The position numbers and the translations under genes are program-made. The notes beneath the pieces were generated by a model. The model made no database searches. It saw only the letters and a program-made list of their open reading frames with translations, and was not told the origin of the DNA. DNA of 54,755 bases, counting the filler, from Tortispora ganteri (lineage: Eukaryota): assembly GCA_003707115.1 (NCBI GenBank). It is 3 parts of 3 records of this genome, joined end to end, with 100 filler letters (N's around TTAATTAATTAA, not from the genome) between each part and the next. Parts side by side here need not be neighbours in the genome. Positions count along the whole stretch, not along the records: positions 42,070 to 54,755 come from PPNB01000049.1; 2 more parts are not named here. One strand, given 5' to 3'. This document shows, piece after piece, positions 1 through 54,755 of the stretch; position 1 is the first letter of the stretch, and every line of letters starts with the position of its first letter.

Positions 1-160
1 AGAAGTAACTATAGCAACATAGGAACGCACACAGATCAATTCTGATAAAGGGCGTGCTCCCTTTCTGGCATCGCTATACCCCCATTTCTTTAATTATAAA
101 TCCGAAACTAGACGCTATTAGAAGCATTAGTTACTTATTTGACTATTAAAATTGTCCAAA

Positions 161-757
161 ATGTCGACATTCTTTGATGAAATGAAAAAATCGTTCGCTG
201 ATGTCTCCATCAGTGATCGTCAGGAGATTGATACTGCAGAGTTCCTTGAAGCCTCAGAATCGTTAATTAAGTTATTCGATTTGCTGGATTCGCCTGCATT
301 TTCTGTTGTTCAAAAAGATATGAAAGGAAATGTTGATAAAATTCGCGAGAGATTGCTTGCTAAGCCCATTGATGCGCAGACTTTGCAGAAGCTAGTATTG
401 GATGAGAAGGCCAACAAGACCACTAAGGCCACGCAGGGGCTGCTGTGGCTGACACGAGGATTGAAGTTCACTGCCACTGCTATTCGAAAGAATGTGAGCA
501 ATGAAAGCGAGGAACTGACAAAATCATTCTCTGATGCTTATTCGGAAACTCTTTCTAAATATCATTCCATGATGGTAAGGCCTATATTCAAGTTGGCCAT
601 GAAAGCTGTGCCATATCGCAAAGATTTCTATGCTAAGCTTGGATCTGATGCTGCGAAAGTCAAAGAGCAACTTCTTGTCTGGCTAAGTGCGTTGGAGAAC
701 ATAGTTCAAATCATTGAGGAGTTCTATGAGTCTGGAAATTATGGCAAGGGATTGTGA
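161..757 (+). CDS. Glycolipid transfer protein (GLTP / HET-C2 family)
   Basis: GLTP motifs: FLEASESLIKLFDLL, VQKDMKGNVDKIR, ATQGLLWLTRGL, AYSETLSKYH, AMKAVPYRKDFY. First ATG is at 161; the ORF-track start at 152 is TTG. Confidence 0.9.
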   Translation: MSTFFDEMKKSFADVSISDRQEIDTAEFLEASESLIKLFDLLDSPAFSVVQKDMKGNVDKIRERLLAKPIDAQTLQKLVLDEKANKTTKATQGLLWLTRGLKFTATAIRKNVSNESEELTKSFSDAYSETLSKYHSMMVRPIFKLAMKAVPYRKDFYAKLGSDAAKVKEQLLVWLSALENIVQIIEEFYESGNYGKGL

Positions 758-850
758 GTGCATTTCGAGCGTTTTTTCGGCCAGCGTATAATAACAAGAC
801 GACGTAAAATCATTAGTTTTAATTCATTATTCTCGATAGGTTGCTGTAGA

Positions 851-1693
851 TTAGATACCATCGATGACCATGTTTTTCCGACACTTACAGAGACTAGAGA
901 GAACCTTGTATGCGGGGAGAGGGCCCGCAATCCATGGACAATATGCGCGGTGGTTATGGAATGGGTCGAATTCACCTTCAAGCGATACATTGCGGAAGCA
1001 CATATCGCAATGGGCCACGTGCCTACCACCAAAACTAGGGCGTGCTTGCCAGCCAAACATAGCTAATATGCATTCTGGAGCAGACGAAGCGGTATTTTTG
1101 AAGTTGTGAACTGTGAGGTTCGCTAGTGATAAGGAGGAGAATGACTTTGTTCGCTGGAAATAGTCTGTGAGGGCCTGGTCTGGGTCCGAAAAGGAGACAG
1201 TGTAAGTAGAATCTGGGGATTGGCGTTTTGCCCAAAGGCAGTTTGGGTAGTGATCAGTTATGAGATTAGCGTACTTATCGCACAGAGCGACGTCGACATC
1301 TGGGTGGTCAGTGAGACGCAAAACGTGAGACTTAGTGCATAGAGAGCAGGTCACTGTGCAAGGACCGGTGCATATCCAGCCTGCTTTAGCCCATTCGGGG
1401 GCAGCGAGGCGTGGATATTTTAATTCGTCAAAGGGCCAGCGGACAAACTTAAATGATGATAATCTGTGAAGGAGTGCTGTACGATCCCAGGGGGCATAGT
1501 TGGTCTTTGAACGCAATGATGGCGGATCTGTATGCTCCATGGAGATAGACGTAGAAGCGGTATGTGGATAGTTATGGGACAATTTGCGTCGCAACGCCTG
1601 CATGCGTGAGAATCTATCTGCAAGATCTTTAGATGCTTTAGGAGATTCACCCAAGTAGGAGTCTACGAGTTCTGAAATTGAACGTTTTGCCAT
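851..1693 (-). CDS. C3HC zinc-finger / Rsm1-domain nuclear pore-associated mRNA export/retention factor (Rsm1/Pml39/NIPA-like)
   Basis: PWDRTALLHRLSSF...AKAGW...CSLC...H...CLW (zf-C3HC), then LAMFGW...CDMCFR...FDPFHNHRAYCPW (Rsm1 repeat). Confidence 0.85.
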   Translation of the reverse strand: MAKRSISELVDSYLGESPKASKDLADRFSRMQALRRKLSHNYPHTASTSISMEHTDPPSLRSKTNYAPWDRTALLHRLSSFKFVRWPFDELKYPRLAAPEWAKAGWICTGPCTVTCSLCTKSHVLRLTDHPDVDVALCDKYANLITDHYPNCLWAKRQSPDSTYTVSFSDPDQALTDYFQRTKSFSSLSLANLTVHNFKNTASSAPECILAMFGWQARPSFGGRHVAHCDMCFRNVSLEGEFDPFHNHRAYCPWIAGPLPAYKVLSSLCKCRKNMVIDGI

Positions 1694-2027
1694 TTGTGAG
1701 CTGCGACAAGTGGGTCAAGTTTTATGAGGGAAAGAAGGAATGTTGTTTTTGGGACGTTGAGATCAGGGCCGGGGGAAAGAAGGTATTGAATACGGTTTAT
1801 CGGAGAATATTTGCCACCTAAATATTACAATAGAATGACTAGATCAGTATATTGAATGAGCTCATTATTATTAAAAATGTTTCTGAATGCTATCATTAAA
1901 TAATATAAGGCGTTAAACCGTTTGTATGAATGCTCTATTCATTCTAAACATTGACTTCGGCAGGGTAATGCTTACTTCTTCCAACTAAATTGAGTTCTTG
2001 AACACTGGCAACGCCATTTTCATTATT

Positions 2028-3062
2028 ATGGCATACGCAGTCGAGCGCAAGGTAGCCGAGCTTGCTGTAATTCGTGCATGTAGATTGACAAATGCCGTTG
2101 CAACGTCACACAAGCTAGGAACGCTTACGAAGTCTGACCAGTCACCCGTGACCGTCGCTGACCTGGGTGCTCAAGCTCTGATTAACCACGCAGTACGCCA
2201 GTGCTTTCCACGAGATGCTATTGTGGCTGAAGAGGATGCAAAAGTTCTGCGAAGCGATTCAGACCTTGCACAAAGAGTATGGAATCTTATACAAACGTGC
2301 TATAATGAAGAAACCAATACCGAAGAGTCATCTACTATGGGACGACTCTCTTCCGTCAGCGAGATGCTTGATGCGTTAGACTCCGGAGACTCTAAGGGTG
2401 GCCCTGTCGGCCGCATATGGGCATTAGACCCGATCGACGGAACCAAGGGGTTTATTCGTGGTGGTCAATATGCCGTTTGTCTCGCGCTCATTGACAACGC
2501 CCAGGTAAAAGTTGGCGTCATAGGCTGCCCCAACCTACCTATTGATCCTGCCAACCCGGATGGCGCTAAAGGTGTCCTTTTGTCGGCAGTAGCAGATAAT
2601 GGTGTCTACAGTATACCATTTGAGCCTAAGACAGGACAGATGATCGCAGATCGCGCGCGTGTGAGTATGCGTGACATTAAGTCCACTACAGATGCCTCAT
2701 TTTGCGAATCTGTCGAGGCAGGACATTCTTCGCACGACGACAATGCCAAGATTGCACAGATACTCGGTATAACTAAACCTTCTGTCAGAATGGACTCACA
2801 GGCCAAATATGCATCTATTGCTCGCGGTGATGGCGATATATACCTCCGTCTACCGGTCTCGGACACTTATCAGGAGAAGATATGGGACCATGCGGCAGGA
2901 AATGTTATAGTAAAAGAGGCTGGAGGTGACGTCACTGATATTTTTGGTCAACAACTCGATTTTGGCGTTGGAAGGACACTGATAAAAAACAAAGGAGTCA
3001 TTGCTGCACACAAGAGTATTATGCCGGAGGTGCTGGCGGCAGTTGCCAAAGTGCGTCTATAA
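2028..3062 (+). CDS. MET22: 3'(2'),5'-bisphosphate nucleotidase (Met22/Hal2)
   Basis: KSDQSPVTVAD, WALDPIDGTKGF, ESVEAGHS, RMDSQAKY, EKIWDHAAG. ATG at 2028. Confidence 0.95.
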   Translation: MAYAVERKVAELAVIRACRLTNAVATSHKLGTLTKSDQSPVTVADLGAQALINHAVRQCFPRDAIVAEEDAKVLRSDSDLAQRVWNLIQTCYNEETNTEESSTMGRLSSVSEMLDALDSGDSKGGPVGRIWALDPIDGTKGFIRGGQYAVCLALIDNAQVKVGVIGCPNLPIDPANPDGAKGVLLSAVADNGVYSIPFEPKTGQMIADRARVSMRDIKSTTDASFCESVEAGHSSHDDNAKIAQILGITKPSVRMDSQAKYASIARGDGDIYLRLPVSDTYQEKIWDHAAGNVIVKEAGGDVTDIFGQQLDFGVGRTLIKNKGVIAAHKSIMPEVLAAVAKVRL

Positions 3063-3135
3063 CTAAATTCCTACAAAAAAGAATCCACAAAAGAAAAAAT
3101 AAAATGGAAATAAAATTATTTAGTATTGATTTTAT

Positions 3136-3747
3136 TTACTTGACTTTGCGCTGTTTTAGCTTGATAGTCTCGTCATTTACAAATATACCTTTGCCCTTAT
3201 ACGGCTCTGGTTTCTTTATAGCTCTGATTCGTGCCGCGAATTGCGTGACCTTTTGTAAATCAACACCTTTAATCACCAATCTCGTAGGTTGCGGCAGAGT
3301 AACAAACAAATCATTAGGAACAGTCACTTCAACGTCGTCTGCAAATCCTACTTTGATCACCACAGTGCGGTCCTCATCCTTCAATAGAGCACGATATCCT
3401 GTTCCGACGAATTTCAAGATCGCTATATGATCTTCCGTCACGCCCTGGATGTGATTGGCCAAGATCGCCCGCGCAGTGCCCCACATTTGTCGTTGTTTTT
3501 TTATGCTTGCATCCTCTACACTAACACTGATATGGTCAGTTCCTTGTTTCTCAATACCTACGAACCCCGGTAGGTCCATGGACACTTTGCCCTTAGGTCC
3601 TTCTATATATGCTCGCTGGTACCCCGGCCGTGAGGCGATGTTCTTCTCTATTTCAATGCTTGCACCTTCTGGCACGAAGATCGACATACGTCCAATGTGC
3701 GACCATCGTCGGCCGATCGTTCGCGCCAATATAGTGCGATTCATCAT
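3136..3747 (-). CDS. MRPL6: Mitochondrial ribosomal protein uL6m
   Basis: Arg-rich presequence followed by SHIGR, GPKG, MWGTARA, GTGYRA, PEPYKGKGI. Confidence 0.93.
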   Translation of the reverse strand: MMNRTILARTIGRRWSHIGRMSIFVPEGASIEIEKNIASRPGYQRAYIEGPKGKVSMDLPGFVGIEKQGTDHISVSVEDASIKKQRQMWGTARAILANHIQGVTEDHIAILKFVGTGYRALLKDEDRTVVIKVGFADDVEVTVPNDLFVTLPQPTRLVIKGVDLQKVTQFAARIRAIKKPEPYKGKGIFVNDETIKLKQRKVK

Positions 3748-4040
3748 TTTTTTTTGTGTGGTCGAAATGTGTGCGTGTGTCCCGGGTCAACTACTCAAAT
3801 TCTGCACGTAGCCAATAACACACATCGTTCAAAGAATAGAGTTTCCATCTGCCGCTCATACATATATACACACACACAAACACTACATACACTACTCATA
3901 AATCGCTGATTATACCACTACGAATTGTTTAGCCGGCTTTAACCTCTTGTACCACTATATTGCTCCACTCTGAGCCGCGCTGACGTTGCGCTCACTCCAA
4001 AGAATCCAAACGACAGTTATCTTAGAGCAACGCACGCGCA

Positions 4041-7000
4041 ATGGATATATGGCACGAGGTAACGTATTCTAATTACTTGAGTTCCTTATAGGCGCTTAAC
4101 TAACATATCCTAGATTCAAAATACACATTTGTATTCTGAAGAAATAAAGGTCGTGAAGTTCGATCCCGTACAAGACCTCATTTGGTCTCTGTCCTATAGC
4201 GGCAACGTCCAGTCGTTCATCGGTCCAGAAATGTATCCATACGTTAAGTTCACAGCACACGATACTGGTGGTGTAGATCTTTTCTTCACAGATCTCGGTA
4301 TTTTATCAGTAGGAAATGACTCAATTAGGCTAACTGAACGCACAGGAGTCTGTATTTTCTTCAAACGATTCACGAACGAAACTTTCACCTCAGCCATTAT
4401 TGATAGCGCTACTACGCACCAGATAACAATCGCCGCTCAGAATAAATGGATACGTTTCAATTTCAAATCTCGTGAAATTGTTGCCACTTTCCCATCAAAA
4501 TTCACTAACATCCACTCGGCAAACCAGATTCGAAACAGGATAGTTGCAGCTTCCGACTCCCGCCTTCTTCTCTTCAACACAACAAATATGGAACTAGTCT
4601 CAGATATAGAAACTTCCTCAGTCATAAAGTCGCTTACTACCCATGGAGACTTGATCTTAATTACATCGGGCTCGTTCAGACTTCACTCTCATGATCCAAT
4701 GGTCAAAGTATACGATATTCGGCTAAAGGCATACAGAGCCCCAATAGCGTTCCCTTACGGTGCGGCCTTTGTCACGTTCCATCCTAGACTTTCAGGAACC
4801 GTTGTTATTGCATCTCCATACGGCCAGATTCAGATCCACTCAATTGAACGCCCACAGGATTTCTCAATTGTTTATACCAGTGTTTACAATATCGGCATCA
4901 CCAACCTCCAAATATCAGCTTCTGGTCAGGCTATAGCATTTGCTGACATGTCTGGAATGTTTCATCTACTCGCAACAACTAGCTATCCTCACTTCAATCG
5001 CTCACCAGAAACAGTCGCTATGCCCACTTCTTACTTCAAACCGGCCTCTAACCCTGTCGCCATTGATGACTACACATATCCTCTGAACTCGGTAGGAATG
5101 CCGCACTACACTCGACTATTACTTTCAGTATGGCCAAGCAATCAAGTGGTGAATGTCGCAAGACCACCTGTATCCATAGAACCTCCTTCTGCTCCCATTG
5201 TGGTGCTCAAGGACGGCACAAAAATATACCAGTTCCAAGGAAAACACAGAAGGTACCAAACAGACACAAAGTCTCACAAAGAATCACAATCAAATTCGTA
5301 CCAACCGAAGTTTAGAAGTGAATTAGAACGAGCTGGAATCTCTTCTAACGATCCCAATAAGCTTCTCGAAAACGAGGACACGAATTTGCATGATATTTCT
5401 AAGGCTTACAAACAACTATGCATTCAGTATAGTAAATTTGGTGCCTTTGATTTTGATTTTAGTTTCTTTAATAAGACATGCTTTTCTGGATTGGAAACTC
5501 AGCTCGATTATGCATATCTTAACTCTTTCTTGCAGATTCTTAGGTACATTCCTGTGTTCTATAACCTTGCAATGAACCATGTTGCCAGGGACTGCCCTAA
5601 TAATCTTTGTTTGTTATGTCAAACAGGATTTTTGTTTGATATGCTCGAGAAATCTAAAGGCGAACACTGCAGAGCTGCGAACCTCTACCAAATTTTGTCT
5701 GAGTATCCTGTGGCCAAAGAATCTGGATTTTTACCTAAAAATTCGCAGATGAAGAATGGATCAAATTTAAGTGGTATTGTTCAGGCATTTGCTCACTTTT
5801 TTTTGGAAACAATATATTTACAAGCAACATACGCGCAGACAATCCCTGAAAATTCCATAACGGATGATCTTGCTCTAATATACAATGAGCGAAAAGTATG
5901 CTTAGAGTGCGGTGCTCAGACACAAAATAGGATTGCACATTTTGCTCTTGATTTGGTTTATGATTTTGTAACCGAAGATACTACCTTTGAGTCGCTTCTT
6001 GAATCCAGTCTCTCTATAAAGTTTCAGACTACCGGCTCGTGCAGCGTTTGTCACCGAAATGCCCCTTTCTATAATGAGAAAGTCTTAGAAAGATTACCTG
6101 AATGTTTAACGATTTCTTGTAACGTGACAGGTTCAGAGAACAGAGGTTTCTGGCACAAACAGGGTGCTCCACGTCGACGACTGAATATATTTCAAGGTAC
6201 TGACTCTCTCGCAATATTCAACTCAGATGCTCCTGTTTATGCTTCTGAAGGGCTAGCTGAGTATGAACTAACTGGTATACTAGCAGAAGTGACTGATCAA
6301 TCTGACTGTTCTCATTTAGTGGCTATTGTGAAGGTGCCCGAAGATTTAGAAGCGGATAAACCGTCGAAATGGTACTTATTCAACGACTTTTTAGTTAAGG
6401 AGTTATCAGAAGATGAAGCTCTGAATTTTACTCCTATTTGGAAGATTCCGAGTTTACTTTGCTATCGCAAGAAGAATTCTATGCGAGATAGTTTTGATAA
6501 GTCTTGGAAGGAGAGCATAAACAAATCGGTGTTGTATGATGCAACGTCTATCAACGGTGTGAGTCAGCCGTACGTTTTCAACGAGGAAGACCAATTAGAT
6601 GAGAACTCTTTGCTTGCTATAGATGCCGAATTTGTGTGTCTTCAAGAGGCTGAAAAAGAAGAGAAGAGTGACGGCAGCGTGCGATTTATTCGGCCTTCGC
6701 AACTATCCTTAGCGCGAGTTTCTGTGCTAAAGGCCGATTCAAGTACGGAGAACTGCACTACTGTTATCGATGACTGGATAATGACCAAACAGGACGTGGT
6801 TGATTATGTGACGAAATTTTCAGGTGTCAAGGAAGGTGACCTTAATCCTAGGACGTCTACACACCCGCTGGTGTCGCTAAGAAAGGCGTACCGGAAACTA
6901 TGGGTGTTGTTGAACTTAGGTTGTGTATTTGTGGGACACGGACTACAGAATGACTTCAGGACAATTAATTTACATGTGGGAGCGGAACAGATACGGGATA

Positions 7001-7248
7001 CGGTGGAGTTGTATTATATCAATGCCAGACAGAGGAGACTCTCTTTAAGATTTCTTGTGTGGTATGTGCTTCATGAAGATATTCAAACAGATATGCATGA
7101 CTCGATTGAAGATGCTAAGTACGCATTGAAGCTCTATAACGAGTACAAAAAGTATAAGTCACAAGAGGAGTTTGAAGAACTATTGGAGCAAATTTATGCA
7201 TACGGCCAAGGTGTCAACTACAAGCCGCCAGTTGAGTCTGCTGTATAG
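4041..7248 (+). CDS. PAN2: Poly(A) nuclease catalytic subunit Pan2 (WD40 + inactive UCH + DEDD exonuclease); 2 exons
   Basis: Exon 1 4041-4058 (MDIWHE), intron 4059-4113 (GTAACG...AACTAAC...TAG), exon 2 4114-7248 in frame with the ORF. Motifs: YSKFGAFDFDF, AIDAEFV, GHGLQNDF, HDSIEDA. Confidence 0.93.
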
Positions 7249-7321
7249 AGGATGAATCAATGAATTAAACAAAAAAAAGTGTAACACTTAAAATATTGTA
7301 GAAAATGTAAAGAGGCTGTCA

Positions 7322-8617
7322 TTAATTGGGGGTAGCTGCTGTGCCATTAGAAGTTGAGGAGGAAGAGGCTAGGGGTTCAGACCGTTTCCAGCCTTTTCTC
7401 CAAAGGAGGTCGAGCTGGTGTTCTGTCTCTTTCGAGAGTTCGAAGGTACCTTTTGGCATCTGAGGAGAAGTAGGCGAAGCAAAATGTGCAGAATTGAACC
7501 TGTTAGGGGTGCGAGGAGTAGGTACTGAAGGGGGATCAAAATATTGAGAGGAAGGTCTTGTAGAAACATTAGGCGATGACGGGGTAGAGGAGGCAGTGAG
7601 GAGACAGGAATCTAGAAGCCCTTGGTCGTAGAGCCGTTCAATAGCGGCAAGAACGGGATTTGTGAATCTACGCAAAGACTCATAGTCTTGTGTGGCTTTT
7701 TCTATTTCTCTGATCAGTTTGGCGTTTAGGAAGCTGTGATCTTTTCTGTTTGACATGTCCTTTATGCTTGCGCGCTGGAGCCAAAGTCGTTGCTGTGTTC
7801 TTGTTTGAACGGCACCCTTGACAGCAGTTGGAATATATTTGACGTCTATTGCAGAATTACGTGATGCGAGATTGGTTTCCGGTGCAGAGTCTGGTGTTGT
7901 GATTGCACCAGGTGCAGGTGTACTGGCTCCAGAGGCTGCTGCAGTGCCAGCGGAGTTAGGAGTCTCGCTGAAAGGCTGCGAATAGTTGGACTCTAAATTT
8001 TGCAATGACGAATTTATATTTTTGTTCAATGAGGAAGCGACAGTATCTGTGAGCTGCGAGGTAGTCATTTGTGATTGGTGGGCGGATACATGAACATCAT
8101 TACCGGAATCAGGAATAGATGCCAGTACATACTCAGCGTCATCATTGTAAGGGATCATGTCACCCGGGGCGCCGTTATAGACGACGTTTCTATCGAGCGA
8201 CAAGTTTTTTAATTGAGCGCTTATATCCTCCTGGTCACTGTCCTCGACGAAATCGGCATCGTCATTATCACCATCCTCATCATCGGGGGCACCGAGTTCA
8301 AGAATAGCTGAGCCTTTTCTGGCCGTTGAACGACGAGGTTGTTGTTTTGCAAGAATCAAATCAGTATAAGATTTATGTAAGGATGTCACGTCAGTAGTAC
8401 TTTTCACACGTGACGGTTTTACCTTGGCAGTTGATGTCTTTCGTAGAAGTGCACGTTCAGCTAGACTACCAGACGATTGCGTGCGTGTGAGCGGCATCAG
8501 TGATACCGATCTGTTCAGTTTTGTCTGAGATTTCACATGAGATAATGATTTGTGATGTTTTGACGATGCTGCAATTATTTGCTTTGATCCTTTCCGATGA
8601 TGCGTCTCTTCGGGCAT
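7322..8617 (-). CDS. TCO89: Tco89-domain protein (TORC1 subunit-like), mostly low complexity
   Basis: TRTQQRLWLQRAS...YESLRRFTNPVLAAIERL matches the Tco89 conserved block. Confidence 0.7.
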   Translation of the reverse strand: MPEETHHRKGSKQIIAASSKHHKSLSHVKSQTKLNRSVSLMPLTRTQSSGSLAERALLRKTSTAKVKPSRVKSTTDVTSLHKSYTDLILAKQQPRRSTARKGSAILELGAPDDEDGDNDDADFVEDSDQEDISAQLKNLSLDRNVVYNGAPGDMIPYNDDAEYVLASIPDSGNDVHVSAHQSQMTTSQLTDTVASSLNKNINSSLQNLESNYSQPFSETPNSAGTAAASGASTPAPGAITTPDSAPETNLASRNSAIDVKYIPTAVKGAVQTRTQQRLWLQRASIKDMSNRKDHSFLNAKLIREIEKATQDYESLRRFTNPVLAAIERLYDQGLLDSCLLTASSTPSSPNVSTRPSSQYFDPPSVPTPRTPNRFNSAHFASPTSPQMPKGTFELSKETEHQLDLLWRKGWKRSEPLASSSSTSNGTAATPN

Positions 8618-8853
8618 TTCTAATGTTGGTCGTGATAGTACAAATGCGGTTGTTGTCTGTGTTTAAAGCTTAGAAGGGGGTCGTATGCGTTTCTTTCAAT
8701 CTACTCAGAGGGTTGATCAACGCTATTCTACTTCCTCCTTCTCGTCGTTTAGTACAACCGCATGTGTGTGTACAAATATCTCGATAATCACGTTATCAAT
8801 AAGAATTTCAGCAGTGCCGTACAGTCGTAATAGCATTTACATACAAATGTCAC

Positions 8854-8863
8854 GTCACGTGAC
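8854..8863. promoter_or_regulatory. Palindromic GTCACGTGAC (Cbf1/bHLH-type E-box) in the TCO89/BCKDH divergent promoter
   Basis: Perfect 10-bp palindrome preceded by a partial copy (GTCAC). Function is inferred. Confidence 0.4.
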
Positions 8864-8987
8864 ATCGGTTAGTCGCAATAGCCGTTCGAACAACGTTAAG
8901 GTTACTGACAGCAGCTCCATAACGCGCGGGGGTAAGTATCAGCGATTTTCAGAAACCGTCAAAAATAATAAAAAAAAGAAAAACAAC

Positions 8988-10325
8988 ATGTACAAACGCA
9001 TTGCTTTAGTGACAGTTCGACCACGCTGGACAGTGTTGACTGTTCCCAAAAAGACAATTAAACGATGTATATCGCAGAAAGCTTCTGGAGTCGAGAAGGA
9101 GCTTGTGTTTCCGGGCGCCGTCCGATCACAGTTCACTAATATGTTGCGATTCTATGATCCTACTACTGACAAAAGTATGGATACATACCGATGTGTCGAC
9201 CTTTCCGGATCTCCAATAGATCCAGAATATAACCCCGCAGATGATCCGTTTTTCTCGCAGGAAAAGGTCACAAAAATGTACAGAGATATGGTCACTATAT
9301 CGATCCTAGACACTATCATGTACGATGCCCAACGTCAGGGCAGACTCAGTTTTTATATGGTCAATGCCGGTGAGGAAGGTATAGCCGTCGGCTCTGCTGC
9401 AGCTCTTAGTGAGGACGATATTCTCTACTGCCAGTACCGTGAGGCTGGCGTTCTCCTTCACCGCGGTGTACCTCTCGACGAGATGATGAACCAACTCTAT
9501 GCCAACGAAGCTGACACTTCAGCCGGTCGCCAGATGCCTGTTCATTATCAAAGCCGCGAGCATAATATCCACCCGATTTCTTCTCCACTTGCGACCCAGA
9601 TCCCGCATGCTGCTGGCGCTGCTTATGCGCTCAAGATCGCAGGTAAAGAGGCCGCAAGTATCTGCTACTTCGGCGAAGGCGCGGCTTCTGAAGGCGACTT
9701 CCACTCCGCATTTAACATTGCTTCTACCCGCTCTTGCCCTGTTGTATTCATCTGTCGCAACAACGGCTACGCTATCAGCACGCCTACCCTTGAGCAGTAC
9801 CGCGGCGATGGCATTGCCAGTCGCGGTAAGGGCTACGGTATCGAGACTATCCGTGTAGATGGTAACGATATCTTTGCGGTTTATCGCGCCACCAAGGACG
9901 CACGCAAGATTGCTATTGAAGAACAACGACCTGTGCTTATCGAAACAATGTCTTACCGTGTATCACACCATTCCACTTCCGATGACTCGTTCGCCTACCG
10001 CGCCAAAACAGAGGTAGAAGACTGGAAACGTCGCGACAACCCTATTTCTAGACTCAGAAAGTGGATGACTAACCAGGGGTACTGGAACGACGCAATAGAT
10101 GCCGATACACGGGTCGAGCTGCGAAAAGAGGTTCTGAAATCTTTTTCGAAAGCTGAGAAACTGAAAAAGCCAGAAATAAGTCTGCTTTTTGAAGACGTGT
10201 ATGACGAACTTCCGCTGAACCTCAAGGAACAGCGTGAAGAACTTGCCGAAATCCTCGATACATACCCTGAGAACTACCCATTGTCCGTTTTTAAGAACGG
10301 AAGGGAAGGTTTGGGTGATCAATAA
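8988..10325 (+). CDS. Branched-chain 2-oxoacid dehydrogenase E1 alpha subunit, mitochondrial
   Basis: AQRQGRLSFYM, QYREAG, GRQMPVHY, ISSPLATQIPHAAG, FGEGAASEGDFH (TPP binding), YRVSHHSTSDDS. ATG 8988 follows an A-rich leader and starts a basic presequence. Confidence 0.93.
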   Translation: MYKRIALVTVRPRWTVLTVPKKTIKRCISQKASGVEKELVFPGAVRSQFTNMLRFYDPTTDKSMDTYRCVDLSGSPIDPEYNPADDPFFSQEKVTKMYRDMVTISILDTIMYDAQRQGRLSFYMVNAGEEGIAVGSAAALSEDDILYCQYREAGVLLHRGVPLDEMMNQLYANEADTSAGRQMPVHYQSREHNIHPISSPLATQIPHAAGAAYALKIAGKEAASICYFGEGAASEGDFHSAFNIASTRSCPVVFICRNNGYAISTPTLEQYRGDGIASRGKGYGIETIRVDGNDIFAVYRATKDARKIAIEEQRPVLIETMSYRVSHHSTSDDSFAYRAKTEVEDWKRRDNPISRLRKWMTNQGYWNDAIDADTRVELRKEVLKSFSKAEKLKKPEISLLFEDVYDELPLNLKEQREELAEILDTYPENYPLSVFKNGREGLGDQ

Positions 10326-10476
10326 GCACATGTATGCATACATACACGTATACTGTACATATATATGCGCAGATGCATAGATCCATAGGGAAGTACAGTG
10401 TGAGTTGCACCTTTTTTTGACGTTTATACATAACATAATAAACTGCTATTTTTGGACGTCAGGTTTATTGTAGAAG

Positions 10477-11364
10477 ATGCCGCAAAAGGACAAAAAGAAA
10501 AAAAAGGAGGATCAGGAAGCAGAGAAGAAGAGCGTCAGCGGTTTTGAGTCTCAAATAGGTGCTAGCAGCATCAACACTTCATCTTACAAGACTAAAACTA
10601 AAGTAAAACCGTACAAGGGCCCAGAAGAAGAAGCGAGACCTGTAGGATTAGGTCCTCTTGTAAGTAGCGGTCCAAGAGAGACAGACGAGTTGGCCATTAA
10701 TGAGGACGATTATGAGCGCCCATACTTGGCATACGGTCATATATCTACGGCCAACCTTTTAGGTACGCCTATAGAGCGACCGGACAATAGTAATCCTAAC
10801 CGTCCAGCAGATGAAAGACCATTAGCGACTATTTATGGGTTCGAATACTGCTCTACTGGGCAGGATCTGTACATTGAGATGATTCAGAACTATGATCTTG
10901 CATGGGAAGACAGACCACATACGGCTGCTAGCAGTTTTGATTGGAAAACGCGTCAATACAAGGATTTTGAAGAGCCACAGAGACGTCCCAGGATCAATCT
11001 TGACAGTACCGGTCCCGAGAGAACAAAGACTAGAGGAAGAAGGAAGAGCAGACAGAAAGGCAAAGGCAAGGATGTAGACGCCGAGAAGTCTAACAGACCA
11101 GATAAAGAGAATCCAAGTAAGAAACATAATAAACTTCAGAGTTCTACTGATCAGCCAGAAAACGATACTAAGCTGTTGTCTCAGAATAAGCCAGTGCGTT
11201 CAAGATCAGACGGGCAAATGAATCCAGATCAAGATCAAAGAGAACAAGATAAACAATCAGCCACAAATCAGAAACCTATAATGCCTTTCATACCAGGATC
11301 TAAATCAGTCAAGTGTCATAAAAAGTCTAAACCCATCAAGTCAAAGAGATCCAATCAAACTTAG
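10477..11364 (+). CDS. DUF2406-like protein with basic low-complexity tail
   Basis: GTPIERPDNSNPNRPADERPLATIYGFE resembles the DUF2406 motif PD-SNPTR-R-ERPLDTIR-FE. Confidence 0.6.
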   Translation: MPQKDKKKKKEDQEAEKKSVSGFESQIGASSINTSSYKTKTKVKPYKGPEEEARPVGLGPLVSSGPRETDELAINEDDYERPYLAYGHISTANLLGTPIERPDNSNPNRPADERPLATIYGFEYCSTGQDLYIEMIQNYDLAWEDRPHTAASSFDWKTRQYKDFEEPQRRPRINLDSTGPERTKTRGRRKSRQKGKGKDVDAEKSNRPDKENPSKKHNKLQSSTDQPENDTKLLSQNKPVRSRSDGQMNPDQDQREQDKQSATNQKPIMPFIPGSKSVKCHKKSKPIKSKRSNQT

Positions 11365-11583
11365 AAGTATAGAGATTCATGACTATGTCTTTGCCATTGT
11401 CGACGATAACAACTACATTGAACTTAACTGATTAAGTAGTACGCATTCAATTGATAGAATATAATTGTTTATAATTATTAATATATTCATAAATTACACA
11501 GTACTGTACGTTAATATAAATTTTAATAGACTTATTCCGTAGACTAAGCTGCAATGCACATGTAAGTCAATGATCTACCATAT

Positions 11584-11593
11584 ATCACGTGAT
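11584..11593. promoter_or_regulatory. Palindromic ATCACGTGAT (Cbf1-type E-box) upstream of PEX10
   Basis: 10-bp palindrome 65 nt upstream of the PEX10 ATG. Confidence 0.35.
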
Positions 11594-11658
11594 TAGAGTT
11601 ATTCCTCGGGACAAAAGTACCTGCAACACCCCCCGCCTGGCTATGGTATTGCACTACA

Positions 11659-12528
11659 ATGGACGATCGATCTGTGCGGTATGCCACGGCTGCAGATATT
11701 GTGCGGAGCCACCAAAAAGATGAGTACTACGAGAAGATTTTTATGGACTTAGTGCGGGATGCATTGGAGGCAGTGATGGGCCCACGCAAGGCGCGTATGT
11801 ATGCGCCCCGGTCAGACAACCTGTCTTCGTTGATGTACTACACACTAACTATCCTAGTGGGATCAAAAACGCTAGGAGAAGAGTACACGGATATATTTAG
11901 AGTAGCACAGCTTGGTGCGAAGCAGATCTGTCTGTTTGGCCCTGTGCGGCGGGTATTGCTGCTATTCATAAAGGCATGCGGACCACTTTACGAAACTCAG
12001 ATTAAATATGTTCTGAAAGACCGGCTCTCTGAAGTCGTTGTTGAGATTTTGCAGGAAATCCCCGCAATTCATCTTGCATTGTTTTATTTATTTGAGAAGT
12101 ATTACAGAATCTCAGAGAGAATTGTGGGACTTAGGTACTTGTCTGTGAAGGATGAACAGCCGTCTACAGCTGGGTACGAGGTCCTTGGTGGTATAATCGC
12201 CACCCGACTGTTCCTGTCGTTTGGAGCCAAGATAAAACATATTATTATCAGTGGTAAACAAAGCACCGGTCAGAGTCCCGGCCATTTACCGGCGGCTAAG
12301 TCAGGTGCCATCAACCTTTCTGACCCTAGCGTCTTAAGTCATATATTTACTGACGACACTTCACGAAAGTGCACGCTGTGTCTGTCGTATCTCGTGGATC
12401 CGTCAGTCGCACTGTGCGGACACGTATTTTGCTGGTCCTGCATAACCGAATGGTGCCAAGAACGGCCAGAGTGCCCGCTTTGTCGTCAGACTACCCGTGA
12501 ACAGAATATCCTTCCTATCAAGTCATGA
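11659..12528 (+). CDS. PEX10: Peroxin 10, peroxisomal RING E3 ligase
   Basis: A..ADIVRSHQKD, TLGEEY, HLALFY, C-terminal C3HC4 RING (CTLCL...CGHVFCWSCI...CPLCR). Confidence 0.95.
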   Translation: MDDRSVRYATAADIVRSHQKDEYYEKIFMDLVRDALEAVMGPRKARMYAPRSDNLSSLMYYTLTILVGSKTLGEEYTDIFRVAQLGAKQICLFGPVRRVLLLFIKACGPLYETQIKYVLKDRLSEVVVEILQEIPAIHLALFYLFEKYYRISERIVGLRYLSVKDEQPSTAGYEVLGGIIATRLFLSFGAKIKHIIISGKQSTGQSPGHLPAAKSGAINLSDPSVLSHIFTDDTSRKCTLCLSYLVDPSVALCGHVFCWSCITEWCQERPECPLCRQTTREQNILPIKS

Positions 12529-12621
12529 CAATCGTATAGTTAGTATTGGATGTCGTGAACAGAACGTCCTTCTTATCAAGTCATGACAATCGTATAGTTA
12601 GTATTTGGATGTCGTGAACAG
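12496..12621. repeat. 58-bp tandem duplication of the PEX10/HEL2 3'-end junction
   Basis: Unit CGTGAACAGAA..CCTTC.TATCAAGTCATGACAATCGTATAGTTAGTATT(T)GGATGT starts at 12496 and 12554; a third CGTGAACAG lies at 12613-12621. Confidence 0.9.
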
Positions 12622-14241
12622 CACTTTCTGTTTAGCCTTGCGTCCTCGTATAGGTACATTTCCAGATGACGAACTGGATGTGCCTGGAGCAGGCGACTGG
12701 ACAGTGCTTCCACCCCAGAGTGACGATGCCGCTTTCGGTTGCGTTCTGGAGTTAATATTATTTTTCATAGGGAACTTTTTGGCCGGCGAGCCTTGGGGAA
12801 GCGCCGGAAAGTCGGCCAGTGACGATGTTACGGCTCCATTTGCCAACATCGGCGTCACAGAAGGGCCAGAAACCGCAGGCGCGGCACTTGCAGTGGTAGC
12901 CCACCCAGTCCTTTGAGGTAAGGTTACTGTCGATTTTTTGACAGTCGCCTTTGGCGTGGTCTGGTTGTACACGGTAGCAATCGCAGATTTCTGCTGCCTT
13001 GTGAGACCAGATAATCCGGCTATCATTCTGAATAGTTCGCGTAACTCGTTTTTGGAACAGGGAAATATGTTCGAGTATGACGCAAACAGTTCTGTTGCTG
13101 AAATGGCGCCCGACTTGAAAGCTGTCGTAGCGGATGCAAAGCTTTGAAATTTGGAAAGGTCGAACTGCAAAAGAGATCGGGCTTTTGCGTCAATAGCTTC
13201 AGAAACACGAGATGCACTAGGTACTGGCGAAGATGTGAATACGTTAGAAGGTGGTAGTGCAGTTGATGCCCGAGAAGGGTTTCGAGAAGAGGATGCGGAA
13301 GAAGAAGCAGAAGCAGAAGCAGAAGCAGAAGCAGAAGAGAGTGTGCGAGGGTCTGCGATAAATTCTGCGATGTTTACTTTTGCCTGATTACGACCTCTAT
13401 ATTTTTCAGGGTGTCTTTTCACTTGATGTTCTCGCAGCTCGAGCAGAGTAGGAAAGACGACGAACTTCTGTTCCAGACAGCTTGGTTCCTCGCAAGGATA
13501 ATGATCTTTATGAAAATGGGATTCCAGAGCTTTGTAGTTAGCGAAGTATTTGTTATGCTGTGGAGGATCTAGCTTTTCGCAGACCTCACATTTTTCGTGG
13601 TTCTTGCGCAAATGGTCCCATAAGGCGTCCATGTCGTAGTATCGTTTTGAACAGAACTCGCACTGTGGGTGACCTGAGAAGCCTGAAACACCCTTATCGC
13701 CTGACTCCATGTGCGTCTCTAAACTGGCCTTGGTGAAGTAGCTTTGTTCTGAAGTAAAGGCTTTCTTGTTGGTCAGACAGATGAAACAGAATAACTTATG
13801 ATGAACATTCGAGAGGTGTGTTTTGAGGTCTTCTATAGATGAGGCTGTGTGCGAACATACTGGACATTTGTTCGACAGCAGCGCGTTGACGGCGTCAGAC
13901 ACATGTTTATCTTTGAGCCAAATACGGAGCTTGCCGTCGATTCTAAACATGTCGGCCTTCTTGTAGGCTTCAAAAGGGTCGGTGAGGCCTTTGCCGAAGA
14001 TGACGGTGTGCGCAGGTGTCCGGCAATATAGACAAGCATCTGACTTATAGAGTGCACGTTGACGAAGAGCACACACATGACACGATCTGTGTTGACATGG
14101 CGTCAAAGCTGTGAATTCTATGGGATTTGCACAAATAAAGCAGTCTTCGGCTGCGTCTTTGGTGAGCGATAGTTGCTGCAGCGACGATTCTATGCCGTCA
14201 GCCGCAACTGTACGTAGTTTCGACATCTTCTTTACAGCCAT
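12598..14241 (-). CDS. HEL2: RING + C2H2 E3 ubiquitin ligase Hel2/ZNF598 (ribosome quality control)
   Basis: CFICA...PCQHRSCHVCALRQRALY...CLYCR; GFSGHPQCEFC; HYPCEEPSCLEQKFVVF; DFPALP in the tail. Confidence 0.92.
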   Translation of the reverse strand: MAVKKMSKLRTVAADGIESSLQQLSLTKDAAEDCFICANPIEFTALTPCQHRSCHVCALRQRALYKSDACLYCRTPAHTVIFGKGLTDPFEAYKKADMFRIDGKLRIWLKDKHVSDAVNALLSNKCPVCSHTASSIEDLKTHLSNVHHKLFCFICLTNKKAFTSEQSYFTKASLETHMESGDKGVSGFSGHPQCEFCSKRYYDMDALWDHLRKNHEKCEVCEKLDPPQHNKYFANYKALESHFHKDHYPCEEPSCLEQKFVVFPTLLELREHQVKRHPEKYRGRNQAKVNIAEFIADPRTLSSASASASASASSSASSSRNPSRASTALPPSNVFTSSPVPSASRVSEAIDAKARSLLQFDLSKFQSFASATTAFKSGAISATELFASYSNIFPCSKNELRELFRMIAGLSGLTRQQKSAIATVYNQTTPKATVKKSTVTLPQRTGWATTASAAPAVSGPSVTPMLANGAVTSSLADFPALPQGSPAKKFPMKNNINSRTQPKAASSLWGGSTVQSPAPGTSSSSSGNVPIRGRKAKQKVLFTTSKY

Positions 14242-14431
14242 ACCGTACAGAATATTGCACCAGCAAAGGTACCGTGTGTAAACAAGTAAGAAATACAGAG
14301 ATCAGCAGAAGAAATTTATTGTGTTCGTCCGGTGTAAGAATCACAAAATAAGGTTAGGGTACAATGTGAAATATCAGAGGCAACGAACCTCTTGGACAAG
14401 ACGCACACCGGATAACGGACAAAGAGAAGCG

Positions 14432-14974
14432 ATGGTGAAGCTAATTTCGTCAGACGGAGAGCAGTTTGAAGTTGGTAAGTAACTGTAAATGATGCTAGCA
14501 AGAAAGAGGGGAAAAATAGGAGCTGAAGATTAACGAAATGCAGAAAGGAATGTGGCGGAACAATCCATTCTCATAAAGAATGTGATTGCAGATATTGGGG
14601 ATGACACTACAGAGGTACCTGTGCCTAATGTGACGTCGTCTGTTCTGAAGAAGGTGCTTGAATGGTGTGAGTACCATAAAGATGACCCAGTAGTTGCTGA
14701 AGACGAGATTAACCCGAGATCACGTAATATTGAGATCGGAGAATGGGATACGAAGTTCATGCAGGTAGACCAAGAAATGCTCTTTGAAATCATTCTAGCG
14801 GCAAACTACCTGGATATAAGAAACTTGCTTGAAATTGGATGTAAGACTGTTGCGGGAATGATTAAGCGTAAGTCTCCGGAAGAATTGAGACGCATTTTCA
14901 ATATTCCTAACGACTTTACGCCGGAAGAAGAGGCACAAATCAGGAGGGAAAACGAATGGGCTGAAGATCGATGA
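14432..14974 (+). CDS. SKP1: SCF complex subunit Skp1; 2 exons
   Basis: Exon 1 14432-14474 ([14 protein letters not shown]), intron 14475-14543 (GTAAGT...GATTAAC...CAG), exon 2 14544-14974. Motifs: [34 protein letters not shown]. Confidence 0.95.
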
Positions 14975-15050
14975 TTGTTTTTTTTTACTGGTCAAATTAC
15001 ATTTAATGAATTTCTCTAACCTTAGTCTCTCGTATATTGTATGAATAGCT

Positions 15051-15977
15051 CTAGCGCAGTCCTATAATTGATATTTCCAGCGTCCATACGCGCCGTATGT
15101 GGACCTTGACTTCCAGACCCGATATGCTAGCTGTGTCGTCTTCTATTTGCGGTATAGTCATAATTTGGTGGTCCCACCAGCATTTTCTTGCCGGACGTTG
15201 CCAGAAAAGCAGAAGTCTGCTTGCTGTTGCGTCCGATCCGTCAACAATCTGCAGGTGTTTGAGGGCCAGGCTGCTGATTAATGTGCGCTCGTCGTCCAGC
15301 GCTCGGTACGGCCAGGGCTCGTTTTTGTCGAAGCCGGACGTGCACAGCATCGTCATAAGGTATTGTTCAGCAGACTCTGTAGACATATTCGACGCATTCA
15401 GCTTTGAGTACAGGCCAAGGAATACGCCACGGTTCTCTACAAGCATCTTGCCCACAGAGAGTCGCAGCGGTTTGAGGCTCTCGGCAGGGAGAGACTTCGG
15501 CGCGATAACATAATAGTCGAGATCCTCACGCAGACATATCAGCGTAGGATGTTGATCGCGAACGGCGTTCTGTACGCTGGTCGCAACAGGCGTGGACAGT
15601 TCTGACGTGTAGATGAACTTGTTTTGTTTACTGGAATCAAGCTTGCCTATCTGTTCGCAATAGCAGTCAATGATATACTCCAAACATTTAGGGTTGAAAG
15701 ACACGACAACGTCGGTGACATTGTTCCAGTCGTATACCTCATCGCCATTGATGTCCGTGATGGTGCCTGAGGGGAACAGTAGGATCATGATGGACTCCGG
15801 GAGCGATAACAGTAGGAACTTGGATATAGTGACGACATTAGTTTCATTGTTGTGCAATCTAATGGGTTTACTTAGATCATAGTGTACAGGCAAGTCAGAC
15901 GACGAACTGAGAGCTGATAATTTCGTAGTTGCAGCAGTTGCTTGCGTGATCAGTTCAGAAACGTCTGATGTAGCCAT
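15051..15977 (-). CDS. WHI2: Whi2-family BTB-like stress/nutrient response protein
   Basis: LSLPES..LLFPSG, LREDLDYY, AEQYLMTMLCTSGF, LLLFWQRPARKCWWD, IRRVWTLE. Confidence 0.85.
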   Translation of the reverse strand: MATSDVSELITQATAATTKLSALSSSSDLPVHYDLSKPIRLHNNETNVVTISKFLLLSLPESIMILLFPSGTITDINGDEVYDWNNVTDVVVSFNPKCLEYIIDCYCEQIGKLDSSKQNKFIYTSELSTPVATSVQNAVRDQHPTLICLREDLDYYVIAPKSLPAESLKPLRLSVGKMLVENRGVFLGLYSKLNASNMSTESAEQYLMTMLCTSGFDKNEPWPYRALDDERTLISSLALKHLQIVDGSDATASRLLLFWQRPARKCWWDHQIMTIPQIEDDTASISGLEVKVHIRRVWTLEISIIGLR

Positions 15978-16208
15978 AGCGTCCCTTGTGGTGGAGTCGG
16001 AGGGTGTGTGTTACAAGAGAGTCAAGTCCCAAGTGCATAAGACCAGCCGTCCGCACTAGTAGGCAAAGGCCAGTGCGCGGCGGAATTGAGGCAAAAAGAA
16101 ACAAACTAGAAAAAAAAAAAGAAAAAACAAAACAAAAAGAAAAAAAACAATAACAAAGCAGAGAAAACATCAATTGCTGCTAAGCATACGTATTGCTAGC
16201 ACGGGTCT

Positions 16209-17105
16209 CTACTTGGGCGTATCTGTTTGCTCGTCCTTGTCTTTGTCATTGTCGTCCTCCAGGACGTTATTTATACGTTGCTTTTTCATGGCAGCATAGT
16301 CTGGTTTCAAAGAATACTTTAGCGCATAGGGACCAGTTTTATGGAATGTTGCTATATGGTCTAGCACTTCTTTGAGATACACTTCGGGTTGCTTGGTGCG
16401 CTCTTTCAGGCCGCGTAGCCCCCAATAGTCATACTGCTCGAAGAGTCTAAACAGTAAATCAAGCAGTTCGTTTCGGGGCATGCGCGTGGCTTTTCCAATC
16501 ATTTGGCGACGTTGATGTTCTTTGCGTTGGTTCTTTAAGAACATAGATGACCGTCCTCGCATAGACGGGCCTGCCGACACTTTAACGGAGCTTTCATTGT
16601 CATTGATCAATGTGACTTTCGGTCTCGGTTTTTCGCCAAAAATCTCAGATCGCCGTTCAGAGACTACTTTATCATAATTTTTGTCATTAATTGCAGGAAT
16701 AATAGTAACATCATTGAATACTGTCCCATACAGACCAGTCTTTTTCGTATTTGTCACCTTGTCCTCTTCTTCGGAGAACACAAATGTATTCTGTGTCTGG
16801 TTACCGCTCATAGTTAGGTCATATTCTTTCGGTATATTTTCATGTACGCTATTATCGTTCAATAGCATCTTTACTTTCAGTTTTTGGCCCATCTGTTTAA
16901 TCCGTACAGTACCTAAATCCTTGTTGTCGCCCATTTTGAGAGGCGCTTCCTTCCACCGTTCCATTAGAAATCGTGGTACACGCAGTAACCACATCTTTCT
17001 GTTTATCTTCGACATGTCAAAATCCGCACTGTCTTCGAAAATATCATCGTCTTGAGTCATCACAACATCTTCATCTTCATCTTTGCCTTTTTTCACTGGA
17101 TCCAT
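16209..17105 (-). CDS. TFG2: TFIIF beta subunit
   Basis: WLLRVPRFLMERW, IPKEYDL, KATRMPRNELLDLLFRLFEQYDYW, TKQPEVYLKEVL. ATG at 17105. Confidence 0.93.
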   Translation of the reverse strand: MDPVKKGKDEDEDVVMTQDDDIFEDSADFDMSKINRKMWLLRVPRFLMERWKEAPLKMGDNKDLGTVRIKQMGQKLKVKMLLNDNSVHENIPKEYDLTMSGNQTQNTFVFSEEEDKVTNTKKTGLYGTVFNDVTIIPAINDKNYDKVVSERRSEIFGEKPRPKVTLINDNESSVKVSAGPSMRGRSSMFLKNQRKEHQRRQMIGKATRMPRNELLDLLFRLFEQYDYWGLRGLKERTKQPEVYLKEVLDHIATFHKTGPYALKYSLKPDYAAMKKQRINNVLEDDNDKDKDEQTDTPK

Positions 17106-17200
17106 CCTCGCCCCTCGTGGTAGTCTCTCGCTAAAACGAAGATGGCGCCCCTCCCAATCCGCTTTAACTACCACCACCAACTACCAAAATCATACTCTAC

Positions 17201-18292
17201 ATGATCGCTCCACCATTTGAACTTCCTACAACTGGCATTAAACCTTTATCTTCTGCCTCTACAGACCCGATAATTATAGCTGCAGAGTCTAACAGACTCA
17301 CCCTCCGCACAGCACTCAAAGCTCATAAACATTCCGTGCCTCCAAACACTATAGCAGTTTCACAGGCCTGCGAGACCTACACACAATCCTTATTCCTCCT
17401 CCGTACTCAACTCCCTCTTTCTACTGCTGCAAATATTACCACAGAATGGGCAATGCCTTTTTCGAAAATACGCAAACTTCATAAACACTCTGCAACCGCT
17501 ACTGCCGCAAACAAAGTCCCTCTGTCTTCGCTCGATGCAGAAATCCACATGGTCATCCTCACATGGGCACTCGCCCGCTGGCTACTCGCTCGTCAGGCTT
17601 TCGACCCGGAAGATCCAAAACCTGCAAATTCTCACCTCCACCAAGCTTATTCGCTTCTTGCATACCTCACACAACCTGATGCTCTCGTTCTGCCTGCCTC
17701 TCCCCATCTCGAGCTCTCCGTACCCTTCATACACTCTCTACTATTCGCTATACACGGCTCAATGCATCTATTAGTTCTATACAAGTCGCTTGTTCTACCT
17801 GACACATACAGTTCTCATCTAGTTTCAACATCTATCTCCCCGCCCCTCCTGGCCACAATAGCAACGTTTGCAGCCCAGTCTTTCGTTTCTGCCTCCTCGA
17901 CTCTACCGCTAGACTTATCAGCATGGTCTGCAGACGCAGCTGCATACTCAAACGCATATGCTCACATGTGTTTGGCACTCGCAGTGTACAAGCAACGGAA
18001 GGTAGGCGACGCCATAGCTCGCCTCAATGCCGCTAATGAAACTCTAAAGGGCATATCATCATCTTCTCACCTAAAACAGTCGGTCTCCGCTTTAGGTACA
18101 CAAATTACACAGCTACTGAACGCATACACTGCCGAAAACAGCAGCATATCGTTCCAAAAAGTACCATTGACCGATTCCATTCTGCCGATGCTGCCTTCAG
18201 GTCGCGTGGCAGTAATCGCCCCTGCATCCTGGCAGCCGCCAGTGGTAAACGTTACCACAGGACCGCACACTGCAACCACAGATTACTATTGA
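17201..18292 (+). CDS. palC: pH-response regulator PalC (Bro1-like domain)
   Basis: N-terminal PFELPTT; C-terminal GDAIARL, ENSSISFQKVP, LPSGR, Pro-rich tail ending in YY, as in PalC/Rim23. Confidence 0.8.
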   Translation: MIAPPFELPTTGIKPLSSASTDPIIIAAESNRLTLRTALKAHKHSVPPNTIAVSQACETYTQSLFLLRTQLPLSTAANITTEWAMPFSKIRKLHKHSATATAANKVPLSSLDAEIHMVILTWALARWLLARQAFDPEDPKPANSHLHQAYSLLAYLTQPDALVLPASPHLELSVPFIHSLLFAIHGSMHLLVLYKSLVLPDTYSSHLVSTSISPPLLATIATFAAQSFVSASSTLPLDLSAWSADAAAYSNAYAHMCLALAVYKQRKVGDAIARLNAANETLKGISSSSHLKQSVSALGTQITQLLNAYTAENSSISFQKVPLTDSILPMLPSGRVAVIAPASWQPPVVNVTTGPHTATTDYY

Positions 18293-18293
18293 T

Positions 18294-18605
18294 CTATTCA
18301 TTGGATTCCAGCAGATCAAGGTCTCGACCCCGTCGAAGCACTTTCGTTCTTTCTCCTTCAACGAACGGCTGTCTGCACATCGGACACAGACCACGAGACG
18401 TTTCCAACATTACCCATTTCACAAGACAATGTTCGTGAAATGAATGACTGCACGTCCCTACTAGCAGCGGACACCCATCTCCCGGGTACTTGCATCCTGG
18501 GCACGTGTTGTCGAAATTAGCTCGACAGATTCCGCACACCTCTTCGTCTGGCACATCCCAGTGCCATGCAGCTACCCCCTGCCAATTCTCAATGTGCACT
18601 TTCAT
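18294..18605 (-). CDS. APC11: Anaphase-promoting complex RING-H2 subunit
   Basis: MKV.I..W..VA.W.W...CGICR..FD.TCP.CKYPGD.CPL..G.C.H.FH.HC...W...LCPMCRQ. Confidence 0.95.
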   Translation of the reverse strand: MKVHIENWQGVAAWHWDVPDEEVCGICRANFDNTCPGCKYPGDGCPLLVGTCSHSFHEHCLVKWVMLETSRGLCPMCRQPFVEGERTKVLRRGRDLDLLESNE

Positions 18606-18883
18606 GGTTCCAGTTCTAAGAGCTCTTTCAAGTATTCAAGTCCCGCGTCGTTGGCGTCGAATACTTCTTCCGCTTCAGCTAATATATCACCTTCTTCGTT
18701 CACAACTACAGGTAGTTTCTTGCCGTTGCCTCGTCTGGTCCACACTTGTCGTGCCTTGCTGTTAGTTGCCGTATCTGCAAGCTCGAACTCAATGCCGCGG
18801 GCTTTCAGAATAAGTTCAAGTCTATTTGTATGAGACGTAACACTTCTAGATGCCGAACTCAATGAGGTGTACACAAAAAGCAT
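18602..18883 (-). CDS. Small SH3BGR-like (glutaredoxin/thioredoxin-fold) protein
   Basis: LFVYTSLS...TNRLELILKARGIEF..AD.A....AR..W...G.KLP resembles fungal SH3BGR-like proteins. ATG 18883; an alternative in-frame ATG lies at 18964. The TGA stop overlaps the APC11 ATG. Confidence 0.7.
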   Translation of the reverse strand: MLFVYTSLSSASRSVTSHTNRLELILKARGIEFELADTATNSKARQVWTRRGNGKKLPVVVNEEGDILAEAEEVFDANDAGLEYLKELLELEP

Positions 18884-19000
18884 TCCGCTGGCCTTGCAGC
18901 TATGTGTTTTGTAATCAAGAGATGTGTTTGGTAAATGTTTGCTTGAACCAACTCTATTTTGCATATTGAACTCTAAATAAATTACCCGGCTTCTAGCCTG

Positions 19001-19051
19001 ATTGGTCCATTCGAGAAATTTCTATAGATCCTCCCTCACCCCGCTATATAA
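19001..19051 (+). promoter_or_regulatory. HSP60 promoter: inverted CCAAT box, perfect heat-shock element and TATA box
   Basis: ATTGG 19001-19005; TTCgaGAAatTTC 19010-19022; TATATAA 19045-19051. Confidence 0.75.
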
Positions 19052-19117
19052 GAGAACCACTCCGGAACTTTTCTCTCACTAGTTTTTACGCTCATCGCTT
19101 AATTTTTTTCTTTATAG

Positions 19118-20878
<1,761 letters not shown>

Positions 20879-21150
20879 AGAAACCTCCTCAAAAGAAGAT
20901 CTGATATCCCCCATTTCACGTCCCTTGTCCCAATATGTCACTTTCGAAATGTAAATAGTATTTCACCTCCCTTTATTAGTGCAAATTTCATGGCTCATAC
21001 CTACGTACATATTTAGATGTTCAGTTGAACATTGTGTTGTCATAGTAACACAACATTTCTTTAGCTGCTCCGCCACAACGTTTGCAGTTTCTACTTCGAC
21101 TCTTTAATAGTCTATTCAGTTGGCTTAAAGTACTAGAACATAATTTGAAA

Positions 21151-21704
21151 ATGGTAAGTATAAACCGTTGTTAGCAACAATTGGCAATGTAACTAACGTG
21201 ATTTAGGCTCGATCAGGGTAAGTCGTAAATGTGGGGCTACATCAGAAAGCTCTTGACTCTCTAGCCTGAATTACTAACGCTTTTAGTGTAGCAGTAGCTA
21301 ATGAGGTTCAAAAGGCATTTGAGGACCTTAAACTAAGCCGCAACTCCAAGTTTGTCGTCTATAAGTTGAACGATAACCGCACTGAGATTATAGTTGACCA
21401 AGTGTCTACTGACGGTGATTACGAGACATTTATCAGTGCACTTCCTGAGAACGACTGCCGATATGCTGTCTACGATTTCGAATACGATACTACTTCTGGC
21501 GAAGGCAAGCGTTCAAAGATTGTATTTTTCTCTTGGTCTCCCGATACTGCGCCGGTACGTTCTAAAATGATATACGCTTCTTCTCGCGACGGTCTTCGAC
21601 GCTCTCTCAATGGTATAGCTAGCGAAATACAGGGAACCGATTTCTCTGAGATCGCCTACGAAAGCGTTCTTGAACGTGTGTCTCGTGGTGCTGGTTCTCA
21701 CTAA
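21151..21704 (+). CDS. COF1: Cofilin; 3 exons
   Basis: Exons 21151-21153 (ATG), 21207-21217 and 21287-21704, both introns GTAAGT...ACTAAC...TAG. Product [21 protein letters not shown]...[17 protein letters not shown]...RVSRGAGSH. Confidence 0.95.
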
Positions 21705-22003
21705 AATATAGTGCCTCTCTTCGAAATATTTTACTACTTACCGTATAAAACCGAACAATGAACCACCTGTACCATATATTCGAAACCGCCATACAGCTGA
21801 GACGGTCCCTATATTTGTAAACCTATTAAACCTAAATCATTGCCGGATACATATGGTTGCTATAGTAACTACATTCCTGGACTGGATTTTTTTCGGCCCC
21901 GCCGTCGCGTTGGGTACTATTTTGCTGCACCACCACACCTATAATAACCCAACTTGTTTACTTCTTCCCACCCATACATCGTCAATACCATTCCTAGTTC
22001 AAC

Positions 22004-22081
22004 ATGTCAGGTAAAGGTAAACACGGAGGAAAAGCCGGCCCCAAAGATGGCCATACTCAAATGTCAACATCTGCGCGCGCT
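22004..22081 (+). CDS. HTZ1: Histone H2A.Z, 5' fragment truncated by contig end
   Basis: MSGKGKHGGKAGPKDGHTQMSTSARA ends exactly where SARAGLQFPVGR is expected. Not in the ORF track. Confidence 0.75.
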
Positions 22082-22181
22082 NNNNNNNNNNNNNNNNNNN
22101 NNNNNNNNNNNNNNNNNNNNNNNNNTTAATTAATTAANNNNNNNNNNNNNNNNNNNNNNNNNNNNNNNNNNNNNNNNNNNN
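22082..22181. other. Artificial contig linker (44 N + TTAATTAATTAA + 44 N)
   Basis: Identical 100-nt spacer with all-frame stops recurs at 41970-42069. Confidence 0.97.
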
Positions 22182-22447
22182 GGGTCAGTATGGGTTAACT
22201 GGTAATGATGATTGTAAATGATAAGCGATTGAGGAGAAGTGACCGATATAGAGTCTATATTAGCGAGCGACCATTTAACATCTGATTTTACATTCCATTG
22301 AACATTATATTTACCATTTTGAAGTGGTTCAACTGATTTAACAACAATATGATTTGAGTTCGAAGGATCGACAGAACAAAGAGGGAATAGGTCGGCAAAG
22401 GCCAGTACTGGAAAAGCGAATGAAAGGATTAAGAACAACAAAGTCAT
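22182..22447 (-). CDS. Secreted protein with Flo11-like adhesion domain, 5' fragment truncated by contig end
   Basis: Signal peptide MTLLFLILSFAFPVLAFA, then VKSVEPLQNGKYNVQWNVK...ISVTSP...IY...TDP, resembling Flo11A (VTSVSWVQDNTYQITIHVK...IGVTGP...LY...DNP). Confidence 0.55.
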
Positions 22448-22995
22448 TGCGATCTATAATTTATCAAAATAAATACAATCATTTTTTGTGCCATTTTGAC
22501 TGGCATTTATATTATTGACTATTCCATTCTGTATAAATCGGGTTGTTACATGTTTCAATAAGATACCAAATTCAATAAGAGGCGATTTCCTTTGTATATA
22601 AGGTTTCTCTGAAACGTCAATAAATCCAATTCCTTGTTTCCTTTAGCTATGCGACAAAAGTCAAAGTAGTAACGAAAAAAAAGACGGCTTTAAATGAATT
22701 ATATATCCTTTTATAGAGTGGCGCGATATGAAACTATCATAAGAACTTGATCCAGACATCTTTTTGTACTGATTGACAATAAGGTTTTGACTAGGTAGAA
22801 ATTGACGCGTAGCCACGATCGACGACAGACACAGATTGTAATAACTTTATTTACGATCTACAGAAATTACTATTATTTATCATGTTTATATTATTTATAT
22901 TATTGAATTCGTCGTGTAAATGGAACTATTAAAAAAAAAAAAATAACAAAATTGCGAGAGCTGAAAGAATTAAACGACTATCATTTGCAATTTCT

Positions 22996-24030
22996 TCAAT
23001 TTGACGAAACTCTTCTCCTATGAAGCAATGAACTAAAGAACCTCTTCTTTGCAGGAACTTCATATATTTGAAATAATGGCTTATATGGCTCTGGCAGCTC
23101 AAAATTGGTCTCAACATTACCAATTCCATCTAATTTTGAAAATTCAGCATTTAATTGCCCTTCAAGAATTGTCAATCTTCTTCCAATCGCTCTACCGATT
23201 TCTTTCTTTTCTGTTTCTTCATCCGCTCCAAAAAGTGCAAATTTGAAGCCTCCCATTCTATTACCTTCTTTCATTGCTCCTGACTTAGAACTAGCATGAT
23301 CATTTCGCTGGAAAAACTTGCTGAACGGTTTTAGCGCCCGTGAGACTTTATTCGGCTCAACCAAATCGTCAACAATATACCCTTCTGACCCGCCCGCTGA
23401 ACATCCATCTGCATCTACCTCTGATACCACAGGTGTGCTTCTCCAGTTGTATGAAACAGAGCTGCGCACCGAATCGGTTTTGTCTTTATGTTCTTTATTG
23501 ATTTGATACGATATGGACTCCTCCGTTTCAACTTCAACGGGTGGTGGTATCTGTGTCTGATTCTCAACGCCGCTACTCTCCACTGTGGCTGCATACAAGG
23601 AAGACCCTCCGTTGTCGCTAGCACTTAACTCTTCTTCGACGTCTTCATCCAGATTGCTGTCGCTGCTGCTTTCGTTGTCACTGTCGCTTTCACTCCCGCT
23701 CTCTTCTTCATCATCGTATTCCTCCTGCTCTCCGTACTCGATCTCGAGTTTTTCAGTAGTAGAAATTGTATCAAAAACAACGTGTTTCTCCTCTGTCAGC
23801 TGATTTGCACTACTCTGGTTTTTAACTTCATTTTCTTTTAATTCTTCATGAATATCCTTAGAACTTAAGCAGATCTCGCCCACTTTCATGTCTATGGCCT
23901 CCTGAAACTCTGCAGGCTCTGTTATTGACGATTCTTGAAAGTTCTCCTCTCCTTCATTTCTTTCTTCTAAATCTAACAGCTTTGCATGTTTTTTCTCCTC
24001 TTTATTTTCATTCAACTGAACTACTTCCAT
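22996..24030 (-). CDS. Hypothetical acidic low-complexity protein (344 aa)
   Basis: Long ATG-initiated ORF, E/S/D-rich with a basic C-terminus; no family recognised. Confidence 0.7.
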   Translation of the reverse strand: MEVVQLNENKEEKKHAKLLDLEERNEGEENFQESSITEPAEFQEAIDMKVGEICLSSKDIHEELKENEVKNQSSANQLTEEKHVVFDTISTTEKLEIEYGEQEEYDDEEESGSESDSDNESSSDSNLDEDVEEELSASDNGGSSLYAATVESSGVENQTQIPPPVEVETEESISYQINKEHKDKTDSVRSSVSYNWRSTPVVSEVDADGCSAGGSEGYIVDDLVEPNKVSRALKPFSKFFQRNDHASSKSGAMKEGNRMGGFKFALFGADEETEKKEIGRAIGRRLTILEGQLNAEFSKLDGIGNVETNFELPEPYKPLFQIYEVPAKKRFFSSLLHRRRVSSN

Positions 24031-24733
24031 TTGTTCTCACCACTAAAAATACACCTCTGATTGTTGTATTATATCCCGACTTATGCGTCTGGTGTGCCTA
24101 CAATTTCTCGTGCTAGCAGTGCCACCTAGCTAATGATACAATATGTTCTAGCGATTTGCCCCATGTCAGCTAAAATGCTACCTTATTAATATACTAATGA
24201 TTCGATGTTATGTAGGGTGTGCTGCATTAGTCCCTTGATCCGCCTTCATTTCCACCTCAATCAGAACCCTTAGAAGCTTATCTGCACTGACATATATCAT
24301 GCGCGAAATCAGAAGTCATCAAATGAAGAAACTAGATCCCATAAAAATATCCTGTGCACTAAATCATGACATAACTCCACTTTACAGCAACATCACTTCA
24401 TGACAAGAAAATTCTAAGCCATCAAAAATCGTCTTTGTCAAAAGATGCACATATCTTGTCCATTCTTCATCAACCAAGATTAAATTTAGTTTCATTGATC
24501 TAACAAGCACTGGCATGTGTCATAAAGCTTTCAGGGACCGCATTAAAACGCTCATACACAACCATGTAGTAATGCACGTTAAAGTCGAACAGCCAAGAAT
24601 AAATCAAAAACAAAACTGACATATCCTTCGCAATTTATAACAATCAAATATAAACCAGAACCAATAGGGTTTGCATTCGTATATTTAAATCCAAATATCA
24701 GCCAGATTCAGTGGTACAATTTCCATCCAGCTT

Positions 24734-26935
24734 TTATAGGTTCTTCATAATATTCTTGCTCTTCGCAAAGAAGCCTTTTGACTTGTCCATTCCTAATCGG
24801 CTAGAGTTCTTCAAACTGTGCGACATGTTATGCATTTTGGATGATATATGAGAAGCTCCACTCGATTTTCTTGTGCTGCTACTACTCGTCCCTGTTCGCG
24901 TAAGCGACACTCCATCCTGGGAAATAAGCTGCTTTTTCGGGTAAGCTGCTGTTTTAGGGGCCCCAATACCTTCAGCACTTAGGATATCCGTTAATTGTCC
25001 CGACGAATATGCTAACCACAAGTCTAACCCAATATTCATATCAGCTTCCTGTAACCGCGCTTCATTGTATGCTTTTTGCCGTTCTTTCGAAGTAGGATTC
25101 TTAGAGGTAAGCGATCTGAAATCGTATTTCCGGTTGAATTGAAGTAGTGATTTATCTTGGACATAGTCTAGGGCTTTCAATAAATCATTGTAGTCGTTGG
25201 AATTGGTGTAAAAAGCAATAAGTTGGTTCAAGTTATAGTTTGCACCAGTTTCAGATCCTTTGGTACCTTGAGAGTCTAATGAAATATTCGCTAGCCCACT
25301 AGAATCGTTGCCAGCTGTATCGGAATTTTCATCAAGTGTGGTAAGCACTTCTTTGTTGGTTTGCATATTCTTATTCTCCTCTGGCGCAACGTCGTTAATA
25401 ATCATAGATATAGGTCGAGGAGCAGGGAGAGGGGTGTCGGTATCTGGTCGTGATAATAAATCGGAATTTTTTCGACTATCGCTTTCCGAGTAATCTTCTA
25501 TGCTATTGTAATTCTTAAGCGACGATTGTCCGTCGAACTCGCTGTCATCGCTGTCCTTGTAACTGTCTACAGGTTTCCATCTCAAGATACCGGTATCTGA
25601 CTCTGCAGTGGTATCAAACTCGTTCAAAGTAAAGTTGTCTGACATTTCATTAGCCTTTGAATCCGGTGAGTCCTCGATATTAGAAACAATAACAGTATTG
25701 AGCAGTTCATTGTCATCGTCAGCTATAGGGGGCAGTATTTCAGGTATGCTAGCTTCGGGCCAGGTTTCTATTTGCGTTGTGTTCAACGAAGTTGTCCTTC
25801 CTGTTGAGCTTCGACTTTCGAATGAAACAAGAATATTAGACTCATTGTCTTTTGATTCGCTGAAGTCTTCATTGATACTGGCGTTTGCCTCGTAACTTGT
25901 AGTTTCGTTAGCAATGTCGTTAGTATCATTAGCATCATTTATTTCGTTTTCTTCTGGGGTTTCAAAATCCTTAGCAGACTCTTCTGCCGACATATAATCT
26001 TCGTCTTCAGTGATAGCAGGACATGTTTGTAGAGTATTTTCGTTTTGTGGTGTTAGTTGTACCGAGTCGACAAACTCTGGAACAGAAGCGAGTCTTACAG
26101 ACGTCGGGGCGGCAATGCCTAGTTCAGCTTCTTCGTTGTCATCGAATCCTTTCATCCAGGAAGCGCGAGAGTCTATGGTACCAACACCGGGGTCGAAGTC
26201 CTCGAATCCGTCACTGCTGGCACCGCGTGAATGGCGGCTGGAATTTACGATCACAGATGGGATCACGGGAATAGAGATGGTTTTGCGAGAGGAGTTAGAT
26301 GTGATGGAGAGGTTCGAAACTTGAGATACATTTCGCGAATGACCACGAGAAGGATTTGAAACAGTTTCGTAGATATCTTGAGCGAGTTCGTCATTCTTTT
26401 TCACCTGTTCGGCATAACCGGGGGACAGCTCGTTTACATCAAAGGCCATCGGAGCGGCGACGTTGACATCTATAGCAAGGCCTTCTTCGGAGTAAATTCT
26501 GGACATATTATATGTCAGATCATCAATTGAATCACTTTTGTGCATGTCGCTTGTATCATAACCGGCTATCTGTACTGTGTCGGGGACGGTCAAGTTATGT
26601 GTGGTGTCTTCCCTGATGGCAGTCTGTTCACTGAAACTACTGAGGTCCTGCATGAGCGAGTCGAGCGCGGCGGATGGGGTGACATCTTCAGGTTTAGGCG
26701 GTAAAATTTCGGGGAGTGTAGGACTTTGGAGGTCGTTTTCAATAGAATCATCATGAGAGGCCATAGCGTCTATAGCGATGTTCGCAGACGATGCGGTGTC
26801 AGAGACCGGAGTAGCTGATTGGACGGCATCCTGAGGGTCCGCATAATGGTCAACTAATGCATGTGGCTCGCCATTTTGTTCTATTACAGATACATCTGTA
26901 CTCAAACGCCAGGGTTTATACTCGTTGTTGGACAT
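24734..26935 (-). CDS. Acidic, largely disordered protein (733 aa); C-terminal block possibly Fyv8-like
   Basis: Long ORF. The segment FRSLTS..PTSKERQKAYNEARLQEADMNIGLDLWL looks conserved; the family call is tentative. Confidence 0.65.
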   Translation of the reverse strand: MSNNEYKPWRLSTDVSVIEQNGEPHALVDHYADPQDAVQSATPVSDTASSANIAIDAMASHDDSIENDLQSPTLPEILPPKPEDVTPSAALDSLMQDLSSFSEQTAIREDTTHNLTVPDTVQIAGYDTSDMHKSDSIDDLTYNMSRIYSEEGLAIDVNVAAPMAFDVNELSPGYAEQVKKNDELAQDIYETVSNPSRGHSRNVSQVSNLSITSNSSRKTISIPVIPSVIVNSSRHSRGASSDGFEDFDPGVGTIDSRASWMKGFDDNEEAELGIAAPTSVRLASVPEFVDSVQLTPQNENTLQTCPAITEDEDYMSAEESAKDFETPEENEINDANDTNDIANETTSYEANASINEDFSESKDNESNILVSFESRSSTGRTTSLNTTQIETWPEASIPEILPPIADDDNELLNTVIVSNIEDSPDSKANEMSDNFTLNEFDTTAESDTGILRWKPVDSYKDSDDSEFDGQSSLKNYNSIEDYSESDSRKNSDLLSRPDTDTPLPAPRPISMIINDVAPEENKNMQTNKEVLTTLDENSDTAGNDSSGLANISLDSQGTKGSETGANYNLNQLIAFYTNSNDYNDLLKALDYVQDKSLLQFNRKYDFRSLTSKNPTSKERQKAYNEARLQEADMNIGLDLWLAYSSGQLTDILSAEGIGAPKTAAYPKKQLISQDGVSLTRTGTSSSSTRKSSGASHISSKMHNMSHSLKNSSRLGMDKSKGFFAKSKNIMKNL

Positions 26936-27548
26936 TTAGGGTGATAATATAAGTTGGTCGATCAGTATGTGGGTGTGTTTCTAGTGTAGCGCCACTTGGA
27001 TCACAAAGTGGTCGTTAATAGGAGTGAAAATCGAAAAATTATAGAAAATATATTCTCAACAAACTTTTTCTAAATTGTCGAGGGTAATTTGTCAAAAAAA
27101 AATCAAAAAAAATGACTGTAAACTGAAGTTTTTTGAGGAACTTTCTAAATGTAGGGAAAATGTCGCTAGGATCCTGTGGGCGGGCGATGTTGGTGGGGAA
27201 AAAGGGATTCCGTCCCCCCTTATTTTTTATAGGGGACAAGTATTGCTGCGAGGGGTCGATATGTACACAAGAATGAATAAATGTGTAAATATGCAAACAT
27301 TTAAATATATAAATATATAAATATATATATTTATACATTTGTGTGAATATAATACATATCATGCGTTGTATAAGTCTTGCAGATCATTCGCTCAATAAAT
27401 CAATCAATATCGGCTCTCAAAACACTATCGACATTATTCAAACAAATCTGACCAGGTCTTAAACTATTCACCGTCATAATTTGTATTTATAAATTGATAG
27501 TACCGTGTGACTTTTGTCTAGCCATTACCATTATCATTAACTGCGTTC

Positions 27549-27628
27549 CTTTGATTAGAAACTTTATCGCAAACAATGACACCAACAATGACATGCATCT
27601 CAATCAAAGAATATACATATTTCTTTGT
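27549..27628. promoter_or_regulatory. Cluster of HMG-box-type sites upstream of the STE6-like gene
   Basis: AACAATGACA direct repeat (27572, 27584); CTTTGAT 27549; inverted pair CAAAGAA 27605 / TTCTTTG 27621. Confidence 0.5.
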
Positions 27629-27700
27629 ATAATAAGTCAGATAATATAATCTTTTTTCCCTTTTTTCATATCCTGTATTCACGTCTCATATATTATTGTC

Positions 27701-30700
27701 ATGGACCTCCAGAACGATCTCAAACAACTTTTCACTGTATCATCTGATCAGATTGCAGTTCCTGCACCTGTTCATGATCCCATTCCCACTGGTAAATGGA
27801 AACACCTGTTTCCATACATTGATGTACATTATTCCGCGTTCATACTCGCCGGGACTCTATCTTCTCTAGCGTCCGCCGTCCTTATCGTACTCATGGTCCT
27901 CTACACCGGTCAACTGTTTCAGACTATCCAGGACTATTCCTCCGGTTCAGACTTTACAGCCGCAAACGACGCCCTCCTCGCTTCAACATACCGTCTCCTC
28001 ATTATATGCGCCGCATTCTTCCCTGCTAGCGGCATGTCTCTTGGTATCTGGACTTATCTGTCAGAGTCACTCGTCGGTCATCTGCGTACCTTAGTCTTCC
28101 AGAAGCTACTGCGAGAAGACCTCGCATGGTTTGATTCATCAGAGGGATCAATCGCAAACATAAACAAACATCACATATATCTAGATGATCTCCAAAGATG
28201 TTACAGCATCGCAATGCACAATATCGCATCTGGTCTCGCAGTATGTATCGCCTCTATTGTCGTTGCCCTCTACTTTAGCTGGGCTCTCACTCTAGTCACT
28301 CTCGCGACATTCCCCGTAATCCTCGCATTCGCAGTCTTTATGTCGAACAAAATGCAGCAAAATATTGAACATGAAAAAGACCAACAATCTATGTCCTCCG
28401 CTATCCTCCAGTGGGCCCTCTCAAACCCTCTCACCATCACCTTGTTCAATTCGACACTATATGAAGCCAACAGGTTTAAGCAAAGCAACAGTCTGGCTTC
28501 TTCATATTTCATCAAAGCTATATATTGGCTCTCTGTACAGCTAGGCTCTATAAAGTGTCTGTTTCTGCTCATGTTTGTCCAAGGATTCTGGTACGGCAGC
28601 TATCTGTACAGAAGAGACCAAGTATCGCTGAGCGATATAATAACAGTCTTTCTGTGCTGTATATCAGCCGCAGAAGGGTTTGAAAGATATGCGTCTCATA
28701 TGCCATTCATCGCAAAGGCCAAAATAGCAGGTACTAGAATTTCTAAATTCTGTTCTGTTCAATCAATTCTCGAACTGCTCGAAATCTCCCTGGCTCCATA
28801 CGAGAATTTATCCGAAATACAACCCTCAAGAGACTTAACAACCACAATAACCGTTTCGGCCGTTTACTATACATACGAGTCTAGACCTGACACATTTGCC
28901 TTAAACGGTGTGACTTTAATCATCCCTGCAGCCTGTCTCACTTTTATCGTTGGTTCTTCAGGCTCAGGCAAGTCCACTCTGGCCAACCTGATCGCCGGTT
29001 TATACCCACTCAACTCCGGAAAAATTCTACTTGGCCAATCTAATATCGCTCATGTATCCAAAAAATGGGTTAGGAAGAACATCACCTATGTGCAGCAAAC
29101 ACCATTGCTCTTCGACATGTCCATTCGCAATAACATCCTAGTAGGTCTTTCTGAGTCTGAAATTCGTTCCAAAGCAGAGTTCCATAAAGTATGTGAAATC
29201 TGTGGACTACCTAATTTTGTCAGAGAAATGCCAAACGGTTATGATACGGTCATACATGGTTATGGTTCTAACCTTAGCGGCGGTCAAAAGCAGAGAATAT
29301 CTCTAGCAAGAGCATTGCTCAGAGACAGTTCTGTTTTGCTTCTTGACGAGGCTTTGAGTGCTTTAGACGTTTCAATGCGTGCTGAAATATTTCAAAAACT
29401 CCGTGATTACCGTCATGGAAAAACAACTCTTGTCATAACTCATAACTTAGAGAATATCTTGCCAGACGATTATGTGGTGGTGATGGCAAATGGAAGTGTG
29501 AAGGCATCAGGACCTTTCCATTCTGTCAGATCACTCAACACTTTTTGCACGAGTGGAATAGATACTACTCGTGATCCTCGCGAAATGATAACCCCTGTGT
29601 ATCACACCAGCAAACTGGCTAGACAATTCAGAAATAGTATCCATGAGTCGAACAGGTCTTCAATTTATGGAATAAATATTCCTCGTGTGATTAGTATGCA
29701 TGAATACTCTTTAGGCGCTTTCCCTGAAGAGCTAGAACAGAATAATTATGGCTATGTCCAGTCTGTTCGCCAGTCTTCTGGAAATCCTCTGCTTACATCT
29801 TCTGAAACAGATTCCAGCACCTTGTCGTTCGCACAGTTGAGCCTATGGGAAGCCATTCGCGCCATAGCTCGAGGCAGAGTTAATTACTTTTTTCTTGTGC
29901 CTGGAATTATTGCAGCTATTGCATGTGGTGTATTCCCCGCAGGCTTTAGTTACTGTCTCTCGCATCTCATTAGTTCCATCACTGAACCCGCCGACAGGTC
30001 ATTGTTCTGGGCTCTGGTCCTAATTTGTATGGCTGTTGGAGAAGGAATCTCTCTTTTCACCCGAGTTTTAATGTTGGAAAAAGTCGCAGATCGGCTTGTG
30101 AGTGCTGTAAAGCTAGACGCTTTTACTCGGATTCTTCATCAGCGGCCAAGCTGGTTATCTGAAATATCTCTCGATGTTTCGGGTATATGGCAAATACTTA
30201 TTGGTGATACGGAAAACATCAGAGACTCATTGGACAAAGTCGGGGGCGTATTCATCAGCGTCGTATTCACTTTTAGCGCATCAATAATTTGGGCTTTAAT
30301 AGCAGGATGGAAGCTCACGCTTATTTCAATAGCTCCAATGTTCGGCGTTATGATCATATTCTGGTGTTATATTCGAGTTTCCAAATACTTTGAGTTGAAG
30401 AGCCTAAAATTAAAGAACGATAGCAATTCTTTAATGTCTCAATTCATTGTATGTATAAGGTCTGTCAAAGTGTATTCTGTGGAACCACTCTTTGAAGCTC
30501 TTCACAATGATGTTGTTCAAAAACAAAAGACCCTAGGCTTGCAACGAGAATTATATTCGGGTCTTCTGTTTGGTTTACTGGATTCCTCCATTCAATTCTG
30601 CAAAGTTTTATGTCTCTGGTACGGGTTTCGTTTAGTGATAACAGAAGAATACTCTTTCACTTCAACCATGACTGTTTTAGCCTTGATCATATTTGCACTA

Positions 30701-31579
30701 GTGAATATCTTGGACTTCGTAAATGATATCCCCATGGTCACAAAGAGCTCTCAAGCTTTAAGAAAAATCGCACCGCTGGTGAAACTGCCATTCGATGAAG
30801 ATACTACCTCCACCTACCGTCAACCAACATTCTCAACAAGCTTTAACACAGCCAAAAGTGTCTCTTTTGATTCAGTATTCTTCAAGTATCCAGGAGCCAA
30901 CCCGGATGAAGAATATGCGCTGAAGAACGTCACCGTTGAAATACCTAAGTGCCGTCTGACGTGTATAGTAGGTGCTTCTGGTTCTGGAAAATCGACTTTG
31001 GCAAGTCTTTTGGCACGTATATATGAGCCTCAGTATGGTTCAGTGAATATTGGCGCGCAGAATATCAGAAAACAACCAAAAGAACAATTCAGACGTCAAA
31101 TTGGAATGCTCACTCAGCAGCCGGCAATTGCTAATGGCACAGTGTTAGACAATCTGCTGTATTCACTGAGTGAACATGAACGAAAAGCTATATCAATGGA
31201 GTATATTGAGAAAGTGTGCAGGCAAGCATACATCCATGACTTTATAATATCACTCCCAGAAGGCTATAACACTATTTTAGACAACGGGTTGCATTCTTTA
31301 TCAGGAGGTCAAGCACAACGGTTGTGTTTAGCCCGTGTCCTTATACGTGATCCGGGTATTCTGATTATGGATGAATCAACGTCTGCTCTTGATCCCGAGA
31401 CAACCACATATATAGAAAGGGCTTTGATAGAGTTATCCGAAAGCAAAACAGTGATTTGTATTAGTCATACAGAATCGCTCATAGAAAGAGCTCATCGTAT
31501 CATTAGGCTCGAGAAGGGATCAGTCATTGAAGTCGTAGATAAAGAGTTCGGAACGGCATATTATCCATCGCCAAGATAA
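27701..31579 (+). CDS. STE6: Full-length ABCB transporter, Ste6/Hst6/Mam1-like lipopeptide pheromone exporter
   Basis: TMD-NBD-TMD-NBD; Walker A GSSGSGKST and GASGSGKST; LSGGQ twice; LMFVQGFWYGS typical of Ste6-type exporters. Confidence 0.75.
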   Translation: MDLQNDLKQLFTVSSDQIAVPAPVHDPIPTGKWKHLFPYIDVHYSAFILAGTLSSLASAVLIVLMVLYTGQLFQTIQDYSSGSDFTAANDALLASTYRLLIICAAFFPASGMSLGIWTYLSESLVGHLRTLVFQKLLREDLAWFDSSEGSIANINKHHIYLDDLQRCYSIAMHNIASGLAVCIASIVVALYFSWALTLVTLATFPVILAFAVFMSNKMQQNIEHEKDQQSMSSAILQWALSNPLTITLFNSTLYEANRFKQSNSLASSYFIKAIYWLSVQLGSIKCLFLLMFVQGFWYGSYLYRRDQVSLSDIITVFLCCISAAEGFERYASHMPFIAKAKIAGTRISKFCSVQSILELLEISLAPYENLSEIQPSRDLTTTITVSAVYYTYESRPDTFALNGVTLIIPAACLTFIVGSSGSGKSTLANLIAGLYPLNSGKILLGQSNIAHVSKKWVRKNITYVQQTPLLFDMSIRNNILVGLSESEIRSKAEFHKVCEICGLPNFVREMPNGYDTVIHGYGSNLSGGQKQRISLARALLRDSSVLLLDEALSALDVSMRAEIFQKLRDYRHGKTTLVITHNLENILPDDYVVVMANGSVKASGPFHSVRSLNTFCTSGIDTTRDPREMITPVYHTSKLARQFRNSIHESNRSSIYGINIPRVISMHEYSLGAFPEELEQNNYGYVQSVRQSSGNPLLTSSETDSSTLSFAQLSLWEAIRAIARGRVNYFFLVPGIIAAIACGVFPAGFSYCLSHLISSITEPADRSLFWALVLICMAVGEGISLFTRVLMLEKVADRLVSAVKLDAFTRILHQRPSWLSEISLDVSGIWQILIGDTENIRDSLDKVGGVFISVVFTFSASIIWALIAGWKLTLISIAPMFGVMIIFWCYIRVSKYFELKSLKLKNDSNSLMSQFIVCIRSVKVYSVEPLFEALHNDVVQKQKTLGLQRELYSGLLFGLLDSSIQFCKVLCLWYGFRLVITEEYSFTSTMTVLALIIFALVNILDFVNDIPMVTKSSQALRKIAPLVKLPFDEDTTSTYRQPTFSTSFNTAKSVSFDSVFFKYPGANPDEEYALKNVTVEIPKCRLTCIVGASGSGKSTLASLLARIYEPQYGSVNIGAQNIRKQPKEQFRRQIGMLTQQPAIANGTVLDNLLYSLSEHERKAISMEYIEKVCRQAYIHDFIISLPEGYNTILDNGLHSLSGGQAQRLCLARVLIRDPGILIMDESTSALDPETTTYIERALIELSESKTVICISHTESLIERAHRIIRLEKGSVIEVVDKEFGTAYYPSPR

Positions 31580-31654
31580 CTGGCTTTTTCTTTTTTTTAA
31601 AAGTCATAAAATCAAATGGAGTATTTCTATTATTGTTCTGTATTGTAGAGCATT

Positions 31655-33088
31655 TCAATCCCAATAGCTAATTTCACCTTGATCTCCCGATATAGCGACT
31701 TTACTAGTTTCATGAGGATGGACAGCTATGCAAGAGGCCACTTGATTATGTGCATGAAACTTGCTCAACAAGGCAGTTGATTTCCAGTTCCAAAAGTAAG
31801 CGTTTCCTTTTGCGTCACCTAGAATTAGTACCTCGCCATTAGGTGAAAATGCAGGCTTGAGTTTGCGTCCTGAACTTGTGAACCCCTTAAACACGCGTTT
31901 TCGGCTCAAACTCATACGATCAGTTGCTGAGAAAACTGAGACCGTGTCATTGAGAGTTTCAGCGGCTACATACTTCCCACTAGGATGGAGCGTTAAGCTG
32001 GGCATAGAATGGATATCTGGTCCTGAAAAGAGCTTTATAGGTGCATTCACTTGCCAGTCCCAGACTCTGACTGTCTTGTCGTCAGAAGAGGACATGAATC
32101 GTCTATTGTTGTCGACGAAACAGATATCGTTTATGCCAGCTAGATGGTGATCGTATATTTGCACTATTTCATCACCGACGCGCGAGTCGTAGTGTTTTAT
32201 CTTGCCATCTGCACAGCCAACAAGAACATGGGTAGCAAGAGGAGAATCAGGGTTGAACCTGACAACGTTTGCGACCTTTTTTTGTGGGAACCTCGCTATG
32301 CAGGTACCTGTTTCTGTGTCCCAAAGCTTTACCTGTTTATCAAATGCGCAGGACATAAAATGTGTACCTGTGGCGTTAAATGACACGTCACGTACAGCTA
32401 ATGCGTGACCTTTGAAAGATCTGAGCTTTTCGCGCTCGTGGTGGGCGTCCCAGAGAACGATGTCGGAGTCTCTTCCAGCAGAGAGAAGCAAATGACCGGA
32501 CACAGGAAAAAATTGAAGCACTGATGTGCCTCCTCTGTGACCCTCATAAGTGTGTATTTTCTTTTTAGGCAGGTACCAGGGGCTATCGCCGTAATCTGTA
32601 GTTAGGTCAACATCTAGATCGCGAGGGACATGCATGTATGTCCGGCCCTGGTAGTCCAATTGCTCTTTACCGTAGAAGATAGTCTCTTCGGAAAGAATTG
32701 GAGTTGAATCTGGTTCATGTACAAGTTTTGCAGCATCATTCAGCTCGCTGGCTGCGTCTGAGTCGCTAGATGTGTCGCTGTATCCTGCCCATGGTCCCTG
32801 GTATACGTTTTCGCCTGTGAACGATGTGATATCGCCTTTCTTTTTGCGGGCCCGTTTCAGTTGCTTAGATTTACGTTTGCTACTAATTGTTAAATTTTCT
32901 TCAGCTATATCACCATATCGAAGCTGATTCGCGAATGCTATATCGTTGTATGTCACATCTTTAACGACCTGTGGTGTTGGTAGTGAATGTTTGACGAGAT
33001 CGGATGATTGTTGCGGAATATTCACATTTGGATCAGGAGTTATATGCAGATCTTGTTCTTCATCACTAGAATAATATACTAATGACAT
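31655..33088 (-). CDS. CDC40: Pre-mRNA splicing factor Prp17/Cdc40 (WD40)
   Basis: YQGPWA, DYQGRTYMHVP, YLPKKKIHT..GH, YDHHL, ends ISYWD. ATG at 33088. Confidence 0.93.
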   Translation of the reverse strand: MSLVYYSSDEEQDLHITPDPNVNIPQQSSDLVKHSLPTPQVVKDVTYNDIAFANQLRYGDIAEENLTISSKRKSKQLKRARKKKGDITSFTGENVYQGPWAGYSDTSSDSDAASELNDAAKLVHEPDSTPILSEETIFYGKEQLDYQGRTYMHVPRDLDVDLTTDYGDSPWYLPKKKIHTYEGHRGGTSVLQFFPVSGHLLLSAGRDSDIVLWDAHHEREKLRSFKGHALAVRDVSFNATGTHFMSCAFDKQVKLWDTETGTCIARFPQKKVANVVRFNPDSPLATHVLVGCADGKIKHYDSRVGDEIVQIYDHHLAGINDICFVDNNRRFMSSSDDKTVRVWDWQVNAPIKLFSGPDIHSMPSLTLHPSGKYVAAETLNDTVSVFSATDRMSLSRKRVFKGFTSSGRKLKPAFSPNGEVLILGDAKGNAYFWNWKSTALLSKFHAHNQVASCIAVHPHETSKVAISGDQGEISYWD

Positions 33089-33276
33089 ATAAAAATTGAT
33101 TTTATTTATATAATTGTTGATATTTTTAGCGGAGGTGTTGTCGTAAGTCAAGTCAAATCGAATCTGTCCGAGTCCCAAGTTAGCCACAAGCAATCATCAG
33201 ATAGAATGGCATAAAATAGTAAAAAATAATAAATTTTATACATAATTTTTTCTTTCTTTTTTGTGTATTTACGTAT

Positions 33277-34644
33277 TCACACAAGTTTCGCAAGCGCGAC
33301 GTTCTTCTTACCAAGTCGGACAAGAACAAGTTGGCCATCAATCAGGTAACGCTCTTCGAGTACAGTCTTCAAATCAGCAGAACACAGATCTGGTCCAATA
33401 TATACACTTCCTTCTTGTAAGCTGCGCTTGAGAGAGCTAGCCGATACAGGGTATACCTTCTTCAATAATGTAAGTATAGGTTCACCAACTACCGATCGAG
33501 GAACTTCTTGAATGAATGAATCACCTTCAAAGACCGCTAAAAGGTCATATGCAGATAGGCATAGATTTTGAGATTTGATTTTGCCATAGATTAAATCTGC
33601 AGATTTTGAAACGAGACTGCCGGCGTCCGGGCCGTATATAAGGTCGACTACACGCTCGGCTAGGAGTTTCTGCGCAGTTCTCGACTCTGGCACGTTGTTA
33701 TGTTCTGCGACAATACGATCGATCTCTGGTAACGGAATAAAAGTAAACATTTTCAAGTAGGACTCGACAGCAGAGTCCGGTACCCGAATAAAGTGCTGGT
33801 ACAGCTGGAATTTCGGAGTAAGAGAGGAATCGAGGAACACAGCATTGCCTGCAGATTTGCCAAACTTCTCTCCAGACGGTGTTGTCAGAAGTGGCACAGT
33901 TACACCATATGCCTTACCGCCTAATCGTGAAATAAGATCTATTCCTGCAGTAATATTACCCCACTGATCGTTACCGCCGAGTTGGATACTGCAGTTGTGC
34001 GTTTGCTGCAGATACCAGAAGTCGTATGCCTGTAAAGCCTGGTACGAAAATTCATTATATCCAAGTCCAGCAGTTGATTGCAGACGTGCTTTAACACTTT
34101 CGCGGTTGAGCATCTGGTTTAATCGAAGATGAGGGCCAATAGAGGACATGAAATGTACCAGGTTCATGTCTCGCCACCAATCGGCATTATTGACAGAAAT
34201 GAGTTCGCCGCTAATTTGATATCCGGCTCGTTTAAGTAATTCTTGCGCATTCGTAAAGATCATCGACATTTGCGTCTGTAAAGCTCGAGTATTGAACTTC
34301 AATGTTTCTTCGGAAGCCGCAGACCTTGCAGTCGATCTGCCAGATGGGTCACCAACTTGAGCTGTACCCTCACCGACGAGTTGGATCACCTTATGACCAC
34401 GAGCAAAAAAATGCAGCAGCACCATCAACGGTAGAAGATGTCCTGCATGTAACGATCGAGCTGTAGGGTCCGCTCCGAGGTATATACAAGCACGTGATTC
34501 AAGTGCAACCTCTAACCCCTGAGAGGTTTGTTGTATCAGGCCTCTAGCTCGCAGCTCTTCCAACAAAGGAGTAGACTGCGCACTATAGAACCTTATATTT
34601 GTTAGAAACGTCCGTTGGTGGCGTTGTGCAGCCAATCGCAACAT
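33277..34644 (-). CDS. MSY1: Mitochondrial tyrosyl-tRNA synthetase
   Basis: Presequence MLRLAAQRHQR; GADPTARSLHAGH (HIGH), QLGGNDQWGNI, KFGKS (KMSKS). Confidence 0.93.
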   Translation of the reverse strand: MLRLAAQRHQRTFLTNIRFYSAQSTPLLEELRARGLIQQTSQGLEVALESRACIYLGADPTARSLHAGHLLPLMVLLHFFARGHKVIQLVGEGTAQVGDPSGRSTARSAASEETLKFNTRALQTQMSMIFTNAQELLKRAGYQISGELISVNNADWWRDMNLVHFMSSIGPHLRLNQMLNRESVKARLQSTAGLGYNEFSYQALQAYDFWYLQQTHNCSIQLGGNDQWGNITAGIDLISRLGGKAYGVTVPLLTTPSGEKFGKSAGNAVFLDSSLTPKFQLYQHFIRVPDSAVESYLKMFTFIPLPEIDRIVAEHNNVPESRTAQKLLAERVVDLIYGPDAGSLVSKSADLIYGKIKSQNLCLSAYDLLAVFEGDSFIQEVPRSVVGEPILTLLKKVYPVSASSLKRSLQEGSVYIGPDLCSADLKTVLEERYLIDGQLVLVRLGKKNVALAKLV

Positions 34645-34975
34645 CTCACGGTTTATTTTGACTAAGTGGTATGTCAAAAAAGTGTAGACCAATTCCAAAC
34701 TTAGATTATGACATTACCCCGTTCTAAACATACAAAGAAAAATGCTTTTTTTTTAATTAAATATCGTCTTTATTTCAGCTGTAAAAGGCCTAATAATATT
34801 TAGAATGCTGGAGAAAGCTATTTTCTAATGGAAACTGCACGCGAATCTAGGGCCCTTAAGCCCGTATTTGATATGTTCACTATCGTATACCGTGCACATA
34901 GCTTCGCGTAAGAGAATACGACAATGCATAAATATGTGCGTGACAACAGAAAGTAATTGACGCATCTCATATTCA

Positions 34976-36724
34976 ATGTCCAACATTAATTCAGATCAAA
35001 CTGATCCGCGAACTAGTCATTACGATATTGACTCCCTCATCCACCAAGCGATCAACAACACAAGCATTCCTAACGATATCTTTGAATCTTTCGATACGAA
35101 CTTTCTTCGCGATCTCGGCTATGATCAAGAACTTCTTCGTGTACTCGATTTCAAGTCTTTACTCGGAACAGGAGTCTCCAACACTAGTGCGCTACCTGGC
35201 ATACTGCTCGGTTTCACTACTATGGTCACTCAGGGTGGTCATGTAGGCTTAACATGGGGGTTCGGCGTCGCCGCATTCTTCATGCAACTTATCAGTAGCT
35301 GTGTCGCCGAAATATGTTCAGAGTTCCCCGCAGCTGGTGGTATATACTTTGCAGCAGCCTGTCTTGCGCCAAAATCATACAATAAGATTTTCGCCTGGAT
35401 AACTGGTTGGTCTTCCTTTTTCGCTCAGGCCTCCTTTACCGCTGCATCTAACTACAGTTTGGTCCAAATTGTCTTTTCGCTCGTAAGAGTCTCGGGTGCA
35501 GTTGACTCAACTAACCCAATATATAATCAACACTCGCTAATTGGCTCAGTCGTATCTCAAGCGTTCTTCTTAGCACTCATGCTTTTGTGCGCTCTTGCTA
35601 CTTGCGTTTCAGTCAAAAACACCACTCTAATTAATAATTTAGGTACAGCTTTTAACTTCCTGTTACTAATTATTCTTGCAATAATGATCCCTTATAAGGC
35701 ATCACTAACCCCTAACGGCCTAAACTTCACAAGCGCAGTCACAAACTTCGACAGTATCTCCAGCTGGAATTATGTTGTCGCCTTTATGATATCTTTCTCT
35801 TCAGCTGCTAGATCATTCACAAGTCTGGACGCGCCTTTGCACATGTCTGAAGAAACAGTAAACGCGTCAGCACACTGCTCTCGCTCAGTGAAAATGTCTA
35901 CGGCCATAAACTTTTTGTCTGGTATAATTATATGCATTTTGTTTGCAATATGTTTACCTTCTGATGGCTCAATGTTTGAAAAACCAGATGTTGAACCTAT
36001 TGTCGCCTTTTTTGTTAGAATCATGGACTTTCCTTCAGCTGTTGCTCTGATATCACTCGCTTGTATTTCTATTTTCTTGCTCAGTCTTGCCAATATGGCT
36101 TCTTCCGCTAGAGCTTCTTATGCATACGCTAGAGATGGCGTCTTGCCGAAATCTCCGTTGTGGAAACTTGTTAGCTCTCGAACATTCTCGCCTTACGGCT
36201 CCGTCGTTCTGCTCTTGATCTTTGGCTTGCTTTTTGGCATTTGCGCTGAATTACTAAAGCAACTAGATTTTATTCTGATGTTTGGTGCAATTGCACAGCT
36301 TATTGCCTTTGCAGTTGCCATATCCATGCGCATCTATGCCGGAAACTCGTTCAAACCTCAACACTCTAACCTTGGTAAGAAATCATTGTACATTCATTCG
36401 CTATGTCTTCTCTTTATCTGCATTATGATACCTATCTGGTGCCTTCCTCACAACCTGAAGAAACCCTATAACGCTTTTCAAGGATTCAACTATGCACCTG
36501 TGCTCTATTTCACTCTCATGAGTATTGTACTAGCTTGGTACGCTATAGATGCTAGGAAATGGTACAATAGTCCTGCATTCACTTATCGCGAGAAGATTCC
36601 ATGTGATAGTGAACTTGCACCATCAGACCTTAACGTGCCAGGTGAATCAGCTGATTCGCTGTCAAAACAGTTAAAACTTGCAAAGACCTTGACTGGTTTG
36701 TTTCAGAAGATATTCCACAAGTAG
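34976..36724 (+). CDS. APC-superfamily amino acid/GABA/polyamine/choline permease (Uga4/Tpo5/Hnm1-like)
   Basis: LGYDQELLR, AEICSEFPAAGGIY, WITGW, DAPLHMSEET, RASYAYARDG; about 12 hydrophobic segments. Confidence 0.85.
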   Translation: MSNINSDQTDPRTSHYDIDSLIHQAINNTSIPNDIFESFDTNFLRDLGYDQELLRVLDFKSLLGTGVSNTSALPGILLGFTTMVTQGGHVGLTWGFGVAAFFMQLISSCVAEICSEFPAAGGIYFAAACLAPKSYNKIFAWITGWSSFFAQASFTAASNYSLVQIVFSLVRVSGAVDSTNPIYNQHSLIGSVVSQAFFLALMLLCALATCVSVKNTTLINNLGTAFNFLLLIILAIMIPYKASLTPNGLNFTSAVTNFDSISSWNYVVAFMISFSSAARSFTSLDAPLHMSEETVNASAHCSRSVKMSTAINFLSGIIICILFAICLPSDGSMFEKPDVEPIVAFFVRIMDFPSAVALISLACISIFLLSLANMASSARASYAYARDGVLPKSPLWKLVSSRTFSPYGSVVLLLIFGLLFGICAELLKQLDFILMFGAIAQLIAFAVAISMRIYAGNSFKPQHSNLGKKSLYIHSLCLLFICIMIPIWCLPHNLKKPYNAFQGFNYAPVLYFTLMSIVLAWYAIDARKWYNSPAFTYREKIPCDSELAPSDLNVPGESADSLSKQLKLAKTLTGLFQKIFHK

Positions 36725-37111
36725 TACATACACGGGCCCGCCCTCATGTCTGCATTTTATACTGCTATTTTCAGAATATCTTCTTCAATATTATCTCCTC
36801 TTTTTCTGATATTCCCTTTGTATTGAACCCCGACGTATTCGCGAATCCTGGCTCTTATCGCTGGTCAACGATATGTCAAACAAACTTTATCTCGATTACC
36901 GTTGGGACCTGACCAATAACAAGTTGTGATTGCTAATCACATGCACGAACGTTCTACTTGGGATAACATACCCACCCCCTTGATAAAGACCCGTTTATTC
37001 CACACATTTCGCCTTTTGTCTATACACGCTGCTGTTGCCGAGATTTCCGCTGTTTACGCTGTTATAAATTACAACGGAATTTATTTTCACGAATACTGAA
37101 AGTATTGCGCG

Positions 37112-39529
37112 ATGTTCGTCAAATCAATACCTGACGTAGGACAAACGGTATTGTCAGAATGTGACCAGATCGACATTGACGTCTATTTCGATGCACGCAA
37201 GATATCGCGTGATTCTGAATTCCAGGCCGAATTGTGGTGGGGGTTTGACACGCATTTTCATTGGGCATCAACTAAACTGGTATTAGCAGAGATTTTAAAC
37301 TACGATCTAGCTCGTTTTGAAGCTCGTCTCCCTATTCCTGATTTTCCTGATGCATTAAACTTCACGATACGTTATCGGTATAAACAAACTGAACCATGGT
37401 CATGGCAATCTAAAGACGGAAACTGTAGGATCTTGCACAAATCAAAAAAGAAACTAGTAGCAAATGATCTTTTCTACGACCTGCAACTCCCTCTAACCGA
37501 AATAGAAGGACCTATCAGCAGCTCCGACAACTGTTTCTGGTCCATCCCGCGATGCGCTATAACTACATCAGTCTCTGTGATTGGACGTATTTATGAATAC
37601 AAACACATAAACGTTTTCAACAAATTCTTAGCTTTCGAGTCCACATGCCTTCCGGATGTCGCCCTTCCTCATAATTATAAAGGATTTGCGCTTGTCGTAT
37701 TCCAGCGTCCAGACGGACGTTTCTTAGTGATATGGCCAGTCTGTAACTTAAGCGCTTCTACAGTTTCATTGGTTTTTTTTACTGAAAACAAAACATGTCT
37801 GAACATTGCAACAAATACGCAGTCGGGTCACCAAACACCACTCGTCCTCATCGCATCCGGCTTTGATATTCATTCCCTAATGAACGAAACCCTGCTTCTA
37901 CTTCGACGGTTCCCTTTCACATCTACGCAAATAAATGAAGATGATGACTATGAATGTATAAACTGGTACGAAGGATGGTATGATGGTCTTGGATTCTGCT
38001 CTGGTATTATTAGCGAAGACCGTGTGTCCACAGAGAATATGATACTTGACAATTTGCAATCTCTAGGGAAAACAGGTAATCAAGTCACTTGGTTGTTGAT
38101 AGACTTCCAATGGCAAATAAAATCACAATACGGTCTTGTCAGTTTCAAATCTGACCCAGCCCAAATTAATGACGGACTCAAATCATTGGTCAAAATGCTA
38201 CATGAACATTTCCCTAATCTAAAGCATATTGGTGTCGCTCATTCAATAATGGGCAGTCCGGTCGGAGTAGCTTTGAAAGGTGAAGTGGCTGACAATTATG
38301 GTACCTTCTCTACTCCTAAAGGCATAAATCTTGTTTTGCCCGATAGTATAGAACGCTTCTACATAGACTTTTATGAATATCTTTATGAATGTGGCATCAC
38401 ATTTGTAAGAGTCTACGATCACGAAAAACTCTATGAGTATAGCTGTTCATTGGATATGGTTAGAACATATGAATATGCTCTAAAGAAATCCGCTGTGCGC
38501 TATTTTTATAACCGCGTGCTTTATACATTCTCTAGTTTCCCTTTCTACTTGATACAGGAACTTTTTCTGAACCCTGGGTGTCCTAATCCTCTTCTCGAGC
38601 TATCGACTCAACCTACAAACAATTCGAGCTTGTCATTAAATTCTAGTGCTCTTACAAACAAAAACTTACTGCTCACGTTAATTGGTGGTTACTTGGATGC
38701 TGTTATGGCTTTTGACGCTATTTGTTTGCACGAAAATGAATACACTGATATACAGGTAATATCTCGCTTGATATCATGTTCCCCAATATTAATAGATACT
38801 GGCGAAGCACATCAACGTTTTAAGTCTACATTGCCAGACTGTATGTTTTTGGGTCTAAATGGATCATCTGTCGTTTCACGCCTTCAGGGCACTTCACAAC
38901 CTATTAATCCTATTTCCGCTAATAAGAACTCTAATTCGGACTTCTTTCTTGTTGTGAACAATGATTCTAATAAGAATTACCTTGTGCTAGCAATATTTAA
39001 CTTTTCTGATGTCTGCTTCACTGATATTATAGATTTGTCATCTATAAGTGAACAATACCTGGGTAGTCGTCAGAGTGTTGCTCGGATGCATGACTCTGGA
39101 CAAGTTGTTGATCTGGGTCATAAAAGCAAATATCCATTCTCTCTTCAGCCTCGATCAGGCACGTTAGTTACTATAGTCCCTATAGTACATGGTATTGGGT
39201 TGTTTGGACTTGTTGGAAAATCTACCCCGGATATATCTGCTGGTGTCACATTTATTGTGCGTAGCGACATATGTGTAAAACCATATGGTACCTTACAGAT
39301 TGAACTGGTGATACGTGCATTGGGAGTTATTCAAATTTATGCAAAAAATATACACGAAAAAGGAGTGAATTCTATGCTTGGAATGATAGAAGATGAAGTA
39401 CTGCCATTGAAGACTATCAGTTATGAACAGAGTTGCCTTAACATTGATCTGCAAATGGCATGTGAATTGTTAGAAATTCAAAAACCCTGGACAAATGAAC
39501 TAAACTTATTTTTGCGATTTTCAGTATAA
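37112..39529 (+). CDS. GH36 raffinose synthase/Sip1-like protein with degenerate catalytic motifs
   Basis: Order and spacing of WYDGLGFC, LLIDFQWQ, GLKSLV...FPNLKHIGVAH, RFYIDFYEYL..CGI and SRLISCSPI match fungal Sip1-type alpha-galactosidases. Confidence 0.7.
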   Translation: MFVKSIPDVGQTVLSECDQIDIDVYFDARKISRDSEFQAELWWGFDTHFHWASTKLVLAEILNYDLARFEARLPIPDFPDALNFTIRYRYKQTEPWSWQSKDGNCRILHKSKKKLVANDLFYDLQLPLTEIEGPISSSDNCFWSIPRCAITTSVSVIGRIYEYKHINVFNKFLAFESTCLPDVALPHNYKGFALVVFQRPDGRFLVIWPVCNLSASTVSLVFFTENKTCLNIATNTQSGHQTPLVLIASGFDIHSLMNETLLLLRRFPFTSTQINEDDDYECINWYEGWYDGLGFCSGIISEDRVSTENMILDNLQSLGKTGNQVTWLLIDFQWQIKSQYGLVSFKSDPAQINDGLKSLVKMLHEHFPNLKHIGVAHSIMGSPVGVALKGEVADNYGTFSTPKGINLVLPDSIERFYIDFYEYLYECGITFVRVYDHEKLYEYSCSLDMVRTYEYALKKSAVRYFYNRVLYTFSSFPFYLIQELFLNPGCPNPLLELSTQPTNNSSLSLNSSALTNKNLLLTLIGGYLDAVMAFDAICLHENEYTDIQVISRLISCSPILIDTGEAHQRFKSTLPDCMFLGLNGSSVVSRLQGTSQPINPISANKNSNSDFFLVVNNDSNKNYLVLAIFNFSDVCFTDIIDLSSISEQYLGSRQSVARMHDSGQVVDLGHKSKYPFSLQPRSGTLVTIVPIVHGIGLFGLVGKSTPDISAGVTFIVRSDICVKPYGTLQIELVIRALGVIQIYAKNIHEKGVNSMLGMIEDEVLPLKTISYEQSCLNIDLQMACELLEIQKPWTNELNLFLRFSV

Positions 39530-39795
39530 TGTGAACGAGCTAGAATGCTTCAGTTTTTCAATATATAGATTTGCTCTTTCTGTTTTTTGGTTTTGGGTTT
39601 ACATGGTAAATATAGGTATATTAATTACATAAAACTGTGTGGACAGGAGGTAAGTAGCTCATGTATTAATATTGCTCATCATAGCAATGTTAATAGAATA
39701 TTGTGTACTTAGTCAACAAATAGAATAGTAAAATATCATAACAGAAAGACAAGAAGACTTGTTCAATCTATTTCTTGGAAAACGCGCATTCATAG

Positions 39796-41142
39796 TTATG
39801 ATGAAAACGCTCCAGTGAAAGATTCATTTGCATTATGTGTAGTAGACGAACTAGATGAAGAGCCTTTGGCCTTATCTGACTTCGATTTGCCCTCTTTGGA
39901 TTTGGATTTCTTCTTGTCTTTAGTAGTAGCCTCAGCTATGAGTGCTTCGAAAACGCGCACTTCTTCGTCTTCTTCAGCAGTTCTTACTGTTTTACTAAAC
40001 ACATCGCCTACCAAAATCATTGCCCGTGCTCTCTCAACACGTTTGGATAAAGGAACGGATTTGTCATGCAAAACTTTGTCGCAGACTTCGCGCAGAACGC
40101 CTGCTACTTCAAATCTAGAACCTCTCCATGCGGCATTCAATATCTTTCCAAGTACTATTCTTTCTTGCTCGGCACGCAATTCATCAGTCCAATCCTCGCC
40201 GGCCTTTTCTTCAGCTTTTGCCATGGCTTCCATACTTGCTTGTGCATCAATGGCGCTATTAATAGTTCCCCATGTGTCTTTTGCAACAGATCCTTTCTCC
40301 TTTACTTTACTAAAAAAACCTGATATTCCAAGAAACTTCTGTGACTTCAAAAACGTGGTACCTTTAGTTGTGTAGATAGAGCCAATAGTGTGTAGGAGCT
40401 CTAGACCAAAAGATTCCATTTTCAGGTTTTCAGCCTCTAAGCGCTGCTTTTCAAGGAACGCCTTTGTGATATCGTCAGACTTGTCGGTTTCTGTCCACAC
40501 AGACAAGCGTTCTATGAGTTTCTTACATAGATCAGCGACGCGCTGGTTTCTAGCCTCTCTGCGCTGTTCCTCGTACTTTTTGAGCTCGGCCTTCTGGTCC
40601 TTTGAGAAACCAGATTTCTTGATCTTGTCCGACTTTTCTTTTATTTCATCAGGTGATGCTTGAGCAAGGTTTGATGAGGAGGTACCAGGAGTGTAGGCGG
40701 TGACATCTGTTCCGCTTGCTGTGTTTGAGGCGTTCTGCTCGAAAGAGGACACGTTCGGGTCGGAGGACTCTGCGGCTGAGTCTTCCATAGATACAATCTC
40801 CATAGTTTTCGTCAAATCTTTAATTAGAGAAAGCTCACCTATGAGATCTGCGAAGGCTTCTCCTCCGAAGATCATCGTGAAGAACTCTGTTGGATCCTCG
40901 AAACCAGCTTCAGGTATAGCCTGCTGTTTACCAAATTGATCATACTTCTGACGCAATTGAGGGTCACTAAGTACCTGATAGGCTTCTCCAATTGCCTGGA
41001 ATCTATCTTTTGCTGCAGGATCATCGGGGTTCTTATCTGGATGATGTATAACGGCCTGGCGGCGATATGCCTTCTTTATTTCAATGTCAGAAGCAGTGAC
41101 TTCTACGCCAAGTATTTCATAGTATTCCGTTTCTACAACCAT
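39796..41142 (-). CDS. DJP1: J-domain co-chaperone with DnaJ-X domain (Djp1/Caj1 family)
   Basis: [51 protein letters not shown]. Confidence 0.88.
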
Positions 41143-41492
41143 TTCTTAGTTCGAATACGCCTATGAGAAGAAAATCGAAGGAAAAGAAGGTATTTATTAG
41201 GAAACTTGCAGACTCTAAAGAGTACACTGTTGGATAATATGACGTGTAAAGGGTGTGGCCATTTAGAGTGATAGGTACATGGTAAATGCAGAACCGATAT
41301 AGTCTCTGAGTTACGCTAAAACCTGAATTGTTATACTGAACAATATGAACTGGCATTCTTGAACGGATTTCGTTATAATGATAATAAAATATAAATATTG
41401 ATACTGTAACTACTTATTTCTGTTTACCGCAAGTTGATAGTGTTCTTAGCTCGTCGCTATAAAGACTTGAACTATCATTAGCTAGACGTTCT

Positions 41493-41969
41493 TCATTCCG
41501 AGTCATCGTAGCCGTACAATTCGTTAGTCGATTCCATGCTTATCTTCACCTGTTCCGGAAACATTAAATTATTAATTACATCATAGACAAAAACTGCCCG
41601 TAGCGGATAGTAAAAACCTATAATGCCGGTAAAAGAATTTATGGCCCTGTAAGTTGTACCTGGAGTTACTGTTAACGCATTACTATGCACGTTGATCTCT
41701 CCATATTTTCCTGCTTCGTCAATATCTTTACACGAAGCTGCCGCGGTTCCATATACCACGTCGATAAACATCTTGTAGCGAGTCCGCGCTGCGATCGTAA
41801 TAGTATACCTCTCTCGCGCGCTTTTAGCGAATTGACCATAGAATGTAACCTCCATCGCAGTAACATTGCGCCTAACTTCACCTGGACTAGGAGGACCTTG
41901 ATTGAGTGATGAAATATAATGATTTATAATGGCGCTATTACTAAGGTATTCGATATTGAGGAATGGCAC
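41493..41969 (-). CDS. 3' fragment of a protein ending in a divergent PA14/GLEYA-like lectin domain (truncated by contig end)
   Basis: Open from the gap to TGA. EVTFYGQF...YTITI...AAASC...GFYYPLRAVF resembles GLEYA/PA14 (GYF...G.YTF...G.YYP.R.V). Confidence 0.5.
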   Translation of the reverse strand: MPFLNIEYLSNSAIINHYISSLNQGPPSPGEVRRNVTAMEVTFYGQFAKSARERYTITIAARTRYKMFIDVVYGTAAASCKDIDEAGKYGEINVHSNALTVTPGTTYRAINSFTGIIGFYYPLRAVFVYDVINNLMFPEQVKISMESTNELYGYDDSE

Positions 41970-42069
41970 NNNNNNNNNNNNNNNNNNNNNNNNNNNNNNN
42001 NNNNNNNNNNNNNTTAATTAATTAANNNNNNNNNNNNNNNNNNNNNNNNNNNNNNNNNNNNNNNNNNNN
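41970..42069. other. Artificial contig linker (44 N + TTAATTAATTAA + 44 N)
   Basis: Identical to the spacer at 22082-22181. Confidence 0.97.
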
Positions 42070-42800
42070 ACCTCCGTCACTGCATTGCCATGAGATATGA
42101 GAGACGATATTCTTTTGGTTATAACCAATTTCCAGGCCAACATCGCTGGACCCGCTCAAACCGACACTCCAACTGATTCTCGAGCTGAAAGTTGCAGTCA
42201 AACTGGTACTTGAACTACCAGGGTGGAGCTCGGTCGCACTCGCAGCTGCACTCATTTTTTATCCTCGCCTGCCGATACTTCTAGCACCAAAGACATCCCA
42301 GCATGACCGACCAATATCTCGCCACCTTATTGCTTGCGGCTGCTCGGCACAACAACTACACGTACAGGCGTACACCTAGACACCACCCTGATCATCGTTC
42401 CCCGTAAACCATTCGCTCAGTCCCGATCGCTTCGATCTTCCCGCAAGTCATCCCAATTTTCCCGAGGAACATGTCCGCACCGCCCCTGATCGCCGTGATT
42501 GTGCCGTCCCCGACATAGCACATCACCTCAACCAGTCCACACCGCCTTCCGCAGCGATCCCATCGCCCGTCACTTCTGGAGCCGGAGCTACTTCCGGCCC
42601 GGCCCTCTACTAGCCTGCCGCAATTGCCTCGAAATTACCGTCGAAGACGTCGTGGCCTACTGCACACACGCCCTCGCTGTACGACGACCGGGAAGCGCGC
42701 ACTGACAGAGCGCTGTCCGCCGTTGCCACGTACTGCTGGCAGTTCCACCCGCTGACCGTTACAAGGTCGGCCCCACACTTTTGTCGAACGCAGTAACCAC
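42070..42800 (+). mobile_element. Decayed Ty3/gypsy pol relic (RNase H to integrase zinc finger)
   Basis: Collinear, frameshifted motifs: DPLKP..TDS (42172), IFYPRL, HDR-QYLA...ARH (42302), PDHRS (42387), RFDL...RRD (42428), AFRSDP (42544), SYFRPG (42586), DVVAYC (42646), G-FHPLTV (42743). GC-rich relative to the flanks. Confidence 0.6.
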
Positions 42801-43359
42801 CCCGACGTGCTAGCAAGTACTCGTCCATAAACCGTCGTCGTTTCCACCGGCGGCTCGCTTAAAACGTCTTCACTTACGTTACATTGCTCATGATGTTGTC
42901 GGTTAGTAAGTCTCATTGCCAGCGAATACGCTGCTAGTCTCAGCGAGTCGGACTAAGTTGCCCGACTCCAACCGAGCCAAAATGTAAACAATCGGCTCAC
43001 CTAGCTACCACGCTAAAAACCTGTACCAATACCAACAGTTATATTAGCACCAATTAAACTACTATTATTAGCGTTAAGTTAATAATCGATCTCAATTGCT
43101 AAACCATACTCGCCACTTGGATATGTCTCATAAATAGAATGACTATTTGGGAATACACCATTTTCCTGTGCTCTATTACAATCCCTGCATTCTGCCCACT
43201 CGTTCTGGCAACAAAATCTATAACCTGCCAGTCTCTGCTTTAATTGTTTTTTGGTCCGCTAGCACTGCTAACGTATTCCAATCGCAATACAATTGCAACG
43301 TTGAAGCTTGACTCAGGTTTGTTTGCGGAACAAAACCTTCAAGTTCTATGTTTGAAGCC

Positions 43360-43520
43360 TTACGTCCCTTTAAGTTCGTTAGCAGTGCCAAAAATTCTTC
43401 TAAAGGGAGGTGATTTGCATGTTTGCATAAATTACTACTCCTTTTATTAGAATCAACTGTGATTCTTGATCCGCATGTGTATTCAATCTCTACCTGCGAA
43501 TCACTCGAATTGTTGTAATA
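43360..43520 (+). mobile_element. Possible second, highly decayed Ty3/gypsy reverse transcriptase fragment
   Basis: PLSSLAVPKILLKGGDLHVCINY resembles PS.SP...P.L...K.G.LR.CIDY; then, frameshifted, STVILD...LELL. Confidence 0.3.
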
Positions 43521-44529
43521 GGAACCGCGAGTATCGTTTCAGTTATATTAACAGATGAACAGACCTATTGAACAACCTGCCCATCGTTTCGGTTTAGTGA
43601 TTGCTGTGCATGTCTGCCGATTGCAGAACAATTAGCCGATGTTTACCGACAAGCAAGACTTTTTTCCGTTATACGCACTCTACTCTTGCTATAATTGGTT
43701 ATACGACTGCTATTTTTATGAGACTCAGGAACTGAGTCTGCTTATCGTAGTTAGTTACGCAATATCGATATGCGTACCCGGTGCTATAAGGTGTACCGTA
43801 CGCTCTGTCCATGTGCGGCGCGGACTCTACGGGTCATTTGTGTAATTATGACTCAAGAGTGGACCAATGACAGAGAACGAGCTAGAAAAGTTATCTATCG
43901 CTCAAGCGGGAATAATCTTCTTGCGCTACTAGCTCCTAAGTTCGATAGCAATCATTGCTGTATCAGGTATTATTAGAGTTTGATATACTTTTTATCTACG
44001 CGGAGCTGAAATTTTCTGTGCAGCTGCATATAGGTGATACATCGCGAGTTAGCGGTTTTAATGGAGACTGATAACTTCAGAGACAATGACTCTACAAAGG
44101 GAGGTTGTTATTGTGCCCAGAATTAATGAAGAAATGGACTGACTAGGGGCATAGTGATATTGCGCTGTATGTCAGTGATTACGGGGCAAAAGTCACACAT
44201 GACTACTTCGTAACCAAATTTACCTAATTGGCTTTAATGGCAAGCCAATTGCTCGAATGAGTTTGTTTTTTGGCAAGTCTCCAGGCGCCGGCGGTTATAA
44301 ATTGTTCGAATAGCAAAGCAAACGGAACAATCGCGTGATTAGAGTTTCCATTTACAGTTTTGGAGAATATGATATTTCCTATTCAGGACAAAATGCCGTC
44401 AGTTCTATTTAAGAACACAGGCGATTGATTTTTTGCTATGCATCTATTTCATAGGTCCTGCAGTTGCCGCAATTATATAAATATGGCGGCCTTGGTATGC
44501 TTGAAGGATATTTCCTCAGATTCACCGCT

Positions 44530-45756
44530 ATGAAGTTCACCTCGACTACTGCCATTCTTGTTGCTTTCTACAGCCAATTGGCTGTGTCTAGCCCTACTTT
44601 ATTCGATGCCCTCCTCCAAGAAGCAAAGAATGATATACCGCCTAATTTCGTCCATCAAGAGCAGGAGGTTATTAGCCCCTGGAGATTGCCCGGCGACGGT
44701 GGCACTCAAGCTGACTCCGTTTTTTCTGGTATTACTACATTTGGACGTTTGCCATACAAGCAATGTTTCGATGCTGATGCTGGAACTTCTTACGATATTG
44801 CGTTCGTAGGTGCTCCTTTTGACACTGGAACCTCTTACCGACCTGGTGCTCGTTTTGGACCCTCTGGTATTCGTCAAGGTTCTCGTCGTCTGAATCTTTA
44901 TGGAGGCTACAATGTCCCTTTAGATGTTAATGTTTTCAACTCCTGGGCTAAAGTCGTGGACTGTGGAGACATCCCCGTTACTTCATACGACAACACTTTT
45001 GCCATTCATCAAATTGAGAACGGACACAAGGAACTGTTACACAGAAAACCTGCTCACCTTTCTGACAAGAAGGGTTATTCTAAATCTGGTAATGTCTTGC
45101 CCCGTATCATCACGCTCGGAGGCGATCATACAATTACCTTGCCCCTTCTGAGGTCAATTAACTCTGCGTACGGCCCGATCTCCGTCATCCACTTTGATTC
45201 TCATTTGGATACCTGGAAGCCTAAGGTGTTTGGAGGCGATAAGTCAAGCGTCGCCTCTATCAACCACGGCACCTATTTCTACCATGCTGCACAAGAAGGT
45301 CTTCTCGCTAATGACACCAACATTCACGCTGGTATCCGTACCACATTATCTGGCATGTCTGATTATGAAAACGATGGATACTGTGGATTCGAGATTGTTG
45401 AAGCTCGTGAAATTGACAACATTGGCACTGAAGGTATTATAAAGAAGATCCATGAGCGCGTTGGAAAAAACCCTGTATACCTCTCCTTGGATATCGATGT
45501 CCTTGACCCCGCATTCGCTCCTGCCACAGGTACTCCGGAGACCGGAGGCTGGACCACTCGTGAACTTAGAGAGATTCTCCGAGGATTAGAAGGTCTCAAG
45601 ATTGTAGGTGCTGATATTGTCGAGGTTGCTCCTGCTTACGACACCAATGCTGAACAAACTGCATTGGCTGCCGCTGATGCTCTTTTTGAGATTATGGGAA
45701 TCATGGTACGCAACCCTGTCGTTGTTGAAGATATTGATTTCCGCACTATTGAATAA
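44530..45756 (+). CDS. Ureohydrolase (agmatinase/guanidinobutyrase-like) with N-terminal signal peptide
   Basis: GAPFDTGTSYRPGARFGP, GGDH, DSHLD, DIDVLDPAFAPATGTPETGG (binuclear Mn site). ATG 44530 lies downstream of TATATAAATA 44474-44483. Confidence 0.92.
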   Translation: MKFTSTTAILVAFYSQLAVSSPTLFDALLQEAKNDIPPNFVHQEQEVISPWRLPGDGGTQADSVFSGITTFGRLPYKQCFDADAGTSYDIAFVGAPFDTGTSYRPGARFGPSGIRQGSRRLNLYGGYNVPLDVNVFNSWAKVVDCGDIPVTSYDNTFAIHQIENGHKELLHRKPAHLSDKKGYSKSGNVLPRIITLGGDHTITLPLLRSINSAYGPISVIHFDSHLDTWKPKVFGGDKSSVASINHGTYFYHAAQEGLLANDTNIHAGIRTTLSGMSDYENDGYCGFEIVEAREIDNIGTEGIIKKIHERVGKNPVYLSLDIDVLDPAFAPATGTPETGGWTTRELREILRGLEGLKIVGADIVEVAPAYDTNAEQTALAAADALFEIMGIMVRNPVVVEDIDFRTIE

Positions 45757-45883
45757 ACGAATACATTTAGTTCATGCTATTTTTATTTCATTGTAGAAAA
45801 AAATATATGTGAATACACATTACTTTGTATCAAATACATAATTCATTTAAACAGGAAATAAGTTTCTATTACTATACAAAACT

Positions 45884-47281
45884 TCAGAGACGATTCAGTG
45901 CCTTATCTATTTGAACTGTCCATTTGGTTTTGTAGACTATTATCCATTCCAGAATCCCGACTACAAACAAGGCTAGACATTGGCCAAACCACAGACCAAC
46001 TAAGCCCCAGCCATGGAAGGCCATGTATATTCCTAGAGGCAGTGCAAAACAATAATAAGCCACTATGTTGACAAGTGCACCAATATGCTGCAAACCCATT
46101 CCTCTTAGTGCACCTCCGCAAGAACCGTTGAGACCATCAGCAATCTGGAAAAGTGCCACATAGGGCATAATTTCCGATACGAGAACGACAGTGTCGTGAT
46201 CGTCTGTAAATATATAGCCAAAGATATCACGTGTTGCTAACAAGATAGTCATCACAATGAGACCTAATAGCACACTAAGTGCGGCACCTGTATGAGCCGA
46301 CAGGCTAGCACCGCGCGCTGAACTGGCACCTAGCTCATTGCCTACACGGCTGGAAGTAGCAACTCCGAGACCGAACGGAATAGTGTTCATAACCTGGTCG
46401 CTAGTCATAATGACGCTTTGAGCAGCGAGCGGGATTGTTCCTAGCTTTCCAGCAGCCAAAGCCACTATTTCAAATGCCCACCATTCAGTGCCTACGTGGA
46501 AAACGCCCATTATCGCTAGACGTGTGAACGTAGATAGGTTTCGCAGAGCCATTCGGGACCATCCACCCCAACACCGTTTTCCTGAAACAAAGCAGATATA
46601 GAGAAGCATAAAGACAACGCATAGCCAGTAAGAGATGCTCGTAGCAAGAGGGGCACCGAGCAGTCCAAAATGCCAAACGTGAACGGCAATGTAATTCAAA
46701 AACCCGTTTATAACTGTAGCAACCGCGAGAACATAAGATCCAGCGGTCATTATGCCTTGAGCTTGCAAGTATTTCTTTAGACTTTCAAAATAAATATAGC
46801 CGAAGCCACCAGGGATCAAAACCCTTAGGAATCTAGCGGTATCAGCAGCCAGTTCCGTATGCTGGCCCAGAGCCAATAGTACGGGCTCAGCATTCCACCA
46901 GAGTAGAGTTACAGGAATATACAGAGCAGTCAAAACAAGTAAACCACGCTGTAAGATTACGCCTAATTCCGTAGGATCAGAGCTTCCGGTGAAAGAAACA
47001 CTAGCGAGCGAGTCGATCGCGGTTGTACCGCCGAGGCCGATCAGCCAAGCAGTAGCCATGGCGAACATATAGCTGAAACTCGCAACTGCGAGTTCATGGG
47101 GACCCAGTCTACCAACAATCAGAACAGAGATGGTCTGTAGTGAGTTCTGCAGACAATATGCGAGGATTACAGGAAGAGAAGACTTGAGCAAGAATATGAC
47201 TTCCCTTATCACAGCAGCCCGCGAAATTGGTTTTGCATCTAATTCGCTGTCTGGCAATAGCCTTGTCGATTCAGTAGCCAT
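45884..47281 (-). CDS. MATE-family efflux transporter (Erc1-like)
   Basis: VGRLGPHELAVAS, KKYLQAQG, EWWAFEIVAL.AG.LG, RVGNELGA, GGALRGMG.Q..GA.VN...YY. Confidence 0.92.
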   Translation of the reverse strand: MATESTRLLPDSELDAKPISRAAVIREVIFLLKSSLPVILAYCLQNSLQTISVLIVGRLGPHELAVASFSYMFAMATAWLIGLGGTTAIDSLASVSFTGSSDPTELGVILQRGLLVLTALYIPVTLLWWNAEPVLLALGQHTELAADTARFLRVLIPGGFGYIYFESLKKYLQAQGIMTAGSYVLAVATVINGFLNYIAVHVWHFGLLGAPLATSISYWLCVVFMLLYICFVSGKRCWGGWSRMALRNLSTFTRLAIMGVFHVGTEWWAFEIVALAAGKLGTIPLAAQSVIMTSDQVMNTIPFGLGVATSSRVGNELGASSARGASLSAHTGAALSVLLGLIVMTILLATRDIFGYIFTDDHDTVVLVSEIMPYVALFQIADGLNGSCGGALRGMGLQHIGALVNIVAYYCFALPLGIYMAFHGWGLVGLWFGQCLALFVVGILEWIIVYKTKWTVQIDKALNRL

Positions 47282-47386
47282 AATGAATATTCAAGCTTAT
47301 ATTAGAGCCCTAAAGCCTTTAGTGAGGTATGAACAAGTGAAAAAGAGTGAAAACTGCATGATTACCAATGTCAGTGGAAATAAATA

Positions 47387-47869
47387 CAGATAAGTAGTTT
47401 TCTCTAAAGCGCGTTTTAAAGTTGACTATTCTGCTATACTACGGCTAATTGTCCGAATTGGGAAATATACTTGATACACTGATATCGATAACCGTCACAT
47501 TTAAATTTATGTCAATTATAAAACGCAGATAAGATAAATACGAGTCAAATAACATAAATGAATGCAGCAGATAAGATTTTGATACCATTCTCTACCTATT
47601 TCATTTATTATTATATTACAGACAGATCGATTGAACGCGATTTACTTATTTGAAAGATCAATCAATCATAATAACGATCGAACCGCTTTTTAGCGCAAAA
47701 TAGACGCAAATTACAGATAAATCAATATATTCGAAACAATACTGTTTATTCAGCTCTGAAGCCCCGTCTATTTGTATGAAAACAATGGTAAGAAAGAATG
47801 CATCAACACTAGCCTGACTCCACAACAACCGACCGTTACACCGATTAGTCCGAACCCGTTACCGGATAA
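47387..47869 (+). promoter_or_regulatory. Cluster of six same-strand GATAA elements in the MATE/BVMO divergent promoter
   Basis: CAGATAAG at 47387, 47526 and 47568; GATAA at 47487, 47533 and 47865; CAGATAA at 47714 (seven GATAA cores if the overlapping 47533 copy is counted separately). Confidence 0.55.
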
Positions 47870-48165
47870 AGGAATATGAGGTTTGTTAGACGATATTAGT
47901 CGTTCCCGCTGCGCAAGGTACGCTTGAGATTACTGGTATTCAGCTGTATACCTCGGCTTTCTATATGCTACCGAGAGTACAACTAGGACTTACCGAAATT
48001 GGGGGGGGGGCGACTGACAACTAAATCAAACTTTATTTCCCCACTTCGCGCTACGCCAAGTATCGCTACAAACTAGTATGGAACATATATATATATCTAT
48101 GTATGCGATGTTCTGTTCTATGTAGCGCAACTGAATCTCTCTTGTCAGTGTGCAATATTAAACGA

Positions 48166-49914
48166 ATGCCCACTTTATCAGAGAGCCAAATCAACGGTAC
48201 AGGGCCCAAGCCTGTGGTCCCACAGCTGAACGAATACTACAAAGAACTCCTCAGTAGCGGGAAGCCCCTCTTCAAGATCCCCGATCGATATCAGAAAGAA
48301 GCGCGTCCTTACAGGGTTATTTGTATTGGAGCTGGTGCATCTGGAATACTGCTAGCGTATCAGTTCCAGTACCATATGCCGGACGTGGAGTATTGCGCAT
48401 ATGAGAAGAATCCTGACATCACTGGTACTTGGTATGAAAACACGTACCCCGGTTGCGCCTGCGATATTCCAACACATGCATACCAGTTTTCATTTGCTCC
48501 TGAGCCAAACATGAAAAAATACTACTCAGACGGCCCTGAACTGTCGTTGTACATGAAGTCAGTCGCGAAGAAGTTTGGGCTGATGAAATACTTCAAAGTC
48601 AACCATGCGGTCGAGCGCTGCGAGTGGAACGCCGAGGAAGGGAAATGGCACGTTACCATTAACAACGATGGAAACATTATTACAGACACCTGCGATGTTC
48701 TGATTAATGGTTCTGGAGTACTAAACAAATGGAAGTGGCCTGATATTCCGGGCCTAAATGATTACGAGGGTGCATTGATGCACAGCGCACACTGGGACTC
48801 AAGTTTCGACTATACTGACAAGACTGTTGCTGTTATTGGAGGCGGGTCTTCTGGTGTGCAGATAGTTCCTGCTATTGAGAAAGACGTTAAGCACATGTAT
48901 GTGTTTCTGAGGTCGCCAGTGTTCATTGCTGGAGTGTTCGGAGCCAAACACGCTGGACCTAACGGATCAAACTTCGAGTACACTGAGGACCAGAAAAAAT
49001 TCTTTCGAGACCACCCTGAAGAGCACAAGGCTTACACCAAGGCTATCCATCAAGAGCTCTATAGGAGGTTCAGGTGGTTGATGATTGACAGCAAGGAGCA
49101 GCAGGAAGCATTCGATACCGCCAGAAAAGATATGTGGGAGAAACTGAAAAGCAAACCAGAACTTGCCGAAAAACTTATTCCGGATTTCTCTTTTGGATGC
49201 CGAAGACTCACTCCTGGAAACGGATACCTTGAAGCCCTTGTCAAAGAGCATGTTGAGCCAACATTTGATCATATTGACAGATTCACCTCCAAAGGGATCC
49301 GTACTGTCTCAGGAAAGGAGTACGAAGTGGACGCTATCATGTGTGCCACAGGGTTTGACACCTCTTTCAGACCCAGGTTTGATATCATTGGCAACAATGG
49401 TGTGAATCTCAGAGATAAATGGGACGGCAAGACGTCCGACGGATACCTTGGAGTAGCAGTGGACGAGTTTCCTAACTACTTCACTGTGCTTGGACCCAAC
49501 AGTCCTGTAGGACACGGCTCTCTAATTCCAATCATGGAACAGGTGTCTAAGTATATTCTGAGAGCTGTGCACAAGATGCGCACTTCTACAATCAAAAGCA
49601 TGGTCCCTAAGCATGAAGCTGTGGAAGACTTCAAAGAGTTTGCTGAGTCTTACATGACTCGAACTGCATGGGCAGGAACATGTTCTAGCTGGTTTAAAGG
49701 TGGTAAGAAAGATGGACCGGTGCGTGCGATGTGGCCAGGAAGCGGTAACAGTTTCATGGAAGCAATCGACGAAGTCAGATGGGAGGACTATGATTATACT
49801 TACGAGTTTAAGAATCGTTTTGCATACATTGGCAGTGGCTTTACTAAGCGAGAATTGGAAGGCGGCGACCTTTCATGGTTTATTAACGAACCGCACAGGC
49901 TTACTTTGAATTAA
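48166..49914 (+). CDS. Flavin-dependent monooxygenase, Baeyer-Villiger (class B) type
   Basis: GAGASG, GTWYENTYPGCACDIP, fingerprint YEGALMHSAHWD, GGGSSG, ATGF, CSSWFK. Likely ATG 48166 (an upstream in-frame ATG lies at 48103). Confidence 0.9.
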   Translation: MPTLSESQINGTGPKPVVPQLNEYYKELLSSGKPLFKIPDRYQKEARPYRVICIGAGASGILLAYQFQYHMPDVEYCAYEKNPDITGTWYENTYPGCACDIPTHAYQFSFAPEPNMKKYYSDGPELSLYMKSVAKKFGLMKYFKVNHAVERCEWNAEEGKWHVTINNDGNIITDTCDVLINGSGVLNKWKWPDIPGLNDYEGALMHSAHWDSSFDYTDKTVAVIGGGSSGVQIVPAIEKDVKHMYVFLRSPVFIAGVFGAKHAGPNGSNFEYTEDQKKFFRDHPEEHKAYTKAIHQELYRRFRWLMIDSKEQQEAFDTARKDMWEKLKSKPELAEKLIPDFSFGCRRLTPGNGYLEALVKEHVEPTFDHIDRFTSKGIRTVSGKEYEVDAIMCATGFDTSFRPRFDIIGNNGVNLRDKWDGKTSDGYLGVAVDEFPNYFTVLGPNSPVGHGSLIPIMEQVSKYILRAVHKMRTSTIKSMVPKHEAVEDFKEFAESYMTRTAWAGTCSSWFKGGKKDGPVRAMWPGSGNSFMEAIDEVRWEDYDYTYEFKNRFAYIGSGFTKRELEGGDLSWFINEPHRLTLN

Positions 49915-50077
49915 TCGTCCCAATTTTCAGTGTATATGGTATTACTTCACTATATCCGTAGCGCGTATATCATGCAACCTTAACTTTGCAACAACATCAG
50001 CCTTGCAGGCATACGCAGATCATGCTGCTTCTATATTAAAGCCAAGGAGAGATTAACGTATAAATTTCTATTTATTA

Positions 50078-50815
50078 ATGGAACATTTTAATATTCCTGA
50101 AGCACACGTATACATCCTCACAGTCTCCGAAAAGACAGAGCATTTAGCGAAGAACTCACTAAGTATTGAACAGCTCAAAGAGTTCGAGCGGTATGTGTCT
50201 CTGCCGACACGGTACATGGTTATTGGATCGTATTTCTTGAAGAAATTCATGCTGGAAACTGTAGGAGCGCGGTACGAACAGATCACATATAATGAATGGA
50301 ACCGTCCATGCATCGATAATATCGATTTCAATGTATCGCATGACTCAGGGATAGTTGTAGGTATAGTGTCTACTGTTACCCAATGTTCTATCGGTATTGA
50401 CACCATGAAGATCGAGCGTTTACACTTCTGGTTGGACGATTGGCTCGAAGAGTATGAGATTGTCCTCACGGACGAGGAACAGCGCCAAATACGCGCTGCC
50501 GGTAACGCGAGTGCACAATACAAAGCATTTTTCACTATATGGACTTTAAAGGAAGCATATTCGAAGGCTTTGGGCCGGGGAATGTCTATAAACTTCAAGA
50601 ACGTGCGCTGTTCGCTCAATCCTCTTGAAATTTCTATCACAGATGAGAACCTTCCTCTTCCGCAAACTGTTAACATTCTACATCATAAAGACCATGTGAT
50701 CTCAATTGTGAGTTTCACTAAAGTTGCACCAGTTATACACGTCCCAATGACTATAGACGATCTAATAACTACAACTACATTGAACAGGACAAATCACATG
50801 AGCAAGCAAACATAG
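50078..50815 (+). CDS. Sfp/Lys5-type 4'-phosphopantetheinyl transferase
   Basis: FNVSHDSG, IGIDTM, FFTIWTLKEAYSKALGRG. Confidence 0.9.
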   Translation: MEHFNIPEAHVYILTVSEKTEHLAKNSLSIEQLKEFERYVSLPTRYMVIGSYFLKKFMLETVGARYEQITYNEWNRPCIDNIDFNVSHDSGIVVGIVSTVTQCSIGIDTMKIERLHFWLDDWLEEYEIVLTDEEQRQIRAAGNASAQYKAFFTIWTLKEAYSKALGRGMSINFKNVRCSLNPLEISITDENLPLPQTVNILHHKDHVISIVSFTKVAPVIHVPMTIDDLITTTTLNRTNHMSKQT

Positions 50816-50991
50816 CATATCTTACTTCCGAGCGGCAAAAAGTGACGGTCGCAGGGAAAAGCAACTCTTAAGCATGAAAAGTACAATAATCGTTACCCGA
50901 GCCAAGAGATTACCGCACGAACTCTATTTAAAAAGAATCAAAAGAAAGTGTTTCGAACACGGCGTCAAATCTCAGTCTGTTTATGAGCAAT

Positions 50992-52764
50992 TTACCTAGC
51001 AAAGTTGAAGCCTCTGCGTCCTTTTTTCTCTTCAGCTGGGGAAGCCGTTAACCTACCTGACTCAAGACGAGCTTTCCTTTCTTCCAATTCTTTTCGTTGA
51101 ACGTTGAGTTCATCACGCATAGCCTGATGCCTTTTGAAAAGCTCTTGCTCAGACATGCGCAGCTTCTCTTCTTTCTCACGCACTTTAGTTTGGAAAACAA
51201 CCCGCATATCTTGTTCCATTTTAGCCAATTTAGCTTTGTGCTGATTGCGCTCTTCTTCCAATCTTTGAGCAGGATTAATCTCACGGAACACAGTTTCATC
51301 TTGCTTGTGTCCTAATGCCGTTAATTTTTCTGTGCGGTAAGATTCATAAAGCTCTCTATTAGTTTTCTCACGCAGCGATTCCATATGCTGGCCTATCAAC
51401 AAGTCACGCAAACTAAGAAAATCACAATGCGAAGGATTCTCAATTTCAACCACACCCCAAGGGTATGATCGACCGAGTACCTTGGTGCCGTCTGGTCGAG
51501 CAACTTCTGTGGTGGAACCGATAATAGCAAGAGGGTATACGCTTAATAATCGTTTCAATGACTGAGCAGCATTTTCGTCGTTAGAGTAGAGTGCAGGTTC
51601 AAATATCTTGATTCCGTGATATTCAATATCAGCACGAATCCTTTCCTTAAACACCTGAAGCTCTTCCGGAGAGAACAAGTCAGATTTAGCAATTACCGGG
51701 ATAAGATTAACGCGGTGATGAATTTGGCGCATAGTTTCAATTTCTATAGCTTTCAATGAATGTCCAGTGGGTTCAATGAAGAACAGGCATGCATGAATAT
51801 TGGTATCCAATATGCGTCCGCGATTGGCTTTAGCATCTGCATCCAAACGACTGTCGAACTGGTGCTCAATGAAATTTAAAATAGGGCGCCACGATTCGCG
51901 ATTGTTAAGAGATTCACCGTAGTTGACAGCATCAACGACAGTTAGGCTAAGCTTGACGCCGTTTTCTTCAATATCAGCTGAAGTAGAGCGCATCTCGATA
52001 GCGGGGTTGGGATCAAACGCCATATCGCGATCGTCTTCCAATGAACACACTTCTTGTCTGAAAAGGGTATTAATCAGTGTAGACTTTCCTACACCCGGTG
52101 TACCGACAACCATTACGTTAAGGGTGAAACCCTCACGAGCAGTTCTACGGTGCCATTGGTTTGGCAAATTAGCAAAACCGACGTATCCGGTAATTTGTCG
52201 TTTGATAACATGAGAGGGGAAAGAAGATGCGGCAGGAGATGTAGCTTGAGAAGGAGAGGCAGGCTCTGTATCGCCTACAGTAACAGCAGATTCCTCAGGG
52301 TCAGACCCGGGAGACACTACAGCGGGGGCTTCGCTTCTTATAACAGATTCTTCCACAACTATTGCAGATTCTACTGTCATCTCAGGAGAAGCTGGTGCTA
52401 AAAAGAGATGTTAGCATAACTGGGTTTAAGGTAATAACCAAAACATGCGACAAAAGTGCGAGAAAGTTGAACATGAGAGGGTTTCAAAATGCCAGGGGTA
52501 ATGCCCGTGTCGTGTTTAGTAAGAGCAGGTGACTCTGATGCGCTTCGAAGACCACAAAAATGTAAATTAATAAATAGAGCAGTCAATTAAAAATTTACAG
52601 CCACATACGCAATCAAATGTATTAAAGGGAAGTATACTTGCGTGTGAATTACTTCGTGAAGTGGACAGTAACCCCCTTTAACTGCAGAGTCCTGAGCGCA
52701 TTTGAGGATCAATGGGTCTTACGTAAAGCACATTATATAGCACAAATGTATACTTACTAGACAT
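50992..52764 (-). CDS. CDC3: Septin Cdc3; probably 2 exons
   Basis: TGYVGFANLPNQWHRR, AKSD, GRSYPWG, HCDF, C-terminal coiled coil. Proposed exon 1 52764-52758 (ATGTCTA), intron 52757-52398 (GTAAGT...TGCTAAC...TAG), giving MSTPASPEMTVES; an in-frame ATG also lies at 52380. Confidence 0.88.
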
Positions 52765-52859
52765 ATTGAAACAAATAAATCCAAATACAGAAAGAAAAAA
52801 TCACTCGAAGTGTACACTGATACACTATTTCACGCTTTAAGTGGAAAGAAAAGGTGAAA

Positions 52860-54755
52860 TCAGAAGGTTCTAGTATTGATGGTTGAGTGCGCGTGTTTCG
52901 TGCACTTTTTCAATCGTCCAAATCCAGACAAGTTGTAGGTATTGCTATGACAACAAGCAACAAATAAAAATCGAGCGACGTTATGTTGTCTGCTTTGACC
53001 ACAAGACCGTTAATAATAGATATCTCTGCTTCAGTAATTTTCGGCCTGGTAGATTATGCCATATTGGCTTGGTTGTACCTAACCCCGAACAGCCGCTGAT
53101 TGAGGGCGTGTAATATCACTTCCGCAAAGTAGGCATACCCGTCTTTGGGCCGTCTACCACCCTTGCTCAGATGGAAAGCTCGAAAACGTTCTTGAAGGAC
53201 TTCATGGCGCGTCACAATATCCCTGCAGCTGCGTATGCGGACATGTCTAATTTGACGCCACGATCGTCTAACTTAACTCTGTTGACCATCATGTCGTAAT
53301 AAAAACCGCTAGGGTTGCATAGGCCAAAGGAGTATAGATCCCCGAATCAAAGCAGGAAATCGTCGAGACGCTGCAGCTTATCATGTTACAGAATGAGTTT
53401 GGTTCCGTAGGATCAAAAGTAGATATCCAAGAGTACCATGAAGGCGATGAAATGAGCATACTAGTCATATCTGAAGAATACACTGTCCTCAACTAGTCTC
53501 TCGCGCAATCTCACAAGTGCGCTCTCGACGGCGACAAGGGCCTTAACAGCGGCGGAATGGGCGCGTATACTCCTGCTCCAATTGGAACGCCGGATCTCAT
53601 TCAGCACATCAGACATACTGTATTGAAAATTACCATTGACGGCATGCGTCATGAGGGTTTTCCTACGATGGGAATGCAATTTGTCGGCATCATGCTCACC
53701 ACCTCTGGACTCAAAAGTCCTCGAATACAATGTACGGTTTGGCATCCAGAAACCCAGGTGCACCTTCTTCTCTTGTAATCGGATCTATGCCAGATTTTGC
53801 TTACCTGCGCCACCCATACACTCGACGCCTTAAAGTTTCGTATCCTTTCTGGGTTACAGCACAGTAGTCATGACAGTTGATAGATATCCGGGATCTTACA
53901 GAAAAGAAGACATTATTTCCATCGTTGTCACATTAACTTTCGCCAATGGCACCAAAATATTTCACGCAAGAACCTATCTTAAAAGCCGCAACTAAATGGT
54001 CACTCACAGAAGTCGCGTAATTGCCACTTCAGCCGTATCAGATGCATTAGAAGGTACAGTTACCTCTGCATATAAGGTTTGGATGCTGTCTCGTTTGAAG
54101 ACGAATACAACAGAACCGATATTCCATATCGTGCATTTTGCCATGTTCACAAAGCACCTGAAGGATTCACTTACGCTGTTTCTTGTTCCTGTAACAAGAG
54201 AAGCGAGCACATAGAAAAAAAGCCATCGTGAATCCACAAAAAGACTTGACCCAATTTCGGTCGCTGCAACCGATGGTGTAGGGTCTGAGTTCATGCTCGC
54301 ATACAGCTATGAACAAGCACAGCACCGTTGGAATTGATCTCGTGGCCATGAATGTGAATGACCTTGTATTGCAGGGAGCTGAGCTTTGATGTTTTTGGAT
54401 TACTTTGCTTGCTCTAAATTAGACATTCAAATAGCTCGTGACTTTGTTTTTGGAGTTGCTGAGGGCTGTAAAATGGCAGGATGCGCTTTAGTAGGTGGTG
54501 AAACATCAGAAATGCCTGGATTATATCATGGGGATGACTATGACACTAATGGAACTGCTATTGGTGCAGTATCCAAAGACGCGATTCTGCCGCGATTGGA
54601 CGCTATGAAAGCCGGTGACGTTCTACTAGGTCTTGGATCGGATGGCGTACATTCTAATGGATTCTCATTAGTGCGAAAAATTGTGGAAAGATCAGGACTC
54701 TCTTACACATCGGCGGCTCCGTTTGACCCTACAAAGCTGCTGGGAGACGTGCTGT
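52860..54755 (+). pseudogene. ADE5,7: Pseudogene of bifunctional GARS-AIRS (purine de novo synthesis); runs off the window end
   Basis: GARS motifs LVVPNPEQPL, GIPVFGPS, KDFMARHNIP, DGDKGLNSGGMGAY, VLEYNVRFG are broken by stops (53111, 53320, 53335, 53494, 53776) and frameshifts. AIRS motifs [40 protein letters not shown] follow. The 5' boundary is approximate. Confidence 0.93.

What the first reader, a model, noticed from the sequence alone, without database searches (positions are those of the whole stretch)
18294..18883. Candidate eukaryotic bicistronic mRNA: SH3BGR-like ORF overlaps the APC11 start as ATGA and contains no internal AUG
Seen: on the minus strand ...GAA CCA TGA AA; the upstream ORF's TGA (18604-18602) overlaps the APC11 ATG (18605-18603), with no intergenic base. 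By eye there is no ATG in any frame in the ~275 nt between the upstream start (18883) and the APC11 start, where about 4 would be expected at 1/64 per position. The upstream start has G at -3 (GGAATG) and the APC11 start has A at -3 (ACCATG). Established: ATGA overlaps mark translational coupling in prokaryotes and viruses; an AUG-depleted first ORF with a weaker start context is the signature of leaky-scanning bicistronic mRNAs; Apc11 is a core APC/C subunit. Inference: one transcript yields both a glutaredoxin-fold protein and Apc11, by leaky scanning or stop-restart. This would be an unusual operon-like unit in a yeast nucleus.
Basis: partly seen in the sequence, partly recalled or inferred. 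Interest (0 to 1): 0.82.

Follow-up and report, generated by a model that had tools for sequence, protein, structure and literature searches.

The report
Aip5-like gene overlapping yeast APC11 start
In a Tortispora-type yeast, a small actin-regulator gene ends exactly where the cell-cycle gene APC11 begins and contains no internal start codons, so ribosomes probably scan through it to reach APC11, but no RNA data were available to show whether both proteins come from one messenger.

Summary
On the minus strand a 93-codon ORF (18883-18602) ends in a TGA that overlaps the APC11 ATG (18605-18603) as ATGA. No ATG lies in any frame in the 275 nt between the two starts. By five controls this absence has a chance of 0.5-4.5%.

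Both genes are real. ORF1 is a stand-alone homologue of the thioredoxin-fold actin-binding C-terminal domain of yeast Aip5, which is SH3BGRL-like (PDB 6m4c E 3.5e-12). In a related species all 18 of the 18 differences shown in the ORF1-only part fall on third codon positions, the ATGA is kept and no new ATG appears. Tortispora caseinolytica encodes both proteins.

The single-mRNA inference could not be tested, because no RNA run was listed. The synonymous-site signal lies 42-138 nt upstream of the APC11 ATG. It therefore fits an APC11 transcription start inside ORF1 as well as leaky scanning of a bicistronic mRNA. G at -3 is not a weak context in this window (10 of 27 ORF starts).

The adjacency is lineage-specific: 0 of 80 fungal metagenome loci carry it. 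Odds: internal or alternative start 0.45, leaky-scanning bicistron 0.35, stop-restart 0.08.

The parts
18602..18883 (-). ORF1: 93 codons plus TGA. A stand-alone Aip5-C / SH3BGRL-type thioredoxin-fold protein with no Cys and no internal Met. It contains no ATG in any frame after its start codon.
   Evidence: Searches give the sequence and ATG count. One search gives Pfam SH3BGR and GST_N just above their cut-offs. Searches give 411 homologues, the named ones fungal. Searches give PDB 6m4c and 6abr (Aip5). Searches give 18 of 18 shown substitutions at codon position 3.
18884..18964 (-). Possible 27-codon N-terminal extension of ORF1, from an in-frame ATG at 18964 (A at -3), or else part of the 5' leader. 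It contains no other ATG.
   Evidence: The T. caseinolytica model P0001 also starts MQN... at an upstream in-frame ATG, but its extension is 15 aa long and poorly conserved. Homologues usually carry 9-20 residues before the first strand.
18602..18605 (-). ATGA overlap: the APC11 ATG (18605-18603) and the ORF1 TGA (18604-18602).
   Evidence: No difference is listed at 18602-18607 in organism B. T. caseinolytica ORF1 ends with the same ...LELEP, and its Apc11 starts MKVHIENW.
18294..18605 (-). APC11: 103 codons plus TAG, the RING-H2 catalytic subunit of the anaphase-promoting complex.
   Evidence: zf-ANAPC11 110.1 bits, E 5.3e-32. (96% identical 103-aa T. caseinolytica protein). (15 of 16 shown substitutions at codon position 3).
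18645..18745 (-). The stretch of ORF1 that holds all 6 dipeptide sites where a synonymous choice could create an out-of-frame ATG (V47-W, N53-G, N62-E, D76-A, N78-D, D79-A). None of them does.
   Evidence: 0 of 6 are realised here, against 474 of 898 (53%) at such sites in 27 other ORFs. The sites lie 42-138 nt upstream of the APC11 ATG.
18965..19138 (.). Short divergent promoter region shared with HSP60 (ATG at 19139, + strand). It holds a perfect heat-shock element GAAnnTTCnnGAA at 19010-19022 and a + strand TATATAAG at 19045-19052. Minus-strand ATGs at 19095 and 19010 open 19- and 5-codon ORFs.
17201..18292 (+). Convergent BRO1-domain gene whose stop lies 1 bp from the APC11 stop. Any APC11 3' UTR must therefore run antisense through it.
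   Evidence: (BRO1 57.8 bits).

Best explanation
ORF1 and APC11 are two genuine genes squeezed together with no spacer in a compact Tortispora genome. The ORF1 coding sequence also serves as the 5' leader of APC11 and is kept free of AUG, so that scanning 40S subunits reach the APC11 AUG.

I think it most likely that these subunits load on APC11 mRNAs whose 5' ends lie downstream of the ORF1 AUG. Such ends could come from an internal start site within ORF1, or from the downstream part of the start-site spread of the single 174-255-bp promoter shared with HSP60. ORF1 would be translated from longer mRNAs that start upstream of its AUG and run into or through APC11. On this reading the two proteins share DNA, a promoter region and probably a 3' end, but each is the first AUG on its own mRNA isoform.

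Shown: the overlap, the AUG depletion, purifying selection on both ORFs, and retention of the arrangement in a related species. Inferred: where the transcripts start and end.
For: - ATGA overlap and zero internal ATG.
- Depletion beyond chance: P(0) of 0.005, 0.021 and 0.0225; 1.4% of sense windows; 1 of 22 homologous segments.
- The synonymous-level signal sits 42-138 nt upstream of the APC11 ATG, where 0 of 6 at-risk sites are realised against 53% elsewhere. From my recall of budding-yeast 5' UTR lengths, which no call tested, this is about where an ordinary leader would lie.
- The first half of ORF1 carries no independent signal, because 14 of 63 unlinked homologues are also ATG-free there.
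- Yeast does not normally translate downstream cistrons: PMC11952965, section 17 read. That favours a mechanism needing no unusual translation.
- The window is very compact. Divergent spacers reach down to 67 bp and convergent spacers down to 1 bp, so promoters and UTRs already overlap coding DNA here.
- The region shows no unusual RNA structure (z = +1.01; 84 of 100 shuffles fold at least as well).
Against: - No transcript data of any kind were available.
- No consensus TATA box (TATAWAWR) lies on the minus strand inside ORF1. From recall, many yeast promoters lack one.
- The AUG-free stretch runs all the way to the ORF1 start, as a leaky-scanning bicistron predicts.
- The pair is an outlier at -4 bp, against 151-809 bp for the other 7 tandem pairs of the window. 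This shows no room was kept for a separate promoter.
- ORF1 mRNA has no space for its own 3' UTR before APC11, so a transcript carrying ORF1 plus at least part of APC11 must exist in any case.
Confidence: 0.45

Rival explanations
1. True bicistronic mRNA with leaky scanning. One capped transcript from the HSP60-side promoter carries ORF1 and APC11. Most 40S subunits start at the ORF1 AUG. A minority pass it, find no other AUG for 275 nt, and start at APC11, giving much Aip5-like protein and little Apc11.
For: - The zero spacer and ATGA.
- AUG-free over the whole distance between the two starts.
- Kept in organism B, where 18 synonymous-position changes in the shown part created no ATG. The one change at an at-risk codon was a C-to-A transversion (D76E), not the C-to-T that would have made an ATG.
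- No excess RNA structure.
- The same two marks, start-codon depletion before ORF2 and leaky scanning, were validated for green-algal bicistrons (PMC11291117, abstract read).
- Another APC/C subunit, CDC26, is made from a bicistronic mRNA in plants (PMC7943633, passages).
- A low-abundance protein such as Apc11 could tolerate low initiation. This is an inference.
Against: - G at -3 is not a weak context here (10 of 27 starts).
- If transcripts start upstream of 18964 (A at -3), two in-frame AUGs must be bypassed. The conserved MQN start and the frame kept across a 12-codon length difference in T. caseinolytica hint that 18964 is used.
- The statistical signal is confined to the last 140 nt.
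- In S. cerevisiae the second gene of bicistronic transcripts is translated less well (PMC8573964, abstract), and downstream cistrons are normally silent (PMC11952965, section 17).
- From recall, no call: ORF1 termination more than 312 nt from the 3' end should invite nonsense-mediated decay in yeast.
Confidence: 0.35
2. Bicistronic mRNA with termination-reinitiation. Ribosomes translate ORF1, terminate at the UGA of AUGA, and a fraction restart on the overlapping AUG.
For: - The AUGA overlap itself.
- A 9-bp fungal spacer (IGG6) was reported to support reinitiation after full-length ORFs in S. cerevisiae, P. pastoris, Y. lipolytica and A. nidulans (PMC10352335, passages and section 8).
- An 80S-mediated reinitiation can be induced in yeast (PMC11952965, abstract).
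Against: - This model does not predict AUG depletion inside ORF1, which is the one statistically supported feature.
- ORF1 is 93-120 codons long. From recall, that is long for ordinary reinitiation.
- Unselected yeast did not translate cistron 2.
- I noticed no UGGGA-type motif by eye in the last 90 nt of ORF1. That motif is recalled and was not formally searched.
Confidence: 0.08
3. No functional coupling, and the depletion is chance. The overlap would be a by-product of genome compaction, and the absence of ATG would be a family and compositional accident.
For: - The ORF was selected from a whole window, so the nominal P values are inflated.
- The family is naturally poor in Met, and its first half is poor in at-risk dipeptides (14 of 63 homologues ATG-free there; alignment).
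- The adjacency is absent elsewhere (0 of 80 loci).
Against: - Five different controls give 0.5-4.5%.
- 0 of 6 at-risk sites are realised against 53% in other genes, which is about 0.011 by arithmetic.
- No ATG was gained in organism B despite 18 third-position changes.
Confidence: 0.1

Closest known systems
Green-algal nuclear bicistronic loci translated by leaky scanning (Duenas et al. 2024, PMC11291117; abstract read)
   Same: Two unrelated conserved proteins on one strand with little or no spacer, and start-codon depletion before ORF2.
   Different: The algal loci have long-read transcript proof and mutational tests. Here there is no RNA evidence, the organism is a budding yeast, and the ORF1 start context is not demonstrably weak.
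Plant CDC26-TTM3 bicistronic transcript (Lorenzo-Orts et al. 2019, seen only as described in PMC7943633; passages)
   Same: A small APC/C subunit shares a transcript with an unrelated protein.
   Different: In plants the APC/C subunit is the upstream ORF. Here Apc11 is downstream, and the shared transcript is unproven.
Bicistronic transcripts of S. cerevisiae (Wu and Cox 2021, PMC8573964; abstract and passages)
   Same: Budding-yeast tandem genes with short spacers that are read through into one RNA.
   Different: Those pairs keep spacers and monocistronic forms, and the second gene is poorly translated. A 4-base overlap with an AUG-free first ORF is not described in the parts I read: 'overlap' occurs 0 times in the text.
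IGG6-mediated reinitiation in fungi (Yue et al. 2023, PMC10352335; passages and section 8)
   Same: An ascomycete precedent for a downstream ORF translated from a bicistronic mRNA across a tiny junction.
   Different: It is an engineered 9-bp spacer derived from a Glarea lozoyensis locus, and its mechanism is reinitiation, which does not need an AUG-free ORF1.
Aip5 C-terminal domain / SH3BGRL (TPEC) thioredoxin-fold actin binders (PMC6838200 and PMC12827327; passages)
   Same: ORF1 aligns over nearly its whole length to the solved Aip5 C-domains (E 3.5e-12 and 2.2e-11). It lacks the CxxC site and keeps the Leu and Asn equivalent to L1150 and N1162. That numbering is my inference from the alignment and the 1110-1233 construct.
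   Different: S. cerevisiae Aip5 is described as mostly unstructured over residues 1-1131, with the ordered domain at 1132-1234. ORF1 is the domain alone at 93-120 aa, like the 99-aa Pneumocystis and the 94-155-aa Lipomyces proteins. S1165 is Glu here.

Membership tests
Aip5-C / SH3BGR-type thioredoxin-fold proteins | Significant sequence similarity over the whole domain | tested here: met
   phmmer against PDB: 6m4c E 3.5e-12 (query 2-88) and 6abr E 2.2e-11. Family profile against 6abr: E 1.6e-30. Pfam SH3BGR 22.1 bits against a cut-off of 21.
Aip5-C / SH3BGR-type thioredoxin-fold proteins | No catalytic CxxC; a loop between beta1 and alpha1 instead | tested here: met
   The ORF1 translation has no cysteine. 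The loop position reads TSLSSASRSV, against TSLAGGGFHM in Aip5.
Aip5-C / SH3BGR-type thioredoxin-fold proteins | Binds actin and promotes nucleation or caps pointed ends | not testable with these tools
   Biochemistry is known for S. cerevisiae Aip5-C and human SH3BGRL only.
Apc11 (RING-H2 subunit of APC/C) | zf-ANAPC11 RING-H2 domain in a small protein of full length | tested here: met
   PF12861 110.1 bits against a cut-off of 25, residues 21-82. A 103-aa orthologue at 96% identity covers 100% of the query.
Leaky-scanning bicistronic mRNA | One capped, polyadenylated transcript that spans both ORFs | not testable with these tools
   No RNA holder was listed. The contigs laid were DNA.
Leaky-scanning bicistronic mRNA | No dominant separate mRNA for ORF2 | not testable with these tools
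   Same reason.
Leaky-scanning bicistronic mRNA | Depletion of AUG between the ORF1 start and the ORF2 start | tested here: met
   0 ATG in 275 nt. P(0) is 0.005-0.0225 by shuffles and resampling, 1.4% of windows are ATG-free, and 1 of 22 homologues is ATG-free. The informative part is only the last 140 nt.
Leaky-scanning bicistronic mRNA | Weak initiation context at ORF1 relative to ORF2 | tested here: inconclusive
   -3 is G at ORF1. G is the commonest -3 base among the 27 ORF starts (G 10, A 9, T 5, C 3). APC11 -3 is A in the window and G in organism B. The sample is too small for a proper context model.
Leaky-scanning bicistronic mRNA | Arrangement conserved in related species | tested here: met
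   The organism B contig spans the stretch without gaps and with the ATGA unchanged. T. caseinolytica protein ends are compatible with it. It was not found beyond the genus: 0 of 80 fungal metagenome loci, of which 42 have at least 2 kb downstream.
Termination-reinitiation (stop-restart) | Stop and restart codons overlapping or within a few nt | tested here: met
   AUGA.
Termination-reinitiation (stop-restart) | Upstream element that tethers the 40S subunit (18S-complementary motif), or a short ORF1 | not tested
   No formal motif search was run. ORF1 is 93-120 codons, so it is not short.

The most novel reading that the evidence does not exclude
A natural, conserved two-protein messenger in a budding-yeast lineage. 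The essential APC/C catalytic subunit Apc11 would be made only by ribosomes that leak past the start of a minimal Aip5-type actin regulator and scan 275 AUG-free coding nucleotides. This would tie Apc11 dosage to an actin-polarity gene under a heat-shock-element-bearing bidirectional promoter. It would be a fungal counterpart of the plant CDC26-TTM3 and green-algal bicistrons.
Probability: 0.35. Interest if true: 0.62.

Novelty: new member of a known kind. Interest (0 to 1): 0.42.

Why it matters
If one mRNA makes both proteins, this would be a clean natural case of leaky-scanning bicistronic expression of two conserved, unrelated proteins in Saccharomycotina. That is a group whose scanning machinery is regarded, from recall, as strict, and in which downstream cistrons are normally silent. 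It would also give a compact native test bed for how yeasts tolerate operon-like units.

If instead APC11 starts inside ORF1, the locus shows how far promoter and leader sequences can be embedded in coding DNA in a compact yeast genome, with a measurable cost on synonymous codon choice.

Either way, the locus identifies a domain-only Aip5/SH3BGRL-type protein. That bears on which parts of Aip5 are ancestral.

Tried and rejected
- Whole-genome relatives: no genome is held for this window, so nothing was learned.
- RNA evidence: no RNA holder was listed. Only DNA contigs could be laid, so transcript starts, ends and continuity remain unknown.
- Read laying hid 23 of the 62 organism B differences. 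By the order of the table these are probably those beyond 18773. I therefore could not test codon periodicity in the 18884-18964 extension, nor ATG gain in 18774-18883.
- Earlier findings of this scan: nothing for this place or for either protein. Two unrelated Ostreococcus notes turned up by words.
- Synteny outside the genus: tblastn with Apc11 found 0 of 80 fungal metagenome loci carrying an ORF1 homologue. No positive control for Apc11 detection was available in that set.
- Fused forms: 0 of 155 ORF1-family proteins match Apc11. The 'longer' search with Apc11 found none among 21 candidates, which the tool itself calls weak evidence.
- A frameshift fusion of ORF1 to APC11 was considered and rejected. 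I saw no slippery heptamer by eye at the junction, Apc11 starts at its conserved N-terminus, and no fused homologues were found.
- S. cerevisiae-type poly(A) and TATA motif scan of the minus strand, 19138-17900. None of the scanned motifs except two T5 runs and one AAGAAA lies downstream of 19050, and no efficiency element (TAYRTA) or TATA-type motif lies from ORF1 onward, including beyond the APC11 stop. The scan is uninformative.
- Rfam: 0 matches in 17500-19600.
- RNA folding: no excess structure.
- Print search: 'bicistronic' plus 'APC11' returned 3 papers, all on plant CDC26. 'Tortispora caseinolytica' plus 'transcriptome' returned 6 papers, none on this locus by title or abstract start.

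Full report
**What is there.** On the minus strand the window reads ...CTG GAA CCA TGA AAG....
- A 93-codon ORF starts at ATG 18883 and stops at TGA 18604-18602.
- APC11 starts at ATG 18605-18603 and stops at 18296-18294.
- The two genes share the four bases ATGA.
- The only ATGs in any frame between 18883 and 18603 are the two start codons.
- An in-frame ATG at 18964 would add 27 codons to ORF1. The next upstream minus-strand ATGs, at 19010 and 19095, open 5- and 19-codon ORFs.
- The whole unit lies between HSP60 (divergent, ATG at 19139) and a BRO1-domain gene (convergent, stop at 18292, 1 bp from the APC11 stop).

**Is the AUG-free stretch more than chance?** Every control says it is unusual.
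- Base composition predicts 4.9 ATGs in the 275 inner bases. 5000 mononucleotide shuffles give a mean of 4.95 and P(0)=0.005. Permuting synonymous codons within the ORF gives a mean of 2.41 and P(0)=0.021.
- Redrawing codons from the usage of 27 other ORFs of the window gives a mean of 2.74 and P(0)=0.0225 in 20000 draws.
- Among 275-nt sense-strand windows of those 27 ORFs, 435 of 31116 (1.4%) lack ATG.
- For a family-matched control I took 22 distinct DNA segments encoding the same domain in other fungi, from metagenome loci without APC11 nearby. They carry a mean of 3.1 ATG per 240 nt. Only 1 of 22 has none, and that one is 73% G+C against about 46% here (ORF1 composition).

The nominal probability is therefore about 0.5-4.5%, uncorrected for the fact that a reader picked this ORF out of 54.8 kb.

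**Both ORFs are real genes.**
- APC11 scores 110 bits on zf-ANAPC11. Tortispora caseinolytica has a 103-aa protein 96% identical over 100% of it.
- ORF1 passes Pfam SH3BGR (22.1 bits, cut-off 21) and GST_N (22.7 bits, cut-off 20.9) narrowly.
- An exhaustive HMMER search finds 411 relatives of ORF1 at E<=1e-3, of which 39 reach 1e-10. Those that carry names are fungal: Lipomyces, Pneumocystis and Dothideomycetes.
- The best solved relatives are the C-terminal domains of the actin nucleation factor Aip5. ORF1 alone gives 6m4c E 3.5e-12 and 6abr E 2.2e-11. The family profile gives 1.6e-30. SH3BGRL3 follows far behind, at E 0.01-0.08.
- Aip5-C binds G-actin and boosts formin Bni1 (PMC6838200, passages). 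SH3BGRL proteins and Aip5 are described as thioredoxin-fold pointed-end cappers (PMC12827327, passages).
- ORF1 has no cysteine. By the alignment it keeps the residues equivalent to L1150 and N1162, while S1165 is Glu. The numbering is my inference from the 1110-1233 construct.

**Conservation of the arrangement.**
- The only close protein in the 5.8-billion set is T. caseinolytica CANCADRAFT_3444: 108 aa, 93-94% identical, with the same C-terminal ...LELEP. It lies on a contig of the same length as the APC11 homologue.
- Three DNA runs hold the stretch. Two are near-identical to the window. The third, organism B, covers 18200-19200 in one contig with 67 differences and no gaps.
- Of the organism B differences that the tool listed, 18 of 18 in the ORF1-only part (18606-18773) are at ORF1 codon position 3. 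Sixteen are synonymous, and the other two are E70D and D76E.
- In APC11, 15 of 16 listed differences are at position 3.
- The ATGA is unchanged, and no ATG is created between 18775 and 18606.
- Twenty-three further differences were not shown, so 18774-19200 is unchecked.
- Outside the genus the linkage is absent. Of 80 fungal metagenome loci with an ORF1 homologue, none holds an Apc11-like sequence. Of these, 60 have at least 1 kb and 42 at least 2 kb downstream.
- 0 of 155 family proteins carry an Apc11 RING. A search for longer Apc11 forms found none (weak evidence).

The overlap is therefore a derived feature of the Tortispora lineage, and both proteins stay under purifying selection.

**Does it show a bicistronic mRNA?** This could not be tested. 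No RNA run was listed and no genome is held. What the sequence supports is narrower: scanning ribosomes on their way to the APC11 AUG pass through ORF1 coding sequence, and selection keeps that path free of AUG. Where the path begins is open.
- All 6 dipeptide sites at which a synonymous choice could create an out-of-frame ATG lie at codons 47-79, which is 42-138 nt before the APC11 ATG. None is realised, against 474 of 898 (53%) of such sites in other genes. That gives about 0.011 by arithmetic.
- The first 46 codons contain no such site and no Met. This is largely a family trait: 14 of 63 unlinked homologues are ATG-free over the same first 137 nt, whereas only 1 of 22 is ATG-free in the second part.
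- The signal therefore fits an APC11 leader of about 140 nt or more that starts inside ORF1 as well as it fits a leader starting upstream of ORF1.

- G at -3 is not weak in this window. Among 27 ORF starts, -3 is G in 10, A in 9, T in 5 and C in 3.
- In organism B, APC11 has G at -3 (18608). All three runs read G, not A, at -1 of the ORF1 start (18884).
- The upstream in-frame ATG at 18964 has A at -3. T. caseinolytica also opens with MQN at an upstream in-frame ATG. The extension differs in length by 12 codons (15 against 27) yet stays in frame, and homologues usually have 9-20 residues before the first strand. If 18964 is used, leaky scanning must pass two AUGs.
- The region is not unusually structured (z = +1.01), holds no Rfam family, and has no consensus TATA on the minus strand.
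- A scan for S. cerevisiae-type poly(A) elements found none, even beyond APC11, so it says nothing.
- Because ORF1 has no room for a 3' UTR, its mRNA must run into APC11. An RNA with ORF1 followed by part or all of APC11 must therefore exist. The open question is whether Apc11 is translated from it.

**Published context.**
- S. cerevisiae makes bicistronic transcripts, with the second gene translated less well (PMC8573964, abstract and passages).
- Unselected yeast did not translate cistrons 2 and 3 of a model polycistron (PMC11952965, section 17).
- A 9-bp fungal spacer is reported to allow reinitiation in four ascomycetes (PMC10352335, passages and section 8).
- In green algae, weak ORF1 context plus start-codon depletion before ORF2 mark leaky-scanning bicistrons (PMC11291117, abstract).
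- In plants, the APC/C subunit CDC26 is the upstream ORF of the TTM3 mRNA (PMC7943633, passages).
- Polycistronic transcripts in mushroom-forming fungi were seen only as a search listing (PMC4503453).
- A search for 'bicistronic' with 'APC11' returned 3 papers, all on the plant case.

**Verdict.**
- The bicistronic inference stays open.
- My odds for how Apc11 is translated:
  - 0.45: from mRNAs starting downstream of the ORF1 AUG (internal or alternative start site).
  - 0.35: by leaky scanning of a true bicistronic mRNA.
  - 0.08: by stop-restart, which does not predict the AUG depletion.
  - About 0.1: the depletion is chance with no coupling.
- In kind this is a candidate new member of known eukaryotic bicistronic or overlapping-gene arrangements. 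It would be notable mainly for occurring in a budding yeast and involving an essential APC/C subunit.

Noticed in passing
18602-18964 (-): ORF1 is a domain-only Aip5/SH3BGRL-type protein of 93-120 aa. S. cerevisiae Aip5 carries the same domain after about 1100 disordered residues. Relatives place the domain at the N-terminus of 250-600-aa proteins or at the C-terminus of 550-1100-aa proteins. Pneumocystis (99 aa) and Lipomyces (94-155 aa) also have short forms.
   Followed up: partly
18292-18294, and the convergent pairs across the window: The APC11 stop and the convergent BRO1-domain gene stop are 1 bp apart. Five of the window's other convergent pairs are 69-93 bp apart. 3' UTRs must therefore routinely run antisense into neighbouring coding DNA.
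   Followed up: no
19010-19022 and 19045-19052: A perfect heat-shock element GAAnnTTCnnGAA (2 in the window, 0.86 expected) and a + strand TATATAAG sit in the 174-255-bp divergent region between ORF1 and HSP60. ORF1 and APC11 may share a heat-responsive bidirectional promoter.
   Followed up: no
18884: The window reads T on the + strand, but all three DNA runs that cover it read C. This is either a strain difference or a base error in the window. It changes -1 of the ORF1 start from A to G.
   Followed up: no
22082-22125, 22138-22181, 41970-42013, 42026-42069: Two pairs of 44-base N runs, each pair split by 12 bases. These are masked or withheld stretches, both inside long gene-free gaps.
   Followed up: no
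whole window: TATAWAWR occurs 36 times against 19 expected, and none of 100 shuffles reaches 36. The matches are concentrated in intergenic stretches such as 27224-27491 and 48084-48095.
   Followed up: no
not in the window (recalled): From memory only, tested by no call: in S. cerevisiae another thioredoxin-fold gene, GRX6 (YDL010W), lies just upstream of APC11 (YDL008W) on the same strand. ORF1 is an Aip5-C relative, not a Grx6 relative, so this is probably coincidence.
   Followed up: no

What the first reader, a model, noticed from the sequence alone, without database searches (positions are those of the whole stretch)
52860..54390. Pseudogenised ADE5,7, a core purine-biosynthesis gene
Seen: the GARS half has at least five in-frame stops, several frameshifts and substitutions in conserved motifs (GPE to NPE, GLAAGKGV to RVA*AKGV). 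The AIRS N-terminus lacks the GGFGGLFDL segment. The relic sits head-to-head about 100 bp from the CDC3 start, like a native locus. Established: Ade5,7 performs steps 2 and 5 of de novo purine synthesis and its loss causes purine auxotrophy. Inference: either a natural purine-auxotrophic yeast, or the function moved to a duplicate or a horizontally acquired replacement.
Basis: partly seen in the sequence, partly recalled or inferred. Interest (0 to 1): 0.7.

Follow-up and report, generated by a model that had tools for sequence, protein, structure and literature searches.

The report
Dead ADE5,7 copy beside CDC3
This is a real, heavily broken copy of a yeast purine-synthesis gene, but the same yeast carries a second copy that looks whole, so it is most likely a dead duplicate and not a sign that the yeast needs purines.

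Summary
Aligned to the intact 781-aa Ade5,7 of Tortispora caseinolytica (P0001), window 52887-54754 shows 8 in-frame stops, 9 frameshifts and 36 lost codons, including GGFGGLFDL. The window comes from a close relative of that yeast: a neighbouring gene is 98% identical in protein.

The auxotrophy reading is not supported. Contigs from a run of the same organism (X2) reproduce the relic exactly. They also hold a second ADE5,7 copy on an 11-kb contig without CDC3. That copy is 81-84% identical in DNA to the relic. Its spacing, 1343 nt, is exactly what an unbroken frame needs, and it reads the P0001 residue at 19 of 20 listed codons.

From 54302 onward the two copies merge into one shared contig of 995 nt. 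In that tract the window is 93% identical in protein to P0001 and carries a single lesion. This points to recent gene conversion from the working copy. Three related organisms also keep their intact-like copy away from CDC3, and two of them hold 4-5 variants of the 3' part.

Still open: the 1-base deletion at 54384 is in the only X2 contig covering that place, and which locus is ancestral is unknown. Overall an ordinary mosaic pseudogene of modest interest.

The parts
50992..52764 (-). CDC3-type septin gene, head-to-head neighbour of the relic. Exon 2 is 50992-52397, the putative intron is 52398-52757 and the 7-nt exon 1 is 52758-52764.
   Evidence: Pfam Septin E 7e-98. The best yeast chain among solved structures is Cdc3, ahead of Cdc12, Cdc10, Cdc11 and Shs1. 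The intron (GTAAGT ... TGCTAAC ... TAG) and the ATG were read by eye and are inferred.
52861..53018 (+). The stretch where the first 46 codons of ADE5,7 would lie by spacing. No demonstrable similarity is left, so it is either a fully decayed 5' end or plain intergenic DNA beside a 5'-truncated copy.
   Evidence: 5 of 46 residues are identical. The alignment score is 4, against 9.9 +/- 4.3 in 30 shuffles. The CDC3-side contigs of organisms B, C and D still align here, up to 52931-52954.
53019..54301 (+). Old, decayed part of the relic, covering GARS (P0001 residues 47-430) and the start of AIRS. It holds 7 stops, 8 frameshifts and 32 lost codons.
   Evidence: Protein identity to P0001 is 44-76% by segment. 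DNA differences from the same organism's second copy are 31/191, 41/245 and 45/240. Amino-acid changes fall almost wholly on the window lineage, 73 against 4.
54302..54755 (+). Young 3' tract of the relic (AIRS, P0001 residues 503-653). It is identical to the sequence that the second copy runs into and is cut by the window end.
   Evidence: 141 of 151 residues match P0001 and there are no stops. X2 contigs 1 and 2 both end at 54331, and contig 3 (995 nt) starts at 54302 with 0 differences and runs 541 nt past the window. Changes are symmetrical, 4 against 2.
54383..54385 (+). One-base deletion, the only lesion inside the young tract. It turns ...GAEPLMFLDY... into a frameshift.
   Evidence: frameshift at 54384. 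In one search table 4, organisms B, C and D have a C or T put in here. No X2 contig has it (0 of depth 202.2).

Best explanation
The stretch is a non-functional relic of the bifunctional purine gene ADE5,7 (GAR synthetase plus AIR synthetase) in a Tortispora yeast closely related to T. caseinolytica. The working gene lies elsewhere in the same genome. The relic is a mosaic of three parts. No similarity is left where the first 46 codons would be. Next comes a body of about 1.3 kb (53019-54301) that has drifted without selection, differing by about 16-19% in DNA from the working copy and carrying stops, frameshifts and deletions. From 54302 onward there is a 3' tract that was recently overwritten from the working copy by gene conversion and has since gained one 1-base deletion.

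Shown: the lesions, the second copy, the point where the two copies merge, and the one-sided pattern of amino-acid change. Inferred: that the second copy is intact along its whole length, that conversion ran from the working gene to the relic, and that the deletion at 54384 is confined to the relic. Unresolved: whether the CDC3-side locus is the ancestral site or the landing place of a 5'-truncated duplicate.
For: (1) Lesions. There are 8 stops, 9 frameshifts and 36 lost codons. The Logan contigs of run X2, from the same organism, match window 51800-54331 and 54302-54755 with 0 differences.

(2) Second copy in the same organism. X2 contig 2 (11,064 nt) aligns to 53063-54331 in four collinear pieces with 31/191, 41/245, 45/240 and 3/63 differences. 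Its span, 9722-11064, is 1343 nt, which equals 3x(512-65)+2, the length P0001 predicts. Piece by piece it is +1, -1, +3, +1, +71 and -1 nt relative to the window. That cancels each window frameshift and deletion between 53249 and 54302 (my arithmetic). Its 30 loose letters before 53063 read ALVDFATKND by eye, against ALVEFATKND in P0001. It has 9.7 kb upstream with no match to CDC3.

(3) At the 20 codons touched by the 22 listed second-copy letters, the second copy gives the P0001 residue in 19 and the window in 7. This includes Glu in place of the stop at 53111.

(4) Relaxed constraint. At columns where at least 5 of 8 outgroup yeasts agree, residues 65-502 show P0001 keeping the outgroup state 73 times, the window 4 times and neither 21 times. 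Residues 503-653 show 2, 4 and 1.

(5) The close relative T. caseinolytica has an intact 781-aa Ade5,7 (P0001). It also has another decayed ADE5,7-derived model (P0006, 380 aa, on another scaffold), so such relics coexist with a working gene in this lineage.

(6) In organisms B, C and D the contig with the intact-like copy (20, 115 and 74 kb) does not cover CDC3. The CDC3 contigs run on for 241-370 nt past 52931-52954 and then stop.
Against: The second copy was seen only through alignment tables. 739 nt of it lay on the window, and its start, its first 54 codons and its 3' third were not read.

The 22 letters used are the 'best supported' rows of a table with 447 more rows not shown, so they are biased towards sites where all the other copies agree.

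No X2 contig carries the extra base at 54383/54384. As far as the contigs show, every copy in this organism has the frameshift. My explanation is that the contig builder drops the less covered arm of a small bubble. That rests on the tool's warning that contigs drop variants and on my recall of the assembler's rules.

X2 may be the very sample the window was assembled from, so it is not independent.

In all four runs the contig with the intact-like copy has lower mean depth than the CDC3 contig (79 against 146, 190 against 293, 94 against 293, 62 against 170). I cannot explain this.
Confidence: 0.8

Rival explanations
1. True loss of function. The 1-base deletion at 54384 sits in the tract shared by both copies, perhaps because the relic converted the working gene. 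The organism then has no working AIR synthetase and lives on salvaged purines.
For: In one search the only X2 contig over 54302-54755 has the deletion (0 of depth 202.2 with the inserted base). Both 5' contigs flow into it.
Against: The depth of the shared contig (202.2) lies below the sum of the two feeding contigs (225.3). That leaves room for words specific to one copy, that is, for dropped variants. The tool states that contigs show presence, not absence. All three related organisms have the base. The tract shows a pattern of change typical of a working gene. These yeasts are routinely grown on defined media (recalled, not checked here).
Confidence: 0.07
2. The CDC3-side copy is the ancestral ADE5,7 locus, and the working gene is a later duplicate that took over. 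This would be gene relocation by duplication and loss of the parent.
For: The head-to-head position is close to CDC3. The spacing fits a full-length 5' end starting at about 52861-52887. The CDC3-side sequence up to 52931-52954 is shared with organisms B, C and D, so the arrangement is older than their split.
Against: The first 46 codons score no better than shuffles, which a 5'-truncated secondary copy would explain equally well. No outgroup synteny could be fetched. This rival concerns origin only and is compatible with the best explanation.
Confidence: 0.4
3. The well-kept 3' part is a separate working gene for an AIRS-only protein, kept by selection.
For: There is an open frame of 124 codons to the window end, 93% identical to P0001, with Pfam AIRS and AIRS_C hits. 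T. caseinolytica has a 380-aa AIRS-only gene model (P0006).
Against: The frame opens only after the frameshift at 54384. It therefore lacks the first half of the AIRS N-domain, including the deleted GGFGG segment and the ATDGVG stretch that lies in another frame. Its high identity is explained by the merge with the second copy in the contig graph. P0006 itself has substitutions and an 8-residue gap in conserved stretches.
Confidence: 0.04
4. Assembly or consensus error in an intact gene.
For: None beyond the fact that the window ends inside a repeated tract.
Against: An independent re-assembly (Logan contigs of X2) reproduces every base of 51800-54755. Twenty-six per cent amino-acid divergence plus 17 disabling lesions is far beyond any error rate. 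The intact-like sequence exists as a separate contig.
Confidence: 0.01

Closest known systems
Tortispora caseinolytica NRRL Y-17796 Ade5,7 (CANCADRAFT_92625; P0001, 781 aa)
   Same: It is the closest intact relative and is collinear with the relic over residues 47-653. Identity is 74% over residues 65-330 and 94% over 503-653. It has the same GARS_N/A/C + AIRS + AIRS_C order.
   Different: P0001 is an unbroken ORF. The window copy has 8 stops, 9 frameshifts, 36 lost codons and no start codon.
Tortispora caseinolytica CANCADRAFT_4459 (P0006, 380 aa, annotated as a protein)
   Same: It is another ADE5,7-derived sequence of the same lineage that has lost the GARS half. It carries changes in conserved AIRS stretches (GRFGG, VDGETSE, an 8-residue gap) and is 81% identical to P0001 over residues 503-653.
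   Different: It lies on another scaffold (2.61 Mb, against the 3.12 Mb scaffold that holds the neighbour-gene orthologue). It keeps the GGFGG segment that the window lacks and does not share the window's deletions, so it is a separate copy.
Fungal bifunctional GARS-AIRS (S. cerevisiae ADE5,7, S. pombe ade1; solved GARS and AIRS domains 7LVO/7LVP)
   Same: The ancestral gene type. P0001 matches 7lvo_A (E 2e-152) and 7lvp_A (E 1e-105).
   Different: The window copy cannot encode either enzyme.
Gene relics in budding yeasts and pseudogene/gene pairs that exchange sequence by gene conversion (for example human CYP21A1P/CYP21A2). Both are recalled, not looked up.
   Same: A decayed paralogue stays in place and shares a recently homogenised tract with its working partner.
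   Different: Here the direction of transfer is inferred, not shown. No disease or phenotype is known.

Membership tests
Working ADE5,7 (bifunctional GARS-AIRS) gene | One uninterrupted reading frame with a start codon | tested here: not met
   8 stops, 9 frameshifts and GTG at the aligned start.
Working ADE5,7 (bifunctional GARS-AIRS) gene | Domain series GARS_N, GARS_A, GARS_C, AIRS, AIRS_C | tested here: inconclusive
   Fragments hit GARS_A, GARS_C, AIRS and AIRS_C in the right order, but only as pieces. Only 2 of the 9 fragments tested (93 aa and 124 aa) reach Pfam's cut-off. GARS_N is not found.
Working ADE5,7 (bifunctional GARS-AIRS) gene | Conserved motifs of the ATP-grasp and AIRS N-domain (GLAAGKGV, GGFGGLFDL) intact | tested here: not met
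   The first reads RVA*AKGV and the second is deleted. That these are motifs is judged from their conservation in P0001, P0007 and P0016 and from recall.
Unprocessed pseudogene (dead paralogue) | Homology to a working gene along its length, with disabling lesions | tested here: met
Unprocessed pseudogene (dead paralogue) | Changes pile up on the pseudogene lineage (relaxed constraint) | tested here: met
   73 against 4 at outgroup-defined columns, residues 65-502.
Unprocessed pseudogene (dead paralogue) | An intact paralogue in the same genome | tested here: inconclusive
   A second copy with intact-gene spacing and 19 of 20 P0001-like codons is present in run X2. The whole ORF was not seen, and the site at 54384 is unresolved. 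No whole genome is held.
Gene-conversion tract | A sharp switch from diverged to identical sequence between the two copies | tested here: met
   Differences of 16-19% up to 54301. From 54302 both X2 contigs merge into one contig of 995 nt. Protein identity to P0001 jumps from 46% to 93%.
Gene-conversion tract | Direction from working gene to relic | tested here: inconclusive
   The symmetrical, low amino-acid change in the tract and the intact base at 54384 in organisms B, C and D favour it. Phased reads are needed.

The most novel reading that the evidence does not exclude
The frameshift at 54384 may lie in the tract shared by both ADE5,7 copies of this yeast because the dead copy overwrote the working one. 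The species would then be a natural purine auxotroph living on purines from its cactus-rot habitat. More broadly, Tortispora genomes may hold a dispersed family of at least 4 ADE5,7 3' fragments that keep exchanging sequence with the working gene and endanger it.
Probability: 0.08. Interest if true: 0.7.

Novelty: new member of a known kind. Interest (0 to 1): 0.27.

Why it matters
It removes a tempting false lead: a core purine gene that looks dead does not make this yeast an auxotroph. What remains is a tidy natural example, in one of the most compact yeast genomes, of a gene relic kept beside CDC3 across species. The relic is partly refreshed by gene conversion from its working partner, and further 3' fragments exist in relatives. 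This bears on yeast gene-loss surveys, which could miscount ADE5,7 as lost or duplicated. It also bears on annotation, since at least one such relic is deposited as a protein in a relative. It does not open a long-standing question.

Tried and rejected
No whole genome is held for this window, so I could not run a direct tblastn for ADE5,7, purD, purM or the other ADE genes.

Searches of earlier findings gave nothing that bears on this: by place in this genome and in relatives, by sequence and by words.

A protein search restricted to 68-217 aa found no further Tortispora ADE5,7 fragments among 292 hits. The best 120 were listed, and the top hit was 66% identical.

No RNA holder was listed among the sequencing runs, so nothing can be said about expression.

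RIP-like hypermutation was considered and dropped. GC stays at 0.41-0.48 over the relic. The substitution spectrum against the second copy is mixed: 60 transitions and 39 transversions, with 56 changes in which the relic has A/T against 31 the other way. That is an ordinary AT drift.

A horizontally acquired replacement was considered and dropped, because the nearest intact gene is a normal fungal fusion.

Parts of the relic with no cover in runs X3, X7 and X8 (53780-54076) only mean that nothing there was at least 80% alike.

Depth ratios were not used as copy numbers, following the tool's warning.

Literature: 'Tortispora' with 'pseudogene' gave 3 papers. I saw only the search listing, and none is about ADE genes. 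'Tortispora caseinolytica' with 'purine' gave 0 papers. 'Tortispora' alone gave 39 papers, of which 25 were listed. In PMC11449361 I read the passages found for Tortispora, purine, adenine and auxotroph. Purine and adenine occur 0 times there. The paper dates the T. caseinolytica/mauiana/ganteri ancestor to about 11 Mya. Its supplements were not read.

Full report
**What is there**

Three-frame translation of 52860-54755 and a stop-to-stop ORF list show pieces of a GARS-AIRS protein scattered over all three forward frames. A protein search with the last open frame (54383-54754, 124 aa) found, as best hit, the intact 781-aa Ade5,7 of Tortispora caseinolytica NRRL Y-17796 (P0001, 93% identical). 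It also found a 380-aa AIRS-only model from the same yeast (P0006, 76% identical).

tblastn of P0001 against the whole window hits only this place (E 7e-95 and 2e-93). A frameshift-aware alignment that I wrote lays P0001 residues 1-653 on 52887-54754. It counts:
- 8 in-frame stops
- 9 frameshifts
- 36 deleted codons and 1 inserted codon
- no ATG

Pfam puts the open fragments in GARS_A, GARS_C, AIRS and AIRS_C, in that order. The minus-strand neighbour is a septin (Pfam E 7e-98). Its best yeast match among solved structures is Cdc3. By eye it has a 7-nt first exon, a 360-nt intron and its ATG at 52764.

**Which organism**

A neighbouring flavin monooxygenase (48166-49911) is 98% identical to T. 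caseinolytica CANCADRAFT_70909, and the next hit is 52%. No protein encoded by the window itself appeared in the database. The window therefore comes from a very close relative of that strain and not from the strain itself. No whole genome is held.

**The relic is a mosaic**

Identity to P0001 by segment:

| P0001 residues | Identical | Percent |
|---|---|---|
| 1-46 | 5 of 46 | 11% |
| 47-64 | 8 of 18 | 44% |
| 65-127 | 48 of 63 | 76% |
| 128-281 | 105 of 154 | 68% |
| 282-330 | 36 of 49 | 73% |
| 331-402 | 43 of 72 | 60% |
| 403-502 (25 codons lost) | 46 of 100 | 46% |
| 503-653 (no stop) | 141 of 151 | 93% |

The first 46 codons score no better than shuffled sequence (4 against 9.9 +/- 4.3). 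Demonstrable homology therefore begins at 53019, which is 255 nt from the CDC3 start.

I also compared the window and P0001 at columns where at least 5 of 8 other yeasts agree. Over residues 65-502, P0001 keeps the common state 73 times, the window 4 times and neither 21 times. Nearly all change is on the window lineage, as expected for a sequence without selection. Over residues 503-653 the counts are 2, 4 and 1. That is symmetrical, as between two working orthologues.

**A second copy in the same organism**

One search for sequencing runs found two runs that hold the stretch completely (X1 and X2, organism A; either may be the source of the window). It also found runs of three related organisms with small shares. 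I laid Logan contigs of X2, X3, X7 and X8 on 51800-54755 at 80% likeness.

In X2, contig 1 (3457 nt) equals 51800-54331 and contig 3 (995 nt) equals 54302-54755, both with 0 differences. The lesions are therefore not an artefact of the window's assembly. This is not an independent sample, however.

Contig 2 (11,064 nt) is a second ADE5,7 copy. It has four collinear pieces on 53063-54331, with 31/191, 41/245, 45/240 and 3/63 differences. It has 9.7 kb upstream that does not match CDC3. Its loose 5' end reads ALVDFATKND by eye, against ALVEFATKND in P0001.

Its span between the ends of the alignment is 1343 nt, exactly 3x(512-65)+2, the length P0001 predicts. Its piece-by-piece length differences from the window are +1, -1, +3, +1, +71 and -1. 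These cancel every window frameshift and deletion between 53249 and 54302 (my arithmetic).

At the 20 codons touched by the 22 listed second-copy letters, it gives the P0001 residue in 19, including Glu for the stop at 53111. The window does so in 7. That list is a biased sample, because the table shows only its best-supported rows and hides 447 more.

**Gene conversion**

Contigs 1 and 2 of X2 both end at 54331, and contig 3 starts at 54302. Two paths merge into one. From 54302 the relic and the second copy are the same for at least 995 nt at the resolution of these contigs. Contig 3 has depth 202.2, against 146.1 and 79.2 for the two feeders.

This merge, the jump in identity and the symmetrical change pattern all point the same way. 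The 3' tract of the relic was recently overwritten from the working gene.

The single lesion in the tract is a 1-base deletion at 54384. Organisms B, C and D have a base there (C or T put in, table 4). No X2 contig has it. I take this to be a relic-specific change whose alternative was dropped when the contigs were built. The tool warns that contigs drop variants, and I recall that the builder removes the less covered arm of small bubbles. The depth of contig 3 below 225.3 leaves room for that. This point is not shown, and it is the main weakness of the case.

**Relatives**

In B, C and D the contig carrying the intact-like copy (20,426, 114,803 and 73,771 nt) does not cover CDC3. Depth over 51800-52888 equals that of the CDC3 contig alone. 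The CDC3 contigs align to the window up to 52931-52954, run on for 241-370 nt of unlike sequence, and stop. In D, the first letters of that run-on still resemble the window after 52954.

D has a second ADE5,7-like contig besides the one on its long contig. B and C show 4-5 different contigs per site over 54430-54755. The annotated P0006 of T. caseinolytica is one more decayed copy, with lesions different from the window's. A working gene away from CDC3, plus one or more relics, therefore seems to be the shared state of this group. The relic beside CDC3 most likely predates their split. That last step is inferred.

The relic differs from its own organism's second copy (16-19%) about as much as from B's copy (131/683, or 19%). 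This fits the same picture.

**What remains open**

- Whether the second copy is intact from start to stop.
- Whether the deletion at 54384 is confined to the relic.
- Which locus is ancestral.
- Why the contig with the intact-like copy has lower mean depth than the CDC3 contig in all four runs.
- Whether the relic is transcribed. No RNA holder was listed.

I found nothing in print on ADE5,7 relics in Tortispora.

**Verdict**

The auxotrophy inference is very probably wrong. This is a dead ADE5,7 paralogue partly refreshed by gene conversion, a new example of a well-known kind of feature.

Noticed in passing
window 41142-44497: A 3.3-kb stretch without any ATG ORF of 180 aa or more, in an otherwise tightly packed window. 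The 10 stop-to-stop fragments tested there had no Pfam hit. A GC-rich, C-skewed island (GC 0.56-0.61) lies at about 42200-43000. There is no Rfam family and no tRNA. It could be a non-coding RNA gene or another relic.
   Followed up: partly
window 51800-54755, runs X2, X3, X7, X8: In all four runs the contig carrying CDC3 has 1.5 to 3.1 times the mean word depth of the contig carrying the intact-like ADE5,7 copy (146.1 vs 79.2; 292.5 vs 189.5; 293.2 vs 94; 170.2 vs 61.5). The tool warns that depth is no copy number. This is unexplained.
   Followed up: no
window 54302-54755 as laid in runs X3 and X7: Two related organisms show 4-5 different contigs per site over the AIRS 3' part, and several over 54082-54123. 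This suggests a small dispersed family of ADE5,7 3' fragments.
   Followed up: partly
P0006 (T. caseinolytica CANCADRAFT_4459): It is deposited as a 380-aa protein but looks like a gene model threaded through a decayed ADE5,7 copy. It has substitutions in conserved AIRS stretches, an 8-residue gap and no GARS half.
   Followed up: partly
window 52398-52764: The CDC3-type septin gene appears to start with a 7-nt exon followed by a 360-nt intron (GTAAGT ... TGCTAAC ... TAG). This was read by eye only.
   Followed up: no
window 12496-12605: Two tandem copies of a 52-nt unit (94% alike, spacing 58) span the end of the ORF 11659-12528 and the gap before the next gene.
   Followed up: no
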